Sequence record: OX638288
Strand: one strand, 5' to 3'
DNA from: Escherichia phage UP19
Length of the DNA: 64,000 bases
Part shown: piece after piece, positions 1-64,000 of the stretch
Layout of the letters: each line of letters begins with the position of its first letter
Position numbering within the stretch: position 1 is the stretch's first letter
Made by a program: the position numbers and the translations under genes
The notes under the pieces: model-generated
What the model saw: the letters and a program-made list of their open reading frames with translations, nothing else
What the model was told of the DNA's origin: nothing
Databases searched by the model: none

Positions 1-1429
1 GTCGAACGTTTGCCATATTATAATAGGTTTCATCGCCACCTATATTGACTTTATTATTACCACCAACATAAGTATTAGAATCGCCTTGGGTCATATAATA
101 CCCGTCGGCTACTGTCTTAGAAGTTTTACGTCCGTCAGGAGCGACTTCTTCGTAACTACCTGTAGGGTGGATTAATCGGTAACGTTCTTGCCCTGGGGTG
201 TTATCGAATTCTTGGATATGCCCACCTTCAGTTTGCATGGTTTGGACATATGGGTATTCGCCTTTATAACTAGAATCCGGCTCTTTAAAAAGAATCCTTG
301 TATCTTCCGGAGTCCATGGGTCGGCTGGGTCGGAATTTGCAGGAGCCGCAAAGGTTTGAATCATCCTATACGAACGTCCTTTAAATTCTCTTTCTTTAGG
401 GGCCATAATACCGTATGATTCCATATTACCTGTAAGGATAATCATTGATACCCTTGAGGCACGACCCTTAGTTTGGTTAAACCACACTGAATTACGAGCT
501 TCCTCAAATGCCTTTTTATAATCGCCTATTAGCATTGCACTGAGCATACCACGGAATTTAGCAAGCCCACCTAAACCCATTTGGAAAGCCATGTTTTCAA
601 GAGCCATTTGTCTTGAACGGTTTTCTTTATTGTAAACAGGACCTACAACACTATGCCTGCCTATATCGTTTTGAACTTTTTTAAGGTCTTCTTGGAATAA
701 TTTAGAAGCCTCGTCCATTGATATTGCACCAGGGTTTCCTTTAACTTCACGACCTATTTGATTAGATAATATTTTGTTTATCTGGGTCATATCTCTAATA
801 GGTTGTGGTGTAATAAGGTGACCTATACCAATAGTAGGATATCCTTCGGTGTCCCAATATACCTTCAGACGAAGACCCTCATCACGATGAAGCATGTTTT
901 CTATTGTGAAATTAGGATTATCATCAGGCTTAACTTGGCTTAAATCTAATCCATCCGGATTAATACCTACATCAGTGTTTGCATCTTGTATTACGTTAGA
1001 AGCGGCATCATATCCAACTTCGCCACCTCGGTTTAGTGCAGCGGCATCATTACCTAAATAAAGCGGATACTGTCCTGTTGGGTCACTAAAACCTTCGTTT
1101 GGATTTGCCTTTTGTTTTGAAGCCGAACCGTATGTACCGAGGACAAGCCCGTTTAATTTCCACTTATCAAGAAAGTGTCCGTAAACTTGTGTACCCGGGA
1201 CCATACCGGTCATAGCGGTTTGGATACCTGAAACCGAGGCAGAAGATGTAGGCATTAATACCGACATCCATGGTAAATCTTCTGTACGAAGGCCTTTTAC
1301 AGGACCTTGTACTTTTTCATATGGATGCATACCCCAGACGCGTACGCGTACTCGGCCCTGTTTGAGTGGGTCCATTCGGTCTTCAACTACACCGACGAAC
1401 CAACTTAAATTATCAGACATGTTAATCAT
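1..1429 (-). CDS. 5: baseplate hub subunit / tail lysozyme gp5, N-terminal part (gene runs off the window start)
   Basis: Minus-strand ATG at 1427-1429; translation starts MINMSDNLSWFVGVVED, like T4 gp5 N-terminus; open to position 1; absent from ORF track because no stop inside window. Confidence 0.85.
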   Translation of the reverse strand, partial: MINMSDNLSWFVGVVEDRMDPLKQGRVRVRVWGMHPYEKVQGPVKGLRTEDLPWMSVLMPTSSASVSGIQTAMTGMVPGTQVYGHFLDKWKLNGLVLGTYGSASKQKANPNEGFSDPTGQYPLYLGNDAAALNRGGEVGYDAASNVIQDANTDVGINPDGLDLSQVKPDDNPNFTIENMLHRDEGLRLKVYWDTEGYPTIGIGHLITPQPIRDMTQINKILSNQIGREVKGNPGAISMDEASKLFQEDLKKVQNDIGRHSVVGPVYNKENRSRQMALENMAFQMGLGGLAKFRGMLSAMLIGDYKKAFEEARNSVWFNQTKGRASRVSMIILTGNMESYGIMAPKEREFKGRSYRMIQTFAAPANSDPADPWTPEDTRILFKEPDSSYKGEYPYVQTMQTEGGHIQEFDNTPGQERYRLIHPTGSYEEVAPDGRKTSKTVADGYYMTQGDSNTYVGGNNKVNIGGDETYYNMANVR

Positions 1430-2031
1430 TAGAGGGCTTTCTCCATTTCACGAATAAGAGCAGAAATAAAAGACTCAATATCATTAGGGTCTATAATTTT
1501 TATTTCACGCTTATATTCATTTTTGCGAATAGCATCCTCGTAAATATCTACTGCGGCCAATGGGCCTTCGTATTGAGGATAACGTTTTTCTGTATCGCCT
1601 TTATCATACCAAGTATACGGATTTTCTGGTGTGTTGACAAGATTCCAGAATTTCTCGCCTTTTTCGTTTACATGGTAAAGGACCTGGTTTCCACCAGTGG
1701 TAGAATATCTTTGGATGGCTGCTTGGTAGGCGGCTTCTTGGCCGGTAATCCATCCATAATACGGGTCGTATATATTATTACACATCAGTAAAACCCAATA
1801 TAATTGGACATTGCCATAAAGAATATGGGCCAATTCTTCCGGGCGTGGGGCTCCATTGATATAATAAGTTTTTAGTGTATAATTTTTAGCCACTCTATCA
1901 AAATATTCTTTATAATTTCTAAATATATCAGTCATCGGCACGCTCAATACATCAGCATTTGTTAATGAGCCGGAATCTGGCTTGACTGTTTTTGATTCGT
2001 AATCGATAGGGTCGAAAAATGAGAAGAGCAT
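1429..2031 (-). CDS. 53: baseplate wedge subunit gp53
   Basis: 200 aa MLFSFFDPIDYESKTV...; size and sequence like T4 gp53; sits between 5 and 4 as in T4. Confidence 0.85.
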   Translation of the reverse strand: MLFSFFDPIDYESKTVKPDSGSLTNADVLSVPMTDIFRNYKEYFDRVAKNYTLKTYYINGAPRPEELAHILYGNVQLYWVLLMCNNIYDPYYGWITGQEAAYQAAIQRYSTTGGNQVLYHVNEKGEKFWNLVNTPENPYTWYDKGDTEKRYPQYEGPLAAVDIYEDAIRKNEYKREIKIIDPNDIESFISALIREMEKAL

Positions 2032-2043
2032 AGGGCCTCCGAG

Positions 2044-2051
2044 TATAAATA
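2044..2051 (+). promoter_or_regulatory. T4-type late promoter TATAAATA for gene 4
   Basis: Exact TATAAATA about 27 nt upstream of gene 4 ATG. Confidence 0.6.
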
Positions 2052-2058
2052 ATATTAA

Positions 2059-2066
2059 TATTTATA
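2059..2066 (-). promoter_or_regulatory. T4-type late promoter (minus strand) for genes 53/5
   Basis: Plus-strand tatttata = TATAAATA on minus strand, about 28 nt upstream of gene 53 ATG; divergent from the gene 4 promoter. Confidence 0.55.
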
Positions 2067-2077
2067 AGGAGGCAACT

Positions 2078-2527
2078 ATGGCTTACTCAGGGAAATTTAA
2101 ACCTACCAACTTACAAAAATATAAAGGTGACTGGAAGAAAATCCAATATCGTTCCTCATGGGAAGCATGGCTCATGCGTTGGCTTGACAATCATCCTAAC
2201 GTAGTCCAATGGAACTCTGAAGAGGTAGTTATTCCGTATTTTAGTAATGCTGATGGAAAGAAACGTCGATATTTTATGGACTTCTGGGTTAAGTTTGATA
2301 ATGGCCAACAATTCTTTTTTGAAGTCAAACCTTTTAAAGAAACCCATCCTCCAGCGGCTCCTGCTAAAATGACTACAGCCGCTAAAAAGAGATATATCAA
2401 CGAACATTATACATGGAGTGTAAATAAAGATAAATGGAAAGCTGCTAAAGCTACAGCAGATAAAATGGGAATCAATTTTAGATTGATAACTGAAAACTCA
2501 CTGAAAAAATTAGGATGGAAAGGATGA
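2078..2527 (+). CDS. 4: head completion protein gp4
   Basis: 149 aa [17 protein letters not shown]...; like T4 gp4; synteny. Confidence 0.85.
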
Positions 2528-3351
2528 GTATATTTTCCTACATCAATGAGGCCACTGAAACCACAAAAGGTTCTAAGCCCACTCGTTCAGAGCAACAATG
2601 GATAGCTTTAGGTGTTGAATATGCCAAAGCTAAGGCCAAAGGTGTCTCGGCTAAGAAATTCGCTGAAGATAAAGGCATTAAGTATTCTAGCTTTACATCT
2701 GCGATGTCTCGATACTCGAGTCGAATTAAAACTGCTGTACAGGTCGAAAAACTCCAGAAGAAACCTGGCAATAAATTAACCAAAGCTGAACGTCAATTAA
2801 TTTTGGTGAATAGTTTTAGAAAGAGTATTCGTGATAAGATTGCTAACGAAGGAGCCTCTGTAAACAATAAATCAGCTAAATGGTTTACAGAAACATTAAA
2901 GAAAGGAATTCGTGGACACCAGGTATCTAAACCATCTCCCGGTAAGCTTTATGCTTATATCTATGATGCTAAACACAAGGACACATTACCCTACTGGGAC
3001 AAATATCCTTTAATCATTTATCTTGGACTTGGTAAGCATAATCTGATGTACGGGTTGAACTTACACTATATTCCGCCTAAAGCACGCCAGCAATTTCTAG
3101 AAGAATTGCTGAAGCAATACGCGAGTACGCCTACCATTACAAACTCGACTAAATTAAAAATCGATTGGAGTAAGGTAAAAGGATTCGCTGGCGCTGACGT
3201 GATGATTAAAGCTTATATCCCTGGAAATATCAAAGGACCTTTAGTAGAGATAAAACCTTCTGATTGGGCTAATGTCGTAATGATGCCTCTCCAGCAGTTC
3301 ATGTCTAAAGGTAAGCGTTACTCAGCTCAGACAGTATGGAAGAACGCATAA
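2515..3351 (+). CDS. 2: DNA end protector protein gp2
   Basis: 278 aa; position between 4 and 3 and size match T4 gp2 (about 274 aa); start may be the second ATG at 2524. Confidence 0.75.
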
Positions 3352-3436
3352 TAATCTATTATCCCAGCCAGTTATTGAATGGAACAGACCTAGGACCATT
3401 ATACACTGGCTAGGACTTAAGCAATATAGGAATCCT

Positions 3437-4027
3437 ATGAACGGTTTATTTAACCAAACTAACACTACCAACTTTATCTTAGAGGTTAGTGACTCAGGAA
3501 TGACGCAGGCATTCAAATTGAACGTACAAGATGTAACACTACCGGGCATCCATATTCCGGTCTCAGACGTCCCAGGATCGACCCAAGGTATAAACCGTGC
3601 TAAACTGCCAGGTTCTACTGTAGAATTCGACCCTTTGATTGTGAACTTTCTTGTAGACCGCGAGTTGAAATCATGGCTGGACGTTTATAAATGGATGCTA
3701 TCATTAAACAACTATGTAACACATGAATCTGAAGCCTGGCATCCTAAAGGTCAGCCTGAGGCTATCACCCTCCACATTCTTGATAACAACAAACAGAAAA
3801 TCGTAATGAGCATTCATTACTACGGTGGTTGGCCATCCGACCTTTCCGAGATTCAGTACTCTTATAAAGAAGATTCCGACCCTGCGATAATCGCTACAGC
3901 AACATTCAACTTCAAATCGTTTGCTGTAGAAATAGATGGTACAATAGTTACAGGTCGTCCACAAATTGATTCGTATGCCGAACAACGTGTGGCTCGTATG
4001 TCTATGCATCCATCTATGAGAAAATAA
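3437..4027 (+). CDS. 3: tail completion / sheath stabilizer gp3
   Basis: 196 aa; synteny between 2 and 1; stop overlaps gene 1 start. Confidence 0.7.
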   Translation: MNGLFNQTNTTNFILEVSDSGMTQAFKLNVQDVTLPGIHIPVSDVPGSTQGINRAKLPGSTVEFDPLIVNFLVDRELKSWLDVYKWMLSLNNYVTHESEAWHPKGQPEAITLHILDNNKQKIVMSIHYYGGWPSDLSEIQYSYKEDSDPAIIATATFNFKSFAVEIDGTIVTGRPQIDSYAEQRVARMSMHPSMRK

Positions 4028-4780
4028 TGAAACTAATATCAATTGTAGGAATCAAACGTAGCGGTAAGGATACCGTTGCTAACTATGTAATTGAGAATAT
4101 GGATTCCGTAAAATTCCAACTCGCCGGTCCTATTAAAAAGTATCTGGCTGAAGCTTATGAATACATATCTGATGACCCTGTATTCGACCGTAGCTATATG
4201 CCTAAACTTGATTTTAACTGTTTTGAAGGTATCGGTTATGACCGTGAAGAAATCATTCCTTTAAAACCATATGATGTTATTGATATTTTTGAAAATGCTA
4301 TTGTTAAGCTGAATAATATCCTTCCTATTCCCGGAATTGATGTTCGTACCGCATATCATTATGGTCTTACCCCGGTCCAATATCTGTCTGAAGAAACAAA
4401 AGACCAGCTATTTGAAGTAATAAATAAAAATAACAATTGGTCAGTACGTCGTCTCATGCAGACCCTTGGGACTGATATTATTGTTAACCAATTTGATAAG
4501 ATGTATTGGGTTAAGTTGTTCGCTTTAGACTATTTTGATAAAATATACTCTGATGCGAAATACTATGTCGTACCTGATGTTCGTCAAACACATGAAATTG
4601 ATTCGCTCAGAGCGATGGGTGCTACGATTATTCATGTAGTTCGCGCTGAAACCGGTCAAGTACAAGACTCGCACATCACTGAAGCGGGTCTACCAATTTT
4701 ACCTGGTGACGTTGTTGTTGAAAATAACGGCACTCTTTCTGAACTATACACTACTATTGATAAATTATTAGGAAATAAAA

Positions 4781-4788
<8 letters not shown>
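4027..4788 (+). CDS. 1: deoxynucleoside monophosphate kinase gp1
   Basis: 253 aa; P-loop VGIKRSGKDT; ...WSVRRLMQTLGTDIIVNQFDKMYWVKLFALDY... like T4 gp1. Confidence 0.9.
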
Positions 4789-5687
<899 letters not shown>

Positions 5688-5698
5688 TTTAAAAAAGG

Positions 5699-5741
5699 TG
5701 TTTACAAGGTCTATAGACATGATACTATAGGCCTATCAAAA
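5699..5741 (+). promoter_or_regulatory. early promoter / stem-loop cassette (PeSL-like)
   Basis: GTTTACA, 16-17 nt spacer, TACTAT, then conserved core tataggcctatcaaaac; member of a repeat family. Confidence 0.6.
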
Positions 5742-5765
5742 CAAACCAACCACATGGAAATCAAA

Positions 5766-5990
5766 ATGAAAACTTATCAAGAATTTATTACAGAAGCTAA
5801 AAAACACGAAGACCAACTGCCGGTTGTTACAAAAACCTTTGACGGTACATTGGCCGATTTTAAAAAAGTCCCTAGTGATAAGCTCGCTAAATTGGCCGGG
5901 AGTATCGGTGAAAAAGATGGCAAGGTCACGTTTTCTGCTCAAGGTACAGCCAATCTTAAAAAACTTTTGAAAGCCGCTGGCGCAGAATAA
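5766..5990 (+). CDS. internal-protein-like protein (CTS MKTYQEFITE)
   Basis: ATG 5766 after SD ggaaa; N-terminus MKTYQEFITEA; position equals T4 ipI locus. Confidence 0.65.
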   Translation: MKTYQEFITEAKKHEDQLPVVTKTFDGTLADFKKVPSDKLAKLAGSIGEKDGKVTFSAQGTANLKKLLKAAGAE

Positions 5991-5991
5991 A

Positions 5992-6264
5992 ATGAAAACT
6001 TATCAAGAATTTATCGCTGAATCTATTCTTAATGAGGAAGTAAAAATTAACAAATCTGTTAAGACTATGATTGATAATATAAATCATCTCTATAACATCG
6101 ATTTGACTAATCATGTAACTTTAGGCAATAAGCTAAACTTTTTTGTATTCGATACTTCAGAACTCGACCAAAATCAAATCAATAATATTGAACGCTTTGC
6201 TAATGACAAAGGGCTTCGTCACGAAACAGCTGGCTATAAAAAATATGCAATTTATCTAAAATAA
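5992..6264 (+). CDS. internal-protein-like protein (CTS MKTYQEFIAE)
   Basis: 90 aa; N-terminus MKTYQEFIAES identical to the T4 IPIII-type CTS. Confidence 0.65.
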   Translation: MKTYQEFIAESILNEEVKINKSVKTMIDNINHLYNIDLTNHVTLGNKLNFFVFDTSELDQNQINNIERFANDKGLRHETAGYKKYAIYLK

Positions 6265-6267
6265 ATT

Positions 6268-6309
6268 GTTTACAACGGGCTTTAGTGATGATACTATAGC
6301 CCTATCAAA
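6268..6309 (+). promoter_or_regulatory. early promoter / stem-loop cassette (PeSL-like)
   Basis: gtttacaacgggctttagtgatgatactatagccctatcaaaa; same family. Confidence 0.6.
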
Positions 6310-6333
6310 ACAAATGAGTGATTGGAGAATAAA

Positions 6334-6519
6334 ATGAAACGTTGTGAATTAATTAGAAATGTTACTGCACTGGCCGCCGTTACTGCTTTTGGCTTTAGTA
6401 TGTTTGCAGGATTCATGTTGGATTTGCTTACAACTTCCGAGAATACAATCTCTTTAGTAGTGGCATTCTTAATTGGTTCAATCTCTTTCGTTATGGATAA
6501 AATCTCTAAAGGTGAATAA
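6334..6519 (+). CDS. small membrane protein
   Basis: ATG 6334 with SD ggaga; 61 aa, two hydrophobic helices. Confidence 0.55.
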   Translation: MKRCELIRNVTALAAVTAFGFSMFAGFMLDLLTTSENTISLVVAFLIGSISFVMDKISKGE

Positions 6520-6920
6520 TGAACGTTGAATATTATGTATATGCGGATTACGAAAATAATCCGTCTAAAGATGAAGATAACCGTTTAGGTGTAGATGCTT
6601 TTGAATCCCCTGCAGCGGCATGGCAATGGGTTGAAAGAACCGATATTCCTTACCGTTATATTGAAGTGGTCGACCACGCAGGAAACAAGTATCCTAAGGA
6701 AGCATATGTTCCTTCCGGAAAGGTAAATTTCCTTTTGTTTGCGGGTGATAATTATTATCCACGTGGCGGGTATACCGATTTAATCGCTAAGGCATTTTCT
6801 GAAGACGAACTACGTAATATCGTTAAAGATAATGAGAATAAGCCTCGTTACGGTTCTAATCGTTTTGACTGGTGGCAGATTGTTAATGCTAATACCCACA
6901 CTATTGTAGACGAGGGTTAA
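6519..6920 (+). CDS. hypothetical protein
   Basis: 133 aa ORF; ATGA overlap with upstream stop. Confidence 0.5.
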   Translation: MNVEYYVYADYENNPSKDEDNRLGVDAFESPAAAWQWVERTDIPYRYIEVVDHAGNKYPKEAYVPSGKVNFLLFAGDNYYPRGGYTDLIAKAFSEDELRNIVKDNENKPRYGSNRFDWWQIVNANTHTIVDEG

Positions 6921-7211
6921 ATGTTATACGTTAAGGTTACTAATCCAGGGAATGGCTATAAATCCGATCAGGTTGCAGCCGAGTTGTTGATTCGAAATTA
7001 CGGCAAAGATGCTGTGCTTGATGTTCAACAGGTTAATATTGGCCGTAGTTCAAGCGATGTTAAACTCAAAGTTAACAGCCAACGCTATAATTCTGTTAAC
7101 TTTACTTTTTATACGGCAAATGAAAATGGGTTGGTCGAATATGACATCTTTAAAAATCCTTTGAAAATTGCTTCTATTAAACTTGATTATATTAATATGT
7201 GGCCACAATGA
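6921..7211 (+). CDS. hypothetical protein
   Basis: 96 aa ORF tiling the + strand. Confidence 0.5.
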   Translation: MLYVKVTNPGNGYKSDQVAAELLIRNYGKDAVLDVQQVNIGRSSSDVKLKVNSQRYNSVNFTFYTANENGLVEYDIFKNPLKIASIKLDYINMWPQ

Positions 7212-7684
7212 ATATTAAATTCGGACAAATTATCCCTAAAGGTTATGCAATTGAAATTGAAACCTGGGAAAATGATGGCGATAACTATAAAACCCAGACT
7301 GTATTTGGCGTAGAAGAACATGAAATCCAACAGTACAAATATATCCTAGAACTTTTCCATGGTTCTCATTGCAACAACCCGGATAAATGTGGTAATTCGG
7401 AATGGGACGTAGTTAAGCATCTGGTTATTGCCCACATTGAATCGGGTGTAAAATCAGGCCAGTTGACCCCTGAATTTTTAGATAAGGCCCTCGGTATCCA
7501 AGACTTAGAAGCCTTGCTGAATGACGACGAGGAAGAATACTACTTGAATGAAGCCCTTACTGAGCTCCTTGGTATGGCTTGTGAATATGATGGTGATTTC
7601 ATCCGTGTAATTTCTTACGTTAAGCTGTATATTATTGAAGAAGAAATTAAAATCCCTGATGTGAAAGCACTTGATATGCTTTAA
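7208..7684 (+). CDS. hypothetical acidic protein
   Basis: ATG 7208 overlapping upstream stop (ATGA); 158 aa. Confidence 0.5.
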   Translation: MNIKFGQIIPKGYAIEIETWENDGDNYKTQTVFGVEEHEIQQYKYILELFHGSHCNNPDKCGNSEWDVVKHLVIAHIESGVKSGQLTPEFLDKALGIQDLEALLNDDEEEYYLNEALTELLGMACEYDGDFIRVISYVKLYIIEEEIKIPDVKALDML

Positions 7685-7813
7685 GAATTATGTGATATTA
7701 TTACTCTATCATTAATACCCTCTATTACCAAAGGTTCTTCCCTCAAAGAGCCTTTCATAATAGACAAGGTCTATTAATCAAACTTACTTTACTTAATTTT
7801 ATTTGAGGTGTTT

Positions 7814-8080
7814 ATGTTAGTATTAAAATTAGCTTTTTATGACCCAGAAACCAAGACAACAACTACTAAACGTTGTTCTATTTCATATGAATGCCAATTT
7901 GGCGAAGTTGAGACCGACGGCGAGCCCTTTATGGCAATTGCCGATAGCACATTCGCTAAACCAAAAATAATTCCACTAGTTAATGCTGCGGCTTATCTGG
8001 TTGCTCCTGAAGAAATGACTTATCATACAATTCAGCACATGGCTAAAGATGATAATGCTCCTGCTGGATTTGTAATTTAA
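7814..8080 (+). CDS. hypothetical protein
   Basis: ATG 7814 after SD gaggtg; 88 aa; ends 5 nt before first tRNA. Confidence 0.5.
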   Translation: MLVLKLAFYDPETKTTTTKRCSISYECQFGEVETDGEPFMAIADSTFAKPKIIPLVNAAAYLVAPEEMTYHTIQHMAKDDNAPAGFVI

Positions 8081-8085
8081 ATTAA

Positions 8086-8159
8086 GGCCCTGTAGCTGGA
8101 CGGTCAAGCGAGCGACTCATAATCGCTGGATGGTGGTTCGATTCCACCCAGGGCCACCA
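8086..8159 (+). tRNA. tRNA, anticodon CAU (Met or lysidine-Ile)
   Basis: Perfect 7-bp acceptor stem ggccctg/cagggcc; anticodon arm agcga-ctCATaa-tcgct; T-arm ggtgg-ttcgatt-ccacc; encoded CCA. Confidence 0.75.
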
Positions 8160-8163
8160 ATTT

Positions 8164-8238
8164 GGATGTGTAGCTCAGCGGTAGAGCAGTTGACTGTTAA
8201 TCAATTGGTCCATGGTTCGAATCCATGCATGTCCGCCA
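8164..8238 (+). tRNA. tRNA-Asn (GUU)
   Basis: D-arm gctc-agcggta-gagc; anticodon loop ctGTTaa; T-arm catgg-ttcgaat-ccatg; encoded CCA. Confidence 0.8.
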
Positions 8239-8242
8239 AATA

Positions 8243-8318
8243 CGAGGCATAGCTCAGAAGGAAGAGCAACGGTCTTCTAAACCGTAGGTCGTAGGTTCGA
8301 TCCCTACTGTCTCGACCA
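8243..8318 (+). tRNA. tRNA-Arg (UCU)
   Basis: Anticodon arm acggt-ctTCTaa-accgt; T-arm gtagg-ttcgatc-cctac; encoded CCA; T4 also carries tRNA-Arg(UCU). Confidence 0.8.
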
Positions 8319-8490
8319 AACAAGAAACCGGGTCGCTACCGGTAAGTCGTCGGACTGAAGCTCCCTGAATAAGACCCGACTTTAAGGCGTACATGAGTTG
8401 ACCTCTTAAAGTCCCTTATCTCACAGCTGAAACGGCGCACAGAACACTTGCCTAGCAGGTGGAACCCCGACAAGGTTACCCTAGGTTAAA
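8319..8490 (+). ncRNA. structured small RNA downstream of tRNA cluster (candidate analogue of T4 rnaC/rnaD stable RNAs)
   Basis: About 170 nt with no credible ORF, GC-rich paired segments, same transcript as tRNAs, followed by a terminator. Confidence 0.4.
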
Positions 8491-8518
8491 GGCCCTTCCG
8501 AAAGGTTGGGCCTTTTTT
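8491..8518 (+). terminator. rho-independent terminator
   Basis: ggcccttccgaaaggttgggcc hairpin followed by T6. Confidence 0.7.
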
Positions 8519-8519
8519 G

Positions 8520-8527
8520 TATAAATA
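8520..8527 (+). promoter_or_regulatory. late promoter TATAAATA
   Basis: Exact TATAAATA directly after terminator, 27 nt before ORF 8554. Confidence 0.6.
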
Positions 8528-8553
8528 TACAGTAAACTAACTTAGGAAATAAT

Positions 8554-9108
8554 ATGAAACTTTTAAAATATTTGAGTTGGATTCTGTTGGTCCCACTAGA
8601 TTTTATCTCTATGGTTCTAGCCGTTATCCTTGCGCCTTTTGTGGTTCCTTTTCATAATAAAAAGACTGGTAAATTGCCATACGGTTTTGATTGGATGATG
8701 ACATACGATAATCCAATTGACGGCGATAAAGGTCATATTAAACGTTGGGCTAAAATCAGGAAAATGCCTGGTGGTGTTTATCTCCAGAGAGTAGCTTGGC
8801 TATGGCGAAATAAAGCTTATAACTTTGCTTATCATAAACTAGGCCGTGATTGTAGCTCGGAATTCCATTATCGTGGTAATCCTGACGTAGAATCAGGTTC
8901 TCCTGATAAAGCTCACCATGGTTGGTTGTGGATGTGGAATGATGACGCCTGGGGTGTATTTGCTTCAGTTCCTTATCTTAAGGTCGGCGGAATCACATTT
9001 TACCTTCGCGTGTACTGTGGCTGGAAGCTTAAGAGTCTTTTGTCTCGTAAAATCCCTAAAGCTATGTTGGCCTTCCACGTGAACCCGTTCCGGTTCTACA
9101 AGAACTGA
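8554..9108 (+). CDS. late-expressed membrane-anchored protein, unknown function
   Basis: 184 aa; N-terminal TM helix; preceded by late promoter; flanked by duplicated terminator/late-promoter modules. Confidence 0.6.
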   Translation: MKLLKYLSWILLVPLDFISMVLAVILAPFVVPFHNKKTGKLPYGFDWMMTYDNPIDGDKGHIKRWAKIRKMPGGVYLQRVAWLWRNKAYNFAYHKLGRDCSSEFHYRGNPDVESGSPDKAHHGWLWMWNDDAWGVFASVPYLKVGGITFYLRVYCGWKLKSLLSRKIPKAMLAFHVNPFRFYKN

Positions 9109-9112
9109 TTTA

Positions 9113-9139
9113 CGGCCCTTCCGAAAGGTTGGGCCTTTT
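9113..9139 (+). terminator. rho-independent terminator (second copy)
   Basis: Near-identical ggcccttccgaaaggttgggcc hairpin plus T5. Confidence 0.7.
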
Positions 9140-9140
9140 T

Positions 9141-9148
9141 GTATAAAT
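9141..9148 (+). promoter_or_regulatory. late promoter TATAAATA
   Basis: Exact TATAAATA, about 30 nt before ORF 9178. Confidence 0.6.
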
Positions 9149-9177
9149 AGATAAGTTAATTAACACAGGAAACAATA

Positions 9178-9795
9178 ATGAAAACTTACAATGAATTTTT
9201 GAACGAAAGCGTTCTGAATGAAGCCGGCGTGCGCATGACTAAAGATATGTGGCAAGCTGCTTATGATAAAATTTCCGGGACTAAAACCACTACCGAGTTC
9301 TTTAAAAACGTTTATGATATGTATGGTTTTGATACTAGTAGCCAGAAAGAATATTACAAAGCTTCCAAAGCTTTTAAAGATATCGTAGCCGGTGGCTCTA
9401 CTAAGCCTGCTAAACCAGCTAAAGCTCCTGTTTCTAAACCCGCGGCTCAGACCAAAGTTGCAGCACCGAAACCTACACCTAAAGCAGAGCCTGTAAAAGA
9501 AGCTCCTAAACCTAAAATCAAGTTCGACACCAGCACTATTGTTAAAAAATATAACCAGCTGGCTTCTTTAGTGTCGGAAATCGAATCCGAAACTAAACAA
9601 CTTGTTCGAGAATTCAATGTTCTTCGTAATGGTCAACACATTAACAACCTAGATACCCCGGACCTCTATCGTCTTTACCTGACGGTTGAAGGCCTTAAGT
9701 ATACCCAGCCTATGCACGAAGAAATTGATAACAAACTTCGTCAAGCCCGCCGCCTTGCAGGTGACGCCGCTCAGTTCGAAAAGACCCGTAAATAA
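9178..9795 (+). CDS. internal-protein-like protein (CTS MKTYNEFLNE) with basic Ala/Pro/Lys-rich linker
   Basis: 205 aa; N-terminus MKTYNEFLNES; KPAKPAKAPVSKPAAQTKVAAPKPTPKAEPVKEAPKPK low-complexity segment; late promoter upstream. Confidence 0.65.
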   Translation: MKTYNEFLNESVLNEAGVRMTKDMWQAAYDKISGTKTTTEFFKNVYDMYGFDTSSQKEYYKASKAFKDIVAGGSTKPAKPAKAPVSKPAAQTKVAAPKPTPKAEPVKEAPKPKIKFDTSTIVKKYNQLASLVSEIESETKQLVREFNVLRNGQHINNLDTPDLYRLYLTVEGLKYTQPMHEEIDNKLRQARRLAGDAAQFEKTRK

Positions 9796-9800
9796 TGAAA

Positions 9801-9820
9801 GGAGACTTCGGTCTCCTTTT
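9801..9820 (+). terminator. rho-independent terminator (UUCG tetraloop)
   Basis: ggagac-ttcg-gtctcc followed by tttt. Confidence 0.7.
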
Positions 9821-9854
9821 AGGGGGTTTAATCTAAAAATAATTTCACAAAGTT

Positions 9855-9895
9855 GTTTACACCTCCTTTAAACGTGATACTATAGACCTATCAAA
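9855..9895 (+). promoter_or_regulatory. early promoter / stem-loop cassette (PeSL-like)
   Basis: gtttacacctcctttaaacgtgatactatagacctatcaa; upstream cctcctt complementary to downstream SD aaggagag. Confidence 0.6.
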
Positions 9896-9918
9896 ACAAC
9901 AGAGTGAAGGAGAGTAAA

Positions 9919-10182
9919 ATGGATAATTATGGTGAATTGTTTAATTTCTTTATGAAATGCGTTCCTGAAGAATTTGGTGCTACAGTAAACGATATTAAAG
10001 TTATAGGTGATGACCATCCTATATTTGAAACTTACGCAGTAATGGGTAATGACGATGGGCAGTGGTATACCGTAAAGGTTGTGGTTAATATGTTTGCTGC
10101 TGAAGGGTACGTTAAATTGTCGACCAAAGTTTATCACGATAATGATTTTGATGCGGAAGATTATTTCAATAATATGAAATAA
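9919..10182 (+). CDS. hypothetical protein
   Basis: ATG 9919 after SD aggaga; 87 aa. Confidence 0.55.
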   Translation: MDNYGELFNFFMKCVPEEFGATVNDIKVIGDDHPIFETYAVMGNDDGQWYTVKVVVNMFAAEGYVKLSTKVYHDNDFDAEDYFNNMK

Positions 10183-10184
10183 TT

Positions 10185-10221
10185 GTTTACAACCCTCAGA
10201 GGACAGGGTATAATGTCCTCA
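10185..10221 (+). promoter_or_regulatory. sigma70-type early promoter with -10 inside inverted repeat
   Basis: GTTTACA-17 nt-TATAAT; gaggacag/tgtcctc inverted repeat flanks the -10. Confidence 0.6.
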
Positions 10222-10257
10222 TGGATTACAAAATACCAACCAACTGAAGGAAATACT

Positions 10258-10851
10258 ATGAATACTTTAAAGAAAATTGTTGAGTTCATCCGTTCTAAAC
10301 TGGGTACCGCAATGACTCAGAACCTGTCAATTGAAGACCAGTATACTAAAGCTGCTTCTACCCTGATTGATAAAATTACCGAACTTCAGACTGCTCATGT
10401 TAAGTCGGTGAATGAAGAAAAACGCATTCGTGCATTGGCAAATGAAAAAGACCAGCTCGCTGCTTCTAAAGAACGTGAAATTCGTAAACTGATTAAAGAA
10501 GGCGCCGATGTTCAGGTGCATGCTAAACTAGGCCTCCTTTATCGTCGTACCGCTAATCAACTTCGTAAGAAAGCAGACGATTATATCGAAATGCGTAATG
10601 AAATTAAACTGAAGGTCAAGGAACTTGATGACTCTCGTCAAGAACTGGCTGTTAAGCTCGAGTACATCCGTGAAACTCGTAATATGGCTGCCCTTGGTAT
10701 TGCTACTGCCGATGATGTGGTTGAAATCGCTGCACTGACTAAGATTGATATTGAAGATACCCTGCTGCGTGTAGAAACGTTTAAAGGCCCACAAGTTGGA
10801 ATGGATACGACTTCAGCTGATATCGAAGACTACATTAATTCACTTAAGTAA
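10258..10851 (+). CDS. coiled-coil protein, PspA/IM30-like (tentative)
   Basis: 197 aa predicted all-helical; heptad-rich; layout and N-terminal amphipathic segment resemble PspA-family proteins. Confidence 0.5.
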
Positions 10852-10857
10852 TATTAC

Positions 10858-10880
10858 CGGGAGACTTCGGTCTCCCTATT
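10858..10880 (+). terminator. rho-independent terminator (UUCG tetraloop)
   Basis: gggagac-ttcg-gtctccc followed by tattt. Confidence 0.6.
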
Positions 10881-10899
10881 TGGAGGAGAGGAGAATATT

Positions 10900-11442
10900 A
10901 TGAGTTTATATGATAACCTTATATCAAATATTGATTGGTTTAAAAATAGTGGTCTTTCCCATGAAACCAATTCAGTTCTTTATAGAATTCGCCAAGACCT
11001 AGGCTATTCAAACGATTTCTTAAGCAGAACATCTAGCCGTGGCGATACTACCAAATTACCTTTTATTTTTGCTTTAGCTGAAGACCTTTCTTTTGAAGAT
11101 GCTTTGGAAATTATTGACGTAAATCTGACTATTCAACGAGTGGAATTCGCTGGACTACGTTATTCAGTATATTCTTTAAATGAGAGCGATGATTGTGTGC
11201 TTCTTAATATGGCAGATGATGATTACCATTTAGTATGCTATGTGGCTTTAGAAAATGGTGATGTATTTGGAATGGTCGACCGTCGACCATCTTACACTGA
11301 TATTAAAAATTATGATAAAGCCGAGCTTGGTATCTTAACTGCTGAGTACACATTAGAAAGTCGTAAACAACAACGGAAGCTTAATCGCTTTATTGCTGAA
11401 TGCCGTGAATACGCTAAAGAGGTTCAAAATGGAACGGCCTAG
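10900..11442 (+). CDS. hypothetical protein
   Basis: 180 aa; SD ggaggagagg upstream; C-terminal ...LNRFIAECREY motif shared with two other ORFs. Confidence 0.55.
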   Translation: MSLYDNLISNIDWFKNSGLSHETNSVLYRIRQDLGYSNDFLSRTSSRGDTTKLPFIFALAEDLSFEDALEIIDVNLTIQRVEFAGLRYSVYSLNESDDCVLLNMADDDYHLVCYVALENGDVFGMVDRRPSYTDIKNYDKAELGILTAEYTLESRKQQRKLNRFIAECREYAKEVQNGTA

Positions 11443-11782
11443 TCTTTCATCGCATGTTTATCAATTGGCTGAATATGATATTGCTATTTCCTTATTCACG
11501 GGAATTGTCACAGGTATGCTCGGCGGTCTGGTTGGTCTGGTAATGACCACAGTTATGGCTGCAATCGAAGGAGTCATGCCTATTGAGATGGGTTTCTATA
11601 TGATAATCGCTCCGGCTGTCGTGGCTTATTTTATCCCTCTTGTGTATGATATTTGCCATACAAATGCTTTGAATGCTCCCATCCGTAAGAGATATGCTTT
11701 AGAGATGGCTAATTATAATGAGTATGTAAAACAAACCAAACGTAATGACCTTGAAACCTTTATTAAGGAATGTAAATCATGA
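11429..11782 (+). CDS. small membrane protein
   Basis: ATG 11429; 117 aa; two TM helices; ends ...LETFIKECKS. Confidence 0.5.
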   Translation: MERPSLSSHVYQLAEYDIAISLFTGIVTGMLGGLVGLVMTTVMAAIEGVMPIEMGFYMIIAPAVVAYFIPLVYDICHTNALNAPIRKRYALEMANYNEYVKQTKRNDLETFIKECKS

Positions 11783-12069
11783 ATAAAATTGAAATTGAAA
11801 TCCCTGAATACAACGACGAGAAATCTGCAGAAAAAGCTATCTATGCTCTTCTGAATAAAGTAGATACCATCGAACATGAATGTGAAGCTATTGCTGATAA
11901 GTACGGTATTCAATTCGGAACAGGTGATTATGGCTCAGGACGTACATACTACCCTGTTGGTTATGAATGCTCCCAGTGGTTTAAAGATGAAATTGAAAAC
12001 AATGGTGGTGAAGTTGAAAATGGCGTCGTTACAGTTGGTGCCTGGATCTCCTCTTCAGCATTATGCTAA
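11779..12069 (+). CDS. tandem paralog family member A (C-terminal W-x-SSS-x-C)
   Basis: 96 aa ending ...GAWISSSALC; first of five consecutive paralogs. Confidence 0.6.
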   Translation: MNKIEIEIPEYNDEKSAEKAIYALLNKVDTIEHECEAIADKYGIQFGTGDYGSGRTYYPVGYECSQWFKDEIENNGGEVENGVVTVGAWISSSALC

Positions 12070-12078
12070 GGAAACGCT

Positions 12079-12360
12079 ATGATGAATGATAATCATAACC
12101 ACCCAGAGCTTCTGGCCGCAGTAAAAGAAATTCATGAAGCTATTCGTCGTGCCGAGGAAATTGCAGACAAATATGAGACTCATTTTAATATATACCCTGC
12201 TCGCGGTATGGGCGGTGACTATTATTCTCCTGGCGCCCTGAAAGCTGACCTAGCCCACTGGGAAGAAGATGGTCATCCTGAATGGGCTATTGTTAATACT
12301 CATGACTATACAACTGACCTGGAAAATGGTGGTTGGGTGTCCTCTTCTTCTGAATGTTAA
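12079..12360 (+). CDS. tandem paralog family member B
   Basis: 93 aa ending ...GGWVSSSSEC; shares IADKY and GDY motifs with member A. Confidence 0.6.
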   Translation: MMNDNHNHPELLAAVKEIHEAIRRAEEIADKYETHFNIYPARGMGGDYYSPGALKADLAHWEEDGHPEWAIVNTHDYTTDLENGGWVSSSSEC

Positions 12361-12369
12361 GGAAATATT

Positions 12370-12567
12370 ATGTCTCGTGAATTAGATTGTGCAATCCGTA
12401 CTGCCGCCGCGGCTATTGAAAACGTTATCCAGATTTGCAAAGAAGAACGTGAAGAAGCTGATATCTATATCGATGGTGTTCGTGACCTGGAACGACATAT
12501 CACGCTTTACAATGGTTGTATTACAATTAGTGGTACCTCTTGGGTGTCCTCCTCTTACGAATGCTAA
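12370..12567 (+). CDS. tandem paralog family member C
   Basis: 65 aa ending ...TSWVSSSYEC. Confidence 0.6.
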   Translation: MSRELDCAIRTAAAAIENVIQICKEEREEADIYIDGVRDLERHITLYNGCITISGTSWVSSSYEC

Positions 12568-12576
12568 GGTAATAAA

Positions 12577-12789
12577 ATGACTATTGATGAAATTGAAAAA
12601 CAAATCCGTGAATTAGTACGTAAAGGCCAGTCCGTGGCTGATGAAACAGGTGAAGAGTTCCATGTTTCCGGTCGTGGACAATACATTTCTCCAAAGAATC
12701 CGGAATATGATGATTACGAATGGGCCCGTGATGATTACGGTATCCCAGATGGTGAAGGTTTCTGGTTTACATCCTCTATGTCTTGCTAA
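12577..12789 (+). CDS. tandem paralog family member D
   Basis: 70 aa ending ...FWFTSSMSC. Confidence 0.6.
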   Translation: MTIDEIEKQIRELVRKGQSVADETGEEFHVSGRGQYISPKNPEYDDYEWARDDYGIPDGEGFWFTSSMSC

Positions 12790-12798
12790 GGTGATAAA

Positions 12799-13023
12799 AT
12801 GTCTGATATTAATGAATTAGAAAAAGCTGCTCTTGAACTGGCTGCATTGTATAAGAAAGTAAAAGATATGGCTTCTGCTCAAAGTTTTGGTGTTGAGTTA
12901 GACGATTACGATGGTGAAGTTCGTCTTGAAGATTGGTTGAATAGCTCTTGTTACGGCGAAGAAGCTGGTCGCACCTTCGTTGCTCGTTCCGATGGTAAAA
13001 TCTGGTACCCGAGCTCATGCTAA
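12799..13023 (+). CDS. tandem paralog family member E
   Basis: 74 aa ending ...KIWYPSSC. Confidence 0.6.
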   Translation: MSDINELEKAALELAALYKKVKDMASAQSFGVELDDYDGEVRLEDWLNSSCYGEEAGRTFVARSDGKIWYPSSC

Positions 13024-13244
13024 AATTAAAGAAAAGATACATTCGTAAAATAAACGGTCTTCGCGATTATGCCAAAGGTTGGCCATTAAGTATTATTATG
13101 GCTGATAGACACCCACGTTATAATACTGAGATGACCTATTATAAAAAGTATGATTCATATTGTCGGTCTAAAGCAGGTCGTTTAGATGGTTCTTATGAAG
13201 AATATTTTGGCAAAAAACCTACTCGTATTTCGTTAGGAAAATAA
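13017..13244 (+). CDS. hypothetical basic protein
   Basis: 75 aa ORF; start overlaps previous stop. Confidence 0.4.
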   Translation: MLKLKKRYIRKINGLRDYAKGWPLSIIMADRHPRYNTEMTYYKKYDSYCRSKAGRLDGSYEEYFGKKPTRISLGK

Positions 13245-13274
13245 TTTAGCCACATGGACGTGGTAGGAGGACTT

Positions 13275-13604
13275 ATGCACAAAGATTCAGTATTCAAATA
13301 TCTTTTGAAAACAGATAAAGAATTCTATATGAATGGGCAAGCTTTCTTGTTCGTTCGTGGTAAACGTGAGATGTTTTATAAATGCGACCTCTCAATGCAC
13401 CATCACATGTATCATACTCATGGTGAGCCTATACTAGGGTTCTCTGGTGACGAGACTAGACGCATAGCTATGTATTATGACCATTTTAAGCTCAATGACT
13501 GTGGTGACAACGCTTTGGTCTGGAATCCATCTTGGCGTCGTTGGGATACGGTAGACAACGATAAATTATTTTTAGAATATTGCAGAAGTGATGTACAACT
13601 CTAA
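13275..13604 (+). CDS. hypothetical protein
   Basis: ATG 13275 after SD aggagg; 109 aa, His/Cys-rich. Confidence 0.5.
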   Translation: MHKDSVFKYLLKTDKEFYMNGQAFLFVRGKREMFYKCDLSMHHHMYHTHGEPILGFSGDETRRIAMYYDHFKLNDCGDNALVWNPSWRRWDTVDNDKLFLEYCRSDVQL

Positions 13605-13647
13605 AAACTTGTGTTACTATTACCTTACACAAACATGAGGAGAACAT

Positions 13648-13887
13648 ATGTGGTATTACTCTCCATTGTCTGATAAGTCTGATGAGCCGGTACGAATTAC
13701 TCGTGCCAAGTTTAAAAAGATTTATGGTTTTGCCTATAAGAAGTCTGATTATGGTGTTCGTTTTGAAGATGCTCACTGTATCAATGACCCTTATACAGAA
13801 GAAATCTCTAATGAGATAATTCCTATCATTAAGAATAATTCTGATGATATGTGGGAATTGCATAACGATTACGTTGCTGAAATTTAA
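13648..13887 (+). CDS. hypothetical protein
   Basis: SD gaggag before ATG; 79 aa. Confidence 0.5.
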   Translation: MWYYSPLSDKSDEPVRITRAKFKKIYGFAYKKSDYGVRFEDAHCINDPYTEEISNEIIPIIKNNSDDMWELHNDYVAEI

Positions 13888-13908
13888 GTTTACTCTGAGG
13901 AAAATATT

Positions 13909-14868
13909 ATGATGCTAGTTATTGGTTCTCGTGCACTGCACCATGCAGGTCTGATTGAAAGTAAGTATATAGAAAATTCTGATTGGGATTTCATTGCCGA
14001 CCAAGGCTCGTGGAATCAATTTAAAGCCCGGATGTTCGGTGCTCACGTTCCTGTGGATAATCCAGATGTCCAGGCTTTTAAATGCATGTACAATGGTAAA
14101 GAAACCTATTTTGAAGCTTATATCGTTCGTGCTCTGACTAACGTACGAGAAATTACCGGTGAGCTTCAAGACGAAGATTTCACTTCAAGCTATCGTCTCC
14201 TGAAATATGCTGAAACCCATATTCAAAAGGACCGTCTTACTGGTTTCTATTGGGCAACCCCTGATATCTGTCTGGCTATCAAAATGAGCCATCGTTATTT
14301 GAAGAACAACCCGTTCTTTTTGAAGACGATGTCCCACATCAAATATCTTCGTAATAAAGGTGTAACCTTGAATGAAGAGCTCCAAGAAATCATGTTGCAA
14401 CGTCAGAAAGAAACGTTGAGCTATTCTCATCCTAAATTGGATGTAAACAAATCATCATTCTTTAATGATACCATTTATACGCTAGACCATGACTCTATCC
14501 ACGAAGCTGTGGCATTGGCTGGACGCCCTGCATATACCTTTTATATGAAGGAAGGTTCTGAAGTCATGACCTCACGTGAGAAGTTTGAAGCTTTGCCTGA
14601 AGCTATTAAACTGGCTGGCGTATATGAAGAAACTTGTGTGTTGGCCCTAGAACGTTCACAGGTTCCTAACAACTTTAATATTTCACCGTCATTAAGTTTC
14701 TATATGGCTCTTGAGAAAGTGTGTACCTCAATCACTTCAGGCTGGTTCCGTGAGTATGCCTGGGAAAACTACCAAGCTGTAGTGAATATGTATAAGACCC
14801 TAGGTGAAAATGACTACATCAAGCGGTTCCAAGATAACCATCATTTAATTCGTCCTTTCGAAAAATAA
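13909..14868 (+). CDS. hypothetical protein (319 aa), function unknown
   Basis: Long ORF with SD gaggaaaatatt ATG; no confident family assignment by eye. Confidence 0.6.
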   Translation: MMLVIGSRALHHAGLIESKYIENSDWDFIADQGSWNQFKARMFGAHVPVDNPDVQAFKCMYNGKETYFEAYIVRALTNVREITGELQDEDFTSSYRLLKYAETHIQKDRLTGFYWATPDICLAIKMSHRYLKNNPFFLKTMSHIKYLRNKGVTLNEELQEIMLQRQKETLSYSHPKLDVNKSSFFNDTIYTLDHDSIHEAVALAGRPAYTFYMKEGSEVMTSREKFEALPEAIKLAGVYEETCVLALERSQVPNNFNISPSLSFYMALEKVCTSITSGWFREYAWENYQAVVNMYKTLGENDYIKRFQDNHHLIRPFEK

Positions 14869-14880
14869 TTGCATAAAACA

Positions 14881-14920
14881 GTATACAAGGTCTATAGGTG
14901 TGATACTATAGACCTATCAA
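14881..14920 (+). promoter_or_regulatory. early promoter / stem-loop cassette (PeSL-like)
   Basis: gtatacaaggtctataggtgtgatactatagacctatcaa; ggtctatag/ctatagacc inverted repeat. Confidence 0.55.
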
Positions 14921-14946
14921 AACAACAGAGTGAAATGGAGAATAAA

Positions 14947-15159
14947 ATGAAACTTTCTAACCAAGCAATCAACATGTTAAACGAAGTTCGTGCAGCTGGT
15001 GCTAAATGTCTGATGGTTAACACTCGTGACGGTGACCTTCGTCAAGCATTTGGTGAATTGAAATCTGCTGACCTGGTTAAATGTTCAGTTGGTATCGGTA
15101 ACGCACTTCGTGTATCCTTATCCCCTAAAGGTAAAATGTACTTTTTCAACAAAAAGTAA
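14947..15159 (+). CDS. hypothetical small protein
   Basis: ATG 14947 after SD ggaga; 70 aa. Confidence 0.55.
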   Translation: MKLSNQAINMLNEVRAAGAKCLMVNTRDGDLRQAFGELKSADLVKCSVGIGNALRVSLSPKGKMYFFNKK

Positions 15160-15173
15160 TTGAGGAAAATATT

Positions 15174-15860
15174 ATGAACAGCCCGAAAACTTTTAATTCC
15201 AAAGCTCGTGCAGTGGGTAGTTTTGCCGGTAAAATTTCTAACGATAAAATCAAAAACGAAACTATGTTCTTCAACAGCTCATTGGCTTTCGCTTTTGATA
15301 ATGGTGGCCCTATTACTCGCAGCTTCATCATGAACCTGCCGGATGATTGGAACACTGACCAGGTTGTATTTGATTCTCGAGTTCATATGCTTATGCCTGG
15401 TTGGTATCCTGCTATCCCAGGTTATCACCATGATGATGTACCACGCCCGGATATTCCGGTTGGTCAACACTTTATTACCGCAGGGCAACCTGATTATGAT
15501 AATCCTCGATACCATTCTGAACATATTCTTGGTCTTGTTAACGCTGATGTGTGTCCTACTTATTTTGCAACCGGAACTGCACAATTTAGCCAGATTCCTG
15601 AAGGCGAACTTATCTATCGCCAGTGGCATAAAGAAGTTCTGGAAAAAATTGAGTCCAATGAATTAACCAAGTGGGATGCTCCTGACCGCACATTGCTCCA
15701 GTTTGATTGGCAGACGTGGCATACTGGTTCTCGTGCAGTAAGTAATGGCTGGCGCTGGTTTGGTCGTGTGTCCCGTAATACCGACCGTGTTAAAAAGATT
15801 ACAAATGAAATCCGCGTTAATGCTCAAGTATATCTGGAATTCCCTATGGAGGGCTGGTAA
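15174..15860 (+). CDS. hypothetical protein; possible 2OG-Fe(II)-oxygenase-like H-x-D...H...R-x-S arrangement (weak)
   Basis: 228 aa; YHHDD then later WHTGSRAVS; assignment by eye only. Confidence 0.5.
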   Translation: MNSPKTFNSKARAVGSFAGKISNDKIKNETMFFNSSLAFAFDNGGPITRSFIMNLPDDWNTDQVVFDSRVHMLMPGWYPAIPGYHHDDVPRPDIPVGQHFITAGQPDYDNPRYHSEHILGLVNADVCPTYFATGTAQFSQIPEGELIYRQWHKEVLEKIESNELTKWDAPDRTLLQFDWQTWHTGSRAVSNGWRWFGRVSRNTDRVKKITNEIRVNAQVYLEFPMEGW

Positions 15861-16447
15861 TGGCCCTTTATGAACCTGGTTGCATGGGTGTTGATGTAAA
15901 CTTCATCCGTCGGTCAGAAAATGCCGGAATCATTATCCCAAGTGGTGAACATATGATTATTAAAAAGTCCTGGCGAAATATTGATGATGGGGATGAAGGA
16001 ATTTCAGCCAGTACAATAGATTGGTCAGGTTGTACTGCTGAAATGAAACAACTTTTAATTGAGGAATATAAAATGGGCTATATCGTAAATGGTTGGCAAC
16101 CAGAACCCCATAAAGAACAGACACCAGACCCATTGATTTGTTATAGCAAAAAATACGGCTTTCGTACATGGAGTGATGAATACGACAAATTAGTGAGTTC
16201 TAGGTTCTATGTTTGGATGGGGATATTATTTTTCCCACTCCTAGGGTTTTTCCTGACAACGGATAATGACTTACCTATTAGTGTGTTTGCTTCAGCGATG
16301 TCGGCGGCAATCTTAGGGCTTATTGCATCATTTTTATGGACTGCAGTTATTGAAGTACCTTTTCGTATTTCTAAAGTTAAAAAGGTGTATGACGATATCA
16401 CTAAGAAAAATGCATTAAACTCTTTTATTGAGGAATGCCGTAAATGA
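15860..16447 (+). CDS. membrane protein
   Basis: 195 aa; C-terminal TM helices; ends ...LNSFIEECRK. Confidence 0.55.
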   Translation: MALYEPGCMGVDVNFIRRSENAGIIIPSGEHMIIKKSWRNIDDGDEGISASTIDWSGCTAEMKQLLIEEYKMGYIVNGWQPEPHKEQTPDPLICYSKKYGFRTWSDEYDKLVSSRFYVWMGILFFPLLGFFLTTDNDLPISVFASAMSAAILGLIASFLWTAVIEVPFRISKVKKVYDDITKKNALNSFIEECRK

Positions 16448-16680
16448 GTATTGCGATTTATATTAAATCCGAGTCATGCGATTCTTATCTGTATTCCTAT
16501 GACACCGGAACATCAGAAGAGAAAATCAAAGAAGATTTAGAAACCGACTTGGATATGTTCCGTCCTATTTCTGACTATATGGTCCAAGTGTCTGATAGTG
16601 AAAGCCCGTCATTAGAAAATAGACTTGAATTTTTAATGAGCGATATTTTTAACCAATCATGGAAACGTGATGATGAGTAA
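16444..16680 (+). CDS. hypothetical acidic protein
   Basis: 78 aa ORF overlapping neighbours by 4 and 14 nt. Confidence 0.5.
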   Translation: MSIAIYIKSESCDSYLYSYDTGTSEEKIKEDLETDLDMFRPISDYMVQVSDSESPSLENRLEFLMSDIFNQSWKRDDE

Positions 16681-17122
16681 GAAAGTTAAAGAACTATCAG
16701 CCGGTATTTTGTTCATGACTGTCGATAAAGAATTGGTTATGGGTCGTGTAACAGGTTCTCGTAATCCAGAGAATATGCGTCATAAATGGGACATTCCTAA
16801 AGGCCATGTCGAACCAGGTGAAGAGCCTATTCAAGCTGCTATGCGTGAAACCGAAGAAGAGATTGGATTCACTGCATATGACCCTGCGTTCCTGAAAGAC
16901 CTAGGTGAGTTCAAATATTCTAGCAATAAGAATCTACATCTGTTCTTATATACTGTGCCTGTCGAACACGAGCAGTTCAAGGATTGCAAATGTACCGCTT
17001 ATCATACGTTCCCTGACGGCCGTACGATTCCTGAATTCGATGCCTTTGCCTTGATTAAACGTCCGCAATGGGAATATGTCATGGGCCCGTCGATGTTTAA
17101 GGTTTTAGATTCGCTCTTTTGA
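16667..17122 (+). CDS. nudE: Nudix hydrolase (NudE-like, T4 e.1)
   Basis: Nudix box GHVEPGEEPIQAAMRETEEEIGF; immediately upstream of lysozyme as in T4. Confidence 0.85.
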   Translation: MMMSKKVKELSAGILFMTVDKELVMGRVTGSRNPENMRHKWDIPKGHVEPGEEPIQAAMRETEEEIGFTAYDPAFLKDLGEFKYSSNKNLHLFLYTVPVEHEQFKDCKCTAYHTFPDGRTIPEFDAFALIKRPQWEYVMGPSMFKVLDSLF

Positions 17123-17130
17123 TATAAATA
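17123..17130 (+). promoter_or_regulatory. late promoter TATAAATA for lysozyme, with SD-sequestering hairpin downstream
   Basis: TATAAATA followed by cctcct-ataatc-aggagg; 3' arm is the SD of gene e. Confidence 0.65.
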
Positions 17131-17152
17131 CCTCCTATAATCAGGAGGTATT

Positions 17153-17647
17153 ATGGATATTTTTGATATGTTACGTCAAGACGAAGGTCTTGATTTAAAT
17201 CTTTATAAAGACACTGAAGGTTATTGGACTATTGGTATTGGCCAGTTAGTTACCAAGAACCCATCTAAAGATGTTGCTCGTGCCGAACTTGACAAACTTA
17301 TGGGTCGGGTTTGCAATGGACGTATTACTATGGCTGAAGCTGAACAACTCTTTAACCGTTCAGTGGAAAATGCTCGTAGAGCTATAATGCGTAATCCTAA
17401 ATTGAAACCGGTTTATGATGTGCTGGACGAAGTTCGTCGTTGCGCGCTGATTAATATGGTCTTTCAAATGGGTGAAGCTGGTGTCGCTGGATTTACCAAC
17501 TCTCTGCGTATGCTCCAGCAGAAACGTTGGGATGATGCCGCAGTTAACCTGGTGCAGTCCCGTTGGTATAAGCAGACTCCGAATCGCGCTAAGCGAGTTA
17601 TCTCTACATTTAAAACAGGAACTTGGAAAGCATATGAAAACCTATAA
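17153..17647 (+). CDS. e: endolysin, T4 lysozyme family
   Basis: 164 aa [13 protein letters not shown]...[13 protein letters not shown]...; Glu11/Asp20 context conserved; clear T4 lysozyme homolog. Confidence 0.95.
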
Positions 17648-17903
17648 AGAATTTTTGGCCGAATCTCAACTGAACGAAAACACTGACCTAGACCGTATGA
17701 CATTCCTGGCTAAGAAAGGCGGCTTCGAATTTAAAGCCATTAAGAAAGTAAATGGGTATTCTTTTGAAGTCGGTGAATATACCTTTGGTAACAAGGGTGA
17801 TGGCCAGTGGCAAATTGTTAAAAACGGCAAAGAAGTAGACTACCTTTTCGGTAAGAAACTTAGTGACATTGCTAAAATAATGGGCGAATATTCTAAAAAA
17901 TAG
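17634..17903 (+). CDS. internal-protein-like protein ([13 protein letters not shown])
   Basis: ATG 17634 overlapping end of e; N-terminus [12 protein letters not shown]; position like T4 ipIII/ipII. Confidence 0.65.
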
Positions 17904-17943
17904 TTTACATCTCCTGTATGCATGATATTATAGACCTATCAAT
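17903..17943 (+). promoter_or_regulatory. early promoter / stem-loop cassette (PeSL-like)
   Basis: gtttacatctcctgtatgcatgatattatagacctatcaattacaggaga; arms tctcctgta / tacaggaga. Confidence 0.65.
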
Positions 17944-17959
17944 TACAGGAGATTACAAA

Positions 17960-18376
17960 ATGACTCGTATCAACCTTACCTTAGTATCTGAATTGGCTGA
18001 CCAACACTTAATGGCTGAATACCGTGAATTACCACGTGTTTTCGGTGCAGTTCGTAAGCATGTTGCTAACGGTAAACGTGTTCGTGATTTTAAAATCAGC
18101 CCTACTTTTATCCTTGGTACAGGCCATGTTACATTCTTTTATGATAAGCTTGAATTTTTACGTAAGCGACAAATTGAGCTTATAGCCGAATGTTTAAAAC
18201 GTGGATTCAATATCAAGGATACTACTGTCCAAGACATTTCCGATATTCCACAGGAATTCCGTGGTGATTATATTCCTCACGAAGCTTCTATCGCTATTTC
18301 ACAAGCCCGTTTGGATGAAAAAATTGCACAGCGTCCTACCTGGTACAAATATTATGGTAAGGCTATTTACGCTTAA
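17960..18376 (+). CDS. denV: endonuclease V, pyrimidine dimer glycosylase/AP lyase
   Basis: 138 aa [34 protein letters not shown]...; essentially identical to remembered T4 endonuclease V. Confidence 0.95.
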
Positions 18377-18418
18377 TTAAATCCGTGATAGAATACTTCT
18401 ATCAACTTAAGGAATAAT

Positions 18419-18718
18419 ATGAAAACTTATCAAGAATTTATTACAGAAGCCAAAGCTCCTAAAGCATTCCAAATAGGTGTCCAAGGCACCTTAGACCAAG
18501 AATATGTTGATGCTATTGTAGCAAGCCTCGGTAAACAGGGCGTACAAGTGGATTTGGTTGATTTTACTAAAGGTAATACTTTTAATATTGTTACATCTAA
18601 AGGCTCTTTAGCTAAAGTTAAAAAGGCCTTTGGTGTAGCCCAAGCATACGAAATCGACCACTCTGAATTAGAAAATAAAGGTCGCCAGAATACAATTAAA
18701 GGTTCTGGTTCTTTCTAA
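18419..18718 (+). CDS. internal-protein-like protein (CTS MKTYQEFITE)
   Basis: 99 aa; first 32 nt identical to ORF 5766. Confidence 0.65.
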   Translation: MKTYQEFITEAKAPKAFQIGVQGTLDQEYVDAIVASLGKQGVQVDLVDFTKGNTFNIVTSKGSLAKVKKAFGVAQAYEIDHSELENKGRQNTIKGSGSF

Positions 18719-18878
18719 TAAAGGCAAGCCGACCCTCTCCTCATGAACGTCGCATCCTCTGAGTGATGGACCTTTCCCTACCTGTAATAAGGTCGAGCCC
18801 AAGTGCGGTAAAGGGTTTACATACGGATACATGGATGAATTATGTGCCAAGGAACGGCCCCACAACTAAGAGACCACT

Positions 18879-19406
18879 ATGAAATTTTTAACTCCCATTT
18901 ATCTAACCTTAATGCACGCCTTCGCTGAACGCGCCATTGAACGTTTAGACTCAGACCAATATACCTGGTACGAACCCACTTCAAGAATGCAAGAGTTTGG
19001 TACTCTTCGACTTGACGGCGGGCGTCAAACAGGTAAAACAAGTGCCCTTGCCCAGTTCGCAGCTGATTGGGTTTCCAAGGGTAATGATGTGATTGTTATG
19101 TCAAGTTCTTCGCATCGCTCACGAGAAATCTGTAATATAATAAAAAGGGTTTCTAAGGCCCAACCACACCTTCAAGTAGAAGGTCCTGGGTTTGTTGTAT
19201 ATGATACCATGCGTTCATTTTTAGACGAAGATAACTTCCATAAGTATCGTGGTCTATCAGTTACTCGATTATTGATTATTATCGAAGAGCCAATGCGCCT
19301 TCCATCGATGGATAAGTTCTATGAAGCTTACCAGGTAATGATTAACAAATTTATGTGCCAGGGTTCTAAACCTCTGCCACTGTTCTTTGTGATAGGAATG
19401 CAATGA
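18879..19406 (+). CDS. P-loop NTPase-like protein
   Basis: 175 aa; Walker A-like GGRQTGKTSA. Confidence 0.55.
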   Translation: MKFLTPIYLTLMHAFAERAIERLDSDQYTWYEPTSRMQEFGTLRLDGGRQTGKTSALAQFAADWVSKGNDVIVMSSSSHRSREICNIIKRVSKAQPHLQVEGPGFVVYDTMRSFLDEDNFHKYRGLSVTRLLIIIEEPMRLPSMDKFYEAYQVMINKFMCQGSKPLPLFFVIGMQ

Positions 19407-19699
19407 TGACTGATGAAGAGCTTTTTGAGTTCTGCTATTTCTCACGTAAGGTTCGAAGAGAGGACCTTACTGCAAATTTCGAATATGCTTATTTCTATCC
19501 ATTAGAATATGTATTCATGACAGGGCCCTTTAAGGGCTCTCGTTTTAGATGTCATGCCCCAAGCATCCGATTAATGAAACAGGTTCCTTACTTCACTCTC
19601 GAGTTCATCTCAGGCCCGTGTAAGGGTATTATTACTCGCAGTCTCTTGACGTATGACCAAGAGATTCATATGATTTCTGACTGGAAAAAATATGTCTAA
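19403..19699 (+). CDS. hypothetical protein
   Basis: 98 aa; ATGA-coupled to upstream ORF. Confidence 0.5.
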   Translation: MMTDEELFEFCYFSRKVRREDLTANFEYAYFYPLEYVFMTGPFKGSRFRCHAPSIRLMKQVPYFTLEFISGPCKGIITRSLLTYDQEIHMISDWKKYV

Positions 19700-19910
19700 A
19701 TTGACAATTGAAGGCTCTGATGCAGTCCTGAAAAGATTTGTTGAATGGTTTAATGGGCCGGGTGAACAAGACTTTCTGGAAGTCTGGAACGGTGGCCAGT
19801 GGAATGGTAAAGAAATAGTTTACCCGACTACTTATATCTCTGTATGTGGTGGGATCGACGGCCTTCGTTTGGTAGAATATGATATTGCAACAGGTGAGGA
19901 AGTGAAATGA
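19692..19910 (+). CDS. hypothetical protein
   Basis: 72 aa; translationally coupled. Confidence 0.5.
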   Translation: MSKLTIEGSDAVLKRFVEWFNGPGEQDFLEVWNGGQWNGKEIVYPTTYISVCGGIDGLRLVEYDIATGEEVK

Positions 19911-20185
19911 TTGAAGATATCAAAGGTTACAAGCCACATACCGACGATAAAATCGGTAAAGTGAATGCCATTAAAGATGCTGAAGTCCGATTAGGCTTAA
20001 TCTTTAAAGCATTAGAAGAAGAATATGTTGAAGCCTTTACATGCTCAGGTGTTGATAAAATGAGTGATGAAGAATTCAACCTCACCCATGAACGCCTCGC
20101 CCAGATTCGTACGGCAATCGAACGCTTGAAAGAAGCTTCTATGTGGGCGTGTCGTTCCGTTTTCCAGCCCGAGGAAAAATACTAA
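19907..20185 (+). CDS. hypothetical protein
   Basis: 92 aa; translationally coupled. Confidence 0.5.
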   Translation: MIEDIKGYKPHTDDKIGKVNAIKDAEVRLGLIFKALEEEYVEAFTCSGVDKMSDEEFNLTHERLAQIRTAIERLKEASMWACRSVFQPEEKY

Positions 20186-20190
20186 AAGCA

Positions 20191-20240
20191 GTTTACATCT
20201 CCTGTAGACGTGGTACTATAGACCTATCAACTACAGGAGA
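20191..20240 (+). promoter_or_regulatory. early promoter / stem-loop cassette (PeSL-like)
   Basis: gtttacatctcctgtagacgtggtactatagacctatcaactacaggaga; perfect 10-bp arms tctcctgtag / ctacaggaga. Confidence 0.65.
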
Positions 20241-20247
20241 TTACAAA

Positions 20248-20706
20248 ATGTCAGAAATTAATTCAGAAGTATTCATCCGCCGCAACAAATTACGTCGACA
20301 GTTCGAAACCGAATTTCGTGAACTTAACGCGTCCATCAAAAAAGCCGCCATTAAGAGTGGTGTCCCAGCTTTCTTTATTAAGTACTCTAATCACTTGTTG
20401 GACCGTGCTATCCAACGTGAAATTGACGAAAAATATGTTTTCTCTTTGTTCAAGAAGCTCCACAATCATGTTAAAGAAATCCATGAATTTTTAATCCAGG
20501 AGCCTCTTCCTGACGTAGAATCTGAAATTGTCCCGGGTAAAGTGTATCGACCACTGCGTCTCGAGATTACCGATAAAACCTTATGGTTAGGTATGACCGT
20601 AGATCGTAAACATCCTGATAAAGGATATTCATTAAAATGCCGTATGGCATTTGTTAACTCTAAACGTTTAGAAGGTAAAACCAGCACTAAAGTAATCTAT
20701 CTTTAA
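20248..20706 (+). CDS. regB: RegB site-specific endoribonuclease
   Basis: 152 aa MSEINSEVFIRRNKLRRQFETEFR...HLLDRAIQREIDE...; like T4 RegB. Confidence 0.9.
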   Translation: MSEINSEVFIRRNKLRRQFETEFRELNASIKKAAIKSGVPAFFIKYSNHLLDRAIQREIDEKYVFSLFKKLHNHVKEIHEFLIQEPLPDVESEIVPGKVYRPLRLEITDKTLWLGMTVDRKHPDKGYSLKCRMAFVNSKRLEGKTSTKVIYL

Positions 20707-20718
20707 TAATGAGGTCTC

Positions 20719-21258
20719 ATGAAAAAAGTATTAGCCACTTTACTATTGACAGTTAGTATGTCTGCCTATAGCGTAGAGCCTACTTTCAGTAATGAACAAC
20801 TCGATAATTTACATTATGCGTATGCTTTCGGTGAACAATACCAAAAGTCGGGAAAGTTCAAAGAAAACCCTAATCAAAAAGGATTAGGATATATAATGGC
20901 CGGATTATTATGGCAGGAATCATCTGCTGGAATTAATCAAGGTTTAAATAAAGATAAGCACCATGCTTATGGCATGTTCCAAAATTACTTGCCTACGTTA
21001 AGAAGTCGTGTTCAACAGGTAGGTTGGAAGATGTCAGACAAAGAAATAATTCGTATGGTCCAAAAACGACAGAACAGTGCCTCTTGGGCCTACATTGAAC
21101 TGTCTTATTGGATTGATGTTCACAAAGGTGACCTGAGAAAAGCGATTGCTTCTTATAATGCGGGCTGGAATGTCAAAGCAGGCAGTAAATATGCTTCCGA
21201 AGTTCTAGAAAAGGCCAATTACCTAAAATCTAAAAAGATGTTTGAGGCGGTATATTAA
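20719..21258 (+). CDS. secreted lytic-transglycosylase-like protein
   Basis: Signal peptide MKKVLATLLLTVSMSAYS; LLWQESSAG resembles SLT catalytic E-S motif. Confidence 0.55.
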   Translation: MKKVLATLLLTVSMSAYSVEPTFSNEQLDNLHYAYAFGEQYQKSGKFKENPNQKGLGYIMAGLLWQESSAGINQGLNKDKHHAYGMFQNYLPTLRSRVQQVGWKMSDKEIIRMVQKRQNSASWAYIELSYWIDVHKGDLRKAIASYNAGWNVKAGSKYASEVLEKANYLKSKKMFEAVY

Positions 21259-21615
21259 ATGATTAAACAGATGACTATAGCGCTTATGTTTATTGCTCCG
21301 GGAGTATTAGCATCACAGGTTGATGATACAAATAATTCAATTGTCGAGTATGCCACCCGTACAGCAAAAGATTATTGTCATCCGAGTAATACTGAATGTG
21401 TTATTGAATTCAGTTCAAAAATAACAGCTGCTTTTAAAGATGGACAGAACGACGTCGAGCATCGCCGAATGAAAGAGAAAACTCTTTCTAAAAGATACGA
21501 GCAACGTCTAAACGTTACTGAATGTGTTCCATCTGATAAAAAGTACAAAGAAATGTGCGCGTCTATGGTAGACAGACTCGTTGACTCTTACAACCGAGGG
21601 CTAAACTCTAAATGA
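21259..21615 (+). CDS. secreted/periplasmic hypothetical protein
   Basis: 118 aa; N-terminal signal peptide. Confidence 0.5.
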   Translation: MIKQMTIALMFIAPGVLASQVDDTNNSIVEYATRTAKDYCHPSNTECVIEFSSKITAAFKDGQNDVEHRRMKEKTLSKRYEQRLNVTECVPSDKKYKEMCASMVDRLVDSYNRGLNSK

Positions 21616-22079
21616 TTATTGATTATATTAAGGGCGATATCGTCGCCCTGTTTCTTCAAGGCAATAATGTTGCACACGGGTGTAACTGCTTTCACACAAT
21701 GGGTTCAGGTGTAGCAGGTCAATTGGCTAAGGCGTATCCACCTATTCTTGCTATCGATAAAACCACTTATTTAGGTGATATAGCAAAACTTGGAACATAT
21801 ACCCAAGCCACAGGTAATAATGGACAAATTTGCTATAATTTATACACCCAATACGAACCAGGCCCTAATCTTGATTACGGTGCTTTAGTAAACTGTATGA
21901 TAGAATTAAACCATACTTCAAAAGGTCTTTTGTTTAAACCGAGAATTTATATTCCTCGCATTGGCTGTGGTATTGCTGGTGGTGATTGGGACAAGGTTTA
22001 TCAATTGATTAATTTGTTTACTCCTGATATTAATTTAGTGGTGGTAGATTATGAAAGCTCATTATCCGCATCCGTTTGA
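21612..22079 (+). CDS. macro-domain protein (ADP-ribose binding/processing), tentative
   Basis: 155 aa; KGDIV...VAHGCNCFHTMGSGVAGQLA...IPRIGCGIAGG parallels the GDIT...NAAN...GGGVA...SAGIYG macro-domain layout. Confidence 0.55.
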   Translation: MIIDYIKGDIVALFLQGNNVAHGCNCFHTMGSGVAGQLAKAYPPILAIDKTTYLGDIAKLGTYTQATGNNGQICYNLYTQYEPGPNLDYGALVNCMIELNHTSKGLLFKPRIYIPRIGCGIAGGDWDKVYQLINLFTPDINLVVVDYESSLSASV

Positions 22080-22263
22080 CCCTAAAAACAAAGCGGAAAT
22101 TATTCGCCGCTGGACCGAAACCCGAGTAACTAAATGCCCTATAAAAAGTCATCACAATACTGATAAATGGTATATAGGTGAATATGTTGAATATACTTTT
22201 ATAGATAAAAATAAACGTAAACAGTATGTAGAAGAATACTGCTTAAAGGTGCAATGGTTATGA
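22051..22263 (+). CDS. hypothetical protein
   Basis: 70 aa ORF. Confidence 0.45.
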   Translation: MKAHYPHPFDPKNKAEIIRRWTETRVTKCPIKSHHNTDKWYIGEYVEYTFIDKNKRKQYVEEYCLKVQWL

Positions 22264-22466
22264 GCCAAACCCGAATTCTTAAAACGGCTAAATGTGAAAA
22301 ATGTGAATGGCCGGTAATCGCAGCTTTATGCAACGATGAAATGGAATGTGAATTTGATTACTGGTGGTACTGTTCTAATAAAGGATGTTCTAATCATAAG
22401 GGTGAAGGTTTTCATTCCGGTTATTGCGAACATCCTAAATTTGTGCGATATGGTGAACCTAAATGA
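22254..22466 (+). CDS. Cys-rich small protein (putative zinc-binding)
   Basis: 70 aa with CEKCEW...CNDEMEC...CSNKGCSNH...C. Confidence 0.5.
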   Translation: MVMSQTRILKTAKCEKCEWPVIAALCNDEMECEFDYWWYCSNKGCSNHKGEGFHSGYCEHPKFVRYGEPK

Positions 22467-22648
22467 GTTTAAGTATTAGTCAGAAAAGTAGATTGTTTGA
22501 GCTTATCCATGAGCTTTTGGATGAGCATACAGAAGCAAACGCTTTTTACGATGAATATGGCCCGCTATCTCCCGAACAGCAAGAAGAATTTGCTGATCGG
22601 TTTGATGAGAAAGAAAACGAATTAATAGCTTATGTGAATACGCTTTAA
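22463..22648 (+). CDS. hypothetical acidic protein
   Basis: 61 aa ORF. Confidence 0.45.
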   Translation: MSLSISQKSRLFELIHELLDEHTEANAFYDEYGPLSPEQQEEFADRFDEKENELIAYVNTL

Positions 22649-22657
22649 GAAGGTAAT

Positions 22658-23230
22658 ATGGCTCAACTTTATTTTCATTATGCGGCAATGAACTCAGGTA
22701 AGACCGCTTCATTGCTAACGGCAGCTCATAACTACAAAGAACGCGGTATGAGCGTGCTCCTTTTAAAGCCTGCGATAGACAATAGAGAATCAAGCCATAC
22801 CATTTCGTCTCGTATAGGGATTAGTCAAGAGGCTAATGCGGTGACTCCGGATATGGACCTATACGAGTTCTATCGTTGGGCTGAATCTCAAAAAGATATC
22901 CACTGTGTGTTTGTGGATGAAGCACAATTCTTAGAACCTGCACAGATAAAACAACTGGCAAAGATAGTAGACAATTATAATGTTCCAGTTATGTGTTATG
23001 GGCTAAGAACTGATTTTCAGGGTAAACTGTTTCCTGGTTCTGCTGAATTACTCGCTACGGCAGATAAACTCGTTGAGTACAAAGGTGTGTGCCATTGCGG
23101 CCGTAAAGCTACTATGACTGCTAGGGTCCAAGATGGTGTCGCAATTAAGGACGGAGCCCAAGTTTCTATAGGTGGCAACGATTCTTACGTGTCATTGTGC
23201 AGGAAGCACTGGATAGAAATAACGAGTTGA
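22658..23230 (+). CDS. tk: thymidine kinase
   Basis: P-loop AAMNSGKTASLL; C-terminal zinc ribbon CHCGRKAT...C; like T4 tk. Confidence 0.9.
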   Translation: MAQLYFHYAAMNSGKTASLLTAAHNYKERGMSVLLLKPAIDNRESSHTISSRIGISQEANAVTPDMDLYEFYRWAESQKDIHCVFVDEAQFLEPAQIKQLAKIVDNYNVPVMCYGLRTDFQGKLFPGSAELLATADKLVEYKGVCHCGRKATMTARVQDGVAIKDGAQVSIGGNDSYVSLCRKHWIEITS

Positions 23231-23237
23231 GGGTACT

Positions 23238-23516
23238 ATGGACCTAAATTCAAAGATTTTAATTCTAGCGTTCGCTGTGGCCATCTCTTATATTGTTCTT
23301 TCGCCCATCATGGATGATGCGGCTTACAAAAGAGAGATAGAAGTTGTAGCAGCGACGTATAATGCTAATAATAAAGAATGCCCTAATAAAAATGGAATGG
23401 ATTTAATTAAAGCACATTATATGCTTTCCATTACCTCGCCTATACAGAGGAATTGGGTTGAATATAATTTTAACGACGTGTTCTATTCTTATTGTCGTAA
23501 GCTTAAAAAGCTATAA
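23238..23516 (+). CDS. small membrane protein
   Basis: 92 aa; N-terminal hydrophobic segment. Confidence 0.5.
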   Translation: MDLNSKILILAFAVAISYIVLSPIMDDAAYKREIEVVAATYNANNKECPNKNGMDLIKAHYMLSITSPIQRNWVEYNFNDVFYSYCRKLKKL

Positions 23517-23519
23517 ATA
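23512..23519 (+). promoter_or_regulatory. late promoter TATAAATA
   Basis: Exact TATAAATA about 90 nt upstream of rI. Confidence 0.45.
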
Positions 23520-23609
23520 GTAATACTAACCGTAGAGCTTTAGCTTTTGGTAATCGCTATCGGTTAAGGCCGAAAGGCAAATTCGTATAAAATAACAAAG
23601 GACTTTTGT

Positions 23610-23903
23610 ATGGGTATTTTCCGTACAGTGGCTTGTATCCTTATGATTGGATGTTTAAGCCCAACATCTTCACTAGCAAACAAATCCGACCCTAAATTGA
23701 TGGACGCCTTTGCTAGTAGTGCGATGCCAGTTTATGCGCAAATGAGTAAACCTAGTGTAAAGGCCTCCGAAGACTACTGGGCTTATGTAACTGCTTCTTG
23801 GAAAATTTCAAATTGCAATACAATAGAGTCTTGCTCGATTGAAGGTCAGGCTATCGGAGAACGATACGCTAAACTAATGAAGGTAGATGATGAAATTCAA
23901 TGA
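23610..23903 (+). CDS. rI: lysis inhibition regulator RI-like (periplasmic antiholin)
   Basis: 97 aa, same as T4 RI; N-terminal signal-anchor; C-terminal ...CSIEGQAIGERYAKLM resembles T4 RI; near tk as in T4. Confidence 0.65.
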   Translation: MGIFRTVACILMIGCLSPTSSLANKSDPKLMDAFASSAMPVYAQMSKPSVKASEDYWAYVTASWKISNCNTIESCSIEGQAIGERYAKLMKVDDEIQ

Positions 23904-24273
23904 TTTCGTACTTAGTCGAGGGACTGAAGTAGATTCTTATATTGGTTGGCTGTTGGTTTCTTTAGCCTATTTTAAGTCAGCCCATTTGGAAACCAAAAGC
24001 TATGCAAGACACAAAGCATATGACTTCTATTATACAGAAGTTCAAGGACCACTAGACCAGTTCAGTGAACAGTATTTAGGATTTAGTGGCAAAGAATATA
24101 AAGCATCACTACCATCTGCTTCAGAACTGCCTAAAGACCCCATAGATTTTCTTGATGAACTTATTAAAGCGTCTGATAAAATCTACAAAAATCTTCCTAA
24201 GGCCATCCAATCGACTTTGGACGACATCACTGGTGTCTTTTACCAGACTAAGTATTTGTTAACGTTAGAATAA
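23887..24273 (+). CDS. hypothetical protein
   Basis: 128 aa; followed by terminator. Confidence 0.5.
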   Translation: MMKFNDFVLSRGTEVDSYIGWLLVSLAYFKSAHLETKSYARHKAYDFYYTEVQGPLDQFSEQYLGFSGKEYKASLPSASELPKDPIDFLDELIKASDKIYKNLPKAIQSTLDDITGVFYQTKYLLTLE

Positions 24274-24278
24274 TCAAA

Positions 24279-24305
24279 GGTCTCACTTCGGTGGGACCTT
24301 TTTTC
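24279..24305 (+). terminator. rho-independent terminator (UUCG tetraloop)
   Basis: aggtctcac-ttcg-gtgggacct followed by T6. Confidence 0.7.
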
Positions 24306-24313
24306 GTTTTAGT

Positions 24314-24353
24314 GTTTACTTCCTCTAGGAACGTGATACTATAGACCTATCAA
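24314..24353 (+). promoter_or_regulatory. early promoter / stem-loop cassette (PeSL-like)
   Basis: gtttacttcctctaggaacgtgatactatagacctatcaa; cctc / gagg arms around SD. Confidence 0.6.
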
Positions 24354-24370
24354 CTAATGAGGAGAACAGT

Positions 24371-24607
24371 ATGAAACTTACAAGTACTACGGTTTCATTG
24401 GAATATGAAATCAATAACCGCCTCCTTGAGATTAAGATATTCGACGACCGAAGTATCTTTGCTGACTACCGAGGGTACAGAATTCGCCTAGAAAAGGACG
24501 AGCTCAAGGAACCACGGCTCCTTAAAGACACATTAAAGGGATGTGGGTGTAAGCTGAAGACCACTCAAGCCCAAGAATTAATTTCTACTATCAACAAATA
24601 CTGGTGA
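24371..24607 (+). CDS. hypothetical protein
   Basis: 78 aa; SD gaggag upstream. Confidence 0.5.
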   Translation: MKLTSTTVSLEYEINNRLLEIKIFDDRSIFADYRGYRIRLEKDELKEPRLLKDTLKGCGCKLKTTQAQELISTINKYW

Positions 24608-24611
24608 TATT

Positions 24612-24794
24612 ATGTTAACTACTGAACAGATTGAGAAAATTATTAAACTCGCCCAGCATATTGAAAACGCATCCAATGACCTAGCTGTTGAATATTGCGA
24701 AGGTTATTCATATTCTGGAATAGAGCAGTGTAAACGAGATTTGGCTAACTCCAAAGCGGCCTTGGCTGAGTATCTTAATGAGTTGAAAGCATAA
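24612..24794 (+). CDS. hypothetical protein
   Basis: 60 aa ORF. Confidence 0.45.
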   Translation: MLTTEQIEKIIKLAQHIENASNDLAVEYCEGYSYSGIEQCKRDLANSKAALAEYLNELKA

Positions 24795-25051
24795 TGGCTG
24801 TTGGATTTGCTAAGGACGGAGCCGAACAGCTCGAAATGGAAGCGGTCGTTCAGGCCGCTATAGTACACGCCCGTAAGCAAGTAGCAGTTGAACGTGAATC
24901 GGCTAAATATTGTTTTGATTGTGATGAAGAGATTCCTGAAGCACGACGTCAAGCTATCAAAGGTGTGATATATTGTATAGGTTGTCAGTCAATGCATGAT
25001 GAAATTTTTAAACGTGAGCCACGTAACTGTTGGCACAGGAGCATGAGATGA
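24794..25051 (+). CDS. DksA/TraR-type C4 zinc-finger protein
   Basis: CFDCDEEIPEARRQAIKGVIYCIGC: CxxC-17-CxxC spacing typical of DksA/TraR. Confidence 0.6.
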   Translation: MAVGFAKDGAEQLEMEAVVQAAIVHARKQVAVERESAKYCFDCDEEIPEARRQAIKGVIYCIGCQSMHDEIFKREPRNCWHRSMR

Positions 25052-25142
25052 TTTACTATCTTGAACCTTGGGCTTGGCTTACAATGCTTATTGGTCCAGT
25101 TTTAATAGGTTTATTCTTTTCATGGCTAGCGAGGAAACTGTA

Positions 25143-25340
25143 ATGTTATACGACCCAAGTGGTAATTCTGAAGACGGTATTATTGTCCTTTTGGCAGATG
25201 TTGAAGAGTCTGACGATGACATTTTTGTTAAAGATTGGGAAGAAAAAGGCGGAATCACGCTCCAACAAGAAAATGATATGATTTGTCTGAATGCGAGCCA
25301 AGTCGAAGAACTGTACAGTATTTTAAAACACAACCGTTGA
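25143..25340 (+). CDS. hypothetical acidic protein
   Basis: ATG 25143; 65 aa. Confidence 0.45.
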   Translation: MLYDPSGNSEDGIIVLLADVEESDDDIFVKDWEEKGGITLQQENDMICLNASQVEELYSILKHNR

Positions 25341-25350
25341 GGAACAGAAA

Positions 25351-25911
25351 ATGATTATTGAAACAACTGAATTGTTTGGCGAACTGACCGCTGAAGTAGT
25401 TAATAATGCAATTGAGCTTTGTCAAGAAGACGATAAAATCGTACTGACTATCCAAGATATTAAACCACTTTATGATTTAAAGGTTTTGGATAAAGATGGG
25501 TATCTTGATGGACGCCATAGAGCATCGTTTGATATTAACGACGATGTATGGGCCCAGATTTATAAAAATGAAGACGGATTTAATATCGAAACTGATACTG
25601 AATGTCTAAGCATTAGGAATTCTAGTAATTTCTTTAAATGTATTTTTAAACTGTTCCAGGAAGAATGCAAGCCAGAAGTTGAATGGAAAGTTCCAGGTCA
25701 AGATGCAGTGATTCGTTCTAGTGAAACATTTGAAGGTGATGAAGAAGAACTGGATTATGATACCGAATTAACCGTGTATCAACACCAGGGTCGTGATTTG
25801 CTATCCTTGACCCAAAGACACGACGGTGAAAATGAAGTGGTATTTACTAAAGACGAGCTAAAAGTTTTAGTCTCTTATCTGAACTCTGTTATCCCAACTA
25901 TGAACCCTTAA
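25351..25911 (+). CDS. hypothetical acidic protein
   Basis: 186 aa ORF. Confidence 0.5.
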   Translation: MIIETTELFGELTAEVVNNAIELCQEDDKIVLTIQDIKPLYDLKVLDKDGYLDGRHRASFDINDDVWAQIYKNEDGFNIETDTECLSIRNSSNFFKCIFKLFQEECKPEVEWKVPGQDAVIRSSETFEGDEEELDYDTELTVYQHQGRDLLSLTQRHDGENEVVFTKDELKVLVSYLNSVIPTMNP

Positions 25912-25921
25912 GGAAAATATT

Positions 25922-26374
25922 ATGATTATCAATTCAAACTCTTGGCACGTTAAATTACACGACCGTTTTTATGACCGTCATTCTCGACCACACTCTTTGT
26001 GTGCTTATTTCTGGAAAATGGTTTGGGCTTGTTTTGCTTGTGCTGTTGTTGCAGGTAGTACGCTTTTTGGATTAACTGTTGCAGGAGCTGGTGTATTAGA
26101 GCATTTCTTTGTATTAAGTACTCCTGTTCTGTTGAGTCTAGGGTTTGTTTTAGGGTTGATTGCAATAGCTCTTATTATTGCTCTATCCATTGGTTTGGCA
26201 TTAGGTGCGATGAATTTACACGCGTGGTATGATGCACGTAGAGAAGAAAAGGAATGGCAACGTATTCAAGCTGAGCGTGAAGGCCGAGAAACTAAAGAAA
26301 ATATCGTCGTCCAATACATTAAAGCTCGTAAATCTAAGATGTGTCCTGTAATTCACTTCGAGAACAAAGAATGA
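25922..26374 (+). CDS. membrane protein
   Basis: 150 aa; two to three TM helices. Confidence 0.5.
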   Translation: MIINSNSWHVKLHDRFYDRHSRPHSLCAYFWKMVWACFACAVVAGSTLFGLTVAGAGVLEHFFVLSTPVLLSLGFVLGLIAIALIIALSIGLALGAMNLHAWYDARREEKEWQRIQAEREGRETKENIVVQYIKARKSKMCPVIHFENKE

Positions 26375-27381
26375 GAACAGTTATGAAAGGCTACTTCGGT
26401 AGCCATCTTTATGGAACAAGTACTCCGGAATCTGATGTCGATTTTAAAGAAATCTTTGTTCCACATCCGCGTGATATTCTGTTAGGTACGGCAATGAATC
26501 ATACCAACCTGAACACGAATAACACTGCTTCCAAAAACACTAAAGATGATGTTGACCATGAGCTTTACAGCCTGAAATATTTCTTTAAACTGGCTGCTGA
26601 AGGCGAAACCGTTGCTCTGGATATGCTCCACACTCCGCCTGAAATGGTGGTTAAATCCGATTTACCTGATGTATGGAAATTTATCCAAGATAACCGTTCG
26701 CGTTTCTATACAACTAACATGAAAGCCTATTTAGGGTACGTTCGTAAGCAAGCTTCTAAATATGGTGTTAAGGGTTCTCGTCTGGCTGCTCTGCGTGGTG
26801 TACTGGCTATCGTTAACCAGATTCCTGAACAGTGGGTTGATTATCAAGAAGATGGTTCTACTAAGCAACGACGTACTAAGGTAGAAGATATTAAGCACCG
26901 GCTCCCTGAAAACGAGTTCTGTGAATGGGTATTTCATAACCACGAGAAAACAGGTCCTCAAACGTTCTATACTGTCCTCGGACGTAAGTACCAAACTACT
27001 CTGTCATTGGTCGAGCTTAAGCAATCTCTGAATAAACTTGATGCAGAATATGGCGAACGTGCTCGTAAGGCTGAAGCTAATGAAGGTATTGACTGGAAAG
27101 CTCTGAGCCATGCTTATCGTGCTGGATATCAGTTGAAGGAAATCTATATGACCGGTGACCTTCAATATCCTTTACGAACAGCACCATTTATCCTTGAAAT
27201 CAAACAGGGGCTACATGCTTTTAAAGATGTACAGGCTGAGCTCGAAGCTATAGTTGATGAAGTCGAAACCAATGCCATCTGGGCAGCTAAGAACGGTATG
27301 CCTGATAAGGTAGATATGAAGTTCTGGGACAAGTTCGTTGAGCAGGTTTACCTAGAAAACCATAACTCGTATTATAAATGA
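26371..27381 (+). CDS. Pol-beta-superfamily nucleotidyltransferase-like protein
   Basis: ATG 26371 (ATGA coupling); YFGSHLYGTSTPESDVDF fits hG[GS]-x10-DxD minimal NTase motif. Confidence 0.55.
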   Translation: MRTVMKGYFGSHLYGTSTPESDVDFKEIFVPHPRDILLGTAMNHTNLNTNNTASKNTKDDVDHELYSLKYFFKLAAEGETVALDMLHTPPEMVVKSDLPDVWKFIQDNRSRFYTTNMKAYLGYVRKQASKYGVKGSRLAALRGVLAIVNQIPEQWVDYQEDGSTKQRRTKVEDIKHRLPENEFCEWVFHNHEKTGPQTFYTVLGRKYQTTLSLVELKQSLNKLDAEYGERARKAEANEGIDWKALSHAYRAGYQLKEIYMTGDLQYPLRTAPFILEIKQGLHAFKDVQAELEAIVDEVETNAIWAAKNGMPDKVDMKFWDKFVEQVYLENHNSYYK

Positions 27382-27385
27382 TAAA

Positions 27386-27405
27386 AGGCCTTCGGGCCTT
27401 TTTTG
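27386..27405 (+). terminator. rho-independent terminator (UUCG tetraloop)
   Basis: aggcc-ttcg-ggcct followed by T6. Confidence 0.7.
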
Positions 27406-27423
27406 GGTTTAGTGCAAAAAAGT

Positions 27424-27465
27424 AGTGTACATCTGCTTTAAACATGTTATTATAGACCTATCAGC
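27424..27465 (+). promoter_or_regulatory. early promoter cassette variant
   Basis: gtgtacatctgctttaaacatgttattatagacctatcag; also contains TGCTTTA. Confidence 0.5.
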
Positions 27466-27503
27466 TAAAGAGCTGAAAACTTAAACCAAACGGAGATATA
27501 AAA

Positions 27504-27734
27504 ATGTACGCTATCAAAAATTACAAATACGGTTCTTACACTACTAACTTGATCGCTCTGGAAGATACCTTTAAAGCTGATCGTGCTGAAGAATATGAAA
27601 TTATTGAAGCTGTAACTAAAAACAAAGGTAAACAAGTTGTTATGCCTAATGGCCGTAAAGCTGCTCTTTATACAGTAAATGGTGAAACATGGGCCCGCTA
27701 TAAAGATGGCTTCTGTGAAATTATTGCAAAATAA
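27504..27734 (+). CDS. hypothetical small protein
   Basis: 76 aa; SD ggaga upstream. Confidence 0.5.
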   Translation: MYAIKNYKYGSYTTNLIALEDTFKADRAEEYEIIEAVTKNKGKQVVMPNGRKAALYTVNGETWARYKDGFCEIIAK

Positions 27735-27735
27735 G

Positions 27736-27777
27736 TGTGTACATCCATTTCAAACATGTTATTATAGACCTATCAAA
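27736..27777 (+). promoter_or_regulatory. early promoter cassette variant
   Basis: gtgtgtacatccatttcaaacatgttattatagacctatcaa. Confidence 0.5.
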
Positions 27778-27800
27778 TCTACTGAGTGAAGGAGAATAAA

Positions 27801-28781
27801 ATGTTAACTATCAAAATCAACAAAGGTATCTATCGCGGTAATGAAATCTCTGGTACGTTCATGAGTTCAGGTAAAACCTGGTTCCCAAATAAAATTCATG
27901 AATCTGAAGCTCACCTCGGTGATGGCAAGGTATTCGTGCAGATTGATGGTGTTGAACGTGGTGTATGGGTGTTCAAATGTGACGTTGAAATGGAAGGCGC
28001 TGAAGCTCCTGCAATGGTTACTGAATCCGCTGAAGAAATGAAACATCGTATCAACAAACGTTTTAAAGTAATGAACATGATGACTAACGGAATCATCGAT
28101 GGTAAAATTCGTTCCCTTATCATCTCTGGTGCCGCAGGTATTGGTAAAACTTATTCTTTGGATAAAGCATTACAGAATGCCCACGAAAATGAAACTATCG
28201 AATATAAATCAATCAACGGAAAGATTAGTGGAATCGGTCTTTACGAGCAGCTTTGGAATAACCGCGGCCCTAATAGTGTTCTTCTTATTGATGATGTTGA
28301 TGTATTCTCTGACATGGATATTCTGAACCTTCTGAAAGCCGCATTGGATACCGGTGAGAAACGTAAGGTGTGCTGGAGCACTTCAAGTTCTTATCTCGAT
28401 GATAAAAATATCGATAAAGAATTCGAATACGAAGGCACCATCGTGTTCATCACCAACGTTGATATTGACCGTGAATTAGAGCGTGGAACTAAACTTGCTC
28501 CGCACCTCCAGGCTTTAGTATCTCGTTCAGTTTACTTAGACCTCGGAGTTCACTCTAACGAAGAGATTATGGTTCGTGTTGAAGACGTTATCCTGTCCAC
28601 TGATATGATGCAAAATCGAGGTCTGACCGATGCTGAGACTTATCAAGCACTGGCATGGATGAAGGCTAATGTATCTCGTCTTCGTAACGTATCATTACGT
28701 ACAGCTCTTTATCTGGCGGACTTCATTGCCACCGATAAAAATGACTGGAGCGAAATCGCTGAAGTTACACTTCTGAAATAA
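27801..28781 (+). CDS. AAA-type P-loop ATPase
   Basis: ATG 27801; Walker A ISGAAGIGKTYS; Walker B VLLIDDVD. Confidence 0.65.
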   Translation: MLTIKINKGIYRGNEISGTFMSSGKTWFPNKIHESEAHLGDGKVFVQIDGVERGVWVFKCDVEMEGAEAPAMVTESAEEMKHRINKRFKVMNMMTNGIIDGKIRSLIISGAAGIGKTYSLDKALQNAHENETIEYKSINGKISGIGLYEQLWNNRGPNSVLLIDDVDVFSDMDILNLLKAALDTGEKRKVCWSTSSSYLDDKNIDKEFEYEGTIVFITNVDIDRELERGTKLAPHLQALVSRSVYLDLGVHSNEEIMVRVEDVILSTDMMQNRGLTDAETYQALAWMKANVSRLRNVSLRTALYLADFIATDKNDWSEIAEVTLLK

Positions 28782-28791
28782 AGGTGAAATT

Positions 28792-29133
28792 ATGTTTGAA
28801 CAATTTATTTACAATCTTTATAAAGCAGGTTTGGCCCATCGTAATGCCATGAAACAGTCCGTCGAGGACTATGATAAAGAAGTTATCGACGGATATACTA
28901 ATAGAGTTTATAAAACAGATTGTGAAGAAGGAGACTACAAGAGACTGCTCTTGGCTGCGAAGACTCAGGCCTTAATAAATCTAGACCGTAAGCAGGTAAA
29001 GTTGGCAGGCGACTTCCGAGGTGAACTCTGCGCCATCAGGAATGAATATCGCATTCGTATTGAACATCAACGGAAACCTAATACCCAATCAGCGTGGTTT
29101 AGTGGACATGCCGGTGAAAAAAGTTTCTATTAG
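28792..29133 (+). CDS. hypothetical protein
   Basis: 113 aa ORF. Confidence 0.5.
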   Translation: MFEQFIYNLYKAGLAHRNAMKQSVEDYDKEVIDGYTNRVYKTDCEEGDYKRLLLAAKTQALINLDRKQVKLAGDFRGELCAIRNEYRIRIEHQRKPNTQSAWFSGHAGEKSFY

Positions 29134-29135
29134 TT

Positions 29136-29180
29136 GTTTACATCTCCAGTAGAAATGATACTATAGACCTATCAACTACT
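29136..29180 (+). promoter_or_regulatory. early promoter / stem-loop cassette (PeSL-like)
   Basis: gtttacatctccagtagaaatgatactatagacctatcaactactggagg; arms ctccagtag / ctactggag. Confidence 0.65.
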
Positions 29181-29190
29181 GGAGGTTATC

Positions 29191-29715
29191 ATGAACGCTA
29201 AAGATATTTTTTCACTGATTAATTTTAACAATGGTAATTTCAAATCTGAAAAACAAAGCAAGTTCTTTAACGACGTTGCTTGTGGTAATGAGATTACCGT
29301 ATCTGGAGGAGAGATTTACAAAAGCCGTTGGAACTGGATTGCTGTCATTGATTCAGTTGGTATTGTAGAGCTCTATAAAAACACTAACAAAAAACGTACT
29401 CTTCACTGGAGTCGTGAAACCAATCAAGCTTATCAAGCTGAACGTAACAAACGTTTAATGCCTACTGAATCTGACCTGGCAAACGTTAAATCAGATATCG
29501 CTTATTTTGATAACTTGATTGCTGAACAACAAGCGGTTATTGATAAGTTTGATGAAATCAAAGCTTGTAAAGAGATTCCTGAATTCATGCGGGAATCAGT
29601 AAACGAACAATACGCCCTCACTTCAGGTCGTATCGAACAGTACAAATCGCAACGAGCTGAACGCCAAGCTCTGCTTCAGAAATTTGAAGAGCGTTTAAAG
29701 ACGGTTCTCGCATAA
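29191..29715 (+). CDS. hypothetical protein with C-terminal coiled coil
   Basis: 174 aa ORF. Confidence 0.5.
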   Translation: MNAKDIFSLINFNNGNFKSEKQSKFFNDVACGNEITVSGGEIYKSRWNWIAVIDSVGIVELYKNTNKKRTLHWSRETNQAYQAERNKRLMPTESDLANVKSDIAYFDNLIAEQQAVIDKFDEIKACKEIPEFMRESVNEQYALTSGRIEQYKSQRAERQALLQKFEERLKTVLA

Positions 29716-29778
29716 ACGCTTTATACCAAGGATGGTATAATGGTTCTAGGTTCTTAATTACTTACTGAGGAAATTATT

Positions 29779-30624
29779 ATGTCACAGGCAATTAATCAAA
29801 TTCGTTCTGAAGTTAAAAAAGTTATTAAATTTGGTCATATTCCGAGTTCCAAAGAAGTGGTTGAAAAGGTCCTATATATGATGTGGGACAAGTTCAATGT
29901 TTGTACTGTTAAAGATGACTTCACTAAAATCTTTGACAAGACTAAAGGTTCGTTTACCTTAGAAGACCGAGTCATGAAAACTCTTCGTAAAACAGGTATG
30001 TTGTCTCGTGCTAATGCCAAAATTATTCTTAAAAATTATAACAAAGGCTACGACCTCTATGGTCGTTTAATCCCGGCGATGTCATTTGACGAAGTGGTTA
30101 AAGACCTTAATACTAATCAACGTCGTCTACTGGCTCTTGGCGCTCGCCTTGCAAAAGGCCAAGATAAACAAATGACATTTAAGACTAATGGTTCAGGTGA
30201 TTGGATTATCTTTAATATTGTTAACCACCCTAGAAATGAAAATGAGTATACCATTTCCCATTACAGTGGTTGCCAATACGACAACTGGAAGTTCCATCTC
30301 CGATTAGCCTTGTCTGAATTAGAACAGCACGGTGTTCTTAGTTTTGGTGATGCCGAAACTGGAGTGGGTCAGCGTATTAAACTTTATAAAATTAAAGACC
30401 TGGCTGAAGAGCATCCAGAACAAGCTCCTAAAATGGAACCTGTACCAGTGCGCAGCAATGAGAAACATCAAGCCCAGATTGAGTATTTTAGCAATTTGAT
30501 TACTTGCTTGAATGTTACAATCCAACAACAAGATGATGAGATTTTCCGACTCTCTGGTCTGAATGCCAAAGCTAAGGCTGAACGCCAGAAATATATCGAT
30601 ATCCTAAATCTTCTTAAGGGTTAA
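29779..30624 (+). CDS. hypothetical protein
   Basis: 281 aa; SD gaggaaattatt ATG. Confidence 0.55.
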   Translation: MSQAINQIRSEVKKVIKFGHIPSSKEVVEKVLYMMWDKFNVCTVKDDFTKIFDKTKGSFTLEDRVMKTLRKTGMLSRANAKIILKNYNKGYDLYGRLIPAMSFDEVVKDLNTNQRRLLALGARLAKGQDKQMTFKTNGSGDWIIFNIVNHPRNENEYTISHYSGCQYDNWKFHLRLALSELEQHGVLSFGDAETGVGQRIKLYKIKDLAEEHPEQAPKMEPVPVRSNEKHQAQIEYFSNLITCLNVTIQQQDDEIFRLSGLNAKAKAERQKYIDILNLLKG

Positions 30625-30708
30625 TTATGGAATGGCTCGCTGTTCTTGGATATGTAATCGTAGCCACGGGTGTTCTGTGGCTAATTTTCTCAAACATTGT
30701 AGGTTAAT

Positions 30709-30924
30709 ATGGAAATCTTAGGTTTTATTCTCCTTTACTTTGTGCTAGGATTTATGACGACCTTTATCATTCATAAATCAGGTGATTGGAATCCAATCGA
30801 AATTGAATCAAGCTATGATGCAGTATTCATTACACTAGTATGGCCCCTACTTTGGGTTGTTTTGGTCATTATGATGGTGTTTTGGCCTATTGCTAAATTC
30901 TATGAAAAATTATTTGGACTTTAA
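30709..30924 (+). CDS. small membrane protein
   Basis: 71 aa; two TM helices. Confidence 0.5.
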   Translation: MEILGFILLYFVLGFMTTFIIHKSGDWNPIEIESSYDAVFITLVWPLLWVVLVIMMVFWPIAKFYEKLFGL

Positions 30925-30925
30925 T

Positions 30926-31807
30926 ATGAACATTAAAACACGTAAAGAATACTCTATATACGACCATGACACGACTCGTCGTATCGCTATCGATCGGCTA
31001 GCCGACTTTGGCTATATTCGTAATGGTAATTATACTTATGGTGTAGGACGTAAAGGAACTTATATCGGTTCTTTGAACGATTATTGCCGTTGCCCAGCCC
31101 ACCTGTTTGGTGCAACATTGCGGGCTAATATCAAAGACCTCTTGGCTACCGCAGGACGTATTTCTACGGTTCCTGTTAATATCAAAAGTATTAATTTTAC
31201 GGCTCGTAACCTAGTCATTAATATTCTGGCTGACGGTATTCAAGTTCGTTTCCGTCCTACCTCAAAAGGTAATAAGGCCCTTCGTGAAGCATTCGAAACC
31301 TTATTCAGAGAAGCAATGACTCGTATTAAGGCCGTAGAATCATATAAAGTTACAACCGATGAATATGCTGATTGTTCTGGACGGGCTGATGCGGTGTATT
31401 TTAATGTTAAACTAACTCGTGAATATCTTTTGTCTTATGCCCCTTATCAATCCCAACAAAAGGACCCACAAATGGAACGTCGTATATCTATCGCTACCTC
31501 TACAGTATCATGTGACAGTGTAGGCCAGTATGCAGCCTATGACAAATTCAAAACCACTGCTGTGCCTAGTCCATTCAATTCCGAACCATATCATTGGAAA
31601 ATTAAACCTGATAATTCTTTGGTTGTTACTAACCCTACGATGAAACCTATTGAGACCTATTATGCAGATAGCATTCAGGAATCAATCCACCGTTTAAATG
31701 GTCAGATTGAAGATGAGAAAAAGAGCATTCAAGACGTATTGACCCGCATCAAGAATATGGAAAACCAGCGTGACAAGCTCAGCGCGGCACTATTAGCTCT
31801 AAAATAG
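30926..31807 (+). CDS. hypothetical protein
   Basis: ATG 30926; 293 aa; C-terminal coiled coil. Confidence 0.55.
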   Translation: MNIKTRKEYSIYDHDTTRRIAIDRLADFGYIRNGNYTYGVGRKGTYIGSLNDYCRCPAHLFGATLRANIKDLLATAGRISTVPVNIKSINFTARNLVINILADGIQVRFRPTSKGNKALREAFETLFREAMTRIKAVESYKVTTDEYADCSGRADAVYFNVKLTREYLLSYAPYQSQQKDPQMERRISIATSTVSCDSVGQYAAYDKFKTTAVPSPFNSEPYHWKIKPDNSLVVTNPTMKPIETYYADSIQESIHRLNGQIEDEKKSIQDVLTRIKNMENQRDKLSAALLALK

Positions 31808-31850
31808 TGTTTACATCCAAGGACGGATGGAGTATAATCCTTTTATCAAC
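31808..31850 (+). promoter_or_regulatory. early promoter / stem-loop cassette (variant with TATAAT)
   Basis: gtttacatccaaggacggatggagtataatccttttatcaa. Confidence 0.55.
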
Positions 31851-31866
31851 TACTGAGGAGAATATC

Positions 31867-32877
31867 ATGACCCGTACTGAATACATCAATGCCTTTACTA
31901 AGTATATCACTGACAATACCCCTCCATTAACACCGTATGAGGTGATAGTTTCTAATATCAATAAATGGGTAGACCAAATTGATAAAGCATTATCCAATTG
32001 TTTCAAAGATGAAATCGAAAAGATTGCAGGCCGTTTGTTTATTTCTGATATCGTAGATACATTTAAAGGTTCTCGACTGCTTTCACGGTTGGTCAATAAG
32101 GATATCCTTTCAGAGTTTGGCAAAGAGAAACACCCAGGTTCCAGCCACGTTGTTAGCTACCAATGGTTTGGTGATGTTTTAAAAAGCTATATCAAAATGA
32201 AAGGTACCGACCCTAAGGGCTTATTTCCTTTACGTTGGGCCGGTGAATTTAAGGCTAACTCCGCATTAATTCTAAAAGCAGCAACCAAAACCTTTGTAAA
32301 GGGTGATTGTCGTACTATCCACCCTATGGCTGATGGCATGATTAAAACAAACAACTATAAAGGGAAGGTGCTTATTTCTATTATTTGGTCGCCTAGTTGG
32401 AAACCTAAAGAAGTTGAAGTTTCGAAATACCAAGATATTTCCTACAATACCCTGAATATTGTAGAACAAGCTTTAGCTTTGATGGATACAGTAGAGAAAT
32501 ATGAGATTCAAGAAATCAACCACCACTTAGGCTGGAAAGGATATGAAGTTTTAGTAACAGTTCGCGAAATCAAATGCCCTGTTCCAAAAACCGACGCTGA
32601 AATTTACCAAGAAAAATGTGAGGAAATTGTGAACACTGATAAAGAGCCTGCAACCTTAGAAGACTTGATTGATGAGCTGAATGGCCCAAGGCTACTGGCC
32701 TGTGCACCAATTACTAAATCCAAGCCGCCAGAAGTAGTTGTTCTGGAAAAAGCATATAAAGATGCCCTTGCTATCAACAAAAAACTGACCGGACAATATA
32801 CTGCTGCCAAGAAACTTTGGGAAGAGTCTACCAATCGTCTGGATAAACTGGAACAAGCCCTGGAGCTGTTGAAATGA
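31867..32877 (+). CDS. hypothetical protein
   Basis: ATG 31867 after SD gaggag; 336 aa. Confidence 0.55.
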   Translation: MTRTEYINAFTKYITDNTPPLTPYEVIVSNINKWVDQIDKALSNCFKDEIEKIAGRLFISDIVDTFKGSRLLSRLVNKDILSEFGKEKHPGSSHVVSYQWFGDVLKSYIKMKGTDPKGLFPLRWAGEFKANSALILKAATKTFVKGDCRTIHPMADGMIKTNNYKGKVLISIIWSPSWKPKEVEVSKYQDISYNTLNIVEQALALMDTVEKYEIQEINHHLGWKGYEVLVTVREIKCPVPKTDAEIYQEKCEEIVNTDKEPATLEDLIDELNGPRLLACAPITKSKPPEVVVLEKAYKDALAINKKLTGQYTAAKKLWEESTNRLDKLEQALELLK

Positions 32878-33095
32878 AATACCAATTAGCTGACGATATT
32901 GACCAAACTATTCCTGATTGGAATGCTGTTATTAAAATTGTCGAACGTCGTGAAAAAGCTTCTAAGAATGTTCCAAACTGTCCTATGTGTGGAACTGAAC
33001 AGGTCCAGTTGGTTCAATGGCGCCATAATCCGCTTCAGTATAAATGCCGCCATTGTAAACACCGATTTGAGCGAGACGAAAATGGCAAAGCGTAA
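32874..33095 (+). CDS. zinc-ribbon small protein
   Basis: CPMC...CRHC four-Cys ribbon. Confidence 0.5.
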
Positions 33096-33318
33096 AGAAT
33101 ATGTAGAGGCCGCCGATAAGGCGGTTCGTGAACTTACTCTGGCTTATTATAAAGAGCATGGTAAATTCCCGGACAGTTATTCAGTATTGAAATCTGCTTT
33201 AACTCGTTCATATAATAATATGCGTTCAGAAGTTTATGATATTATGGACAAACATAAAGAACAAACCGGTCAATACCCGGATTATACTGAGACCTTCAAA
33301 CAAGTATTAGGAATTTAA
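33082..33318 (+). CDS. hypothetical protein
   Basis: ATG 33082; 78 aa. Confidence 0.45.
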
Positions 33319-33319
33319 A

Positions 33320-33583
33320 ATGTTTAAAATTTATGGTTATGATTCAAATATTCATCGTTGTGTTTTCTGTGATAATGCTAAACGTTTTTTGGATGTTAAG
33401 AAACAACCTTACGAATTCATCAACGTTATGCCAGAAAAAGGTATGTTTGATGATGAGAAGATTGCTCAACTCCTGGCTGCACTTGGTCGCGAATCTCAAA
33501 TCGGTTTGACCATGCCGCAAGTATTTGCCCCTGACGGAACTTCTATTGGTGGCTTTGACCAACTGCGAGCATATTTCAAATGA
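33320..33583 (+). CDS. nrdC: glutaredoxin NrdC
   Basis: 87 aa MFKIYGYDSNIHRCVFCDNAKR...; CxxC active site; like T4 NrdC. Confidence 0.9.
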   Translation: MFKIYGYDSNIHRCVFCDNAKRFLDVKKQPYEFINVMPEKGMFDDEKIAQLLAALGRESQIGLTMPQVFAPDGTSIGGFDQLRAYFK

Positions 33584-33741
33584 TTGAATTATCATTAGTT
33601 ATTTTGTATCTTATCATCGGTATTGGTTATGCTAAGACCCTAGCTAAATTGGATGATTCGGGTGATTTTTGTTGGTGGTTGACGTCTATGATTTGTTGGC
33701 CTTTATTTCTGGTTGGTGCTTCATTCTGGAACTTCAAATGA
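33580..33741 (+). CDS. small membrane peptide (53 aa)
   Basis: ATG overlaps nrdC stop; hydrophobic; below ORF-track length cut-off. Confidence 0.4.
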   Translation: MIELSLVILYLIIGIGYAKTLAKLDDSGDFCWWLTSMICWPLFLVGASFWNFK

Positions 33742-33914
33742 CCGAATTTGATACAGCTTATGAAACCTGCGCAGGAGAGTTTGATACTCCTGCCCCTAGT
33801 AAAGAAACCGTATTGGCAAATCTCCCGGTTTGGTTAAAAGAAGAAGCCAACGAATGGGGCTGGACTGATACCTGTGTACGTGACCAACTATTTGAATTTA
33901 TGGCGGAGTTATGA
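33738..33914 (+). CDS. hypothetical acidic protein
   Basis: ATG 33738 (ATGA coupling); 58 aa. Confidence 0.45.
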   Translation: MTEFDTAYETCAGEFDTPAPSKETVLANLPVWLKEEANEWGWTDTCVRDQLFEFMAEL

Positions 33915-34219
33915 TTGAATTAAATGAACAGACTATTTTTCTAGGTGATGGTACTGAAGATGACCTGGAATATAAACTATACGAGTATATGGTTTGGTTG
34001 GCTAAAGCAGAAGGTATTGACTTTGTTGTGGCTAATCCATATGGCGAGAACACCGTTGTAATCGGTGGCACTGCTTATGAAGTCCAATGGCAATACGTTG
34101 GGCTTGAATCTGAAGAATTTGAAGAAGATGAACATGGTGATTGGCATCCGGTTGGTCCCTGGTTCTGGGAAGACGGTGAACCCGATTTTGAAGTATCAAG
34201 TTGGTGGCGTGACCATTAA
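33911..34219 (+). CDS. hypothetical acidic Trp-rich protein
   Basis: 102 aa ORF. Confidence 0.5.
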   Translation: MIELNEQTIFLGDGTEDDLEYKLYEYMVWLAKAEGIDFVVANPYGENTVVIGGTAYEVQWQYVGLESEEFEEDEHGDWHPVGPWFWEDGEPDFEVSSWWRDH

Positions 34220-34335
34220 GCCCTGGTATACCGCTCGATGGGAAACCGTCGAGCCAGAGGAACCGGTTTACAACGATTCCGAAATAGATTATAATGAACC
34301 TTCAAACAATGATTTAATCGATATGGAGTTTGGAT

Positions 34336-34509
34336 ATGAGTACCAAAATTGAAGTTGGCCGTCATAAAGGCCGTCTGATTGAACATTCACTTTACGAATT
34401 GTCGGATTCCCGTAAGTTACCTGATGAAGAATCTGCTTTAATTTTTGCTGCAGCCGATTATATTCATTGGCTTGAAGCTCAACTTCGCTTTTCCGATGAG
34501 GCCTTCTGA
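34336..34509 (+). CDS. hypothetical small protein (57 aa)
   Basis: ATG 34336; ATGA-coupled to next ORF. Confidence 0.4.
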   Translation: MSTKIEVGRHKGRLIEHSLYELSDSRKLPDEESALIFAAADYIHWLEAQLRFSDEAF

Positions 34510-34811
34510 TGAATTTATTTGAATTTGAAGGTAAAACTGTTCGTATTACTGAAGAAGATGTCGACCATTATGTTGACTGGCCTGAATTAAACGGCAATCG
34601 CGGTTTTGAGTCAGGCGAGCTCTGTGAAGGTGCTGAAGTTAAAATCTTGAAGGTGGAGATTTCTCCATGGGGCAATCCTGAAATCATTGGCGTAACTGCT
34701 ATCGAATTCAATGGTAAGGTATACGAATACACTAAAGAAATGTTTGAAGATACTAAAGCTTCATTCTGGTGTTTTTGGACTAACGATGATAATGAATTTG
34801 AGGTCGCATGA
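34509..34811 (+). CDS. hypothetical protein
   Basis: 100 aa ORF. Confidence 0.5.
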   Translation: MNLFEFEGKTVRITEEDVDHYVDWPELNGNRGFESGELCEGAEVKILKVEISPWGNPEIIGVTAIEFNGKVYEYTKEMFEDTKASFWCFWTNDDNEFEVA

Positions 34812-34984
34812 AAACTGCATTAGTCTATACCGAAAAGTTAAATGGTGACAAAGTCTGGAAACTTCTTATTAAAGGAAGTCCTACCGACCAGTTTATGGCC
34901 ACCTGTATTGGATTGTATACTCGTCCTACTAAAAAGATGATTCGTCAATTTAAACGGTTGCATCGCTCATTTTATAATGTTTAA
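34808..34984 (+). CDS. hypothetical small protein (58 aa)
   Basis: ATGA-coupled; followed by hairpin acccttatctaatacaggtaagggt. Confidence 0.4.
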   Translation: MKTALVYTEKLNGDKVWKLLIKGSPTDQFMATCIGLYTRPTKKMIRQFKRLHRSFYNV

Positions 34985-35019
34985 TAAATACCCTTATCTA
35001 ATACAGGTAAGGGTTTATT

Positions 35020-35493
35020 ATGTTGTTGACTGGTAAATTATACAAAGAAGAAAAACAAAAACTTTATGATGCACAGGATGGTAAGTGTTTAATCTGTACC
35101 CGTGAATTAAACCCTGATGTTCAAAGCAACCACCTTGACCATGACCACGAATTAAACGGGCCAAAAGCTGGTAAGGTTCGTGGGTTACTATGCAACCTGT
35201 GTAATGCCGCAGAAGGACAAATGAAGCATAAGTTTAACCGCTCTGGTCTTAAAGGTCAAAACGTTGACTACCTCGAATGGTTAGAGAATTTGCTTGTCTA
35301 TCTGAAATCTGATTATACTGAAAACAATATCCATCCTAATTTCGTTCCTGATAAAACCAAAGAGTTCAGTAGATTAGGTAAGGAAGAAATGATTGCTGAA
35401 ATGCTTTCACACGGAATGACTTATAATGAATCTGACACAAAGAAACAAATGGTCGATTCATTTAAAAAACAACTGAGGAAATCGCTTAAATGA
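35020..35493 (+). CDS. 49: endonuclease VII (Holliday junction resolvase) gp49
   Basis: 157 aa MLLTGKLYKEEKQKLYDAQDGKCLICTRELNP...; like T4 endo VII; zinc-binding Cys. Confidence 0.95.
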   Translation: MLLTGKLYKEEKQKLYDAQDGKCLICTRELNPDVQSNHLDHDHELNGPKAGKVRGLLCNLCNAAEGQMKHKFNRSGLKGQNVDYLEWLENLLVYLKSDYTENNIHPNFVPDKTKEFSRLGKEEMIAEMLSHGMTYNESDTKKQMVDSFKKQLRKSLK

Positions 35494-35587
35494 TTAATTT
35501 TTATGCCTTAACCGAATCTATGAACGATATTATCCGGCGCATGGGTGTTGAGTATCCTGCTCAATGGTTATTTGTTGTAACTAATAC

Positions 35588-35815
35588 ATGGACTATCGTA
35601 TGAATAAATTTCGTAATGCTGCTTCTGATATCCTGGCCAATATTACATTTGTCCTGTTTATTGTGTGCCTTTTAATCCTGGTTATCCCATTTGGATTGCT
35701 GTTCGTTATTATTGGTGCATTGAGTACTGAAAAGGGTCTTGAAGGGACTGAGTTCGACAAACGAATCCAGGCTGTTCATAGTGTTATTTCTAAAATGATG
35801 AAGGTGAAAGAATGA
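35588..35815 (+). CDS. small membrane protein
   Basis: 75 aa; central TM helix. Confidence 0.5.
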   Translation: MDYRMNKFRNAASDILANITFVLFIVCLLILVIPFGLLFVIIGALSTEKGLEGTEFDKRIQAVHSVISKMMKVKE

Positions 35816-36108
35816 AACGTTTTGAAGAGTATGTAGCTTTGAATTGGACCGCATGGGACAAGTTCGGTAATGACTGGTACTTCCATGACTGTGACCTGAA
35901 CCCTGAATTCTTTAAAGGTAAGGAAGACGACCTTAAGGACATCTATGCTCTGTCAGAGATTCATGGTATTAAACCAACGGTTTATTTCTCTTTTGATGAC
36001 ACTGGTTTCCTTATCCAGATTTACGTCCCATACGGAACTAATGAAGACGAAGTTATCAAAACTTGGGACTACCAAGGAGTTATTTCCTGTGGACCAAAAG
36101 TTAACTAA
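35812..36108 (+). CDS. hypothetical protein
   Basis: 98 aa ORF. Confidence 0.5.
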   Translation: MKRFEEYVALNWTAWDKFGNDWYFHDCDLNPEFFKGKEDDLKDIYALSEIHGIKPTVYFSFDDTGFLIQIYVPYGTNEDEVIKTWDYQGVISCGPKVN

Positions 36109-36406
36109 AATTGAGATTTACGGTATCCCTGAGACAGTCATGCGCTGTCCAGGGTGCATTGCAGTTCTATCGCTCCTAAATTCCCTTTCTATCCCACATA
36201 CTTTCTATCCTGTGATTAACCAGACGCCGTCAGGCGCAGTATATGACAAGCCTCTTATAGTATCATTGGCCAAACGTGCCGGCTTCAAGAGCTTAGCTAT
36301 ACGCTATCCTGTAATCTTTGTTGATAATAAGAAAATAGAAAATATTCCTGCCTTCAAATCCCTTTTGATTGAGCTTGGCTATGACCGAGATTTAATTGAA
36401 GATTAG
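36041..36406 (+). CDS. glutaredoxin-like protein (NrdH-like), start uncertain
   Basis: IEIYGIPETVMRCPGCIAV: CPGC redox motif; first in-frame ATG 36041 overlaps upstream ORF by 68 nt. Confidence 0.5.
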   Translation: MKTKLSKLGTTKELFPVDQKLTKIEIYGIPETVMRCPGCIAVLSLLNSLSIPHTFYPVINQTPSGAVYDKPLIVSLAKRAGFKSLAIRYPVIFVDNKKIENIPAFKSLLIELGYDRDLIED

Positions 36407-36462
36407 TATTTACTTCCTCTCCTCACGTGTTATAGTCTATCCTATCAACACATGAGGAGAAC
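36407..36462 (+). promoter_or_regulatory. early promoter / stem-loop cassette (variant)
   Basis: tatttacttcctctcctcacgtgttatagtctatcctatcaacacatgaggagaa; arms cctcacgtgtt / aacacatgagg include SD. Confidence 0.55.
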
Positions 36463-36465
36463 ATT

Positions 36466-36642
36466 ATGACTATCCAAGATAAAGAAATTAAAGTCAACCA
36501 GTATTATTCAATCAACGGCAAAGCTGTTCTAGTAACTGAAATATCTAGCCTAGACGTGTGGTATACCATAATTGACCTTAATATTAAAACGATTTGTGAC
36601 CGTGGTGTATTTTGTTCGATAGCTAAGGAAATTAAATTATGA
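36466..36642 (+). CDS. hypothetical small protein (58 aa)
   Basis: SD gaggag 7 nt before ATG. Confidence 0.45.
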   Translation: MTIQDKEIKVNQYYSINGKAVLVTEISSLDVWYTIIDLNIKTICDRGVFCSIAKEIKL

Positions 36643-36893
36643 GCCTGAAATTGCATTCAATGAAAAATGTCATCACCCTTAATCTGGATGATGAGCGCCT
36701 AATTTTTCTCACCGTCACTGATAAGAATATTGAAATTGCAAATGGTCCTAAGACTTATTGCTGTCCTGTTAAGAATTGGAAGCATGTAACCTTTTTGACC
36801 CTGGCCGACCGTCTGAAAGACCTTAAGTTGGATTTGGATATCAAAGACATCCAGTACATTAAAAACCTTATTGGATACAAACTGTTGAGGTAA
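36639..36893 (+). CDS. hypothetical protein
   Basis: 84 aa ORF. Confidence 0.5.
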   Translation: MSLKLHSMKNVITLNLDDERLIFLTVTDKNIEIANGPKTYCCPVKNWKHVTFLTLADRLKDLKLDLDIKDIQYIKNLIGYKLLR

Positions 36894-36895
36894 CT

Positions 36896-37189
36896 ATGGG
36901 TAAAACTATCCGTCGTAAAGAATTGCCATCTAGAGATTTTAATTGCATTGCTAGACGTAAAGCACCTGATGGCGTATCGGAAGAAACTTTGAATGAAAAT
37001 ATCTTCCGGTCAGATAAATGGAAACGCTTTAGCGGCGTTGATTCTGAAGTTAAGAATGAAATGAACCGCCAACTTCGTAAAGAAGTGAGAAAACTGAAAA
37101 AAGATGTTTACAGCGACGATGAACCTGATTACAATACTTCTCATCGAGTTGCAAAACGTAAATCAAACGAATGCTATCGTTACAGCTGA
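36896..37189 (+). CDS. hypothetical basic protein
   Basis: 97 aa ORF. Confidence 0.5.
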   Translation: MGKTIRRKELPSRDFNCIARRKAPDGVSEETLNENIFRSDKWKRFSGVDSEVKNEMNRQLRKEVRKLKKDVYSDDEPDYNTSHRVAKRKSNECYRYS

Positions 37190-37196
37190 GGAAAAT

Positions 37197-37328
37197 ATGA
37201 ATATCAAACGTATGCTTTTTAAACAAGGATTATACACTTTAAATGTTACTCCAAAAGGCGATACGACTAAGTGGTCAGTAAATGACTGGATTAAATTTAT
37301 TGATGAAAACGGCAACTGGAAAATTTAA
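37197..37328 (+). CDS. hypothetical small protein (43 aa)
   Basis: SD gaggaaaat before ATG 37197. Confidence 0.35.
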   Translation: MNIKRMLFKQGLYTLNVTPKGDTTKWSVNDWIKFIDENGNWKI

Positions 37329-37529
37329 ATGAATCCTGAATCTAAATTATCACAACGAATTGCTGAAGCCCGTCGTCAGTTCTTTGAAAATATGATAGCT
37401 CAAGGTATTGATGACGAAGTTTTTCTAAACTGGTTTTGGAATAACAAATATTCAAAATGCGCAGGAGCAATATTAATATCAGCCGCAATGATGTATGAAG
37501 GTTGGAAAGGTGCATTAGCACAAAAATAG
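37329..37529 (+). CDS. hypothetical protein
   Basis: 66 aa ORF. Confidence 0.45.
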   Translation: MNPESKLSQRIAEARRQFFENMIAQGIDDEVFLNWFWNNKYSKCAGAILISAAMMYEGWKGALAQK

Positions 37530-37565
37530 TTTACAAACTCTTGGGACCAGAGTATAATGGTCCTA
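37529..37565 (+). promoter_or_regulatory. sigma70-type early promoter with -10 in inverted repeat
   Basis: GTTTACA-17-TATAAT; ggacc / ggtcc arms flank the -10. Confidence 0.6.
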
Positions 37566-37598
37566 CGGATTATAAATTTTTAAACTGAGGAAATTATT

Positions 37599-37928
37599 AT
37601 GTCACAAGCTATTAAAAACGTACTGAACTCTTTCGCTTTCGATAAAGTTAATGAACTGATGAAAACTGGCTTTGTAACTCCTCAGGTTCTTGACCAATGG
37701 GTTGCTGAACTGTTACCAATCATGCACTCTAAAGACCAAAAAATTGGTAAGAACGGTATTCGTGAAATCCTGGTTCAATATATTCTCGACGAGTTTGATG
37801 TGGCCGCCTTTGGTGTCGAATCTAAAGCTTGGCAGCCAGGTGAAATCACAGACAAAACCATCCGTCGTATGAAGAATCAACGTAAGAAAAAATTCGTTGA
37901 CCTGAAAATTGTTAAGGCAGCTAAATGA
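37599..37928 (+). CDS. hypothetical protein
   Basis: 109 aa; SD gaggaaattatt. Confidence 0.5.
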   Translation: MSQAIKNVLNSFAFDKVNELMKTGFVTPQVLDQWVAELLPIMHSKDQKIGKNGIREILVQYILDEFDVAAFGVESKAWQPGEITDKTIRRMKNQRKKKFVDLKIVKAAK

Positions 37929-38173
37929 GTAATTTGCCTGAAGATGTATCGGTTATAATAGTCCTTAAAGCTTTAGCCGGTTTCCAACGTACCCCTATGA
38001 TGAATAATAGTGAAACCATTATAAAAGCGGCTAATATGCTAAGTGGAAGTCATCGCGATTTCAGGATATTTCCTATAAGCTCTAAGACCACTTATATGAA
38101 AATGCCCGATCCTAAAATAGCTTGGGACGAAGGCATGACATTAAATGAATTTGAGGATTATTTAAATGATTAA
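37925..38173 (+). CDS. hypothetical protein
   Basis: 82 aa; coupled. Confidence 0.5.
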   Translation: MSNLPEDVSVIIVLKALAGFQRTPMMNNSETIIKAANMLSGSHRDFRIFPISSKTTYMKMPDPKIAWDEGMTLNEFEDYLND

Positions 38174-38432
38174 AATAAAACTCTCTAATTACGATAAAAA
38201 CTTGGAAATGATTGCTATGAAAGAAGAACTCCTGAATGATGTCCGCTTTACAGGTTATGCAGTCCAATTTAATGGTGATGGGGCTCTCCAGATTGAAGGT
38301 GACCACTTTATTATCGAATATGAATTTAAACGGTACTGGCTATACGCTAAAGATGAAGTTGGCGGTATTGATTACGTCGATGAGTTTGATAATCTTGATG
38401 ATGCATTAGAAGGAGCTCGATTCCTACAATGA
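38166..38432 (+). CDS. hypothetical protein
   Basis: 88 aa; coupled. Confidence 0.5.
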   Translation: MIKIKLSNYDKNLEMIAMKEELLNDVRFTGYAVQFNGDGALQIEGDHFIIEYEFKRYWLYAKDEVGGIDYVDEFDNLDDALEGARFLQ

Positions 38433-38692
38433 AACCCATATCCACCACCCTCGCTTATGAAGGTCTCGGATTTTTCTTAATAGATAACTGTATGGATGTT
38501 GAGTTTGTTTGTGGTGAGACTTCTTTAGTATGGAAGTCTCATATTTCCAAATACAACCATCGGGATTATCCGGAACTTTTTAAAGAATTTTGCGGATATA
38601 TGTCCGAACATGGATGTACTGATACAATTTCTTATCCCGAGTTCATACAAATCCTTGAAACAGTATTTCAGGCTTATTGCTTACTCCGTTGA
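38429..38692 (+). CDS. hypothetical protein
   Basis: 87 aa; coupled. Confidence 0.5.
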   Translation: MKPISTTLAYEGLGFFLIDNCMDVEFVCGETSLVWKSHISKYNHRDYPELFKEFCGYMSEHGCTDTISYPEFIQILETVFQAYCLLR

Positions 38693-38745
38693 TGCTTTAA
38701 ACGGGTCTCCAAATACTATGATATAATAGACCTATGATTTGAGTT
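38692..38745 (+). promoter_or_regulatory. promoter upstream of gene 55 (TGCTTTA box plus TACTAT/TATAAT; middle/early type)
   Basis: tgctttaaacgggtctccaaatactatgatataatagacctatga. Confidence 0.45.
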
Positions 38746-38758
38746 ATCTGAGGTAACA

Positions 38759-39316
38759 ATGACCGAAATTAAACTGACTAAAAATAACTATGTAAATAAT
38801 AAGGAGCTTCTGAAAGCCATTACCCAGTGGAAAACAGAACTCCGAGAAAATACCGACCCTAATAAAATAGTTCGTCAGAACGACGTTATCGGCTTGGCTA
38901 TTATGCTCATTGCTGAAGGCCTTTCTAAGCGTTTCAACTTCTCCGGATATACCCAATCTTGGAAGCAAGAAATGATTGCTGATGGAATCGAAGCCTCTAT
39001 TAAAGGTCTTCATAACTTCGACGAAACAAAATACGACAACCCACATGCATATATCACTATGGCTTGTTTTAATGCCTTTGTTCAGCGTATCAAGAAAGAA
39101 CGTAAAGAAATGGCAAAGAAATACAGCTACTTCGTCCATAACGTTTATGACGCCAATGACGACGACATGGTAGGTATCGCAGATGAAACTTTTATCCAGG
39201 ATATTTACGACAAAATGACTCAGTATGAAACCTCTTTAGTTAAAGCGCCAGGGTCTGATAAGAGCGCCGAATCTAAAGTTGGTGAGCTGGATTTTTTATA
39301 TGGAACTCAAGATTAA
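38759..39316 (+). CDS. 55: late sigma factor gp55
   Basis: 185 aa ...[20 protein letters not shown]...[55 protein letters not shown]...; like T4 gp55. Confidence 0.95.
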
Positions 39317-39527
39317 CCTGGTAGGCCTTTTAGAAGAAGTAGATGGAGAGTATTCGGCAATTCCTTATGTTCTTAAAATGTACCTTAAGGATATTGCCAA
39401 GCTTCCTATTGTAATAGACCCAAAACACCCTGATTCAGTAGAAATTAAAGCTGAAAAAGGAACATTAACTTATAACTATCACGTTACCGACGAAGATTTT
39501 TATATAAAACTGAATTACAAGGATTAA
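39300..39527 (+). CDS. hypothetical protein
   Basis: ATG 39300; 75 aa. Confidence 0.45.
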
Positions 39528-39528
39528 T

Positions 39529-39840
39529 ATGCAAAGCACCGACATTTCTCAATTGACCGAAGAGCAAATTGAAGAAGCCCAGAAGCGTTTAGAAGAGAAT
39601 AATGCTAAAGAAGCCGCTTCTCAAGCTGCCAAAATTCTTAAAAAGAATGCCCGTGAAATTAAGCGTCTTAATACACATGCTCAGGGCGCTGTTCTCGAAA
39701 ACAATTTCGAAGCTTACAAATATGCTATAATTAAATTACGTGGTATTTACCGTCAACCGACTACTGACGAAATCGTTAGAGTTATGTGGGAAACTACGCG
39801 TAAACAGATTTGGGAAATTATCAATGGCGCTAGTAAATAA
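39529..39840 (+). CDS. hypothetical helical protein
   Basis: 103 aa ORF. Confidence 0.5.
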   Translation: MQSTDISQLTEEQIEEAQKRLEENNAKEAASQAAKILKKNAREIKRLNTHAQGAVLENNFEAYKYAIIKLRGIYRQPTTDEIVRVMWETTRKQIWEIINGASK

Positions 39841-40277
39841 ACCCTTTAAACGGCTTCTTATTGGAGCCGCCTTCAGACTTCGCTCATACGGTAATATTTG
39901 TATTAAGCAGACTGAAACCGAATATAAAATGATTGGGCAGTATTCCGATGAAATTTTTCGGATTGAGCCTGTAGCCAAGGTTTGGGTGGATTCACATCAA
40001 CTTAAGAAGTGGTGGCAACGATGATAACATGGACAGGTGGCTAATGAAAGACGAACATCCGGATTTTTAAGCTATGAATGACGAATACGAAAAAGTTTAA
40101 GAGGTTTTATGAATGACGAATTCGATGGATTTTGATAAGATTAAATCTGACAAAAATGAGATGATACTTAAATTTGAAGCTGCTCGTATTAAAGCGGAAA
40201 ATGAAGGTACTATTACCTATAAGCCTATCAAGTTCAGGTCTTCTCATGAACCTCTGTATGGCGTATTAATTGGTAAA

Positions 40278-40297
40278 GGAGCTTAGGCTCCTTTTTT
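40278..40297 (+). terminator. rho-independent terminator
   Basis: ggagc-ttag-gctcc followed by T6. Confidence 0.65.
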
Positions 40298-40301
40298 GCT
40301 T

Positions 40302-40328
40302 TATATTCGGATGATAAAATGAACCAAC
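40302..40328 (+). promoter_or_regulatory. candidate MotA-type middle promoter
   Basis: TGCTTTA, 11 nt, TAAAAT; matches T4 middle-promoter layout. Confidence 0.45.
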
Positions 40329-40340
40329 TGAGGAGAACAT

Positions 40341-40484
40341 ATGGAATTACTTTTAGGATATGTCGTGTTATTCATGGCATTCTACACATTCACACGAGCC
40401 TGTTGGATAGGATTCTTTTCTACTCCTGATGGGTTCATCTCAATAATTTTATTTTGCATTGCGATAACGGTGCTCGGCTTATGA
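40341..40484 (+). CDS. small membrane peptide (47 aa)
   Basis: SD gaggag before ATG; hydrophobic; stop overlaps gene 47 ATG. Confidence 0.4.
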   Translation: MELLLGYVVLFMAFYTFTRACWIGFFSTPDGFISIILFCIAITVLGL

Positions 40485-41503
40485 AAATATTAAACACAGG
40501 TGACTGGCACCTTGGAGTGAAGGCCGATGATGTGTGGGTACAAAATATCCAACGTCAAGGTATCCAAGACGCTATCAATTATTCTAAAGCAAATGGTATT
40601 ACCGTGTGGATTCAATACGGTGATATCTTTGACGTTCGTAAAGCAATTACCCATAAGTGTATGGAATTCGCTCGCGAAATCTCTGATTTGCTTAAAGCTA
40701 ATGGCATTACCATGTATACCATTGTTGGTAATCATGATATGCACTACAAAAATACCTTGACTCCTAACGCAGCTTCTGAAGTTCTGGGTAAATATGACCA
40801 TATCAAGGTTATTGAGAAACCTACTACGGTTAACTTTGATGGCACCGAAATTGATTTGATTCCATGGATGTGTGAAGAAAACACGACTGATATCATGGAC
40901 CATATCAAAAATACCACAGCAGATTTCTGTATTGGACATTGGGAATTAAATGGTTTCTATTTCTATAAAGGAATGAAATCTCATGGTTTAGAACCTGATT
41001 TCCTTAAAAAGTATAAGCAAGTTTGGTCAGGCCACTTCCACACTATTTCTGATGCAGCAAACGTCAAGTACATTGGTACTCCATGGACCCTTACTGCAGG
41101 CGATGAGAACGACCCTCGTGGTTTCTGGATTTTCGATACCGAAACTCATAAAATGGATTTCATCATTAATGAAACCTGTTGGCATCGTAAGATTCATTAT
41201 CCTAACGAGACTATCGATTACAAAGATTTTACAAATATCGCAGTTCGTGTTATAGTCGATAAAATCGATGACGGTCTTACTAAGTTCGAATCAGAGCTTG
41301 AAAAGGTTGTTCACTCTTTACGTATTGTGTCTAAGGTAGATAATAGTGTTGATATCGATGATTCTGAAGAGGAAGACGAAGTTAAATCCCTCTTGGATAT
41401 GATGTATGATTATATCGATGCCCTTCCTGATGGCCACACTGAAGCCGATGTTAAAGCCCTTAAGACTATGGCTGCACAACTTTATAATGAGGTTACACGA
41501 TGA
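40481..41503 (+). CDS. 47: recombination endonuclease subunit gp47 (Mre11-like)
   Basis: MKILNTGDWHLGVKADD...GNHDMH...; phosphoesterase motifs; like T4 gp47. Confidence 0.95.
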   Translation: MKILNTGDWHLGVKADDVWVQNIQRQGIQDAINYSKANGITVWIQYGDIFDVRKAITHKCMEFAREISDLLKANGITMYTIVGNHDMHYKNTLTPNAASEVLGKYDHIKVIEKPTTVNFDGTEIDLIPWMCEENTTDIMDHIKNTTADFCIGHWELNGFYFYKGMKSHGLEPDFLKKYKQVWSGHFHTISDAANVKYIGTPWTLTAGDENDPRGFWIFDTETHKMDFIINETCWHRKIHYPNETIDYKDFTNIAVRVIVDKIDDGLTKFESELEKVVHSLRIVSKVDNSVDIDDSEEEDEVKSLLDMMYDYIDALPDGHTEADVKALKTMAAQLYNEVTR

Positions 41504-41763
41504 CTTTAGATGAATTCAAAAAATCGGGACTTGAACTGGAACACGACTGTATAGTTATTGATGATGATGGTCAACCTAGTACAATTAAGTTCTGGTTTGA
41601 AGCCGTGAGCACTCGTGATACCGGCGAGCTTATTAAAGTTTATGTTGCTACCGATTGGGCTGTAGAATTTAGCTTTAATGTAATGGTAGATGATACTCCA
41701 GAAACATTAATTCATATGGCTGAATCATGCATCAAGGATGCTTATAACGATGAAGACTTTTAA
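41500..41763 (+). CDS. hypothetical protein
   Basis: 87 aa between 47 and 46. Confidence 0.5.
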   Translation: MTLDEFKKSGLELEHDCIVIDDDGQPSTIKFWFEAVSTRDTGELIKVYVATDWAVEFSFNVMVDDTPETLIHMAESCIKDAYNDEDF

Positions 41764-43432
41764 GTTAAAGAAAGTAACGTATAAAAATATTATGTCGGTC
41801 GGGCAGCAGCCCATTACAATCCAACTTGATAAGGTCCAAAAGACCTTAGTCACTGGTAAAAATGGTGCAGGGAAATCAACATTCCTTGAAGCTGTAACAT
41901 TTGCTCTGTTCGGTAAGCCTTTTCGTGATGTTAAGAAAGGGCAGTTGATTAACTCAAGTAACAAGAAAGACCTTTTGGTCGAACTGTGGATGGAATATGA
42001 TGGCAAAGAATACTATATCAAACGCGGGCAAAAACCCAACGTTTTTGAAATCTCTTGTGACGGTGAACGTCTTGATGAATCTGCCAGCAGTAAAGACTTC
42101 CAAGCGGAATTTGAACAGCTTATCGGAATGTCCTATGCAAGCTTCAAACAAATTGTCGTACTCGGCACAGCTGGATATACCCCTTTTATGGGCCTATCCA
42201 CTCCTGCAAGAAGAAAACTCGTCGAAGACCTCTTAGAGGTTTCTGTATTGGCGGATATGGATAAGTTAAACAAATCTTTGATTCGTGAGACCAATAGCCA
42301 AATCCAAGTAATAGACGTTAAGCAAGATTCTATTACCCAACAAATTAAAATTTATAATGACAACGAAGAACGTCAACGTAAATTATCTGGCGAAAACGCT
42401 GCCCGTCTACAATTAATGTATGATGAGCTCGTTAAAGAAGCCAGGACTGCGAAGGCGAGCATAGAATCCCTGACTGATGAATTACTCAATGTTATCGTAG
42501 ATGATGACCCTAGCGATTCCATGAGTGACCTGAGTAATAAAGGATTTGCAATCAAAAATGATATGGCAACCTTTACAAAGGTGGTTAAGTTATACGAAAC
42601 CGGTGGTCACTGCCCTACGTGTATGCAAGGGTTAGAAGAGAATGGTAATATCCTTACTAAAATTAAGGATAAAAACTTTGAGCTTCAAAAATCTTTGGAT
42701 AAGATTAATGAGCAATACCAAGAGCTCAAGCTCATTAAAGACCAAGTAACCGAACAACGCAATAAAGCGTTGGCTATTAAATCTCAGATAGCTACTCATA
42801 AGCAGCAAGCCATTACTGCTGTAGAGAAAGCCAAAAAGGTTAAGGTATTAATTGACCAAGCGGCAGCTGAGTTCGTAAGTAATGCCGAAGAGATTGCTGC
42901 GCTTCAAGCAGAGCTTGATAAAATCGTCTCTACCAAATCGTCCTTGGTAATGGAAAAATATCATCGTGGAATTCTGACAGAAATGTTGAAGGATACAGGT
43001 ATTAAAGGTTCCATTATTAAGAAATACATTCCTATCTTTAATAAGCAGATTAATTCTTATTTGAAGATGTTAGAGGCGGATTATAGTTTTTCTCTTGACG
43101 AAGAGTTCAATGAGACGATTAAGTCGCGTGGACGCGAAGACTTTAGTTATGCTTCATTTAGTGAAGGTGAAAAGTCTAGAATAGATGTGGCTCTGTTATT
43201 TACCTGGCGAGATATTGCTTCAAAGGTTTCAGGCATTAATATATCTACTCTTATTCTTGATGAGGTCTTTGATGGAAGTTTTGATGCAGAAGGTATTAAA
43301 GGTGTATCAAATATTATAAATTCTTTGGAAGATTCTAATGTCTTTATAATTTCACACAAAGACCATGACCCACAATCGTATGGACAACATTTACAAATGA
43401 AGAAGGTTGGCCGCTTTACAGTATTAGAATAA
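41750..43432 (+). CDS. 46: recombination endonuclease subunit gp46 (Rad50-like)
   Basis: ATG 41750; Walker A TGKNGAGKST; coiled-coil centre with CPTC zinc hook; signature and Walker B at C-terminus. Confidence 0.95.
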   Translation: MKTFKLKKVTYKNIMSVGQQPITIQLDKVQKTLVTGKNGAGKSTFLEAVTFALFGKPFRDVKKGQLINSSNKKDLLVELWMEYDGKEYYIKRGQKPNVFEISCDGERLDESASSKDFQAEFEQLIGMSYASFKQIVVLGTAGYTPFMGLSTPARRKLVEDLLEVSVLADMDKLNKSLIRETNSQIQVIDVKQDSITQQIKIYNDNEERQRKLSGENAARLQLMYDELVKEARTAKASIESLTDELLNVIVDDDPSDSMSDLSNKGFAIKNDMATFTKVVKLYETGGHCPTCMQGLEENGNILTKIKDKNFELQKSLDKINEQYQELKLIKDQVTEQRNKALAIKSQIATHKQQAITAVEKAKKVKVLIDQAAAEFVSNAEEIAALQAELDKIVSTKSSLVMEKYHRGILTEMLKDTGIKGSIIKKYIPIFNKQINSYLKMLEADYSFSLDEEFNETIKSRGREDFSYASFSEGEKSRIDVALLFTWRDIASKVSGINISTLILDEVFDGSFDAEGIKGVSNIINSLEDSNVFIISHKDHDPQSYGQHLQMKKVGRFTVLE

Positions 43433-44115
43433 TGAGACATCTTGTTTACAAAATAATAAATTTAGTTAATAATAAGTACTATGTAGGGATACATAGTACT
43501 GAAAATATTAAAGATTCGTATATGGGCTCTGGTTTATATATTAAAGCTTCTATTAAAAAATATGGTTTGGAAAATCATAGAAAGGAAATACTTTATAATT
43601 TTGATACCAGAGAAGAGGCTATCCAAATGGAAAGAATTATAGTCAATGAGGAATTTATAAAGAACCCTCTTACATATAATATTTCTTTAGGAGGTAATGC
43701 CGCACCTTTTATAAAAGAGGAAACCAGACTTAAACAGAGTATAGCTGCTAAAAATAGACCGTATTCATTTTATGAAAACCTTTTTAAAACTAGAAAGAAA
43801 TCTAAATGCCTAGAGCTAAGAAATAAATCTAAAGAACATATAGAAAAAATTCGTCAGAGTAATATAAGAAATGGTACATATTTGCCTGAGAACAACCCTA
43901 TGTTCGGAAAAACTCATAGCCAAGAAACAAGGGATAAAATTTCTATAGCCCTTAATTCTAGGTCTGACGAAGCAAAACAGGCTATGAAAAGCAAACAATC
44001 TGCAAAAGCTAAAAGCAGACCAACTGTAAAGTGCCCATATTGTGATAAAATTGGCTCTAACAACATTATGAAACGATGGCACTTTGATAATTGTAAATTA
44101 AAGGATGCTTCATAA
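43432..44115 (+). mobile_element. GIY-YIG homing endonuclease gene (Seg-like) inserted between 46 and rpbA
   Basis: 227 aa; GIY-YIG motifs KYYVGIH...YMGSG; C-terminal repeated K/R-rich NUMOD-like DNA-binding modules; atypical codon/AT content. Confidence 0.75.
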
Positions 44116-44306
44116 TGAGTGATTTTATAACAGGCCAGCATTTGTTGGCCGTTCCAGAAATAAAGAGATATGTTTTAGTTAACAACTTCTCTGGAGACGA
44201 ACATCTTGTTACTGAAGATTATCTCCAAAATGCTTTTAAGTCAGAATATGTTACAATCATGTCAAATAGAAATCCAGCATGGTTTGTCTATGAGTACTTT
44301 GATTAA
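44115..44306 (+). CDS. hypothetical small protein
   Basis: 63 aa; ATGA-coupled to endonuclease gene. Confidence 0.45.
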   Translation: MSDFITGQHLLAVPEIKRYVLVNNFSGDEHLVTEDYLQNAFKSEYVTIMSNRNPAWFVYEYFD

Positions 44307-44308
44307 AT

Positions 44309-44334
44309 TGCTTTAAAATATTGATTTATAATAC
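44309..44334 (+). promoter_or_regulatory. candidate MotA-type middle promoter for rpbA/45
   Basis: TGCTTTA, 12 nt, TATAAT; textbook T4 middle-promoter spacing. Confidence 0.5.
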
Positions 44335-44362
44335 ATTTACCAACTAAATGAGAGAAAATATT

Positions 44363-44782
44363 ATGTTTGCTACTTCTAATGGCGTTACCGTTAAAGATAT
44401 CCAAGTTAAAACCATCCGTACTGATTCCAACCCACATAATCAGAACCGTATCCGTAAATCATGGGTACTGAATATTGATACCGACTCTGCACGCCGACTG
44501 CAGTCTCTTCCACAAGAAACCAAGTTTATGCTGTACAGTATCATCGATAATGATGTATCTGATAAGTGGATTGAAATCATGCGTAAACACTTTAAAGATT
44601 CTTTGGCTGCAGGTGCTAAACTTGTTATCGACCGCGACGGTTCTGAACGTTTAGAAGACGATTATTGCGTCGACCCTGATGAGCAGTTGCTTGAAGCCGG
44701 TTCTATTATTGCTTCCAAGATTCCAGAGTATATTGAATCTCTGCCTGAATCAATCCGTAAACAAATGATCGTAATTGCTTAA
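44363..44782 (+). CDS. rpbA: RNA polymerase binding protein RpbA-like
   Basis: ATG 44363; 139 aa; position directly upstream of gene 45 as in T4. Confidence 0.55.
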   Translation: MFATSNGVTVKDIQVKTIRTDSNPHNQNRIRKSWVLNIDTDSARRLQSLPQETKFMLYSIIDNDVSDKWIEIMRKHFKDSLAAGAKLVIDRDGSERLEDDYCVDPDEQLLEAGSIIASKIPEYIESLPESIRKQMIVIA

Positions 44783-44807
44783 TAATTTGACTTGATAAGG
44801 AAACATT

Positions 44808-45506
44808 ATGAAATTCTCTAAAGAAACCCTGAACATTCTTAAAAACTTCTCTGGTATTAACCCAGGCATTATGCTTAAACCAGGTAACACCATTCTGACC
44901 CGATCTGTTACCGGTGCAAGTTATGGTGAAGCTACTGTAAGTGATACCTTCGATATCGAAGCAGCAATCTATGATTTGAATGGCTTCTTAAGTATTCTGT
45001 CTTTGGTATCGGAAAGTGCTGAAGTTTCGGTAAGTGAAGACCAAACAACATTAATTATTAAAGACCAACGTTCAACAATTAAGTGGCCTATTGCCGACCC
45101 AAGCACAATCGCATTCCCAAGTAAAGCTATTCCGTTCCCTGTGGCCGAAGTTATTTTCGACCTGAAAGCCGAAGATTATCAACAGTTGATGCGTGTGTCC
45201 TCTGGTCTGAGTATTGATACATTTGCAATCACTGTAGACGATGGTAAAATTGTTATCAACGGTTATAAACAAGTCGACGATAAAGAATTAACTCGCCCAT
45301 TGTATTCTCTGGTCGTGGCCGACCATGATGGTCCTGACTTTAAGTTCATCATTAACAAAACCAATATGAAAATGATGCCTGCTGATTATCATGTGTTGTT
45401 ATGGGCGCGCGGTGAAGGTCAGGATGCTCGATTTGCAGCTAAGTTTGAAGGTACACAAGCTTCTTATGTATTAGCTATGGAAGCAGGCTCAAGCCACTCG
45501 TTCTAA
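44808..45506 (+). CDS. 45: sliding clamp gp45
   Basis: 232 aa MKFSKETLNILKNFSGINPGIMLKPG...; like T4 gp45. Confidence 0.95.
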   Translation: MKFSKETLNILKNFSGINPGIMLKPGNTILTRSVTGASYGEATVSDTFDIEAAIYDLNGFLSILSLVSESAEVSVSEDQTTLIIKDQRSTIKWPIADPSTIAFPSKAIPFPVAEVIFDLKAEDYQQLMRVSSGLSIDTFAITVDDGKIVINGYKQVDDKELTRPLYSLVVADHDGPDFKFIINKTNMKMMPADYHVLLWARGEGQDARFAAKFEGTQASYVLAMEAGSSHSF

Positions 45507-45567
45507 AGCATAGGGAGGAATTTCCTCCCTTGGAGTATAATGTAAAAACAAACCTGAGGAAATTAAT

Positions 45568-46527
45568 ATGCTTACAGTAAATAATAATGAATTCATGTGG
45601 GAACAGAAATATCGTCCAGGTACTTTATCTGAATGTATTCTGCCTGCTCATGATAAAGAAACTCTCCAAGCCATTGTTAATAAGGGCCTAATCCCTAACA
45701 TTATCCTAGTCTCTGCTTCACCAGGCACAGGTAAAACTACCGTGGCTAAAGCATTGTGTGCTGATACAAATTCAGACATGTTGTTTGTTAACGGTTCCGA
45801 CTGTCGTATTGATTTCGTTCGTAACGAACTTACTCGTTTTGCATCTTCTAAATCTATCGAAGGTAAACGTAAGGTAATTGTTATTGACGAATTCGACCGT
45901 GCTGGTGTTGCTGAAGCTCAACGCCACCTTCGTTCATTCTTAGAGGCCTATTCCTCAAACTGTTCTGTAATTATTACAGCAAACAATATTGATGGTATCA
46001 TCGGTCCACTTCAATCCCGTTGTCGTGTAATTAAATTTGGTGAAGCCACTCCAGCTGACCAAACAGCCATGATGAAAGAAATGATTCATCGTGCCGTAGC
46101 AATTTGTAAAAACGAAAATATCGAAGTCGAAGACCTTAAAGTTATTGCGGCTTTAGTTAAACAAAACTTCCCTGACTTCCGTAAAACAGTTAACCAACTG
46201 GACCGTTATTCCTCAAGTGGTAAAATCGATACAGGCATTTTGAGTATTGTAATGAATACCAATTCGCCTATTGATGAAGTAGTGGCTGCACTGAAAGATA
46301 AAAACTTTAAAGAACTCCGTGCATTAGCTCCTCGCCATGTCAATGATTATGCCAACTTTATTATGGCATTGGCTAACGAACTCTATGGTAAATTGCCTGG
46401 ACCAAGCATTGTTAGAATGTATGAAATCGTCGGTGAAAATAACCAATACCACGGTATTGCTGCTAACCCAGAAATTCACCTGACTTATCTGTTTATCCAA
46501 CTTGCTCTGGAGCTCCAATGGCTATAA
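45568..46527 (+). CDS. 44: clamp loader large subunit gp44
   Basis: 319 aa; Walker A SASPGTGKTT; AAA+ clamp-loader motifs. Confidence 0.95.
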   Translation: MLTVNNNEFMWEQKYRPGTLSECILPAHDKETLQAIVNKGLIPNIILVSASPGTGKTTVAKALCADTNSDMLFVNGSDCRIDFVRNELTRFASSKSIEGKRKVIVIDEFDRAGVAEAQRHLRSFLEAYSSNCSVIITANNIDGIIGPLQSRCRVIKFGEATPADQTAMMKEMIHRAVAICKNENIEVEDLKVIAALVKQNFPDFRKTVNQLDRYSSSGKIDTGILSIVMNTNSPIDEVVAALKDKNFKELRALAPRHVNDYANFIMALANELYGKLPGPSIVRMYEIVGENNQYHGIAANPEIHLTYLFIQLALELQWL

Positions 46528-47090
46528 GTCTTTTTGATGATGACGTTGAACTGAATGAACATGAAGTTGCTTGGAAACAACGTAACGACGCTGCTATTCA
46601 AGCCTTGGCCGATTCATTTAAAGAAAAGGCTGAAAATGAATTGTTCGCCATTATGAACGATATCACGTACGGTAAAAAACAACGTAACCTGGCTCAATCA
46701 GAAAACTATAATCAATTCTGGCTCGATAATAGTTTGAGCCAGCACGTAGATTGCATTATGCAAGCTGCAATGGTTAACTGTCTTAAACTTGACGACCAAA
46801 GTCACTTCAATTATCTTTTACATGCTGTTCCTAAGGGTAAGAGATTTGGTAAATGGGCTAAGGCCCATGATGATGAAGTTAGTGTAGTTTTTATTACTCG
46901 TTTATTGATGAAATACCATTCAATTAATAATGATGACGCTTATCGTTATCTCGAGACTTATAAAATTAAAGGCCATCTTCCAGCAATGCTTAAGAAGATG
47001 AAAGGGTTGGTTACGGACGAGTTCCTGAAATCCGTAACCAAAAATGTGAAAGAACAAAAAGACTTGAAAAAGAAAGCATTGGAATGGTAA
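46518..47090 (+). CDS. 62: clamp loader small subunit gp62
   Basis: 190 aa; synteny between 44 and regA. Confidence 0.85.
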   Translation: MAISLFDDDVELNEHEVAWKQRNDAAIQALADSFKEKAENELFAIMNDITYGKKQRNLAQSENYNQFWLDNSLSQHVDCIMQAAMVNCLKLDDQSHFNYLLHAVPKGKRFGKWAKAHDDEVSVVFITRLLMKYHSINNDDAYRYLETYKIKGHLPAMLKKMKGLVTDEFLKSVTKNVKEQKDLKKKALEW

Positions 47091-47096
47091 ATTAAA

Positions 47097-47459
47097 ATGA
47101 TTGAAATTACTCTGAAGCAACCTGAAGACTTCCTAAAAGTGAAAGAGACCCTGACTCGTATGGGTATCGCCAATAATAAAGAAAAGAAACTATATCAGTC
47201 CTGTCACATTTTGCAAAAGCAAGGACGATATTATATTGTCCACTTTAAAGAGATGTTGCGTATGGACGGGCGCCAGGTAGATATCGATGGTGAAGACTAC
47301 CAACGTCGTGATTCTATCGCCCAGCTTCTTAAGGATTGGGGACTTATTGATATAGTAGACGATTCTGAATTGTTCGAAATTACTAATAATTTCCGTGTCA
47401 TTTCCTTTAAACAGAAAAATGACTGGGAACTATTGTCTAAGTATACGATTGGTAATTAA
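47097..47459 (+). CDS. regA: translational repressor RegA
   Basis: 120 aa MIEITLKQPEDFLKVKETLTRMGIANNKEK...; like T4 RegA. Confidence 0.95.
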   Translation: MIEITLKQPEDFLKVKETLTRMGIANNKEKKLYQSCHILQKQGRYYIVHFKEMLRMDGRQVDIDGEDYQRRDSIAQLLKDWGLIDIVDDSELFEITNNFRVISFKQKNDWELLSKYTIGN

Positions 47460-47460
47460 T

Positions 47461-47676
47461 ATGATTCTTGAAATTGAAACGTGTGAACGTCTTAAAGAGG
47501 TGTATGGGCTTTCACCAACTCAAACTGTTTTTGACCTTTCCGAAGAGCTCCAAATAGAATTTCAAAAGGACCTCCATAAGTTACTACATCCAGGTCAGCA
47601 AGTCTTCCAGGCTATGATTAAAACTAAAGACGAAGATGGCAATCCGACTATTAAACGCTTGACAATAGAAATTTAA
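47461..47676 (+). CDS. hypothetical small protein
   Basis: ATG 47461; 71 aa. Confidence 0.5.
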   Translation: MILEIETCERLKEVYGLSPTQTVFDLSEELQIEFQKDLHKLLHPGQQVFQAMIKTKDEDGNPTIKRLTIEI

Positions 47677-47682
47677 GCAAAG

Positions 47683-47700
47683 GGACTTCGGTCCCTTTTT
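47683..47700 (+). terminator. rho-independent terminator (UUCG) followed by ggagTATAAT
   Basis: gggac-ttcg-gtccc, T5, then ggagtataat; same module shape after gene 45. Confidence 0.65.
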
Positions 47701-47758
47701 GGAGTATAATGATTCATCAACAAACAAAAGACAATCACTCGTCTATAAAGGAAATGAA

Positions 47759-50470
47759 ATGCAAGAATTCTATTTGACAGTCGAACAAATCGGTGATAAT
47801 ATTCTCGAACGTTACATCGATAAAAATGGTAACGAACGTAGTCGTGAAGTTCCTTACAAGCCTACAATGTTTATGCACGCTAACCCAGAGCAAGCCGTAA
47901 AATATATTGACATCTACGGTAAGGGTTGTGTTAAGAAAGAATTCGATTCAATGCGCGATGCTTCTCAGTGGATGAAGCGCATGGACGATATGGGTCTCGA
48001 AGCCCTTGGTATGGACGACTATAAATTAGCCTATTTGTCTGATACCTATCGTAAAGAAATCAAGTATGATTCTTCCAAGATTCGTATTGCAAACTTCGAC
48101 ATCGAGGTAACATCCCCTGATGGATTCCCTGAACCTGCCCAGGCTAAACATCCTATCGATGCCATTACTCACTACGACTCGATTGATGATAAATTCTATG
48201 TATTTGACCTTTTAGTTTCACCTTATGGTACGGTCGAAGAGTGGTCGATTAAAATCGCTGAGAAACTCCAAGACGAAGGTGGCGACGAAGTTCCACAAGA
48301 AATCATTGACAAAATCGTTTATCTTCCGTTTAATTCTGAAGAAGAAATGATGCTTGAGTATCTGAATTTCTGGCAACAGAAAACTCCTGTGATTTTGACT
48401 GGATGGAACGTTGAATCATTTGACGTGCCATACGTTTATAACCGTCTGAAAAATCTGTTTGGTGAGAACACTGCTAAGCGATTAAGCCCACATCGTAAGA
48501 CTCGTGTTAAAGTTATCGAGAATATGTACGGTGTTCGCGAAATTATTACACTGTTCGGTATCTCTGTTCTGGATTATATCGACCTTTATAAAAAATTCAG
48601 CTTTACTAACCAGCCTTCTTATTCTCTGGATTATGTTTCTGAATATGAATTGAAAGTAGGTAAGTTGAAATATGATGGTCCTATCTCCAAGTTACGTGAG
48701 ACGAACCACCAACGATATATTTCCTATAACATTATCGACGTATATCGTGTTGTGCAGATTGATATGAAACGCCAGTTCATTCTTCTTAGTCTGGACATGG
48801 GTTACTATGCCAAGATGCAGATTCAGTCGGTGTTCAGTCCAATTAAGACTTGGGACGCTATTATCTTTAATAGCCTTAAAGAACAGGGTAAAGTTATTCC
48901 TCAGGCCAAATCGCATGCGGTTCAACCTTATCCAGGTGCTTTCGTTAAGGAACCTATTCCTAACGCGTACAAATATGTAATGAGTTTCGACCTTACATCT
49001 CTGTACCCGAGTATCATTCGACAAGTGAATATAAGCCCAGAGACCATCGCAGGGACATTCGCCAACGCACCGATACATGAATATATTGCCGGAACTGCTC
49101 CGCGTCCTAGCGACACCTACAGTTGCTCTCCTAACGGCATGATGTACTATAAAGACCGTGATGGTGTGATTCCTACAGAAATCACGAAGGTGTTCTTACA
49201 GCGTAAAGAACATAAAGGTTATATGCTTGCAGCTCAACGTAATGGTGAGTTAATTAAAGAAGCATTAGAAAATCCTAATCTGTCTGTTGATAGTCCACTG
49301 GATATCGATTATCGTTTCGACTTCTCTGACGAAATCAAAGCTCAGATTAAAAAATTGTCAGCATCTTCTTTAAAAGAAATGTTGTTCAAAGCCGAACGTA
49401 CTGAAGTCGCAGGTATGACTGCTCAGATTAACCGTAAGTTGCTTATCAACTCCCTTTATGGTGCACTTGGTAACGTATGGTTCCGTTACTATGACCTCAG
49501 GAACGCAACTGCAATCACATTGTTTGGTCAAATGGCCCTCCAATGGATTGAACGTAAGGTTAACGAATATCTGAATGGCGTGTGCAAGACTGAAAACCAG
49601 AAGTTCGTGCTCTATGGTGATACTGACTCCATTTATGTTAAGGCTGACGCAATCATCAATAAAGTAGGCGAAGACAAATTCCGTGATACTAACCACTGGG
49701 TTGACTTCTTAGATAAATTTGCACGTGAACGTATGGAACCGGCTATTGATGCAGGCTTCCGTGAGATGTGCGAATACATGAACAACAAACAGCACTTGAT
49801 GTTCATGGACCGAGAAGCTATCGCTGGTCCTCCGCTTGGTTCTAAAGGTCTTGGTGGATTCTGGACAGGCAAGAAACGTTATGCACTGAACGTTTGGGAC
49901 ATGGAAGGTACTCGTTATGCCGAACCACACTTGAAAATCATGGGTCTCGAAACTCAGAAATCAAGTACGCCTAAAGCGGTTCAGAAAGCACTGAAAGAAT
50001 GTATCCGTCGTATGCTTCAAGAAGGCGAGGCTTCTTTGCAAGAATATTTCAAACAGTTTAATAAGGAATTTAACGAATTAGACTATGTAAGCATTGCTGC
50101 AGTATCCAGTGCTAACAACATCGAGAAATATAATGAAGGCGGATTCCCTGGTTCTAAATGCCCGTACCACATCAAAGGTTGCTTAGCTTACATGCGTGCT
50201 TCTGCTGGTGATTTGACTATGCCTCGTATCGTTGATGGTGAAAAGGTATATGTACTGCCACTTAAAGAAGGCAACCCGTTCGGTGAAGCTTGTATGGCGT
50301 GGCCGTCAGGTATTGAACTTCCGATTCAGATTCGTGACCAAGTCCTCCGTTGGATGGACTACAACGTACTGTTCCAAAAGACCTTTATCAAACCTCTAAC
50401 CGGTTTTACTGAGTCTGCTAAAATCGACTACGAGAAAAAAGCAACATTATTTGACATGTTTGACTTTTAA
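47759..50470 (+). CDS. 43: DNA polymerase gp43 (family B)
   Basis: 903 aa MQEFYLTVEQIGDNILERYIDKNG...; exo motifs FDIE, YNIIDV; polymerase motifs SLYPSI, YGDTDS. Confidence 0.97.
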   Translation: MQEFYLTVEQIGDNILERYIDKNGNERSREVPYKPTMFMHANPEQAVKYIDIYGKGCVKKEFDSMRDASQWMKRMDDMGLEALGMDDYKLAYLSDTYRKEIKYDSSKIRIANFDIEVTSPDGFPEPAQAKHPIDAITHYDSIDDKFYVFDLLVSPYGTVEEWSIKIAEKLQDEGGDEVPQEIIDKIVYLPFNSEEEMMLEYLNFWQQKTPVILTGWNVESFDVPYVYNRLKNLFGENTAKRLSPHRKTRVKVIENMYGVREIITLFGISVLDYIDLYKKFSFTNQPSYSLDYVSEYELKVGKLKYDGPISKLRETNHQRYISYNIIDVYRVVQIDMKRQFILLSLDMGYYAKMQIQSVFSPIKTWDAIIFNSLKEQGKVIPQAKSHAVQPYPGAFVKEPIPNAYKYVMSFDLTSLYPSIIRQVNISPETIAGTFANAPIHEYIAGTAPRPSDTYSCSPNGMMYYKDRDGVIPTEITKVFLQRKEHKGYMLAAQRNGELIKEALENPNLSVDSPLDIDYRFDFSDEIKAQIKKLSASSLKEMLFKAERTEVAGMTAQINRKLLINSLYGALGNVWFRYYDLRNATAITLFGQMALQWIERKVNEYLNGVCKTENQKFVLYGDTDSIYVKADAIINKVGEDKFRDTNHWVDFLDKFARERMEPAIDAGFREMCEYMNNKQHLMFMDREAIAGPPLGSKGLGGFWTGKKRYALNVWDMEGTRYAEPHLKIMGLETQKSSTPKAVQKALKECIRRMLQEGEASLQEYFKQFNKEFNELDYVSIAAVSSANNIEKYNEGGFPGSKCPYHIKGCLAYMRASAGDLTMPRIVDGEKVYVLPLKEGNPFGEACMAWPSGIELPIQIRDQVLRWMDYNVLFQKTFIKPLTGFTESAKIDYEKKATLFDMFDF

Positions 50471-50472
50471 GT

Positions 50473-50515
50473 GTTTACATACCACATGGAACGTGGTAGT
50501 ATCCTTCCTATCAAC
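50473..50515 (+). promoter_or_regulatory. early promoter / stem-loop cassette (variant core)
   Basis: gtttacataccacatggaacgtggtagtatccttcctatcaactacatgagg. Confidence 0.55.
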
Positions 50516-50532
50516 TACATGAGGAAATTATA

Positions 50533-50769
50533 ATGGAAGCTTTAATCGTTAGTGCTGGTGTTTTAGGATTCGGTTCTCTGGTTATTATGTTCATTGGTTA
50601 CTTTTTACCATGGATTCTGGCCCTTCTGCGAGGCACTCGTAGCAATGTTGGAATCTTCTTCCTTAATCTCCTGTTAGGGTGGACGATGATTGGTTGGGTA
50701 GTGGCTTTAATCTGGGCTATCGTCGCTGAACGTAAATCAAACGCACAAATCATTATCGTTAAACAATGA
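50533..50769 (+). CDS. imm: superinfection immunity protein Imm-like
   Basis: 78 aa, two TM helices, FFLNLLLGWTMIGWVVALIWAIV motif; after gene 43 as in T4. Confidence 0.7.
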   Translation: MEALIVSAGVLGFGSLVIMFIGYFLPWILALLRGTRSNVGIFFLNLLLGWTMIGWVVALIWAIVAERKSNAQIIIVKQ

Positions 50770-50903
50770 AGATAATTATTTTATTTCTTATAATGGCTGC
50801 CTTTACCGTTTATTGGGCAGTGGCAATTCCTCCAATGATTCCAACATTAATCATGGGATGGATTATTCTTATAGCACAAATTAAGTATAACTGTTTTAAT
50901 TGA
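50766..50903 (+). CDS. small membrane peptide (45 aa; imm.1-like position)
   Basis: ATGA-coupled to imm; hydrophobic. Confidence 0.4.
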   Translation: MKIIILFLIMAAFTVYWAVAIPPMIPTLIMGWIILIAQIKYNCFN

Positions 50904-50910
50904 GGATATT

Positions 50911-51411
50911 ATGAAAAAGTTAATTATCGCAATGAGTATGCTCCTATCAGGTTGCGCAGTCCAATACGGTGATGCAGTTTCTGCTGATGAAGTTGGTAAA
51001 GCTCGTATCGCAGCTGAACAGAAACAATTCGACGGCGAAATGAAATTCCGTGCCGGTTCTGGACTTGTGTACACCCGAGCTAATAATCAATGTGGTAATA
51101 ACTGTGCAAAATATGCTCAAGGGGAAATCGAATTCCAACGTGAACAAGAGTCTAAGCGTGAAGCGGTACTAGCCAAACACCAGGCAGAAATGAAGCGCCA
51201 AGATGATTTGTACAAAAAGCAGAAACTGTATGCCATGTGTGTAAACCATATCAATCTACAGATTTCTGTCCACGAGGCTCGTTATTACGAAATGCTCGAA
51301 ACCGAGAGCTTCGATAAGGCTCGTGATTATAAGAAACAAATCAACAAGCTTAAGACCAAAGTGCCTGCTGCAGTAGAACAGTGCATGGAATACGGTAAAG
51401 ATAAGATTTAA
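50911..51411 (+). CDS. lipoprotein
   Basis: Signal peptide with lipobox LLSGC; 166 aa. Confidence 0.6.
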   Translation: MKKLIIAMSMLLSGCAVQYGDAVSADEVGKARIAAEQKQFDGEMKFRAGSGLVYTRANNQCGNNCAKYAQGEIEFQREQESKREAVLAKHQAEMKRQDDLYKKQKLYAMCVNHINLQISVHEARYYEMLETESFDKARDYKKQINKLKTKVPAAVEQCMEYGKDKI

Positions 51412-51471
51412 GCAATAGAAATTTATTAAAAATAGTGTATAATGTACCTACATTCACTTGAGGAACAGATA

Positions 51472-53145
51472 ATGAAAAAGGTTGTTATTTTAGGCGCAGG
51501 TCTTGGCTCACGGTTGTATCCAATTACTAACGAAATCCCAAAGGTATTGGTTAACTACAAACAACATACGGTATTAAAACATTTGTATGATTTGTATAGT
51601 AACCAATCAGATGAAATTATTCTGGTTATTCACAGCAAATTTAACGACCTCGTTAAAGGCTATATTAAATCCATTAACATGATTACTGGTGATAAGCCTA
51701 AATTCACTATTCGTAACGTTGATGTTGCTAATGGTTCAGCTCATGCTATCGATTGCATTGCCGAAGATATCATTGGCCATAATGTCCTGTTTAACTGGTG
51801 TGACATCATTCCTATCGGTCATAAAGTTGAATGGGGTAACGACTATTGTTATACCTATGGAACTGACTGTCGCTTTACATTTGAAGAACCGTACTTACGT
51901 GAAATTGGTACCGGTGGCGGTGTAGTTGGTTTGTATCAGGTAGCCAATTGGACAGGTTTCGACCGTTCTAATTATGGCGAAGACCTTGCTGATAACCTGG
52001 ATTCAATGGTCTATTTGACTGAACGTAAACTGGATTTTGTAGTTGATGTCGGTGACAAATTGAAACTTGCCAAGGCCCATGAAGATTCTGAAATTAACCG
52101 TGAATTTAATAAATTAGAGTTCACCGAGAATCTGGCTATTAAAGTACCAACTAACGAATTAGGTAAAGAAATTCAATCTAAAGAAATCAATTGGTATAAT
52201 TCTATTGATTCTGAATTCGTTCCTAGCATTGTAGACTTTTCTCCAGGCGAATTCATTAAAATGGAACGTATCTTTGGTCGTACCATGGCAGATGCCTACC
52301 GGTTTATGTCCAAAGAAACTAAAGTCCTCATGGTTTATAAGGTCATTAGTGCATTACGTTCATTCGGTGGAACTATCGATAATCCGTCCGATGAGCAATG
52401 GTATTCCGATGTTAAGAAAGAAGTGTTGGACAAGGTCCTTATTCGTAATGCTTCTATTGCCGGATTGATTGAAGGCTTTGCTCCACAGGGCATTACCCAT
52501 GTTAACGATTTCAAAGTAGGCGACCCCGAAAAACTTCTCCGCCATGCACTAGAAATTCTGTCTGAACATAAAGAACCGTACCAACTTATTCATGGCGACC
52601 CGCACTACAGTAATATTATGCTGTCGGACGAAGGTGATATTAAAATCATCGACCCACGTGGTTATTTCGGTAATAGTTCTAAAGGCCCTGCGATTTATGA
52701 TGAAGCTAAGGTGCTTTATTCTATCGATGGCTATGACAAATTTAACTCAGACCCTCTATGGGGTGGATTAACTCGTAACGGAACTCGTGTATTCGTTGAT
52801 ATCGAAAAGGTTATGCCTTTAGACGATATTCCTATGTGCACATTTAAGCACAAGCTCTGGATTGCTGTTATTTGGATGGCGCTGGCAGGTTACTTTAAGA
52901 ATAACCCTCTGAAAGCTCTGGGTGCTTATTATAACGGTTTGTATCAACTGAGTGTGCTGCTGAAGCGGCATCCTCGTAAGCGTAAGCTTATTACTGGTGA
53001 ATTTGTCGATGAAGTTCGTGACCCTATCACGGCTCAAATTATTACTCGTTGTCCTGATAAGTGGGTTTTGCTTGACCAGGAAACTGGTGTAAAATATAAA
53101 CCTACAGGTTCTACTGAGCTCCACAAACAATGGAAGAAAATTTAA
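51472..53145 (+). CDS. bifunctional sugar-1-phosphate nucleotidyltransferase / APH-like anomeric sugar kinase
   Basis: N-terminus ILGAGLGSRLYPIT (G-x-G-x-R NDP-sugar pyrophosphorylase motif); C-terminus HGDPHYSNIML...IIDPRG (Brenner-type kinase motif). Confidence 0.7.
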   Translation: MKKVVILGAGLGSRLYPITNEIPKVLVNYKQHTVLKHLYDLYSNQSDEIILVIHSKFNDLVKGYIKSINMITGDKPKFTIRNVDVANGSAHAIDCIAEDIIGHNVLFNWCDIIPIGHKVEWGNDYCYTYGTDCRFTFEEPYLREIGTGGGVVGLYQVANWTGFDRSNYGEDLADNLDSMVYLTERKLDFVVDVGDKLKLAKAHEDSEINREFNKLEFTENLAIKVPTNELGKEIQSKEINWYNSIDSEFVPSIVDFSPGEFIKMERIFGRTMADAYRFMSKETKVLMVYKVISALRSFGGTIDNPSDEQWYSDVKKEVLDKVLIRNASIAGLIEGFAPQGITHVNDFKVGDPEKLLRHALEILSEHKEPYQLIHGDPHYSNIMLSDEGDIKIIDPRGYFGNSSKGPAIYDEAKVLYSIDGYDKFNSDPLWGGLTRNGTRVFVDIEKVMPLDDIPMCTFKHKLWIAVIWMALAGYFKNNPLKALGAYYNGLYQLSVLLKRHPRKRKLITGEFVDEVRDPITAQIITRCPDKWVLLDQETGVKYKPTGSTELHKQWKKI

Positions 53146-53528
53146 TGTCGCATCGAGTAGAAAATAAGCCACATTTATGTTTTGATATCGATAACACAAT
53201 CACGATTTGGAACCATGACCGTGATTATGAGAACTTTAAACCGGACACCGAAATGGTGTCCATGATTAATAAGCTTTATGATGAAGGGTACGAGATTACA
53301 TTATTCACTGCCCGTGGCATGACTTCATGTGGCCCAGGTCGAATCTTGGTTGAAGTAGTTCCTGCATTGGTTAAGAACCTTGAAAAGATTGGATTGAAAT
53401 ATCATAATCTGCTTACGCATAAGCCGAGTTATACTTTTATCATCGATGACCGAGCAATCCGTCCTGACCACTTTAAAGAAATGGTTCGTGAAGGAACTCT
53501 TGATAGTTATAAGGCCTATCATCCATGA
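53145..53528 (+). CDS. HAD-superfamily phosphatase
   Basis: CFDIDNTIT (DxDxT motif I); 127 aa; ATG overlaps upstream stop. Confidence 0.65.
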   Translation: MSHRVENKPHLCFDIDNTITIWNHDRDYENFKPDTEMVSMINKLYDEGYEITLFTARGMTSCGPGRILVEVVPALVKNLEKIGLKYHNLLTHKPSYTFIIDDRAIRPDHFKEMVREGTLDSYKAYHP

Positions 53529-54061
53529 ATCCAAAAATCATTGTTATAGACGGCCCGGATAATTCCGGGAAGTCCACTTTAATTAAAAATCTGTTATCCA
53601 ATAAGAAATACCGCCTTATTGATTTTCCTAAAAAGATTAATGGCAAGTGTATTTCATTAGGAACTGATAACGATAAGGCTTTAGTTGAAACTCTGTATAA
53701 GTTTTTAGACCCTAATTTCGTTTATATCCTTGACCGTGGTTATCCAAGTAATATTGTTTACTCAGGATTCCTTCGTGGTGAAATGGACCCTTATGTAGAA
53801 CTGGAAGATTGGAAAGGGTTTAAATCCGAATTTAACGTTATCGAGGTTATTTTAACTCGCAATCCATTAGACGAAGACTTCGAAGACGACCTTATTAAAT
53901 TAACCAAAGATGAGTTCAACCTAACTATCCGGCAATACGAAACATGTTTTGAAAACGTGTTTAAAATCTTAAATCATGACGGCCATAATAATTTGCTTAA
54001 TGTTGATATGGTAGAATTAAAACGTCTGAACGAATATATTGAAAATAAGGTGAATAAATGA
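53525..54061 (+). CDS. P-loop nucleotide kinase (thymidylate/dNMP-kinase-like)
   Basis: VIDGPDNSGKST Walker A typical of dNMP/thymidylate kinases; 178 aa. Confidence 0.6.
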   Translation: MNPKIIVIDGPDNSGKSTLIKNLLSNKKYRLIDFPKKINGKCISLGTDNDKALVETLYKFLDPNFVYILDRGYPSNIVYSGFLRGEMDPYVELEDWKGFKSEFNVIEVILTRNPLDEDFEDDLIKLTKDEFNLTIRQYETCFENVFKILNHDGHNNLLNVDMVELKRLNEYIENKVNK

Positions 54062-54756
54062 AACACATTACCGCTGTTAGTTTTGAAAATGCATTTAAAC
54101 AAATGAACGAAGAAATCCTGGAAGCTCCACAGTTTGCAGTTGATTCTCGTATCGGACGTTGTTATGAAATTGGTTCTGCTTCGGTAGAAGTACTGGATGC
54201 AAGCACCTATAAATTCACCGACCCACGTATCAATCGTATTAGTTATGAATATGCCGAATCCTTTTGGAAATTTATGATTTCTGGTGGTACTGACGCTGCC
54301 GAAGCATTTAAGGAATACCCTAATGTTGCTAAGTTCATTGATAAGCCGAAAAGTGATGTATTGCCTGCAAACTTCAACACTTTCTATGGACCTCGAATTG
54401 TGGCCCAACTCCCAGCCCTACTTAAAGAGCTTAAAGAAAAGGCTAACTCGCGAAGAGTTGTGTTCCAGATTCTCCAAGAACAAGACCAAGCCCTCCTTGA
54501 TTCTGACGAATCCTTAGAATATCCTTGCACCGATTCGGTAACGTATTATATTCGTGACGGACGTTTGTATGCACACACCCATATGCGTTCACAAAACTGC
54601 GCCGTTGTTATGCAGCTGGATTTCTATCTGCAGGGTAAACTGATGGCATTTATTGCTGAACAGTGTGGTGTCGGTTTAGGTACATATTCCCACACCATGG
54701 TAAGTGCACACGTGTTTGAACGTGATTTTGACTACGTCCGAGGTTTCCTGAAATGA
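54058..54756 (+). CDS. 42: pyrimidine hydroxymethylase, thymidylate-synthase fold (gp42-like dCMP hydroxymethylase)
   Basis: 232 aa; ...SRRVVFQI...YPCTDSVTYYIRDGRLYAHTHMRSQN... with catalytic Cys in PCT context like T4 gp42; downstream of imm as in T4. Confidence 0.75.
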   Translation: MKHITAVSFENAFKQMNEEILEAPQFAVDSRIGRCYEIGSASVEVLDASTYKFTDPRINRISYEYAESFWKFMISGGTDAAEAFKEYPNVAKFIDKPKSDVLPANFNTFYGPRIVAQLPALLKELKEKANSRRVVFQILQEQDQALLDSDESLEYPCTDSVTYYIRDGRLYAHTHMRSQNCAVVMQLDFYLQGKLMAFIAEQCGVGLGTYSHTMVSAHVFERDFDYVRGFLK

Positions 54757-55646
54757 GTTTGTTTATCGTTCCTATTTTCAGTATGCGTAGTTACGAAACA
54801 GGTGAATATGCCGTCCTTAAGGACGGCAATTTTCAACTCCATTTAAATCGTGCTCGTCCAGGTGATTATCTGGCTTATCCTAGAAATTCGAGCGATATCA
54901 AAGAATGCATTGAATTATTCCCAGAACTGAATTTCGTACCACTTTGGTATAAAGAAAATGCTTATGAAACCCGTAAACATTTCTGGTCTGAAAATGAGTT
55001 TGTAGTCGATTCACTAATCGAATACTATGATTGCTCAGGACTGGTGACCGATATCACCGGTTATGATGGTGCTCATACTGTACAATTCAACTTTAATATC
55101 ACAATGGACCCTGAAGTTCCTCGTTATTATATCGACGAGTTCATTGATATTGATGTGGCTTCAGTTGAACGTTCACTTTATACTACAGTCTTGAATCAAT
55201 GCCAGAAAGACGTCCTGGTGTCACGAGGTGCATCCTCTGATAAGATTTTTGTAGACCAAAAGGTAATTAATCCTGCAGTAATTGAGCGTTACTCTGAAGG
55301 TCTAGCGCCTATTAAAATTGATGGTATTTTCCATCCATTCCGTATTTCGGATAAGTGTTATCAATTCGAAAGAGTTGTAGACCAAGCTGCCGCTGAAGGT
55401 GCTCGTCTTTATATCACCGACCCTAATGATTCATTTAAGCGCGAAGACTATCGTCCTGATGTAGAGATTATTAAATTCAAACCGAGTAAGGTTGAATATT
55501 ATCAAATTCTGAAATCAAGACCACATATCATTTATCATGAGAACCCAGGTTTAGTATTCCATCCTGGTCTGGCTGAATTCATTTATTTTGGTGCCAATAT
55601 TCATTCTGAATACGAAATGCCACGTTATGAGGACGTAGTATGCTAG
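54753..55646 (+). CDS. hypothetical protein, candidate DNA sugar-transferase (positional equivalent of T4 beta-gt)
   Basis: 297 aa; directly downstream of hydroxymethylase; no family recognised by eye. Confidence 0.55.
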   Translation: MSLFIVPIFSMRSYETGEYAVLKDGNFQLHLNRARPGDYLAYPRNSSDIKECIELFPELNFVPLWYKENAYETRKHFWSENEFVVDSLIEYYDCSGLVTDITGYDGAHTVQFNFNITMDPEVPRYYIDEFIDIDVASVERSLYTTVLNQCQKDVLVSRGASSDKIFVDQKVINPAVIERYSEGLAPIKIDGIFHPFRISDKCYQFERVVDQAAAEGARLYITDPNDSFKREDYRPDVEIIKFKPSKVEYYQILKSRPHIIYHENPGLVFHPGLAEFIYFGANIHSEYEMPRYEDVVC

Positions 55647-55771
55647 GTCCTCTATTGCTTTTTATAGGTTTGTTATTATTCTCTTTCGGAGGCTTGCTAT
55701 TATTAGTGTGGCTCGAGAAACGAGAAGTTCGGAAGATAGTCGATAAGGCTATCAACCGAGGAATTAAGTAA
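55640..55771 (+). CDS. small membrane peptide (43 aa)
   Basis: ATG overlapping upstream stop; Leu-rich hydrophobic. Confidence 0.35.
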   Translation: MLGPLLLFIGLLLFSFGGLLLLVWLEKREVRKIVDKAINRGIK

Positions 55772-55848
55772 TGCTGTAGCTGTGAAGTGATATAATTACC
55801 CTATCTTAAAACGTGAGAAAAATATAATGATGCCTATGGAAAAATATA

Positions 55849-57021
55849 ATGTCTGATTTAAAATCCCGTTTGATTAAAGCTTCTACTTCTAAAATGACTG
55901 CCGACCTGACCAAATCTAAATTGTTTAATGGTCGTGACGAAGTTCCTACTCGTATTCCTATGCTTAATATTGCATTGGGTGGTGCGTTGAATGCAGGCTT
56001 ACAATCAGGTTTGACAATCTTTGCTGCACCGTCTAAACACTTTAAAACGTTGTTTGGATTAACTATGGTTGCGGCATATATGAAGAAATATCCAGACGCA
56101 ATTTGCTTGTTCTATGACTCTGAGTTCGGTGCTTCAGAATCTTATTTCCGTTCAATGGGTGTTGACCTGGAACGTGTGGTTCATACGCCAATCCAGTCAG
56201 TCGAACAACTGAAGGTTGACATGACCAACCAATTAGAAGAAATTACTCGTGGTGAAAAGGTTATTATCTTTATCGACTCCATCGGTAACACTGCTTCTAA
56301 GAAAGAAACCGAAGATGCTTTGAACGAGAAAGTTGTAGGTGATATGACTCGTGCTAAGTCTCTGAAATCTCTGTTCCGTATCGTAACACCTTATCTGACT
56401 ATCAAGGATATTCCTTGCGTAGCAATTAACCATACGGCTATGGAAATTGGTGGAATGTATCCTAAAGAGATTATGGGTGGTGGTACTGGTATTCTGTACT
56501 CTGCTTCTACCGTATTCTTTATCTCTAAACGTCAGGTTAAAGATGGTACCGAGCTCACTGGTTATGACTTCACCCTGAAGGCCGAAAAATCTCGTACTGT
56601 TAAAGAGAAATCAACGTTCCCAATTACTGTGAACTTTGAAGGTGGTATCGACCCGTTTAGTGGTCTGCTCGAAATGGCTACTGATATTGGCTTTGTCGTG
56701 AAACCTAAAGCTGGTTGGTATAATCGTGCATTCCTTGACGAAACCACGGGTGAAATGGTTCAAGAAGAAAAATCATGGCGTGCTAAAGCTACCGATTGTG
56801 TCGAGTTCTGGGGACCACTGTTTAAACATGCTCCATTCCGTGAAGCAATCGAGAATAAGTATAAGCTCGGTGCAATTAATTCTATTAAAGAAGTCGATGA
56901 TGCAGTGAACGACCTTATTAACTCTCGTGTCTCTAAGAACGTTGCAGTTAAATTGAGCGGTGACACTCAAAGCGCTGCTGATATCGAAAACGATTTAGAA
57001 GAGATGGATTTAGATGACTGA
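55849..57021 (+). CDS. uvsX: UvsX recombinase (RecA-like)
   Basis: 390 aa; RecA fold, Walker A SKHFKT; like T4 UvsX. Confidence 0.95.
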   Translation: MSDLKSRLIKASTSKMTADLTKSKLFNGRDEVPTRIPMLNIALGGALNAGLQSGLTIFAAPSKHFKTLFGLTMVAAYMKKYPDAICLFYDSEFGASESYFRSMGVDLERVVHTPIQSVEQLKVDMTNQLEEITRGEKVIIFIDSIGNTASKKETEDALNEKVVGDMTRAKSLKSLFRIVTPYLTIKDIPCVAINHTAMEIGGMYPKEIMGGGTGILYSASTVFFISKRQVKDGTELTGYDFTLKAEKSRTVKEKSTFPITVNFEGGIDPFSGLLEMATDIGFVVKPKAGWYNRAFLDETTGEMVQEEKSWRAKATDCVEFWGPLFKHAPFREAIENKYKLGAINSIKEVDDAVNDLINSRVSKNVAVKLSGDTQSAADIENDLEEMDLDD

Positions 57022-57343
57022 TTTATCTGATTTAGATAATTTTGTTAAAGATACTGAAGAGGGTCCTAGTGACCCTCGGTATTATGAGAAATCGTTAGAT
57101 ATAATCCGTAAGTCAATGGGTTCTGTTAAGCAGGAAATTATGCTTACATTACCTGATGGCACTGCTCACATCGTTTATGTGATGAATATTGTTATTGAGA
57201 AAGATGGAAAAGTGTCGGTTGATTTCGGAACGCCTTCCGAAGACCGAAAAGAAGAGCTAGCGCTTCATGTAGAAAAATGTGTTACAATGCAAATACAAGA
57301 AGAACTGGATAAAATTAAATCTAAGAGGTGGTGGAAGTGGTAG
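57014..57343 (+). CDS. 40: gp40-like head vertex assembly chaperone
   Basis: 109 aa between uvsX and 41 as in T4. Confidence 0.6.
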   Translation: MTDLSDLDNFVKDTEEGPSDPRYYEKSLDIIRKSMGSVKQEIMLTLPDGTAHIVYVMNIVIEKDGKVSVDFGTPSEDRKEELALHVEKCVTMQIQEELDKIKSKRWWKW

Positions 57344-58767
57344 AAACTATTTTGGCTCAACTGCTAGGCAATAGTGATTATTTCACTAAGGTCTGGCCTT
57401 ATATGAATGATTCTTATTTTGACCAGGGTCCGGCAAAGACCCTTTTCAAAGAAATCAAAAAACATGTCAATGAATATAATGCGGTGCCTTCTAAAAATGC
57501 TTTGAGTATTGCATTAGATAACAGCACCCTTTCAGAAGTTGAACATCAAGGAGCTAAAGAGCTTTTAAATTCTCTGAATGCAGGCCCTGAAGACCAAGAA
57601 TGGTTGGTTAAAGAGACAGAGAAATATGTTCAGAAGGCAGCGATGTATAATGCCACTTCAAAAATTATTGAAATTCAAACTAATGCAGACCTTCCGGTTG
57701 AGCAACAAAATAGAAAACTCCCAGGTATTGGTGCTATTCCAGATATCATGCGTGATGCATTATCGATTTGTTTCGATTCTGAATTAGGCCATGACTGGAT
57801 GGATGACTATGAAGAACGTTTTAAAAGTTATTCTGATAAAGCCCGTAAGGTTCCATTCCGACTTAATATTCTGAATAAGATTACTAAGGGTGGAGCAGAG
57901 TTTGGTACTGAAAACGTATTGTTGGCAGGGACAAACGTAGGTAAGTCTCTTGGACTATGTTCATTGGCTGCTGATTACCTTCAATCCGGTTATGATGTTC
58001 TTTATATCTCCATGGAGATGGCAGAGGAAGTATGTGCTAAGCGTATCGATGCTAACCTTCTGGATGTATCACTGGATGATATCGATGATGGTCACGTCTC
58101 ATGGCCTGAATATAAAGCTAAGATGGATAAATGGCGTTCAACTGCTACTTTAGGTCGTTTAAAGATTAAACAGTATCCTACTGGTGGCGCGAATGCCGAT
58201 ACATTCCGTGCATTGTTAAACGAATACAAGCTCAAACAAAACTTTGTCCCACAGGTCGTTATCGTCGACTACTTGGCTATCTGTGCTTCATCCCGTACGA
58301 AAGTTTTCTCTGAAAACAGTTATGGATTGATTAAGATGGTTGCCGAAGAACTACGTGGACTTGCAGTAGAGAAGAAATTATTGTTGTGGACTGCAGCCCA
58401 GACTACTCGTGGTGCGAACGTTGCCGCCGAAATCGATATGGCTGATATCGCTGAATCCTTTGGTATTGCACATACTGCAGACTTCATGTTAGGTGTGGTC
58501 GAGACAGAAGAGTTTGCTCAGATGGGTATGCAGATGGTTAAGCAGCTTAAATCTCGTTATGGTGATAAGAGCTACTACAACAAATTTAAGATTGGTGTTA
58601 AGAAAGGAAACCAGCGTTGGTATGAAGTTGAAGACGATTCTAACCCAGGTCCAGTGAACACTGTTCGTGAGGCTACAGGTGAAATGAACCGCCAAGCAGA
58701 GGTCAATCGCCAGTCGCGTGTTAATAGAAGTGATTTAGACGATTTAGCAGCATCTATCAAATTTTAA
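57328..58767 (+). CDS. 41: replicative DNA helicase gp41 (DnaB-like)
   Basis: GTG start; Walker A GTNVGKSLG; ...VLYISMEMAEEVCAKRIDANLLDVSLDDIDDGH... like T4 gp41. Confidence 0.95.
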   Translation: MVEVVETILAQLLGNSDYFTKVWPYMNDSYFDQGPAKTLFKEIKKHVNEYNAVPSKNALSIALDNSTLSEVEHQGAKELLNSLNAGPEDQEWLVKETEKYVQKAAMYNATSKIIEIQTNADLPVEQQNRKLPGIGAIPDIMRDALSICFDSELGHDWMDDYEERFKSYSDKARKVPFRLNILNKITKGGAEFGTENVLLAGTNVGKSLGLCSLAADYLQSGYDVLYISMEMAEEVCAKRIDANLLDVSLDDIDDGHVSWPEYKAKMDKWRSTATLGRLKIKQYPTGGANADTFRALLNEYKLKQNFVPQVVIVDYLAICASSRTKVFSENSYGLIKMVAEELRGLAVEKKLLLWTAAQTTRGANVAAEIDMADIAESFGIAHTADFMLGVVETEEFAQMGMQMVKQLKSRYGDKSYYNKFKIGVKKGNQRWYEVEDDSNPGPVNTVREATGEMNRQAEVNRQSRVNRSDLDDLAASIKF

Positions 58768-58787
58768 GGAGCTTCGGCTCCTTTTTT
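58768..58787 (+). terminator. rho-independent terminator (UUCG tetraloop)
   Basis: ggagc-ttcg-gctcc followed by T6. Confidence 0.7.
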
Positions 58788-58796
58788 GTTTTAAGG

Positions 58797-58838
58797 GTTT
58801 ACATCTCCTATAGGCATGATACTATAGACCTATCAACT
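58797..58838 (+). promoter_or_regulatory. early promoter / stem-loop cassette (PeSL-like)
   Basis: gtttacatctcctataggcatgatactatagacctatcaa. Confidence 0.6.
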
Positions 58839-58849
58839 TGGAGAACAAA

Positions 58850-59167
58850 ATGAAAACCATCGACTGTAAAGCAGAATATAAAGTGTATTATCACGGAAGT
58901 TGTAGTGTTGCTAATATTGGTAATATGCTTTGTCCTCCTGAGGAAACAGGAGTTCTGTCTGAAACTGGTCGTAAGAAAAACCTAAATCGTGTGTTCTTTA
59001 CTGAAGATATCGGTTTGGCTAAGATTTATGCTGGACGAGCTGCTCGTTCAGTGGGAGGAGAACCTCGTCTTTATCGTGTAATTGCTCCGGTAGATGTGGT
59101 TTGTTTAAATGATACTAAAGGCGCCACGGTTTATCATGCTGAATGGGCCTTCTGTGAGGAAATCTAA
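58850..59167 (+). CDS. hypothetical protein
   Basis: ATG 58850 after SD ggaga; 105 aa. Confidence 0.5.
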   Translation: MKTIDCKAEYKVYYHGSCSVANIGNMLCPPEETGVLSETGRKKNLNRVFFTEDIGLAKIYAGRAARSVGGEPRLYRVIAPVDVVCLNDTKGATVYHAEWAFCEEI

Positions 59168-59168
59168 A

Positions 59169-59375
59169 ATGCGTAAATTAGAAGAGATCGTAGTGTTTAT
59201 TGGTTGGTTTGAAAATGGTAATATGTTTACCAAAGAAACTGCGCTGGATGTTAGTGACCAAAAAATGATTGAATGGGTTACAGTGCAGTATGCAGAAGTG
59301 AATAATGCACTGGTGAAAGCCTTTGTTAATGACAATAAAGTTTTTGAATATGATGCCCGCATTGAGGAAATCTAA
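59169..59375 (+). CDS. hypothetical protein
   Basis: ATG 59169; 68 aa. Confidence 0.45.
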   Translation: MRKLEEIVVFIGWFENGNMFTKETALDVSDQKMIEWVTVQYAEVNNALVKAFVNDNKVFEYDARIEEI

Positions 59376-59516
59376 ATGGAAGAGGTTGAATGTGTAGTAT
59401 GTGGTTGTTCGGTATGTGAAGACCAGGCGGTATTTGATGCTTGGGACAACGCAACTTGTTTAGACTGCGATAGCGAATACGAAGAAATTGCTCATAAACA
59501 TGAAGACGAGGAATAA
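59376..59516 (+). CDS. Cys-rich small protein (46 aa)
   Basis: CVVCGCSVC...CLDC; ATG overlaps upstream stop. Confidence 0.4.
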   Translation: MEEVECVVCGCSVCEDQAVFDAWDNATCLDCDSEYEEIAHKHEDEE

Positions 59517-59780
59517 ATGAATATTCAAATTATGAAGCCTGTTAAAAGTGGCTTTTGGGACCGGTCTTTCGGTAAGCATAAGATTTATGCAGATCGTATT
59601 AACAGTCGCTGGGAACTTGTCCTTTCTCAGGAAACTAAAGGTGAAATGGATTTTGTAGAGTTCTACGAATTTACTGTTCGTCCTACTAAGCGCCAGATTC
59701 GTCAGTGCAAAAAAGCTTTTCGTGCTTATGTCGGCGGTGAGGTTCTCCGTCGTCAACGTCGTCTGATAATGGAATCATAG
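59517..59780 (+). CDS. hypothetical basic protein, paralog of ORF 60602
   Basis: Shares VRPTKRQIRQ-KKA-R motif with 60602..60823. Confidence 0.5.
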   Translation: MNIQIMKPVKSGFWDRSFGKHKIYADRINSRWELVLSQETKGEMDFVEFYEFTVRPTKRQIRQCKKAFRAYVGGEVLRRQRRLIMES

Positions 59781-59805
59781 TTAGTAACTTTAGATTACGC
59801 TAAAG

Positions 59806-59848
59806 TAAAATAAGTGTTTACAACGGTCTATGGTAATGATACTATGGA
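59806..59848 (+). promoter_or_regulatory. early promoter / stem-loop cassette (PeSL-like)
   Basis: gtttacaacggtctatggtaatgatactatggacctatcaa. Confidence 0.6.
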
Positions 59849-59873
59849 CCTATCAACTAACTAGGAGTTAAAA

Positions 59874-60167
59874 ATGAAAAAGTTATTAATCGCAGCAATC
59901 CTTACAGTAGCATCATGTGGCACGGCTCCGGTAACGGCCGGTTATGACGCAGACCTTTGTGAGTGGTCTATGACTGCCGATCAAGAAGCAGTTGAGCATC
60001 AGATTTATGCCGATATCATGAACATCACTAAACGTGACCGTCCTGATATGGTTAAAGAAGTATCTGACCAATTGGCTTCTAGCGGTGTTATGCAGTATAA
60101 CTATGTTCTGTACTGTGATGCTAATTTCGATAACAAAAATATCGTTAAAGAGGTGACAGGTGAATAA
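59874..60167 (+). CDS. sp: periplasmic lipoprotein, spackle-like by size and position
   Basis: 97 aa; signal peptide with lipobox ASCG; about 1 kb upstream of gene 61, where T4 sp (61.3, 97 aa) lies. Confidence 0.45.
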   Translation: MKKLLIAAILTVASCGTAPVTAGYDADLCEWSMTADQEAVEHQIYADIMNITKRDRPDMVKEVSDQLASSGVMQYNYVLYCDANFDNKNIVKEVTGE

Positions 60168-60600
60168 GATTAACAGAAATTTGGTTATCAAAAAACTTCG
60201 TTGTAAAAATCCAAATGCCCAGGCATACAGAATGTATTGGAGCGACGACCACCAGTACCTGGGCTATTTTCTTGTTGATAGTGATGATAGGATTGTATTT
60301 GCCCATAAACTTCTTAATAGAGAATTAAATCACTGGCAAGAACTTATTGCTGTTAAGTCTAAATTATTTTCGCGCAATACAATACACCAATTGGTTTATT
60401 TTTTCGCTGATGGTTTTCCTGACAAGGTTGAATTTGAAGGATTCGAATTTAAAGATATCCTCCCGGACAACGAATTGAACGACTGCGTTAATATGGATAT
60501 CCCTAGCAAGTATATCAAAAATAGCCTGTTGAAAATTCTGGAAGCCCCAGTTTATTCAATTGACGACCAGATTTTTAATGCCTTTATGAATCGAGGTTGA
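60160..60600 (+). CDS. hypothetical protein
   Basis: 146 aa ORF. Confidence 0.5.
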   Translation: MNKINRNLVIKKLRCKNPNAQAYRMYWSDDHQYLGYFLVDSDDRIVFAHKLLNRELNHWQELIAVKSKLFSRNTIHQLVYFFADGFPDKVEFEGFEFKDILPDNELNDCVNMDIPSKYIKNSLLKILEAPVYSIDDQIFNAFMNRG

Positions 60601-60601
60601 T

Positions 60602-60823
60602 ATGTTTGTTTTAACTCAATTCTCTAAAGCGGTATATGGTTACTCCTGCCAGTGGGAAGTCTTTATTGATTCTCCTTCACCTAAGTATGGTGTTTTTGGA
60701 CGAGTAACTACTCAAGCTTATGTTGTACGGCCAACTAAGCGCCAGCTTCGTAAACTTAAAAAGGCCCATCGTAAACTGATTAAAAGAAGGGAACAATATG
60801 AGTGCAATGTGTACGGGCTCTAA
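60602..60823 (+). CDS. hypothetical basic protein, paralog of ORF 59517
   Basis: VVRPTKRQLRKLKKAHRK motif. Confidence 0.5.
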   Translation: MFVLTQFSKAVYGYSCQWEVFIDSPSPKYGVFGRVTTQAYVVRPTKRQLRKLKKAHRKLIKRREQYECNVYGL

Positions 60824-60989
60824 GATTTCTGTATTCGAGTTGTTCGAAGAATATGAAATCGTATCAAAAGACCAAGAAGCTATCCATGTTATTGCTGATG
60901 ATGGTGTGACCTGGATTATCCCACTTTACCACGAAGATACGTACGAAGTCACTGACGCCAACGGTGACAAAGCTATTTTCGTAATATAA
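60798..60989 (+). CDS. hypothetical protein
   Basis: 63 aa ORF. Confidence 0.45.
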   Translation: MSAMCTGSKISVFELFEEYEIVSKDQEAIHVIADDGVTWIIPLYHEDTYEVTDANGDKAIFVI

Positions 60990-60992
60990 ATA
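60985..60992 (+). promoter_or_regulatory. late promoter TATAAATA
   Basis: Exact TATAAATA 14 nt before ORF 61006. Confidence 0.5.
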
Positions 60993-61005
60993 AGGCCAGG
61001 AGCCT

Positions 61006-61188
61006 ATGAAATCTTTTAAAGAAGTTATGAACGAAGATATGGTCGCAGGCGATGCAGGTGGAAACCCATCTAATATTGCCTCCGGAACTACCTCAGGTGC
61101 AGTTGTCAACAAAGGGCCTGAACAAATCCCATCTAAAAAGCGTAAAGAAAATCCGAAAACGAATGATATAATGGCTCTATTAATTTAG
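61006..61188 (+). CDS. small protein with CTS-like N-terminus (MKSFKEVMNE), candidate packaged peptide
   Basis: 60 aa; N-terminus follows the M-K-S/T-F/Y-K/Q-E-x-h-x-E pattern; late promoter upstream. Confidence 0.5.
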   Translation: MKSFKEVMNEDMVAGDAGGNPSNIASGTTSGAVVNKGPEQIPSKKRKENPKTNDIMALLI

Positions 61189-61204
61189 AGCCCAAGGAAA
61201 AATA

Positions 61205-62233
61205 ATGTCATATGTCGATAGAGAATTTGCTGTACGTGCCTTGAATTACCAACCTAAATTCAGACAAGTAACCGGTAGTGATTTTAAATTAAATTGTCGT
61301 TGTCGTGTGTGTGGTGACTCACAAAAAGATGAGAACAAAGCTCGTTTTTGGGCCTATCCGGCCAATGACGGCTCTGTAATGCTACACTGTTTTAACTGTG
61401 ATTATTCGGCAGGAATTAAGAAGTACCTATACGAATATGAGCCTGATTTATATCGCGAATATATTCTTGAGAAACATAAAGAGCAATCGTTTGGGAGACA
61501 AGCTGCACCTAAGGTGGAGATATCTGAAAAAATTAAAGCTAAGATGCCTGTCATTGAAAAGCTTAATTTCTGTGAACGATTAGATAGAATGCCGAAAGAC
61601 CATCCTATTATTAAGTATGTAACTCTGCGGTGCATTCCTGAAAATAAATGGAATCGGTTATGGTTTACTAAAGAATGGCCTGCATTGGTGAATTCTGTTA
61701 ATCCGGGGACCTATTCCAAAGAAATGCCTGAACCACGTTTGGTTATTCCAATTTTCAATAAGAATAAACAAATTGAAAGTTTTCAGGGCCGAGCCTTGCG
61801 TAAAGATGCTCCACAAAAATATATTACAATAAAAGCTCATGACCAAGCTACAAAAATATATGGAATGGATACAGTTGACGAACGTCAATTGGTGTGGGTA
61901 ATGGAAGGTCCTATTGATTCATTATTCGTACCTAATGCAATAGCAATTACTGGTGGGTCGTTGGACTTGGCTATGGTTCCATGTAAAGAAACTCGTGCTT
62001 GGGTAATGGACAATGAACCCCGTCATCCTGACACAATTAAGCGTATGCAACGATTAGTTGATGCCGGCGAAAGGGTTCTATTCTGGGACAAGGCTCCATG
62101 GCCTTCTAAAGATATAAATGATATGGTTATGAAAGATAAAGCTGATATAAATGATGTATTGGCATATATGAAAGCTAATATAGCCCAAGGGTTAATGGCA
62201 AAAATGAGGCTTTCAAAATATTCTAAAATTTAG
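61205..62233 (+). CDS. 61: DNA primase gp61
   Basis: 342 aa; N-terminal zinc ribbon CRCRVCGDS...CFNCDYS; TOPRIM-like C-terminal part; like T4 gp61. Confidence 0.95.
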   Translation: MSYVDREFAVRALNYQPKFRQVTGSDFKLNCRCRVCGDSQKDENKARFWAYPANDGSVMLHCFNCDYSAGIKKYLYEYEPDLYREYILEKHKEQSFGRQAAPKVEISEKIKAKMPVIEKLNFCERLDRMPKDHPIIKYVTLRCIPENKWNRLWFTKEWPALVNSVNPGTYSKEMPEPRLVIPIFNKNKQIESFQGRALRKDAPQKYITIKAHDQATKIYGMDTVDERQLVWVMEGPIDSLFVPNAIAITGGSLDLAMVPCKETRAWVMDNEPRHPDTIKRMQRLVDAGERVLFWDKAPWPSKDINDMVMKDKADINDVLAYMKANIAQGLMAKMRLSKYSKI

Positions 62234-62430
62234 ACAGGAACTCCGCTAAAGAATCCAATTATGCTTAATACGTGTTCCATTGTAACCGCTGGTAAAATTA
62301 CCCCTTGGCTAGCGGCTACAGGAACTACTAAAAGATTCCAAAGGAATACGTCTAGCGCAAGAAAACCTAACATCATTTTCTTGTCTTTCTTTTCAGCCAA
62401 TTTCCAGATTTGGTAAAAAATACTACCCAT
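62230..62430 (-). CDS. small membrane protein on the opposite strand
   Basis: 66 aa; strong SD aggagg 6 nt upstream of minus-strand ATG; convergent with gene 61. Confidence 0.5.
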   Translation of the reverse strand: MGSIFYQIWKLAEKKDKKMMLGFLALDVFLWNLLVVPVAASQGVILPAVTMEHVLSIIGFFSGVPV

Positions 62431-62524
62431 GTTATCCTCCTGTTAAATTAATATTTATTCGCTTTAATCTAGCAGTTTATAATTATCTAACTTACTAACA
62501 AATGAATTGATAAGGAAAAATATA

Positions 62525-63046
62525 ATGGCTCATTTTAATGAATGTTCTCAACTTATTGCCGGTGCCGATAAAGCTGAAGAAGCTTATTTTAATGCTCTGA
62601 TTCACGAAGATAAAGACCCTCTACAGGTTATGCTTGATATGCAGAAATCTTTGCAGGTTCGTTTAGCTAAAGATAAGCCTGAATATAATCGTCATCCTGA
62701 TGATTTGGCCACTGCGGGTGAAGTTGTCGATTGGCTTCGCAACCAGAAAGATTATATTGATGACGAATTCCGTGAACTTCTGACTTCTCTTGGTGGTATG
62801 AGCAATGGTGAAAAAGATGCATCTGCAGTATGGAAGCCTTGGAAAGCTCAACATGCTGAACGTCGTGAAACCCTGATTAACGATTTGTCTCCTGAAGACC
62901 AGCTCGAAATTAAATTCGAAATGATTGATATTCTGCACTTTGTTCTGAATATGTTCCAGGGTCTTGGACTGACCGCTGAAGAAATCTTTAAACTGTATTA
63001 CCTGAAAAATGCCGAGAACTTTGCTCGTCAAGACCGAGGTTATTAA
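62525..63046 (+). CDS. 56: dCTPase/dUTPase gp56 (MazG-like NTP pyrophosphatase)
   Basis: ATG 62525; MAHFNECSQLIAG...DPLQVMLDMQKSLQVRLA...EIFKLYYLKNAENFARQDRGY; like T4 gp56. Confidence 0.95.
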   Translation: MAHFNECSQLIAGADKAEEAYFNALIHEDKDPLQVMLDMQKSLQVRLAKDKPEYNRHPDDLATAGEVVDWLRNQKDYIDDEFRELLTSLGGMSNGEKDASAVWKPWKAQHAERRETLINDLSPEDQLEIKFEMIDILHFVLNMFQGLGLTAEEIFKLYYLKNAENFARQDRGY

Positions 63047-63048
63047 GT

Positions 63049-63056
63049 TATAAATA
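63049..63056 (+). promoter_or_regulatory. late promoter TATAAATA for soc
   Basis: Exact TATAAATA about 32 nt before soc ATG. Confidence 0.6.
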
Positions 63057-63087
63057 CACCTGTAATTAAACAACAAAGGAGTTAATT

Positions 63088-63321
63088 ATGGGTGGTTTCG
63101 TTAATATCAAAACCTTTACGCATCCAGCTGGTGAAGGTAAAGAAGTTAAAGGTACTGAGGTTTCAGTTCCGTTTGAAATCTATTCAAATGAGCATCGTAT
63201 TGCCAATGCTCATTATCAGACTTTCCCTTCGGCCGTTGCAGCCTATACTACTGTAGTGACTGATGCAGCCGATTGGCGAACTAAGAACGCGGCGATGTTT
63301 ACGCCAACTGATATTGTTTAA
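63088..63321 (+). CDS. soc: small outer capsid protein Soc
   Basis: 77 aa ...FVNIKTF...EVSVPFEIYSNEHRIANAHYQTFPS... like T4 Soc; late promoter upstream. Confidence 0.85.
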   Translation: MGGFVNIKTFTHPAGEGKEVKGTEVSVPFEIYSNEHRIANAHYQTFPSAVAAYTTVVTDAADWRTKNAAMFTPTDIV

Positions 63322-63327
63322 TTATAA

Positions 63328-63348
63328 GGAACCTTCGGGTTCCTTTTT
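63328..63348 (+). terminator. rho-independent terminator (UUCG tetraloop)
   Basis: ggaacc-ttcg-ggttcc followed by T5. Confidence 0.7.
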
Positions 63349-63358
63349 CGTTTTAAGG

Positions 63359-63410
63359 GTTTACTTTATAGGAGGGTTATGATAAGATGGTCTTATCTTA
63401 TAGAGGAGAA
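63359..63410 (+). promoter_or_regulatory. early promoter with palindromic -10 region
   Basis: gtttactttataggagggttatgataagatggtcttatcttatagaggag; gataaga / tcttatc palindrome. Confidence 0.5.
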
Positions 63411-63414
63411 CACT

Positions 63415-63624
63415 ATGTTAAATCGTTGGATTAAACCAAATAAAACTTTGGATGAAATTATCGCTAATCACGTATTGAAAAAGTACTTCTATACTCCTTG
63501 GTATACCGAAGTTATTGTCCATTCATTTATGATGCATGAAGACGGTTCTATCGAATTTAATGCCGAAATCCGTCACGAGACTGATGATATTGATAAGGTC
63601 GAATTTAAACGAGGTTTCCTATGA
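63415..63624 (+). CDS. hypothetical protein
   Basis: ATG 63415 after SD gaggag; 69 aa. Confidence 0.5.
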   Translation: MLNRWIKPNKTLDEIIANHVLKKYFYTPWYTEVIVHSFMMHEDGSIEFNAEIRHETDDIDKVEFKRGFL

Positions 63625-63956
63625 TTCGTTGGCTTAAGAATTTTTTCAAGACCACTCCTGGTGAAGGTGTAGTTCCTATCTCAGGCCCGAAGGAATATGT
63701 TTATGTAGGCGACGGTATGATGGAAGAAGTTATCCGTCAGCCTGAAAAAGCAGGCAATGTTGGGTCTCACGCTTCGAGCTTAAATGCCGACGAATTAAAA
63801 GCCCGTTTAGAAAAATTAAAAGACGAGCGAGCGCAAAGGCAAAATTATATTGATACCACTCCTATTGTAGTAGCGGCTGCCGTTAGTTCTTGGACCGGCG
63901 ATTCGTCTTATTCTGACTCAGGAAGCTGTGACTCATCGTCCGGCTCGTGTGATTAA
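63621..63956 (+). CDS. hypothetical protein with Ser/Cys-rich C-terminal tail
   Basis: 111 aa; ends ...SSYSDSGSCDSSSGSCD. Confidence 0.5.
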   Translation: MIRWLKNFFKTTPGEGVVPISGPKEYVYVGDGMMEEVIRQPEKAGNVGSHASSLNADELKARLEKLKDERAQRQNYIDTTPIVVAAAVSSWTGDSSYSDSGSCDSSSGSCD

Positions 63957-64000
63957 TGAAACCTTTATCATGGCTTAAAGATTGGCTAGACCGTCCCGGT

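Follow-up and report, generated by a model that had tools for sequence, protein, structure and literature searches.

Bacteriophage T4 is the best-studied lytic phage, and roughly half of its genes are without an assigned function. A homolog of T4 e.6 from phage Metamorpho matched PspA (4WHE_A) in HHpred with a probability of 99.9% (PMC7862958), and phrog_1203, the family to which e.6 belongs, was designated a PspA homolog (PMC9409062). The homology of e.6 to PspA has already been published in these two papers and is not new; functional experiments on e.6 were not found in the literature. The T4 gene was sorted into the class "early-RNA_middle-Protein," which means that its RNA appears early and that the protein was detected (PMC9697503 supplements). 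Possibly novel are a function of e.6 and a putative link to its motif-tagged neighbors, in addition to the homology that is known.

The window, which is the whole stretch of 64,000 nucleotides that was analyzed, is from a Dhakavirus, a JS98-like phage of the T4 type. The identity of the region is 99.9% to Escherichia phage EcWhh-1 and 95.8% to JS98. As judged from sequence comparison, the open reading frame (ORF) at positions 10258 to 10851 is the ortholog of T4 e.6 (phrog_1203, function not assigned in PHROGs), and e.6 is also the annotated name of this gene in JS98 and T4. The window protein and the T2/T4-type e.6 (T4 protein, NP_049742) are of equal length and 73.6% identical, and the match to phrog_1203 (E 2.8e-83) aligned residues 1 to 197 with profile positions 1 to 199 of 200. 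The gene occurs in 1110 phage records and is near-universal in the Tevenvirinae of Enterobacterales and Aeromonas hosts. Synteny in T4-type genomes follows the order e.8 - (e.7) - e.6 - e.5-like gene; an extra ORF between e.8 and e.6 in JS98 (orf133) and T4 (e.7 position) is absent from the window.

A profile search of 1.84 billion representatives returned 46 proteins, all of them from the e.6 family and the full-length ones with about 195 to 209 amino acids (aa), and did not reach canonical PspA. The label "host specificity protein," used in some records, was rejected, since the gene is expressed early and its product, helical and cytoplasmic, shows no tail-fiber features. Weak matches to an Rz-like spanin or LysB (E 0.2 to 0.5) were set aside as coiled-coil noise. 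PADLOC gave no credible match for e.6, a result that is uninformative on anti-defense since the models cover defense proteins.

The gene and its transcription unit

The gene, its translation start, and the flanking elements are located as follows.

10258-10851, + strand: coding sequence of the e.6 ortholog, 197 aa, from ATG 10258 to TAA 10849-10851 (orthology, PspA relationship, and literature)
10246-10251, + strand: Shine-Dalgarno sequence GAAGGA, 6 nt 5' of the ATG (sequence inspection)
10186-10214, + strand: early sigma-70-type promoter, -35 TTTACA at 10186-10191, 17-nt spacer, -10 TATAAT at 10209-10214 (11 of 12 matches)
10859-10876, + strand: intercistronic hairpin GGGAGAC-UUCG-GUCUCCC, followed by UAUUUGG (sequence, conservation, and covariation)

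An earlier sequence-only reading of this DNA had described a 197-aa ORF flanked by an early promoter and a terminator, which together were thought to form an independent unit. The ORF was confirmed with the start, stop, and Shine-Dalgarno sequence listed above, and AAGGAAATACTATG at the Shine-Dalgarno site is kept in JS98 and T4. A longer ORF with a TTG start at 10183 was rejected because it would include the -10 box of the promoter and because the homologs begin with MNTLKK. The early promoter was also corroborated: no other site between 9000 and 12500 comes close to it, the G before the -35 motif results in the T4 early-type sequence GTTTACA, the site is identical in JS98, and T4 e.6 has GTTTACA-17-TATTAT at the equivalent position. 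Upstream of e.6 in 44RR2.8t and phi5, where the gene abuts the upstream ORF, no promoter-like site was present.

The terminator and the independence of the unit need a more careful evaluation. A GC hairpin with a tetraloop is located 3' of the e.6 stop codon in six of six phages (the window, JS98, T4, 44RR2.8t, FBB1, and phi5), with compensatory changes at five of the seven base pairs, so that the predicted element exists as a conserved and covarying hairpin; however, it was not scored as a terminator because its tail, UAUUUGG, is a weak U-tract that failed the terminator scan. The hairpin is possibly a weak terminator or a 3' stabilizer. The next ORF begins 49 nt past the e.6 stop with its own Shine-Dalgarno sequence but without its own promoter. 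Considering this and the hairpin tail, e.6 does possess an early promoter, but its status as an independent unit is not established. More likely, an early unit begins with e.6, and the hairpin behind it serves for attenuation or stabilization.

Relationship to PspA, IM30, and Vipp1

The protein had been predicted to be almost entirely helical, with a long heptad pattern and an N-terminal amphipathic segment, and these three features were all recovered. In the AlphaFold2 (AF2) model, 168 of the 197 residues are helical, with helices at residues 3-22, 25-80, 86-145, 151-162, 165-173, and 186-196. The pLDDT was 85 to 97 for the hairpin at 25-145 and below 50 for residues 1-21 and 163-184. The hydrophobic enrichment at the a/d positions was 0.41 compared to 0.28 +/- 0.035 in shuffled sequences, and none of the 300 shuffles reached the observed value. 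Three parts of the protein can be distinguished.

10261-10323, + strand: alpha0, residues 2-22, cationic amphipathic helix and presumed membrane-binding element (muH and PspA alignment; AF2 confidence low)
10330-10692, + strand: coiled-coil hairpin with alpha1 25-80, tip 81-85 (EGADV), and alpha2/3 86-145 (AF2, conservation, hhalign, and Foldseek)
10708-10845, + strand: C-terminal short helices 151-162, 165-173, and 186-196 (AF2 with low to medium confidence, and conservation)

The muH of residues 2-19 was 0.46 and that of E. coli PspA was 0.42, and the hydrophobic face of alpha0 is formed by positions 4, 7, 8, 10, 11, 15, 18, and 19, as in PspA. The net charge of alpha0 is +3 in the window protein and mostly +3 or +4 in the e.6 family, which has a median muH of 0.41. 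Residues 88-98 and KLEYIRETR (133-141) are the most conserved blocks of the hairpin, and RVETF and ADxExYLxSLK are conserved in the C-terminal region. The C-terminal short helices are possible equivalents of alpha4 and alpha5 of PspA, with about 20 residues missing. This region alone gave 0.4 to 3% in hhalign against the PspA profile, which is no significant similarity, and only a greedy hhalign alignment paired RVETF with FESFE of PspA and the C-terminal SLK with ...QLAQLK.

The main evidence for a relationship to PspA comes from the comparison of profiles. When the 75-sequence family alignment of e.6 was compared by hhalign with a diversified PspA/IM30 alignment, the probability was 94.6%, with a score of 54.7 and a P value of 7e-8. 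The alignment was collinear from residue 1, with residues 1-141 of e.6 aligned to residues 1-136 of PspA and the hairpin tip in register. Reversed profiles used as controls had scores of 21 to 22 (2 to 3%), and shuffled profiles had scores of 10 to 44. The score increased from 41.5 to 54.7 with increasing diversity of the PspA profile, and this diversity was obtained from tblastn against plasmids and from the PDB alignment of Synechocystis Vipp1. When used alone, alpha0 aligned residues 1-21 to residues 1-21 of PspA with a score of 23, and the hairpin reached a score of 26 to 29 (reversed control, 16), albeit with a probability of only 20 to 34%. Homolog gathering and a scan of genome contigs for PspA yielded only Enterobacterales PspA with at least 78% identity.

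Intermediate sequences led to the same family. Two distant members of the e.6 family, P0074 and P0069, scored 39.0 and 35.1 bits, respectively, against Pfam PspA_IM30, which has a gathering cutoff of 33.9. The e.6 profile matched both proteins over their full length (E 1e-18 and 5e-21), and BLASTP of the window e.6 against P0074 gave an E value of 2e-11. On the level of structure, a Foldseek search of the PDB with the AlphaFold model ranked Vipp1 first and had Vipp1 in seven of the nine best matches, with archaeal CdvB2 also listed and E values around 1e-2. The superposition with Vipp1 6zvs_A had a root mean square deviation of 2.9 Å over 123 columns and a TM-score of 0.71, normalized to the target.

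Searches with single sequences did not reveal this relationship. The window protein and 34 close homologs had no match to Pfam PspA_IM30 or Snf7 at E values of 10 or below; the NCBIfam models for PspA or LiaH (TIGR02977 / NF007974) did not match the window protein, while E. coli PspA as positive control scored 444 and 306 bits; phmmer and hmmsearch of the PDB with the window protein found nothing; and BLASTP of the window e.6 against E. coli PspA resulted in noise. The missing single-sequence signal indicates that HMMER-level sensitivity was too low, and it is not evidence of an absent relationship. By sequence criteria, the PspA homology of e.6 holds only beyond single-sequence sensitivity, that is, at the level of profiles and intermediate sequences. 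The assignment of the protein to the PspA/IM30 family by the sequence-only reading is in agreement with the hhalign probability, the two proteins above the Pfam cutoff, the top rank of Vipp1 in Foldseek, and the two papers, and the HH-type profile comparison with PspA/Vipp1 suggested at that time returned a PspA-family hit.

Proposed function, alternatives, and the downstream genes

T4 shuts off host transcription, and the host psp operon depends on sigma-54 and PspF. This indicates that the host psp operon should not be inducible after infection and that the phage may therefore need a copy of its own. With a probability of roughly 60%, e.6 is a cytoplasmic, almost all-helical, highly divergent, and shortened ESCRT-III member of the PspA/IM30/Vipp1 branch that seals or stabilizes the stressed membrane early in infection. 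The protein would be made within minutes of infection, its cationic amphipathic alpha0 would bind to the cytoplasmic face of the inner membrane, and the hairpin may drive polymerization, by analogy to PspA and Vipp1. The resulting polymer would seal or stabilize a membrane under stress from the injection of DNA, from superinfecting particles, from phage-encoded membrane proteins, or from abortive-infection effectors that target the membrane, so that the proton-motive force would be maintained and premature triggering of the holin avoided. Stabilization of the inner membrane had also been suggested by the sequence-only reading. More speculatively, the soluble and membrane proteins from the motif-tagged downstream genes might be adaptors or clients of e.6.

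Alternatively, e.6 may serve a dedicated counter-defense and neutralize Abi systems that permeabilize or depolarize the inner membrane (Rex-type and similar), instead of contributing to general upkeep. This was proposed for phrog_1203 in a Salmonella-phage paper (PMC9409062), and all of the homology data would fit such a mechanism. The gene is early and has accessory genes around it, and its patchy distribution in 4 of the 15 Kuttervirus genomes in PHROGs (PMC9409062) is typical of anti-defense genes. On the other hand, an experimental link was not found in the literature, and the near-universal presence of e.6 in the Tevenvirinae of Enterobacterales and Aeromonas (1110 records) fits better to a core physiological role than to an arms-race gene. 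This explanation is unlikely.

A regulatory mimic, an idea already raised by the sequence-only reading, would bind host PspF and/or PspBC and would silence or hijack the phage-shock response without acting on the membrane. The hairpin of E. coli PspA is the PspF-binding domain (4WHE), and e.6 keeps this hairpin, but with only 10 to 13% identity to PspA, conservation of a specific PspF interface is unlikely. Moreover, the conserved amphipathic alpha0 and its cationic shift argue for direct membrane contact, and a sigma-54 operon would hardly need to be repressed when T4-type phages shut off host transcription early. The protein is, with high probability, not such a mimic.

Remodeling of the envelope for superinfection exclusion or for altered adsorption or injection, complementing Imm and Sp, has even lower odds. 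A shortened form of the host's PspA with gain of function interfered with phage adsorption in K. pneumoniae and abolished the capsule (PMC12234005), and e.6 could be seen as a parallel because it is naturally short, PspA-like, and early. This analogy is indirect, however, and the effect in K. pneumoniae came from capsule loss over generations and not from events within one infection cycle. A generic coiled-coil or BAR-like helical bundle with another role and a convergent resemblance to PspA, already disfavored, is just as improbable; the comparison with BAR, I-BAR, and F-BAR domains, judged by sequence or profile similarity together with a dimeric crescent, was negative.

Should e.6 be a PspA/ESCRT-III-type early protein as proposed, it would represent a membrane-maintenance factor carried by T4-like phages. 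This would bear on the resealing and repolarization of infected cells after DNA injection, on the protection of lysis timing and lysis inhibition from an accidental loss of the proton-motive force, and on the resistance of phages to membrane-depolarizing abortive-infection systems. Because e.6 is short, non-structural, and present in a genetically tractable phage, the hypotheses are directly testable.

The genes downstream of e.6 may add to this function. Three of them encode proteins with a common motif, F-[IV]-x-x-C-[RK], in the C-terminal region.

10900-11442, + strand: downstream gene 1, 180 aa, phrog_8788, soluble, positional counterpart of T4 e.5 (motif FIAECR at 11392-11409)
11429-11782, + strand: downstream gene 2, 117 aa, two predicted transmembrane (TM) segments, T4 e.3 family phrog_2330 (motif FIKECK at 11759-11776)
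15860-16447, + strand: e.2-like membrane protein, 195 aa (motif FIEECR at 16424-16441; JS98 ortholog annotated e.2)

Downstream gene 1 is located directly after the hairpin in all loci compared and is overlapped by downstream gene 2. These three are the only ORFs in the 64-kb window with the C-terminal motif, all within the stretch from e.6 to e.2, and the motif occurs in the whole T4 genome only in e.5 and e.3, plus e.4 with a relaxed pattern. Single-protein viral scans yielded only 33 loci; across 31 related loci, the motif was present in none of 168 ORFs upstream of e.6 and in 60 of 219 ORFs downstream. In two genes, the K/E-E codons of the motif form the Shine-Dalgarno sequence of the next gene, which overlaps by ATGA. 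Nevertheless, the Arg codon switches between CGT, AGA, CGA, and AGG, other genera show free variation of the residue before the Cys, and the motif is located at variable distances from the stop codon, so that a constraint at the protein level is more likely than a mere RNA signal.

The motif-tagged e.5-, e.4/e.3-, and e.2-like proteins may be partners of the PspA-like e.6. Going further, e.6 and these neighbors would form a phage-specific "Psp-like module" with e.6 as its effector, and e.6 would then not be a stand-alone gene, a view that is put forward only tentatively. Besides a single soluble e.5-like protein, such a module would contain between one and three small e.4/e.3/e.2-type proteins with two TM segments, and all of these would bear the motif in a short cytoplasmic C-terminal helix. 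Through the motif, the neighbor proteins could dock to the PspA-like polymer or draw the polymer to themselves, similar to the recruitment of PspA/LiaH by PspC/LiaI, and the conserved hairpin would set the ratio of effector to adaptor expression. If this were true, the phage would possess its own system for membrane surveillance and repair.

Comparison with known systems

T4 e.6 and the other members of phrog_1203, including Metamorpho gp163 and Kuttervirus SeF3a Gp_125, are direct orthologs or homologs of the window protein without a substantive difference. PspA of E. coli (PF04012; 4WHE, residues 1-144) shares with e.6 the order of an amphipathic alpha0, a hairpin with its tip around residues 80 to 85, and short C-terminal helices. 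The block behind the tip is aligned (AKLGLLYRR in e.6 and LARAALIEK in PspA), as are KLEYIRE and KLSETRA, with an identity of 10 to 13% across the aligned hairpin. In contrast to PspA with about 222 aa, e.6 has 197 aa, and its alpha4-alpha5 region lacks about 20 residues; its alpha0 is cationic (+3) instead of neutral; and the AEDP junction motif of PspA is absent. The phage gene is expressed from a sigma-70 early promoter, whereas pspA uses a sigma-54/PspF promoter. There are no pspB-, pspC-, or pspF-like genes and no pspBCDE near e.6, and the neighbors are e.8, the e.5-like and e.3-like genes, and other phage ORFs without an assigned function.

Vipp1/IM30 of cyanobacteria and chloroplasts (7O3W, 6ZVR, 8QBW) belongs to the ESCRT-III superfamily, of which e.6 is a probable member, and provides the best PDB Foldseek matches to e.6. 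With about 260 aa, Vipp1 possesses an extra C-terminal helix that e.6 does not have, and its experimental structures are open, polymerized conformers, whereas the AF2 model of e.6 is a closed monomer.

LiaH-LiaI of Bacillus and PspA-PspBC of Enterobacteria are systems in which the gene for a PspA-like effector lies beside genes for small membrane proteins, and the cytoplasmic tail of these proteins could recruit the effector. The e.4/e.3/e.2-like two-TM proteins with their K/R-rich C-terminal tails may be the phage counterpart of this arrangement, with a hypothetical interaction. The phage neighbor proteins have no sequence similarity to PspB, PspC, or PspD, and nothing corresponding to the F-[IV]-x-x-C-[RK] motif was present in the E. 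coli sequences of these three proteins that were compared.

Other viruses also encode proteins of the PspA/IM30 and Snf7 type. In a Foldseek search of BFVD, the matches following the e.6 family itself were the PspA/IM30 protein of the Acinetobacter phage vB_AbaM_ME3 and giant-virus Snf7 of Megaviridae, which are annotated at the source as PspA/IM30 or Snf7. Since the E values were only 4e-2 to 6e-2, e.6 should represent a separate and much more divergent phage lineage.

Gene e.6 and its probable transcription unit

The 197-aa ORF of the sequence-only reading is a real gene, e.6, of a T4-type Dhakavirus phage, with the following elements.

10186-10214 (+): early promoter TTTACA-17-TATAAT, 11/12 matches, best site in the region
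6 nt before the e.6 ATG (+): Shine-Dalgarno sequence GAAGGA
10258 (ATG) to 10849-10851 (TAA) (+): e.6, 197 aa
10859-10876 (+): hairpin GGGAGAC-UUCG-GUCUCCC, then UAUUUGG, 3' of the e.6 stop

Identity over 9800-11500 was 99.9% with Escherichia phage EcWhh-1 and 95.8% with JS98, where the ortholog is annotated "e.6 conserved hypothetical protein." T4 e.6 also has 197 aa and is flanked by e.7 and e.5. Matches to the window protein were found by tblastn in 1,110 phage records; identity is 73.6% in T2/T4-type phages, 62 to 65% for phages of Klebsiella, about 54% for those of Aeromonas, and about 32% for Pseudotevenvirus. The window protein matched phrog_1203, whose function is unknown, over the whole length (E = 3e-83). 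A partial homolog, P0050 (140 aa, 63% identity), entered at NCBI under Xanthomonas campestris on a 526-bp contig, is most likely a phage contamination of that assembly.

Between e.8 and e.6, JS98 carries orf133 (399 nt, 6441-6839 of the JS98 locus L001) and T4 carries e.7 in the same place; the window (10183-10257) and EcWhh-1 possess neither, so that the e.6 promoter comes right after e.8. The upstream ORF 9178-9795 (JS98 orf135) encodes 205 aa with a low-complexity linker rich in Lys, Pro, and Ala (KPAKPAKAPVSKPAAQTKVAAPKPTPKAEPVKEAPKPK). Behind this ORF, at 9798-9826, lies the hairpin AAAGGAGAC-UUCG-GUCUCCUUU, terminator-like in the scan only on the minus strand.

The early promoter claimed for e.6 held: the JS98 copy is identical, that of T4 reads GTTTACA-17-TATTAT, and T4 e.6 belongs to the class "early RNA, middle protein" in a published time course (PMC9697503 supplements), which indicates that T4 makes the e.6 transcript early and that the protein is detected. 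From the claimed terminator, a conserved, covarying hairpin remained. A GC-rich tetraloop hairpin was present 3' of the e.6 stop in six of six phages from five genera (the window phage, JS98, T4, 44RR2.8t, FBB1, and phi5), with the loops UUCG, UCCG, or GAAA, varying stems, and compensatory changes in five of seven pairs. The hairpin at 10859-10876 was not called by the terminator scan, its local fold was not exceptional compared to shuffled sequences, and its U-tract is weak, so that it may attenuate or stabilize transcripts without full termination. The following ORF begins 49 nt past the e.6 stop; it has its own Shine-Dalgarno sequence, and no promoter directly 3' of e.6 was found for it. 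Therefore, e.6 appears to be the first cistron in an early unit whose hairpin attenuates or stabilizes, rather than the sealed-off, independent unit previously assumed.

Relationship of e.6 to the PspA/IM30 family

An AlphaFold2 model based on a 35-sequence alignment (mean pLDDT 75) placed helices at residues 3-22, 25-80, 86-145, 151-162, 165-173, and 186-196; 85% of the residues are helical. The hairpin 25-145 reached a pLDDT of 85 to 97, with low confidence at both termini. Hydrophobic residues were enriched at heptad positions a and d (0.41 versus 0.28 ± 0.035 after shuffling; none of 300 shuffles was as high), and residues 2-19, in the N-terminal helix alpha0, form an amphipathic helix (muH 0.46). 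The almost entirely helical fold, the heptad pattern, and the N-terminal amphipathic segment of the earlier reading were all recovered. Vipp1 structures provided seven of the nine best Foldseek matches in the PDB, albeit with E values of only about 1e-2; archaeal CdvB2 filaments were among the matches, and the e.6 hairpin aligned to 6zvs_A with 2.9 Å over 123 columns. In BFVD, five e.6-family members came first; next were a protein of Acinetobacter phage ME3 labeled "PspA/IM30 family protein" and a Snf7 protein from Megaviridae.

Searches with sequences found no Pfam PspA_IM30 or Snf7 match at E ≤ 10 for the window protein and 34 homologs, and no NCBIfam PspA match for the window protein (E. 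coli PspA as comparison, 444 bits). Only noise resulted from phmmer and hmmsearch against the PDB and from BLASTP against E. coli PspA, and a profile search of 1.84 billion representatives returned 46 proteins, all of the e.6 family.

The assignment to the PspA family, for which a profile comparison had been proposed as the test, was supported by hhalign. A 75-member e.6 alignment reached 83% (score 41.5) against a shallow PspA profile of Enterobacterales and Synechocystis Vipp1, and 94.6% (score 54.7, P = 7e-8) against a profile diversified with sequences from Bacillus, Paenibacillus, Actinomyces, Pseudarthrobacter, Sphingomonas, Proteus, and Nostoc. Residues 1-141 of e.6 paired with 1-136 of PspA from the first residue on, with the hairpin tip in register. 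Reversed profiles scored 21 to 22 (2 to 3%), column shuffles 10 to 16, 7-column block shuffles 13 to 21, and 21-column block shuffles 24 to 44. Alpha0 alone contributed 23 and the remainder of e.6 26 to 29 (reversed control, 16), near-equal shares at matching coordinates.

Two distant family members, P0074 and P0069, were matched over their full length by the e.6 profile (E = 1e-18 and 5e-21); P0074 and the window protein share 27% identity (BLASTP E = 2e-11). Both members exceeded the Pfam PspA_IM30 gathering threshold of 33.9 bits, with 39.0 and 35.1 bits, respectively, and as intermediate sequences they bridge e.6 and PspA. These most PspA-like relatives are encoded between DnaB-type helicase and DNA ligase genes in Ackermannviridae-like metagenomic and IMG/VR contigs of about 156 to 160 kb (L098, L100, L101, and L135). 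The hhalign controls and this Pfam bridge argue against a merely convergent coiled coil, which is disfavored.

The PspA/IM30 reading of e.6 is supported by independent lines of evidence. It is not novel in itself, being already in print for orthologs: the Metamorpho genome announcement related its T4 e.6 homolog to PspA 4WHE_A (HHpred, 99.9%; PMC7862958), and a Salmonella-phage study named a phrog_1203 protein a PspA homolog (PMC9409062). Phages are not discussed in a large study on PSP evolution, and no experimental work on e.6, a gene of the best phage model available, was found in the literature.

Downstream genes with a common C-terminal motif

The layout 3' of e.6 was constant in 40 loci: the stop, 40 to 55 nt with a hairpin, a gene for about 180 to 260 aa, and an overlapping small gene. 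The first genes belong to several different PHROGs. Their products in Karam-, Jiaoda-, and Roskilde-like phages are related (hhalign, 94 to 96%), with a weaker link to the Dhakavirus protein (36 to 51%). Every Straboviridae version of the first product carries the C-terminal motif F-[IV]-x-x-C-[RK], which the soluble e.5-like protein shares with small two-TM proteins of the e.4/e.3/e.2 type.

10900-11442 (+): window, e.5-like first downstream protein, RFIAECRE
11429-11782 (+): window, e.3-like membrane protein, TFIKECKS-stop
15860-16447 (+): window, e.2-like membrane protein, SFIEECRK-stop
5163-5771 (-) of the T4 locus L092: e.5, KFVKECRE
4802-5194 (-) of L092: e.4, membrane protein, KFVKESRC
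4458-4820 (-) of L092: e.3, membrane protein, EFVIDCRK
First downstream protein in other phages: DFINYCRG, EFIKHCRE, LFVDYCRR, RFINMCRE, DFIKECRY, KFIHSCKK

Within the last 35 residues of each ORF, the motif occurred in only these three ORFs of the 64-kb window, and among the 409 ORFs of the whole T4 genome only in e.5 and e.3, plus e.4 under a relaxed pattern. Of the ORFs in 31 IMG/VR loci, 0 of the 168 located upstream of e.6 and 60 of the 219 downstream carried it. Ackermannviridae-like contigs have a motif variant with Ala for Cys; the protein encoded there after P0069 or P0074 begins with a TM segment in its N-terminal part and has the C-terminal tail ESILA[NR]AR.

The motif's K/E-E codons (AAGGA, GAGGA) in the genes of the e.3-like and e.2-like proteins are located 9 nt before the next ATG (11759-11782, 16424-16450), whose overlap with the stop codon reads ATGA; in these two genes, the same bases are protein motif and Shine-Dalgarno sequence for translational coupling. 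Judged from the codons, the switching Arg codon family and the free residue before Cys point to a constraint at the protein level. Since the tails are rich in K/R, the C termini of the two-TM proteins are probably cytoplasmic, the compartment where e.6 would be. By analogy, this suggests that the motif-tagged proteins may be adaptors or clients of the PspA-like e.6, a fresh and testable lead.

Three tandem small ORFs at 11779-12069, 12079-12360, and 12370-12567 (96, 93, and 65 aa) share another tail, W-[IV]-S-S-S-x-x-C (GAWISSSALC, GGWVSSSSEC, and TSWVSSSYEC), and seem to form a small family of paralogs whose function is unknown. A similar tail, WLSSSDMC, ends a downstream ORF in the related locus L124.

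Possible function and comparison with PspA

T4-type phages shut off host transcription, and the host Psp response depends on PspF and sigma-54. This response should therefore not be inducible after the shut-off, which plausibly explains why the phage brings an effector of its own, driven by an early promoter. In the most likely mechanism, e.6 would be made a few minutes into infection, bind with its cationic amphipathic alpha0 to the inner face of the cytoplasmic membrane, and polymerize via its hairpin as PspA or Vipp1 do. The polymer would decrease proton leakage under DNA injection, superinfection, phage membrane proteins, and membrane-targeting defenses, so that a premature lysis triggered by depolarization would be avoided. 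Alternatively, e.6 may be a dedicated anti-Abi protein, as proposed in the Salmonella-phage study, may mimic PspA toward PspF or PspBC, or may serve superinfection exclusion. A pspA gene with 92.8% identity to that of E. coli K-12 resides on more than 400, mostly conjugative plasmids of Klebsiella, Enterobacter, Citrobacter, Salmonella, and E. coli, indicating that the host Psp effector itself is widely mobile.

As a PspA-like protein, e.6 shares only 10 to 13% identity with PspA and is about 25 residues shorter; in a greedy alignment, about 20 residues are missing between alpha4 and alpha5. Alpha0 has its hydrophobic positions as in PspA (4, 7, 8, 10, 11, 15, 18, and 19) but a net charge of +3 instead of 0, and +3 or +4 in most family members. 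The AEDP junction motif of PspA is missing, and the similarity of the C-terminal third is not significant. Unlike pspA, e.6 has no pspB, pspC, or pspF neighbors, and its promoter is of the sigma-70 early type instead of sigma-54. The role proposed for the downstream proteins would resemble that of PspC for PspA and LiaI for LiaH.

Follow-up and report, generated by a model that had tools for sequence, protein, structure and literature searches.

A tandem array of five small phage proteins with a common W-S-S-C end and its conserved pairing with a DUF7277/DUF7275 nucleotidyltransferase

Among the closest known systems is MenAT1 of Mycobacterium tuberculosis, in which the toxin MenT1 is blocked by MenA1, a short antitoxin encoded upstream; the N-terminal helix of MenA1 triggers autophosphorylation (PMC10435456, PMC11375011). 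The phage locus described here, in which small proteins are encoded upstream of a nucleotidyltransferase with DUF7277 and DUF7275 domains, is unlike MenAT1 in that it is carried by strictly lytic phages and has one to six paralogous copies of the small protein. The enzyme has no sequence-level relationship to MenAT1 (no DUF1814 Pfam match and no PDB sequence match), no similarity to MenA1 was detected for the small proteins, and their W-S-S-C C-terminus is without counterpart in that system. Further systems for comparison are AbiE (AbiEi/AbiEii) and the DUF1814 toxins MenT3/TglT and MenT4, in which AbiEi and MenA3 (wHTH or kinase-like) are larger than, and unrelated to, the 60-100 aa phage family. 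AbiE is a host defence system, whereas the present module is phage-borne, and no antitoxin related to MenA1, MenA3 or AbiEi is found beside the phage enzyme.

Another example is the type VII system HEPN-MNT, in which the genes for a minimal nucleotidyltransferase and its small partner protein are neighbours and the partner is covalently nucleotidylylated by the enzyme; this system is the template for the view, taken up below, that the small phage proteins are substrates. In HEPN-MNT the roles are reversed, as the enzyme is the antitoxin and is much smaller, and its partner, a HEPN RNase, matches the phage family neither in sequence nor in fold. Phage Pol-beta enzymes have also been described near RNA ligase and PNK repair genes, namely RlaP (PF10127) (PMC7824862; bioRxiv 10.64898/2025.12.29.696909), and several DUF7275 genes lie in a comparable RNA-repair context. 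An assignment of the present enzyme to RlaP was rejected, as it belongs to a different Pfam family and has no PF10127 match at E <= 1; a small W-S-S-C partner is not described for RlaP.

The window, a 64-kb stretch of DNA analysed as a whole, comes from a Dhakavirus (JS98-like), a T4-like phage, and its accessory e-tRNA region contains an array of exactly five plus-strand ORFs (11779-13023), as seen from the ORF list and the sequence. The five ORFs and the direct repeats at their junctions are as follows:

11779-12069, + strand, paralog A, 96 aa, tail GAWISSSALC
12043-12084, + strand, junction repeat 1 (A/B): W..SS..C codons, TAA, GGA Shine-Dalgarno sequence, 9-nt spacer, ATG
12079-12360, + strand, paralog B, 93 aa, tail GGWVSSSSEC
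12334-12375, + strand, junction repeat 2 (B/C), direct-repeat family D1
12370-12567, + strand, paralog C, 65 aa, tail TSWVSSSYEC
12541-12582, + strand, junction repeat 3 (C/D), direct-repeat family D1
12577-12789, + strand, paralog D, 70 aa, tail FWFTSSMSC
12763-12804, + strand, junction repeat 4 (D/E), direct-repeat family D1
12799-13023, + strand, paralog E, 74 aa, tail KIWYPSSC

All five proteins have W-x-[S/T/P]-S-S-(x-x)-C directly before the stop codon, and in a MAFFT alignment M1, one Ala, the W, both S and the terminal C are invariant from A to E, so that the tandem ORFs with a shared W-SSS-C tail proposed in an earlier, sequence-only reading are borne out by ORF list and alignment, and its reservation that the C-terminal similarity might vanish in a proper alignment does not hold. 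Paralog A represents an "A type" with a GDYGSGRTYYP hairpin and paralog B a "B type" with an RGMGGDYY hairpin, and the two do share IADKY and GDY, as had been noted. Paralog E has a shortened W-x-x-S-S-C register, typical of the E subtype, and contains the motif twice, internally (W46-L-N-S-S-C51-Y-G) and at its end (W-Y-P-S-S-C74). In a six-frame scan of the whole window the tail motif was found in these five ORFs only.

The gene junctions are conserved as well, with TG[CT] TAA GG(a/t).. and then ATG in every case, and each of the four is spanned by a 42-nt direct repeat (family D1, four copies, 62-100% identity), which agrees with the conserved order of Cys codon, TAA, Shine-Dalgarno sequence and ATG claimed before. 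The spacers had been given as 9-10 nt; all four are exactly 9 nt, so the lower value stands and the upper does not, and as a result the five ORFs lie in one shared reading frame.

Profile searches place the five proteins in existing clusters. Paralogs A, B, D and E match PHROG 899 (E = 1.5e-22, 3.4e-19, 3.3e-14 and 1.4e-9, respectively), while paralog C, kept apart from the rest, matches PHROG 4882 (E = 2.4e-36). A, B and D are also recovered by a family HMM at E of about 1e-24 to 1e-19 (1.7e-23 for A and 8.4e-19 for D), and E and C are connected by profile-profile comparison with hhalign over the helix and the tail (E = 4.8e-6, probability 86% for E; E = 3.7e-5, probability 71% for C, which joins the family in this way only). 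These matches reach beyond the tail and uphold the paralogy claimed earlier: A to E are genuine paralogs, each one copy of the same domain. Both PHROG clusters (also pVOGs VOG2412-2415) carry the database label "unknown function", and their entries record neither the tail motif nor a link to an enzyme.

The family comprises 541 clusters at 50% identity, and its members are stand-alone, acidic proteins of 60-120 aa (median pI 4.5). They begin with a helix, followed by E-A-E-x-I-A-D-x-x-G-x-x-F and a (Y)G-x-G-G-x-Y-Y-P hairpin, and continue with a variable acidic and aromatic insert that leads into the G-x-W-x-S-S-S-x-x-C end. A terminal Cys is present in 136 of 147 representatives, and among these 136 a W occupies position -8 in 134 and S-S positions -5/-4 in 135-136; the tails of A to D have this same register, W(-8)...S(-5)S(-4)..C.

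An AlphaFold2 model of paralog B (pLDDT 74.5; H9-32, E35-38, E46-49, H51-63, E84-88) places G-W-V-S, with moderate confidence, in the third beta-strand of a small alpha/beta domain. This placement, and the lack of a signal peptide or secretion context for the small proteins, speaks against the suggestion that the tail is a sorting signal. With the same model, Foldseek found no match in the PDB at E <= 0.001. The small proteins have a weak fold resemblance to Phd/YefM/RelB antitoxins. Neither the five proteins nor the small proteins encoded beside them gave anything above noise in Pfam, NCBIfam and PADLOC scans, and a PDB sequence search with the family profiles returned designed helical bundles only. 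No Pfam entry, solved structure or publication was found for the family, and literature searches covering JS98, and phage nucleotidyltransferases in connection with tRNA repair, turned up nothing about the array.

The sequence-only reading had also called the array hypervariable and rapidly diversifying, which is contradicted by its evolution. Compared with orthologs, the array genes have dN/dS values of 0.02-0.44 overall, similar to those of neighbouring genes (A, 0.04-0.25; B, 0.05-0.42; C, 0-0.22; D, 0.06-0.44; E, 0.05-0.15), which places every paralog under purifying selection. Subtypes A, B and E are found again in unrelated phage lineages, as they are kept between Straboviridae and Phapecoctavirus, including the double motif of E, which is also present in ESCO5 and in two further loci (L033, L068). 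Because these subtypes are common to both groups, the duplications that gave rise to the array must be ancient. Paralog C is the most divergent and occurs only in Dhakavirus/Gaprivervirus-like phages; this cassette has been gained or lost at a repeat junction, and in one locus (L008) it is precisely missing, leaving the order A-B-D.

Downstream of the array on the same strand lies the following gene:

13909-14868, + strand, 319-aa Pol-beta-type nucleotidyltransferase, Pfam DUF7277 (N-terminal) and DUF7275 (C-terminal helical domain)

This gene starts 886 nt downstream of E, with three unrelated ORFs between, and no terminator was found between the array and it. The DUF7277 part contains G6-S7...D25-x-D27, and G6, S7, D25, D27, K125, H128 and D193-H-D195 are invariant. 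The best matches of its predicted fold are the nucleotidyltransferase toxins MenT1 and MenT3, and the hG[GS] and DxD catalytic motifs of a MenT-like fold are present; by its model, the enzyme thus has a MenT/AbiEii-like fold with catalytic residues intact. At the sequence level, a Pfam scan at E <= 1 gave only DUF7277 and DUF7275, with neither DUF1814 (PF08843) nor PF10127, and a PDB sequence profile search gave noise, with no MenT or AbiEii. The enzyme has more than 2,600 homologs, and a literature search found no paper with DUF7275 or DUF7277. An invariant Cys272 of the enzyme was considered as a residue that tracks the presence of the W-S-S-C partner and was dropped, as there was no clean correlation.

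The pairing of the small-protein family with this enzyme is conserved, and it is the main new finding of this analysis. In a sample of 80 IMG/VR loci that encode a relative of the enzyme, gathered with the enzyme alignment, at least one family member was detected by the family HMM (E <= 1e-3) in 70; five more loci have weaker HMM matches with a clear tail and one (L077) a member with a variant tail, so that 76 of the 80 loci have at least one co-oriented member upstream of the enzyme. The median gap between the small-protein gene and the enzyme start is 374 nt (regex scan). Starting from the small proteins, DUF7277/DUF7275 was found 0.1-3.4 kb downstream in all six contigs looked up, and the enzyme also follows the small proteins in PE09, ESCO5 and AbTZA1. 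Providencia phage PSTCR6, a possible counter-example with members and no annotated enzyme, was discarded, as the enzyme gene is present and runs across the origin of its circular record. Twelve window genes around the array were compared with 51 distant loci, and A, B, D, E and the enzyme are the only ones that recur there; the ORFs at 13017-13244, 13254-13604 and 13648-13887 and the e.4-like gene, considered as parts of the module, occur in none of the 51.

The module is found in Tevenvirinae, Twarogvirinae, Aeromonas T4-likes, Phapecoctavirus, Otagovirus, RSP15-like phages and jumbo-phage contigs. A genome-wide scan of complete T4 finds the family neither at the syntenic e.3/e.2 position nor elsewhere, in line with the remark in the sequence-only reading that no equivalent in T4 was recognised. 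The T4 genome as a whole has neither a small-protein gene nor an enzyme gene, and its nrdC.11 nucleotidyltransferase is unrelated to DUF7275. Within T4-like phages, inherited synteny accounts for part of the linkage. A few enzyme genes (L029, L059/L060) keep their motifs intact although the family is absent within 6 kb of them, which means that the small protein cannot be an obligatory antidote everywhere, and no family member accompanies the distant DUF7275 homologs of Vibrio, Streptomyces, Gordonia and Roseobacter phages.

In several lineages the module has genes for RNA ligase, PNK, YqeY or tRNAs in its vicinity. Upstream of the array, a pattern scan gave a candidate promoter:

11693-11719, + strand, candidate T4-type middle (MotA-box) promoter, TATGCTTTA-N12-TATAAT

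This candidate lies 60 nt upstream of A within the coding 3' end of the e.4-like gene, and it is put forward on its consensus match only; 10 of 15 related loci share it at this offset. An early-like candidate promoter is located at 10186, and no late promoter was found, so the module is probably expressed in the early or middle phase of infection.

As the family is nearly always encoded just upstream of the enzyme, the two probably work together. The preferred explanation, to which a probability of roughly 45% is given, is that the small proteins are cognate partners of the DUF7277/DUF7275 enzyme, acting as antitoxin-like regulators or specificity subunits; the idea of a shared partner raised by the sequence-only reading is plausible to this extent, with the downstream nucleotidyltransferase as the concrete candidate. 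The small proteins would bind the enzyme and then control or redirect its activity, in a manner that may resemble, by analogy, the regulation of MenT1 by MenA1. Because of the RNA-repair and tRNA gene context, the enzyme is suggested to act on tRNA or other RNA 3' ends. The invariant W-S-S-C end would be a contact or pseudo-substrate element, and its duplication as a unit in the E type is what is expected of a recognition element. The paralog subtypes may be distinct, non-redundant partners of the enzyme, whereas a simple antitoxin model, in which one regulator is enough, leaves five conserved paralogs unexplained. The three unrelated ORFs that separate array and enzyme gene in the window also weigh against the partner reading.

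A more specific and rather doubtful reading is that the W-x-S-S-S-x-x-C end is a docking and acceptor element, where the enzyme nucleotidylylates or phosphorylates the tail, or the tail switches the enzyme between tRNA targets, with the subtypes as adaptors. If true, this would amount to an unrecognised, widespread protein-modification or toxin-antitoxin-like system in lytic phages, and phages would use it early in infection to manipulate the host tRNA pool or to repair it. For experiments, the C-terminal Cys and the S-S pair, both strictly invariant, offer a direct handle. The two-gene module is unstudied and occurs in hundreds of sequenced lytic phages of Escherichia, Klebsiella, Acinetobacter, Pseudomonas, Aeromonas, Ralstonia and others. 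In structure, the nearest relatives of its enzyme are toxins that modify tRNA and serve hosts in growth arrest and abortive infection. The phage module, with its own set of small partners, could show how phages keep an enzyme of this kind under control, or by what means they attack, repair or mimic this part of immunity. In annotation, one family tied to a named neighbour can now replace five "hypothetical proteins" in therapy-candidate phages of Dhakavirus, Gaprivervirus and Mosigvirus.

The genetic linkage behind the partner reading would be identical if the small proteins were substrates or carriers, with the enzyme modifying tail Ser residues (nucleotidylylation or phosphorylation) or acting on the terminal Cys and the paralogs becoming modified effectors, an explanation that is not very likely. 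The tail supplies invariant hydroxyls and a thiol at fixed spacing, and a set of conserved paralogs is more easily understood as multiple substrates than as multiple regulators. There are Pol-beta-fold enzymes with small partner proteins as their targets: HEPN toxins are polyadenylylated by MNT, PII is uridylylated by GlnD, and CitX/MdcG load a prosthetic group onto a Ser of carrier proteins of ~100 aa. In the B model, however, the W and first Ser are in a beta-strand rather than in a free tail. MenT-type enzymes are able to move phosphate to an active-site Ser or Thr (PMC11375011), but the closest structural relatives of the enzyme work on tRNA, not protein (PMC10435456).

It is also conceivable, though unlikely, that the small proteins are stand-alone counter-defence or host-takeover factors that travel with the enzyme gene in an accessory island and do not interact with it, for example as decoy antitoxins against host AbiEii/MenT-like abortive-infection toxins or as inhibitors of another host target. 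Small, acidic genes with predicted early or middle expression in the accessory e-tRNA region would fit this explanation, as would the copy number of one to six per phage, the gain or loss of cassette C and the weak fold resemblance to antitoxins. On the other hand, dN/dS well below 1 and subtypes kept across distant phage families are unlike arms-race genes, no PADLOC or anti-defence family matches the small proteins, and gene order and strand relative to the enzyme are kept where all other neighbours differ, which would be hard to account for if there were no functional tie.

Such a tie would be absent if the family were a small structural or nucleic-acid-binding domain and the pairing a frozen accident of horizontal block transfer, with the W-S-S-C end as a core strand and a metal or disulfide ligand. 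The predicted third strand formed by G-W-V-S and the enzyme genes that lack a nearby member, distant DUF7275 homologs included, are in keeping with this quite improbable account. Against it, the pair is kept in 76 of the 80 loci and in every reverse look-up while other neighbours change, and T4 has lost both genes together.

The chemistry of class II-IV lanthipeptide synthetases is the model for a further proposal, in which the small proteins are RiPP-like precursors whose Ser-rich Cys end is dehydrated and cyclised (lanthionine-like) after phosphorylation by the enzyme, with the N-terminal helical part as leader. A helical N-terminal part followed by S-S-S-x-x-C, and several precursor-like paralogs beside one enzyme, agree with such a scheme, but it is highly improbable, as the "core" tail is invariant and the "leader" variable, the reverse of known combinatorial precursor families, and the tail is predicted inside a folded domain of proteins without Pfam matches. 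Ser/Thr phosphorylation is within reach of MenT-type enzymes (PMC11375011), but a dehydratase, cyclase, protease and exporter are missing among the conserved neighbours, where only the nucleotidyltransferase is conserved across lineages.

Finally, the shared frame of ORFs parted only by TAA and 9 nt might suggest that frameshifts or stop codons have split one larger gene, as the sequence-only reading had considered, but this is refuted by the data: each ORF starts from a Shine-Dalgarno sequence and ATG of its own and is a complete domain with stand-alone relatives and the Cys end common in the family, the ORFs stay separate in more than 60 related phages, dN/dS is below 0.45 in dozens of phages, and no long fused homolog is present among the best 150 of the 541 clusters, where the sole long match is a spurious repeat protein. 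Read-through of the stop codons into a polyprotein, considered because all array ORFs are in frame, was likewise rejected, given the TAA stops, the separate translation starts and the other spacings or overlaps seen in homologs.

The raw sequence and the listed ORFs confirm five consecutive ORFs on the plus strand, each closing with a related C-terminal end:

11779-12069, + strand: A, 96 aa, C-terminus GAWISSSALC, then TAA
12079-12360, + strand: B, 93 aa, C-terminus GGWVSSSSEC, then TAA
12370-12567, + strand: C, 65 aa, C-terminus TSWVSSSYEC, then TAA
12577-12789, + strand: D, 70 aa, C-terminus FWFTSSMSC, then TAA
12799-13023, + strand: E, 74 aa, C-terminus KIWYPSSC, then TAA

The common motif and the conserved gene junction that the sequence-only reading had described both held: in a proper alignment (MAFFT) the Trp, two Ser and the terminal Cys are invariant in A-E, while the pattern TG[CT]-TAA-GG(A/T)-...-ATG occurs at every boundary with a spacer of exactly 9 nt at all four, and because these spacers are constant the five genes share one reading frame. 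Scanning all six frames of the 64-kb window turned up ORFs with such an end at A-E only, and the pattern is therefore far beyond chance. The junction forms a 42-nt direct repeat in four copies of 62-100% identity (repeat search; window 12043-12804), and in the TAAGG of each junction a stop codon and the Shine-Dalgarno sequence of the following gene overlap, which suggests that neighbouring array genes may be translationally coupled. In the locus of a QL01-like Dhakavirus (L008, 4078-4881), the order is A-B-D with the usual 9-nt spacers and cassette C is precisely absent, which fits recombination at the junction repeat. The copy number of family genes varies between phages, and cassettes may be gained and lost through the repeat.

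A, B, D and E match PHROG 899 (E = 1.5e-22 to 1.4e-9) and C matches PHROG 4882, both labelled 'unknown function', and in profile-profile comparison C (E = 3.7e-5, probability 71%) and E (E = 4.8e-6, probability 86%) are related to the family over the helix and tail. A-E have no match in Pfam, NCBIfam or PADLOC, and databases know the family solely from PHROG and pVOG clusters that carry no annotation. When 1.84 billion cluster representatives were searched exhaustively with HMMER, 541 family clusters came up at E <= 0.001, the matches being nearly all 60-120 aa long and aligned up to the last residue. Among the matches listed from these 541 clusters, the 147 representatives shorter than 200 aa have a median pI of 4.5, and 136 of them end in Cys; these Cys-ending representatives carry Trp at -8 (134/136), Ser at -5 (135/136) and Ser at -4 (136/136). 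The family consensus begins with a helix, followed by E-A-E-x-I-A-D-x-x-G-x-x-F-x-F and (A)Y-G-M-G-G-T-Y-Y-P, then a variable acidic and aromatic insert and the end G-x-W-x-S-S-S-x-x-C. B was modelled with AlphaFold2 (alignment of 11 sequences, pLDDT 74.5): a long helix at 9-32 is followed by a beta-hairpin whose strands, 35-38 and 46-49, correspond to the F-x-F and Y-Y-P segments, and another helix and the variable insert then lead to a third strand, G-W-V-S, at 84-88; the last five residues are of lower confidence. Since G-W-V-S is the third strand in this model, the conserved end, earlier read as a tail on a variable body, is predicted to be partly core strand and not free.

This end is also duplicated as a unit in E-type proteins, which suggests that the motif is a recognition element as well. 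In the window's E the two copies read W46-L-N-S-S-C51-Y-G ... W-Y-P-S-S-C74, in that of Phapecoctavirus ESCO5 W-Q-S-S-S-C-Y-G ... W-H-S-S-G-C, and the double motif is conserved from Dhakavirus to Phapecoctavirus. E-types have an internal W-x-x-S-S-C-Y-G and a terminal W-x-x-S-S-C, with no two-residue spacer before the Cys; double-motif members lie at:

12799-13023, window: E, residues 46-53 and 69-74
5458-5676, phage locus L005
5709-5954, phage locus L033
5432-5677, phage locus L068

ESCO5 carries A-type (GDYGNGETYYP), B-type (YGMGG) and E-type copies, a recurrence by which the A, B and E subtypes are judged ancient from their sequences. The bodies had been called hypervariable and rapidly diversifying. 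The first holds between paralogs, which are 22-30% identical, and fails against orthologs in eight related phages, where dN/dS of A-E is 0.02-0.44, the same range as in neighbouring accessory genes; rapid diversification finds no support in such values and old subtypes. A-E are real, old paralogs.

Sequence identity in the array region is 96% with the Escherichia phages dhabil, CLB_P2 and JS98, of the genus Dhakavirus, and about 85% with Gaprivervirus SP18; the records of these phages annotate A-E as 'hypothetical protein'. The array is flanked by an e.4-like membrane protein gene and e.2, with a tRNA-Met/Asn/Arg cluster upstream at 8086-8318. That T4 has no equivalent, as first proposed, is borne out by synteny, T4 e.4, e.3 and e.2 abutting directly with no gene at the array position, and by a scan of the complete T4 genome with the family HMM, the enzyme HMM and the tail pattern, which gave no family member and no enzyme relative. 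T4 nrdC.11 (L098, 5435-6445, - strand; GSHLYG...DVDF), annotated 'nucleotidyltransferase', is unrelated to DUF7277/7275 by HMM, and T4 therefore has a different Pol-beta enzyme and none of the module.

Downstream of the array lie:

13017-13244, + strand: small interval ORF
13254-13604, + strand: small interval ORF
13648-13887, + strand: small interval ORF
13909-14868, + strand: enzyme gene, 319 aa

Of the interval ORFs, one belongs to PHROG 7065, one to PHROG 9796 and one has no assignment; all three occur in close relatives only. The 319-aa protein has an intact GS...DxD nucleotidyltransferase signature and a predicted MenT1/MenT3-like fold. G6-S7 ... D25-x-D27 (IGSRAL...DWDF), K125, H128, D193-H-D195 and the block KVCTSITSGWFREYAWENY are invariant in 28 diverse homologs. 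More than 2,600 homologs exist, always annotated as hypothetical; no sequence-level match to DUF1814, RlaP (PF10127) or any PDB chain was found, and neither DUF7275 nor DUF7277 is mentioned in the literature searched.

Genes for proteins of about 315 aa, 43-49% identical to the window enzyme and sharing its N-terminal DUF7277 and C-terminal DUF7275 (Pfam), stand shortly downstream of family members in phages unrelated to this one, namely Otagovirus PE09, Phapecoctavirus ESCO5 and Acinetobacter AbTZA1. In a survey of 80 IMG/VR loci centred on enzyme relatives, 70 have at least one family member (HMM E <= 1e-3), five have weaker matches with an unmistakable tail and one has the variant tail W-E-S-S-E-S-S-E-C, giving 76/80; of the four remaining loci, one ends at a contig edge. 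The members, in 1-6 copies, are all on the enzyme-gene strand, with a median gap to the enzyme start of 374 nt (regex scan of loci). From the small-protein side, DUF7277/DUF7275 was found 0.1-3.4 kb downstream in 6/6 contig look-ups. Providencia phage PSTCR6 was ruled out as an enzyme-less exception, its enzyme gene crossing the origin of a circular record (MW057858.1, record end/start; L101 and L102 joined, 3887-4927) and encoding a 346-aa DUF7275 homolog unannotated in the deposited record. When the twelve window genes around the array were compared with 51 distant loci, recurrence was confined to A, B, D, E and the enzyme gene, the e.4-like gene and the three interval ORFs occurring in none; the pair is kept in Tevenvirinae, Twarogvirinae, Aeromonas T4-likes, Phapecoctavirus, Otagovirus, RSP15-like phages and jumbo-phage contigs.

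MenT enzymes extend the acceptor ends of tRNAs by added nucleotides, and the short, upstream-encoded antitoxin MenA1 blocks MenT1, its N-terminal helix inducing active-site autophosphorylation (PMC10435456, PMC11375011). By analogy, the module would be closest in working to MenAT/AbiE, pairs of a nucleotidyltransferase and a small partner, from which it differs in that the window enzyme has no DUF1814 sequence match and the small partner is unrelated to MenA1, MenA3 or AbiEi. Our leading reading, held at a probability of about 0.45, is that A-E are cognate partners of the MenT-like nucleotidyltransferase. The small proteins would bind the enzyme through the invariant C-terminal end and the N-terminal helix and, once bound, would act on it as antitoxin-like regulators or specificity subunits. 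Its weak points are a few enzyme genes with intact motifs that have no small partner (L029, L059/L060), and the need for several conserved paralogs, which it leaves without explanation.

It is a less likely prospect that the small proteins are substrates, the S-S-S/C tail being covalently modified by the enzyme. Somewhat more doubtful is that they are independent counter-defence decoys merely travelling with the enzyme gene, and it is improbable that the linkage has no functional meaning. An invariant end on a variable body speaks strongly against lanthipeptide-like precursors, and the idea that A-E are fragments of one gene, of negligible probability, is refuted.

Under the cognate-partner reading, the module pairs a nucleotidyltransferase carried by phages with a novel family of small, Cys-ending partners present in multiple copies, through a mechanism that we infer. 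Many deposited genomes already contain the array without comment; what this analysis adds is a definition of the family, its invariant end, evidence that its genes are under purifying selection and their connection with the enzyme. The module, uncharacterised so far, occurs widely and lends itself to direct tests.

W-S-S-C genes are absent near the distant DUF7275 homologs of Vibrio nt-1, Wakanda and Bachita, each of which directly adjoins an ORF of about 97 aa whose product is acidic and rich in Tyr and Trp:

4705-5001, L089: Vibrio nt-1 ORF300
5645-5944, L090: Wakanda gp196
5100-5390, L091: Bachita gp18

These ORFs are weakly alike (nt-1 and Wakanda, 30% over 87 aa) and may represent another partner family, unrelated to the first. 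The invariant enzyme Cys272 (KVCTSITSGWF) is Ile or Val in the same three homologs and is kept in DSS3_VP1, L029 and L059, likewise without W-S-S-C partners; this hints at a tie to the terminal Cys of the partners, but the correlation is not a clean one.

Several lineages have RNA-repair or tRNA-related genes next to DUF7275:

DSS3_VP1: RNA ligase 2 and phosphoesterase
Streptomyces phage Wakanda: PNK and RNA ligase
L093: Rnl1 and PNKP
L087: YqeY
Gordonia phage Bachita and this window: tRNA clusters nearby

Across different phage lineages, DUF7275 genes repeatedly adjoin genes for RNA ligase, PNK or phosphoesterase, YqeY and SIR2 (L092 2265-3810; L090 1096-1968 and 9545-10192; L093 511-3294; L087 1643-2071; L005 9224-10024; downstream ends of L094 and L096), which may point to a setting of RNA/tRNA repair or of NAD-linked conflict.

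No terminator-like site was found in window 9.8-15.5 kb, and no late promoter motif in the region. A strong early-type promoter match lies at 10186-10214 (+), ahead of an e.6-like gene, and a perfect T4 middle-promoter (MotA-box) consensus, TATGCTTTA-N12-TATAAT, at 11693-11719 (+), 60 nt upstream of A, within the e.4-like coding sequence and at the same offset in 10/15 related loci. From the sequence we infer that array and enzyme are probably co-expressed, early or in the middle phase.

Follow-up and report, generated by a model that had tools for sequence, protein, structure and literature searches.

The endonuclease V gene denV in a Dhakavirus and the apparent mosaicism of phage T4 at the same locus

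Few DNA-repair enzymes have been studied as much as T4 endonuclease V, and T4 itself provides the reference genome of its subfamily. In this enzyme Thr2 serves as the nucleophile once Met is removed, and Glu23 is likewise a key residue. Old genetics assigned the v function to T4 and not to T2 or T6. The ip cluster is reportedly polymorphic among T-even phages, with swaps where the 5′ ends of the ip genes are conserved. Moreover, hairpins that hide the ribosome-binding sites of T4 e, soc and I-TevI are said to limit translation to the transcripts of internal promoters. PeSL cassettes, which combine the promoter TTTACW-N17-TAYWAT with a stem-loop, are described as recombination linkers in the hyperplastic regions of T4-like phages (Arbiol et al. 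2010, PMC2839356; Comeau et al. 2014, PMC4122927).

The denV locus of Escherichia phage UP19

The window analyzed here is a stretch of 64,000 nt from Escherichia phage UP19 (OX638288). Its best matches were MN04, dhaeg, IME08 and similar phages, at 92–96% over 20 kb, and by this similarity the genome is assigned to Dhakavirus, T4 relatives of the JS98/JS10/IME08 type. The features of the locus are as follows.

16673–17122, + strand: nudE, Nudix hydrolase, used as a flanking reference gene
17153–17647, + strand: e, lysozyme (Pfam PF00959), used as the reference for vertical divergence
17634–17903, + strand: ipA, internal-protein-like gene of 89 aa with the N-terminus MKTYKEF..., directly 5′ of the denV cassette; an allele particular to the window phage
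17903–17959, + strand: predicted early-promoter and hairpin cassette, PeSL-like (promoter scan, RNA fold, comparison)
17960–18376, + strand: denV, predicted T4-type endonuclease V (pyrimidine-dimer DNA glycosylase/AP lyase), 138 aa
18366–18418, + strand: second promoter-like cassette, predicted, before ipB (promoter scan, motif match at 18386–18405)
18419–18718, + strand: ipB, Ip7-like internal protein of 99 aa, directly 3′ of denV, where T4 has none
18719–18878, + strand: conserved non-coding element between the ip cluster and vs.8; directly after denV in T4 and VR5

The start of denV was set at 17960 from alignment to T4 and PDB sequences; the mechanical ORF begins at 17918. The predicted protein matched Pfam PF03013 (Pyr_excise) with 54.6 bits (cut-off 23, E = 1.4e-14) and resembled T4 endonuclease V (PDB 2END, 1VAS; PF03013) over its full length, residues 1–138 being collinear with residues 1–138 of 2END and 137 of the 138 identical. 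The sole substitution is Thr54 in the window for Ala54 in T4; among the alleles aligned, Ala occurred only in T4, and the others carried Thr or Ser. Thr2 and the Arg22/Glu23/Arg26 region were the same as in T4, with MTRIN... and ...YRELPR... intact. The two genes differ at 38 of 417 nt, and 37 of these differences are protein-neutral. The contexts of the gene are different, since denV lies between two internal-protein genes in the window, whereas the T4 order is ipIII-ipII-denV followed directly by the vs.8 leader.

The ip genes flanking denV differ between Dhakaviruses. For ipA, no match was found in any of the nine Dhakavirus loci compared, and tblastn of the phage collection returned none above 80% identity; the 25 records listed (64–77% aa) came from Klebsiella, Pectobacterium, Kosakonia, Edwardsiella, Enterobacter and Serratia phages and from E. 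coli phages such as UPEC07 and DK-13, with no named Dhakaviruses among them. ipB was 99–100% identical in amino acids to its counterparts in JS98, IME08 and EcWhh-1 and 95% to Ip7 of VR7, and only its first ~40 nt matched T4, at the starts of ipII and ipIII (88%). The locus resembles the polymorphic T-even ip clusters in that denV lies within such a cluster, whose genes differ even in close relatives while the first ~40 nt are conserved; T4 and T2 likewise stop matching 30 nt into ipIII. The difference is that the gene swapped here is a repair enzyme with its own promoter and hairpin, not an injected internal protein.

In the second cassette, a predicted −35 box (TTTACG, 18366–18371) falls within the last codons of denV, and the −10 box (TAGAAT, 18389–18394) is overlapped by a 7-bp inverted repeat, GATAGAA (18387–18393)/TTCTATC (18397–18403). 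This sequence is common to JS98, IME08 and ESCO10 and is absent from T4 and VR5, both of which are without an ip gene there. Further downstream, the non-coding element has a core of ~40 nt that is invariant across four genera. As a structured RNA, the element (18716–18882) was considered and rejected, with a z score of −0.45 against shuffles and almost no RNAalifold covariation. A search of 17000–20500 against Rfam (E ≤ 1) gave two chance-level matches only, Intron_gpII (23.9 bits) and Mu-gpT-DE, and ARAGORN found no tRNA.

Similarity of denV and its neighbors to T4 and to Dhakaviruses

The window was 91% identical to T4 in DNA from the promoter −35 box (17903) through the denV stop codon. By blastn the identity was 90.3% over 17894–18376, against 69% for both nudE-e (16682–17649) and vs.1, and 67% for tk. 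Sliding windows of 60 nt gave identities to T4 of less than 50% before ~17870, 85–98% between 17891 and the stop, and about 30% past 18376. There were 138 differences in 495 nt of e and 170 in 450 nt of nudE (Fisher p = 3e-13 and 4e-24 against denV, respectively). The dS between the window and T4 was 0.55 for denV, with a dN/dS of 0.02 and 99% aa identity, whereas the other genes (11 compared, e.2 not being comparable) showed 52–72% nt identity and a dS of at least 1.4 or saturated. For e, the values against T4 were 75% aa, 72% nt and a dS of 1.8, vs 98% aa against other Dhakaviruses; for nudE, they were 60% aa, 62% nt and a saturated dS, vs 97–99% aa. A sequence-only reading of this DNA had described a DenV equal to that of T4 at all but one or two positions, a lysozyme different at a quarter to a third of positions and unrelated flanking internal-protein-like ORFs. 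Its description was borne out: about a quarter of the lysozyme residues differ, neither flanking ORF matches a protein of the T4 locus, both sharing only ~40 nt of their 5′ ends with T4 ip genes at 86–88%, and identity to T4 is not uniform across the region but steps sharply at denV.

To other Dhakaviruses, the window denV was 92–96% identical in nucleotides. The dS values between the window and Dhakaviruses were 0.16–0.60 for denV, 0.29–0.39 for nudE and 0.38–0.64 for e; because denV spans the same range as the flanking genes, it is regarded as native in the window. The flanks of T4 denV were 92–99% identical to those of other Tequatroviruses, with a dS of 0.04–0.3. Gene by gene (nudE, e, vs.7, vs.3, regB, vs.1 and vs), T4 was 93–99% identical to the Tequatroviruses UFV13, RB68 and KNP1, with a dS of 0.04–0.25, whereas T4 denV was only 72–80% identical to the denV of the same three phages, with a dS of 1.2–1.5. 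In HSP maps, the match of T4 to Tequatroviruses (92–95%) ran up to position 7902 of the T4 locus (L001) and resumed at 9414–9418, which is the denV stop. Tequatrovirus-type sequence thus resumes in T4 at the non-coding element before vs.8, and L001 9418–9620 was 95–97% identical to UFV13, RB68 and KNP1, against 78% to VR5, a Dhakavirus according to its sequence record. In a breakpoint test with the triplet T4/VR5/UFV13, informative sites favored VR5 by 77:16 within denV and UFV13 by 46:2 just downstream of it (Fisher p = 6e-21). Judged by these relationships, it is T4 that appears as the mosaic genome, and the switch coincides exactly with the stop codon of denV. Another, independent exchange of denV, in UFV13/HX01, has the same 3′ boundary. 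VR5 also carries a T4-like 3′ part of e and ipIII, up to 100% identical, so that exchange in this region runs both ways.

The distribution of alleles was equally discordant with the genera. Among the records listed at 89% or more to T4 denV, the only Tequatroviruses were T4, T4T, RB55 and RB59; the rest, ~45 records, were Dhakavirus or JS98-like, and the allele was present in every Dhakavirus record listed. No DenV was found in T2 or T6 at the syntenic locus, in a search of 16 kb around it. In neighbor-joining trees, T4 and all Dhakavirus denV alleles formed a clade with 100% bootstrap, contrary to the genome phylogeny. Two artifacts were considered and rejected: contamination or chimeric assembly, since the allele is 9% off T4 and was found in the ~45 independent Dhakavirus records, and convergence of the alleles, since their likeness sits at synonymous sites.

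The sequence-only reading had proposed a recent horizontal exchange of a denV cassette, bounded by the promoter cassette at 17903 and by the region upstream of 18419, and had implied that the window phage was the recipient. Both bounds proved right. Similarity to T4, VR5 and JS98 begins exactly at GTTTAC, upstream of which all ten phages aligned diverge, and the shared segment ends with the ORF, just before the promoter-like region there. An exchange between lineages was likewise upheld, T4 denV being discordant with its own genus and grouped with Dhakavirus alleles. However, the date and the direction did not survive. That the window phage recently took the cassette from T4, and is itself the mosaic, would agree with the sharp bounds at promoter cassette and stop codon, with denV as the sole gene in 15.8–23.2 kb at 90% nt identity or more to T4, and with two positions at which the window, T4 and VR5 have Ile and Tyr and most Dhakaviruses Val and His. 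On the other hand, the window denV is closer to Dhakaviruses than to T4, its synonymous divergence from Dhakaviruses equals that of the flanks, a dS of 0.55 to T4 with 9% of sites different is not recent, and the allele is found throughout the Dhakavirus records listed but, among the Tequatroviruses listed, only in T4 and its twins. We regard a transfer into the window phage as very improbable.

The likeness to T4 might also be explained with no transfer at all, by slow evolution of DenV alone. The protein is indeed conserved (78–92% aa across genera, against 33–78% for neighbor proteins), with a dN/dS of 0.02–0.08 across comparisons. Because DenV is under such strong purifying selection, ~9% divergence in DNA left one amino-acid change, and the near-identity of the proteins reflects an old allele held in common under strong purifying selection. 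However, slow protein evolution does not account for a synonymous divergence of 0.55 in denV where other genes are saturated, for the low identity of T4 denV to its own genus beside flanks of 92–99%, for the fully supported clade or for the sharp breakpoint in T4, and as the whole explanation it is hardly credible. We consider it probable instead that the window denV is the resident allele of its genus, that the T4 lineage bears a Dhakavirus-type cassette acquired by recombination, and that strong purifying selection has kept the proteins nearly the same.

The promoter-hairpin cassette upstream of denV

The predicted denV promoter, a 10/12 match in the promoter scan, has the −35 box TTTACA (17904–17909) and the extended −10 box TG-n-TATTAT (17926–17931). 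Set against the PeSL consensus of PMC4122927, its spacer is 16 nt, not 17. Immediately 5′ of it lies AAAAAATAG, an AT-rich region that contains the stop codon of the upstream gene, as PeSLs have. Like them, the denV cassette is intergenic, from the upstream stop in its AT-rich stretch to the downstream ATG, has a stem-loop over the −10 box and a Shine-Dalgarno (SD) sequence at its 3′ end, and is repeated mostly on one strand in a hyperplastic region, at points where genomes diverge. The window holds 15 occurrences of the core promoter motif, against an expectation of 0.62, and 14 of them are on the + strand; four related copies of the cassette, of 53–67 nt, lie in 13–26 kb of the window. In contrast to the described PeSLs, the denV stem is AT-rich and without the RB49-type GGGG...CCCC, its 3′ arm is the SD itself, and on the right the junction is formed by the 3′ end of the denV ORF, which is conserved, with no complete second PeSL in T4. 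A single-gene denV unit fits the published model of modular shuffling by PeSLs.

In the denV leader, a predicted stem of 10 bp pairs ATCTCCTGTA (17909–17918) with TACAGGAGAT (17944–17953), and the SD, AGGAG (17947–17951), lies inside the 3′ arm. The leader folded at −15.9 kcal/mol (z = −3.56); the z score of the T4 leader was also about −3.5, and the same stem occurs in T4 and in the regB copy. The arms vary by allele yet stay complementary (ATCTCCTGTA/TACAGGAGAT, TTCCTCCAAG/CTTGGAGGAA, AACTCCGTTTG/CAAACGGAG and TTCTCCTGTAGATG/CATCTACAGGAGAA). From denV leaders aligned with MAFFT, RNAalifold recovered just the 5-bp SD core of the stem, because indels misalign the outer arms, and folds of the single sequences with direct reading of the arms were used instead. 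For 39 of the 41 distinct denV leaders, folding predicted an SD that is paired in the read-through RNA and more open in the RNA from the gene's own promoter, with a median P(unpaired) of 0.0008 and 0.43, respectively; in these folds the +1 positions are estimates, and some −10 assignments are visibly wrong.

As with the hairpins of T4 e, soc and I-TevI, the 5′ arm precedes the predicted transcription start, the 3′ arm covers the SD, and the short transcript alone is predicted to be translatable. The classical internal promoters are late, whereas that of denV is of an early sigma-70 type and its function is a prediction. We infer a regulatory role for the hairpin, in which it would join the promoter spacer to the SD and leave upstream read-through RNA untranslated, while RNA from the denV promoter, which is without the 5′ arm, would be translatable. 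The SD as the 3′ arm suggests translational insulation, instead of or besides the termination proposed for PeSLs. Such insulation would make denV a self-contained and portable expression unit.

The exchanged unit would comprise ~475 bp, from 17903 (−35 box) to 18376 (stop), and hold the early promoter, the hairpin, the ribosome-binding site and the ORF. Most likely it moved by homologous recombination between phages that shared one E. coli cell in a mixed infection, with crossovers in short conserved patches bracketing denV. On the left, these patches may be the repeated PeSL-like promoter/hairpin cassette and the conserved ip gene starts; on the right, they may be the final ~25 nt of denV, which are conserved, and the conserved element that precedes vs.8. 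The T4 leader is a fine-scale patchwork, its ipII end and SD spacer being like those of IME08 and its hairpin like those of VR5 and JS98; therefore more than one event is needed.

A homing endonuclease could have acted in place of recombination at promoter cassettes, by a break near denV that was repaired from a co-infecting phage with co-conversion of denV. T-even crosses are known to show both intronless homing and marker exclusion (review, PMC2993671), segB of T4 lies ~6 kb upstream of denV, and VR5 has a putative endonuclease gene beside tk, ~4 kb downstream. However, in a check that profiled five window ORFs and took in record annotations, the annotations of T4, JS98, IME08 and VR5 showed no endonuclease gene adjoining denV, although an enzyme encoded elsewhere may act in trans. 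Co-conversion tracts usually taper from the cleavage site, whereas the tract here is a precise single-gene unit, and the recurrence of its 3′ boundary in UFV13/HX01 indicates a junction set by sequence. Homing is thus an improbable route, and recombination between conserved patches is preferred.

Direction of the exchange and its meaning

The direction, from a Dhakavirus-like donor to T4, was inferred from distances and from the distribution of alleles and repeats. T4 denV differs from that of VR5 by 5.1%, less than many distances within Dhakavirus (VR5-IME341, 10.7%; window-VR5, 10%), and is therefore placed inside Dhakavirus diversity. The tree resolves the direction less firmly: T4 and VR5 grouped with 57% bootstrap, Dhakavirus was monophyletic without T4 in 28% of replicates, and bootstrapping on third codon positions was too noisy to resolve anything. 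Recombination among the Dhakavirus denV alleles also blurs the tree signal. A scan of IMG/VR with DenV returned only known isolates for the T4/Dhakavirus-type allele, with no metagenomic intermediate or closer donor. The 67-nt cassette occurs in 9–13 places per Dhakavirus genome and in one place in RB59, a twin of T4. Similarly, TATAGACCTATCAA was found once in the 18-kb T4 locus, at denV, and 1–4 times per Dhakavirus locus, and was absent from the T2, T6, UFV13, RB68, KNP1, HX01 and VR7 loci.

Transfer may also have run the opposite way, from the T4 lineage or an unsampled phage into a Dhakavirus ancestor, so that T4 keeps the original. The moderate bootstrap for T4 nested among Dhakavirus alleles would allow this, as would the two-way exchange noted for VR5. 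Moreover, Enterobacter phage Entb_45 has a singleton promoter copy, 91% identical, before a divergent denV; because of this copy, the cassette may be an ancient component of the denV unit rather than a Dhakavirus signature. Against such a transfer stand the short distance between T4 and VR5, the nearest relatives of T4, which are either without denV at the locus (T2, T6) or carry other alleles, the promoter motif that is single in T4 and multi-copy in Dhakaviruses, and Ala54 of T4, which is derived. We consider an origin in the T4 lineage or a third donor unlikely.

Returning to a Dhakavirus-like donor, we lean, by a small degree only, toward a broader reading. T4 denV with its promoter and hairpin would be a xenolog that came from a JS98-like pool into a T-even ancestor that was denV-less, like T2 and T6 now, and presence or absence of the gene would explain why T4 classically differs from T2/T6 in its sensitivity to UV, a subject on which a search of the literature on T2/T6 and denV gave nothing specific. 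As part of the same reading, at least two independent inter-genus exchanges with the same 3′ boundary (T4-Dhakavirus and UFV13-type Tequatrovirus-Mosigvirus) would make denV a recurrently mobile cassette in Tevenvirinae, with its portability owed to a covarying hairpin that silences read-through RNA.

The mosaicism of this region in T4-like phages has been known for decades, and the denV case is a modest addition with a small conceptual gain. It offers a clean and well-bounded exchange of a single gene between phage genera, with breaks at the −35 box and the stop codon, and together with the covariation of the hairpin it is useful material for tests of PeSL shuffling. If T4 denV was imported, comparisons in which T4 stands for all Tequatroviruses at this locus are misleading, and the import would give a concrete genomic account of why the v function belongs to T4 and not to T2 or T6.

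Identity of the denV region to T4

The 20 kb around denV matched genomes of the genus Dhakavirus, T4-like coliphages of the JS98/JS10/IME08 group. Nucleotide identity in the best matches was 91-96% at 87-95% query coverage (MN04 95.8%, CLB_P2 95.1%, dhaeg 94.0%), and none of the records searched reached 99% across the region, indicating that the window phage is a distinct Dhakavirus member. The genes at the locus are listed here; ipB is followed by vs.8, vs.7, vs.5-like, vs.4, regB, vs.1, vs, tk.4 and tk, all on the + strand.

Genes at the denV locus
16673-17122, + strand: nudE, Nudix hydrolase
17153-17647, + strand: e, lysozyme
17634-17903, + strand: ipA, internal-protein-like, directly upstream of denV
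17960-18376, + strand: denV, T4-type endonuclease V
18419-18718, + strand: ipB, second internal-protein gene, downstream of denV

The sequence-only reading had described denV as nearly identical to T4 and its neighbours as divergent. Both statements held when identity was computed, and the T4 sequence used there was correct. DenV matched Pfam PF03013 and had 137 of 138 residues in common with the T4 protein (PDB 2END), the sole change being Thr54 in the window for Ala54 in T4. In every testable respect, the window gene corresponds to T4 endonuclease V. The blastn identity to T4 was 90.3% at 17894-18376, against 69% (nudE-e), 69% (vs.1) and 67% (tk) in the nearest alignable flanks. Sliding 60-nt identity was below 50% upstream of ~17870, 85-98% in the promoter and ORF, and ~30% just past the stop codon. 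At the amino acid level, lysozyme and NudE were 75% and 60% identical to T4, and neither ip-like ORF matched a protein of the T4 locus; what they have in common with T4 ip genes is limited to their first ~40 nt. The contrast between denV and its neighbours was far beyond chance, with 38/417 differences from T4 in denV versus 138/495 in e (p = 3e-13) and 170/450 in nudE (p = 4e-24).

Transfer and slow evolution were then weighed. Only 1 of the 38 nucleotide differences alters the protein, indicating that its near-identity owes much to purifying selection, and the dN/dS of denV between window and T4 was 0.02. The dS (Nei-Gojobori) was 0.55 in denV, whereas each of the other 11 comparable genes gave at least 1.4 or was saturated (e.2 could not be compared). 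The ancestor of denV common with T4 is therefore much younger than that of the rest of the region. Of the proposed recent horizontal exchange, the exchange stood, given the lower dS than in the other 11 genes, but a dS of 0.55 does not describe a recent event.

The discordant allele of T4 and the probable direction of transfer

The window had been taken as the mosaic genome, and this was not borne out. Its denV was 90-96% identical to those of eight Dhakaviruses (JS98, IME08, EcWhh-1, CUA3, IME341, IME281, VR5 and ESCO10), and dS to seven of the eight was 0.16-0.60 in denV, 0.29-0.39 in nudE and 0.38-0.64 in e. The window denV is ordinary for its genus; it was T4 denV that was discordant with its own. 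While both T4 flanks matched UFV13, RB68 and KNP1, all Tequatroviruses, at 92-95% identity (per-gene dS 0.04-0.3), T4 denV was only 72-80% identical to theirs (dS 1.2-1.5). T4 returned to Tequatrovirus-type sequence at the denV stop codon (T4 locus L001, 9414-9418), and the 200 nt 3' of denV were 95-97% identical to Tequatroviruses versus 78% to the Dhakavirus VR5. Informative sites in the triplet T4/VR5/UFV13 were 77:16 for VR5 inside denV and 2:46 against VR5 just downstream (p = 6e-21). When T4 denV was searched by megablast, identity of at least 89% among the matches listed was seen only for T4, its twins T4T, RB55 and RB59, and ~45 Dhakavirus records; the remaining several hundred matching records, mostly Tequatroviruses and other T4-likes, showed at most 80%.

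T2 and T6 were classically reported to lack the T4 v function, and T4 differs classically from T2/T6 in UV sensitivity. No DenV homologue was encoded in the 16-kb T2 locus or the 16-kb T6 locus. In T2 (AP018813, 56000-72000) an Ip4-like gene replaces ipIII-ipII-denV, and in T6 (AP018814, 56000-72000) a deletion starts just past e and ends just ahead of regB. These loci fit the classical lack of v function.

In a neighbour-joining tree of 15 denV alleles, T4 formed a clade with every Dhakavirus allele (100% bootstrap). Its grouping with VR5 and ESCO10 inside this clade was only moderately supported: T4+VR5 reached 57%, and 28% of replicates recovered a monophyletic Dhakavirus that excluded T4. 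The denV distance was 5.1% for T4-VR5, 10.7% for VR5-IME341 and 10% for window-VR5; the first is well below many within-Dhakavirus distances, which agrees with T4 nesting in Dhakavirus. The 67-nt denV promoter cassette matched 9-13 places per Dhakavirus genome and one place in the T4 twin RB59. The 14-mer TATAGACCTATCAA occurred in 1-4 copies in every Dhakavirus locus and as a single copy, at denV, in the 18-kb T4 locus, and was absent from the T2, T6, UFV13, RB68, KNP1, HX01 and VR7 loci. Among all denV alleles compared, Ala54 was found in T4 only. Taken together, these results favour transfer from a Dhakavirus-like donor into the T4 lineage, a direction that we regard as quite probable. Two caveats apply to it. 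The T4 leader is finely pieced together from IME08-like and VR5-like segments, and Enterobacter phage Entb_45 (ON630910) has a singleton cassette copy (63111-63176), 91% identical to that of the window, ahead of a divergent denV. The Entb_45 denV is 76% identical to that of T4, its leader being better conserved than the gene served.

Boundaries and repeated exchange

The exchanged unit had been proposed to begin at the promoter cassette and to end behind denV, and both edges could be located. Ten aligned phages were unrelated upstream of GTTTAC (17903) and had the promoter in common from there; on the right, the end of the ORF was the boundary.

Predicted promoter and hairpin elements at denV
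17904-17909, + strand: -35 element TTTACA
17926-17931, + strand: extended -10 element TG-n-TATTAT
17909-17918 with 17944-17953: 10-bp stem (predicted fold), in which the spacer right after the -35, ATCTCCTGTA, pairs with the ribosome-binding region, TACAGGAGAT
18366-18371: -35 TTTACG of a promoter-like site for the downstream ip gene, embedded in the last denV codons (ATT TAC GCT TAA)

The final ~25 nt of denV (TGGTAYAARTAYTAYGGNAA...) were conserved in every allele. T4 and VR5, without the downstream ip gene, end denV with ATT TAT GCA TAA, and a conserved element follows directly after the stop codon; the same element precedes vs.8 in all genera. Short homology patches on both sides would allow the phage recombination system to swap exactly one gene in a mixed infection.

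The element upstream of vs.8 (window 18719-18878; T4 L001 9418-9563) is GC-rich, non-coding, ~150 nt long and conserved in Tequatro-, Mosig-, Dhaka- and Gapriverviruses. A core of ~40 nt, ACCTGTAATAAGGTCGAGCCCAAGTGCGGTAA, hardly varies and is conserved to a far greater degree than the genes around it. Neither Rfam nor a tRNA search matched the element, its fold was not significant (z -0.45), and covariation was almost absent.

Exchange was also seen between other genomes. The Tequatrovirus UFV13 (L003, 5535-6414) and the Mosigvirus HX01 (L005) were ~75% identical in e and 76% downstream, compared with 97-100% over a stretch that starts at the 3' end of e, spans an ip gene and takes in the first 150 nt of denV, and 91-97% from there to the denV end (whole denV 96.4%), with a collapse at the denV stop. 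This is a second, independent inter-genus exchange taking in denV, and its end point indicates that the 3' end of denV is a recurrent boundary. T4 and VR5 (L001 7609-8507 vs L011) showed 83-88% identity in the 3' third of e and 91-100% in ipIII, reaching 100% over the 200 nt at L001 8308-8507, before unrelated ip genes (ipII vs ip7) break the shared stretch ahead of denV, which suggests that this block has undergone further exchanges of younger date. Together, the two cases make the entire block from e through the ip genes and denV to vs.8 a hot spot of inter-genus exchange, in agreement with the T4 map, whose 40-75 kb segment has long been known as hypervariable (PMC2993671). Regional mosaicism and cassette shuffling are already established. 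Three points were not found in the accessible literature: that T4's own denV is a discordant Dhakavirus-type allele, that the -35 box and the stop codon are the breakpoints, and that denV is missing from T2/T6 at the syntenic locus.

The swap peculiar to the window phage is ipA rather than denV. ipA was absent from all 9 Dhakavirus loci compared and had no match above 80% amino acid identity in the phage collection; the matches listed (64-77%) came from Klebsiella, Pectobacterium, Kosakonia, Edwardsiella, Enterobacter and Serratia T4-likes and from E. coli phages UPEC07, TH55 and DK-13. Further downstream, vs.8 (18879-19406) comes in two strongly diverged alleles, each shared across genus boundaries: at the amino acid level the window vs.8 was 97% identical to EcWhh-1/CUA3, 94-95% to VR7 (Gaprivervirus) and VR5, and 37-39% to JS98, IME08, ESCO10 and T4, and the ESCO10 vs.8 is T4-like (88% nt). 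The vs.5-like ORF (19692-19910; 92% amino acid identity to Gaprivervirus VR7 vs 74-78% to most Dhakaviruses) and the patchy tk.4 (21612-22079; 94% IME08/EcWhh-1, 76% JS98, 67% CUA3) are further small allele swaps in the region.

The promoter cassette and its hairpin

The cassette (17903-17959) includes an AT-rich segment in which the upstream stop codon lies. Its stem (-15.9 kcal/mol, z -3.6) was also present in T4 and in the window's regB copy. Related cassettes precede the ORF at ~14.9 kb, a gene at 24.3 kb and regB, whose copy (20178-20250) is 88% identical. The extended -10/start-site motif TGRTANNATNNNNNTATCAA, mostly TGATACTATAGACCTATCAA, occurred 15 times in the window (14 on the + strand) versus 0.62 expected, at sites including 5720, 6289, 9875, 14901, 17923, 18386, 20211, 24334, 29156, 58817 and 59837, and marks a family of near-identical early-promoter cassettes. 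Promoter-early stem-loop (PeSL) cassettes have a T4/PST-type consensus, TTTACW-N17-TAYWAT, and were proposed as recombination linkers in hyperplastic regions, as shown for RB49/phi1 by mini-circle detection (PMC2839356, PMC4122927). The denV cassette fits the published description and this consensus, and is a candidate PeSL with every feature that defines one at the sequence level.

Across 42 distinct denV leaders of T4-like phages, the stem arms vary yet stay complementary, with the pairs TGTA/TACA, CAAG/CTTG, GTTTG/CAAAC and TGTAGATG/CATCTACA beside the CTCC/GGAG core; in a second leader design the 5' arm lies right after the -10. In 39 of 41 scorable leaders the Shine-Dalgarno was predicted to be fully paired in read-through RNA from upstream and substantially open in own-promoter RNA (predicted median P(unpaired) 0.0008 vs 0.43; start sites were estimated and some -10 assignments were poor). 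We hypothesize from these folds that the hairpin frees denV translation from its upstream context. Translation insulated in this way would account for the joint transfer of promoter, hairpin and ORF, and such independence of upstream context, if true, is what a portable cassette needs.
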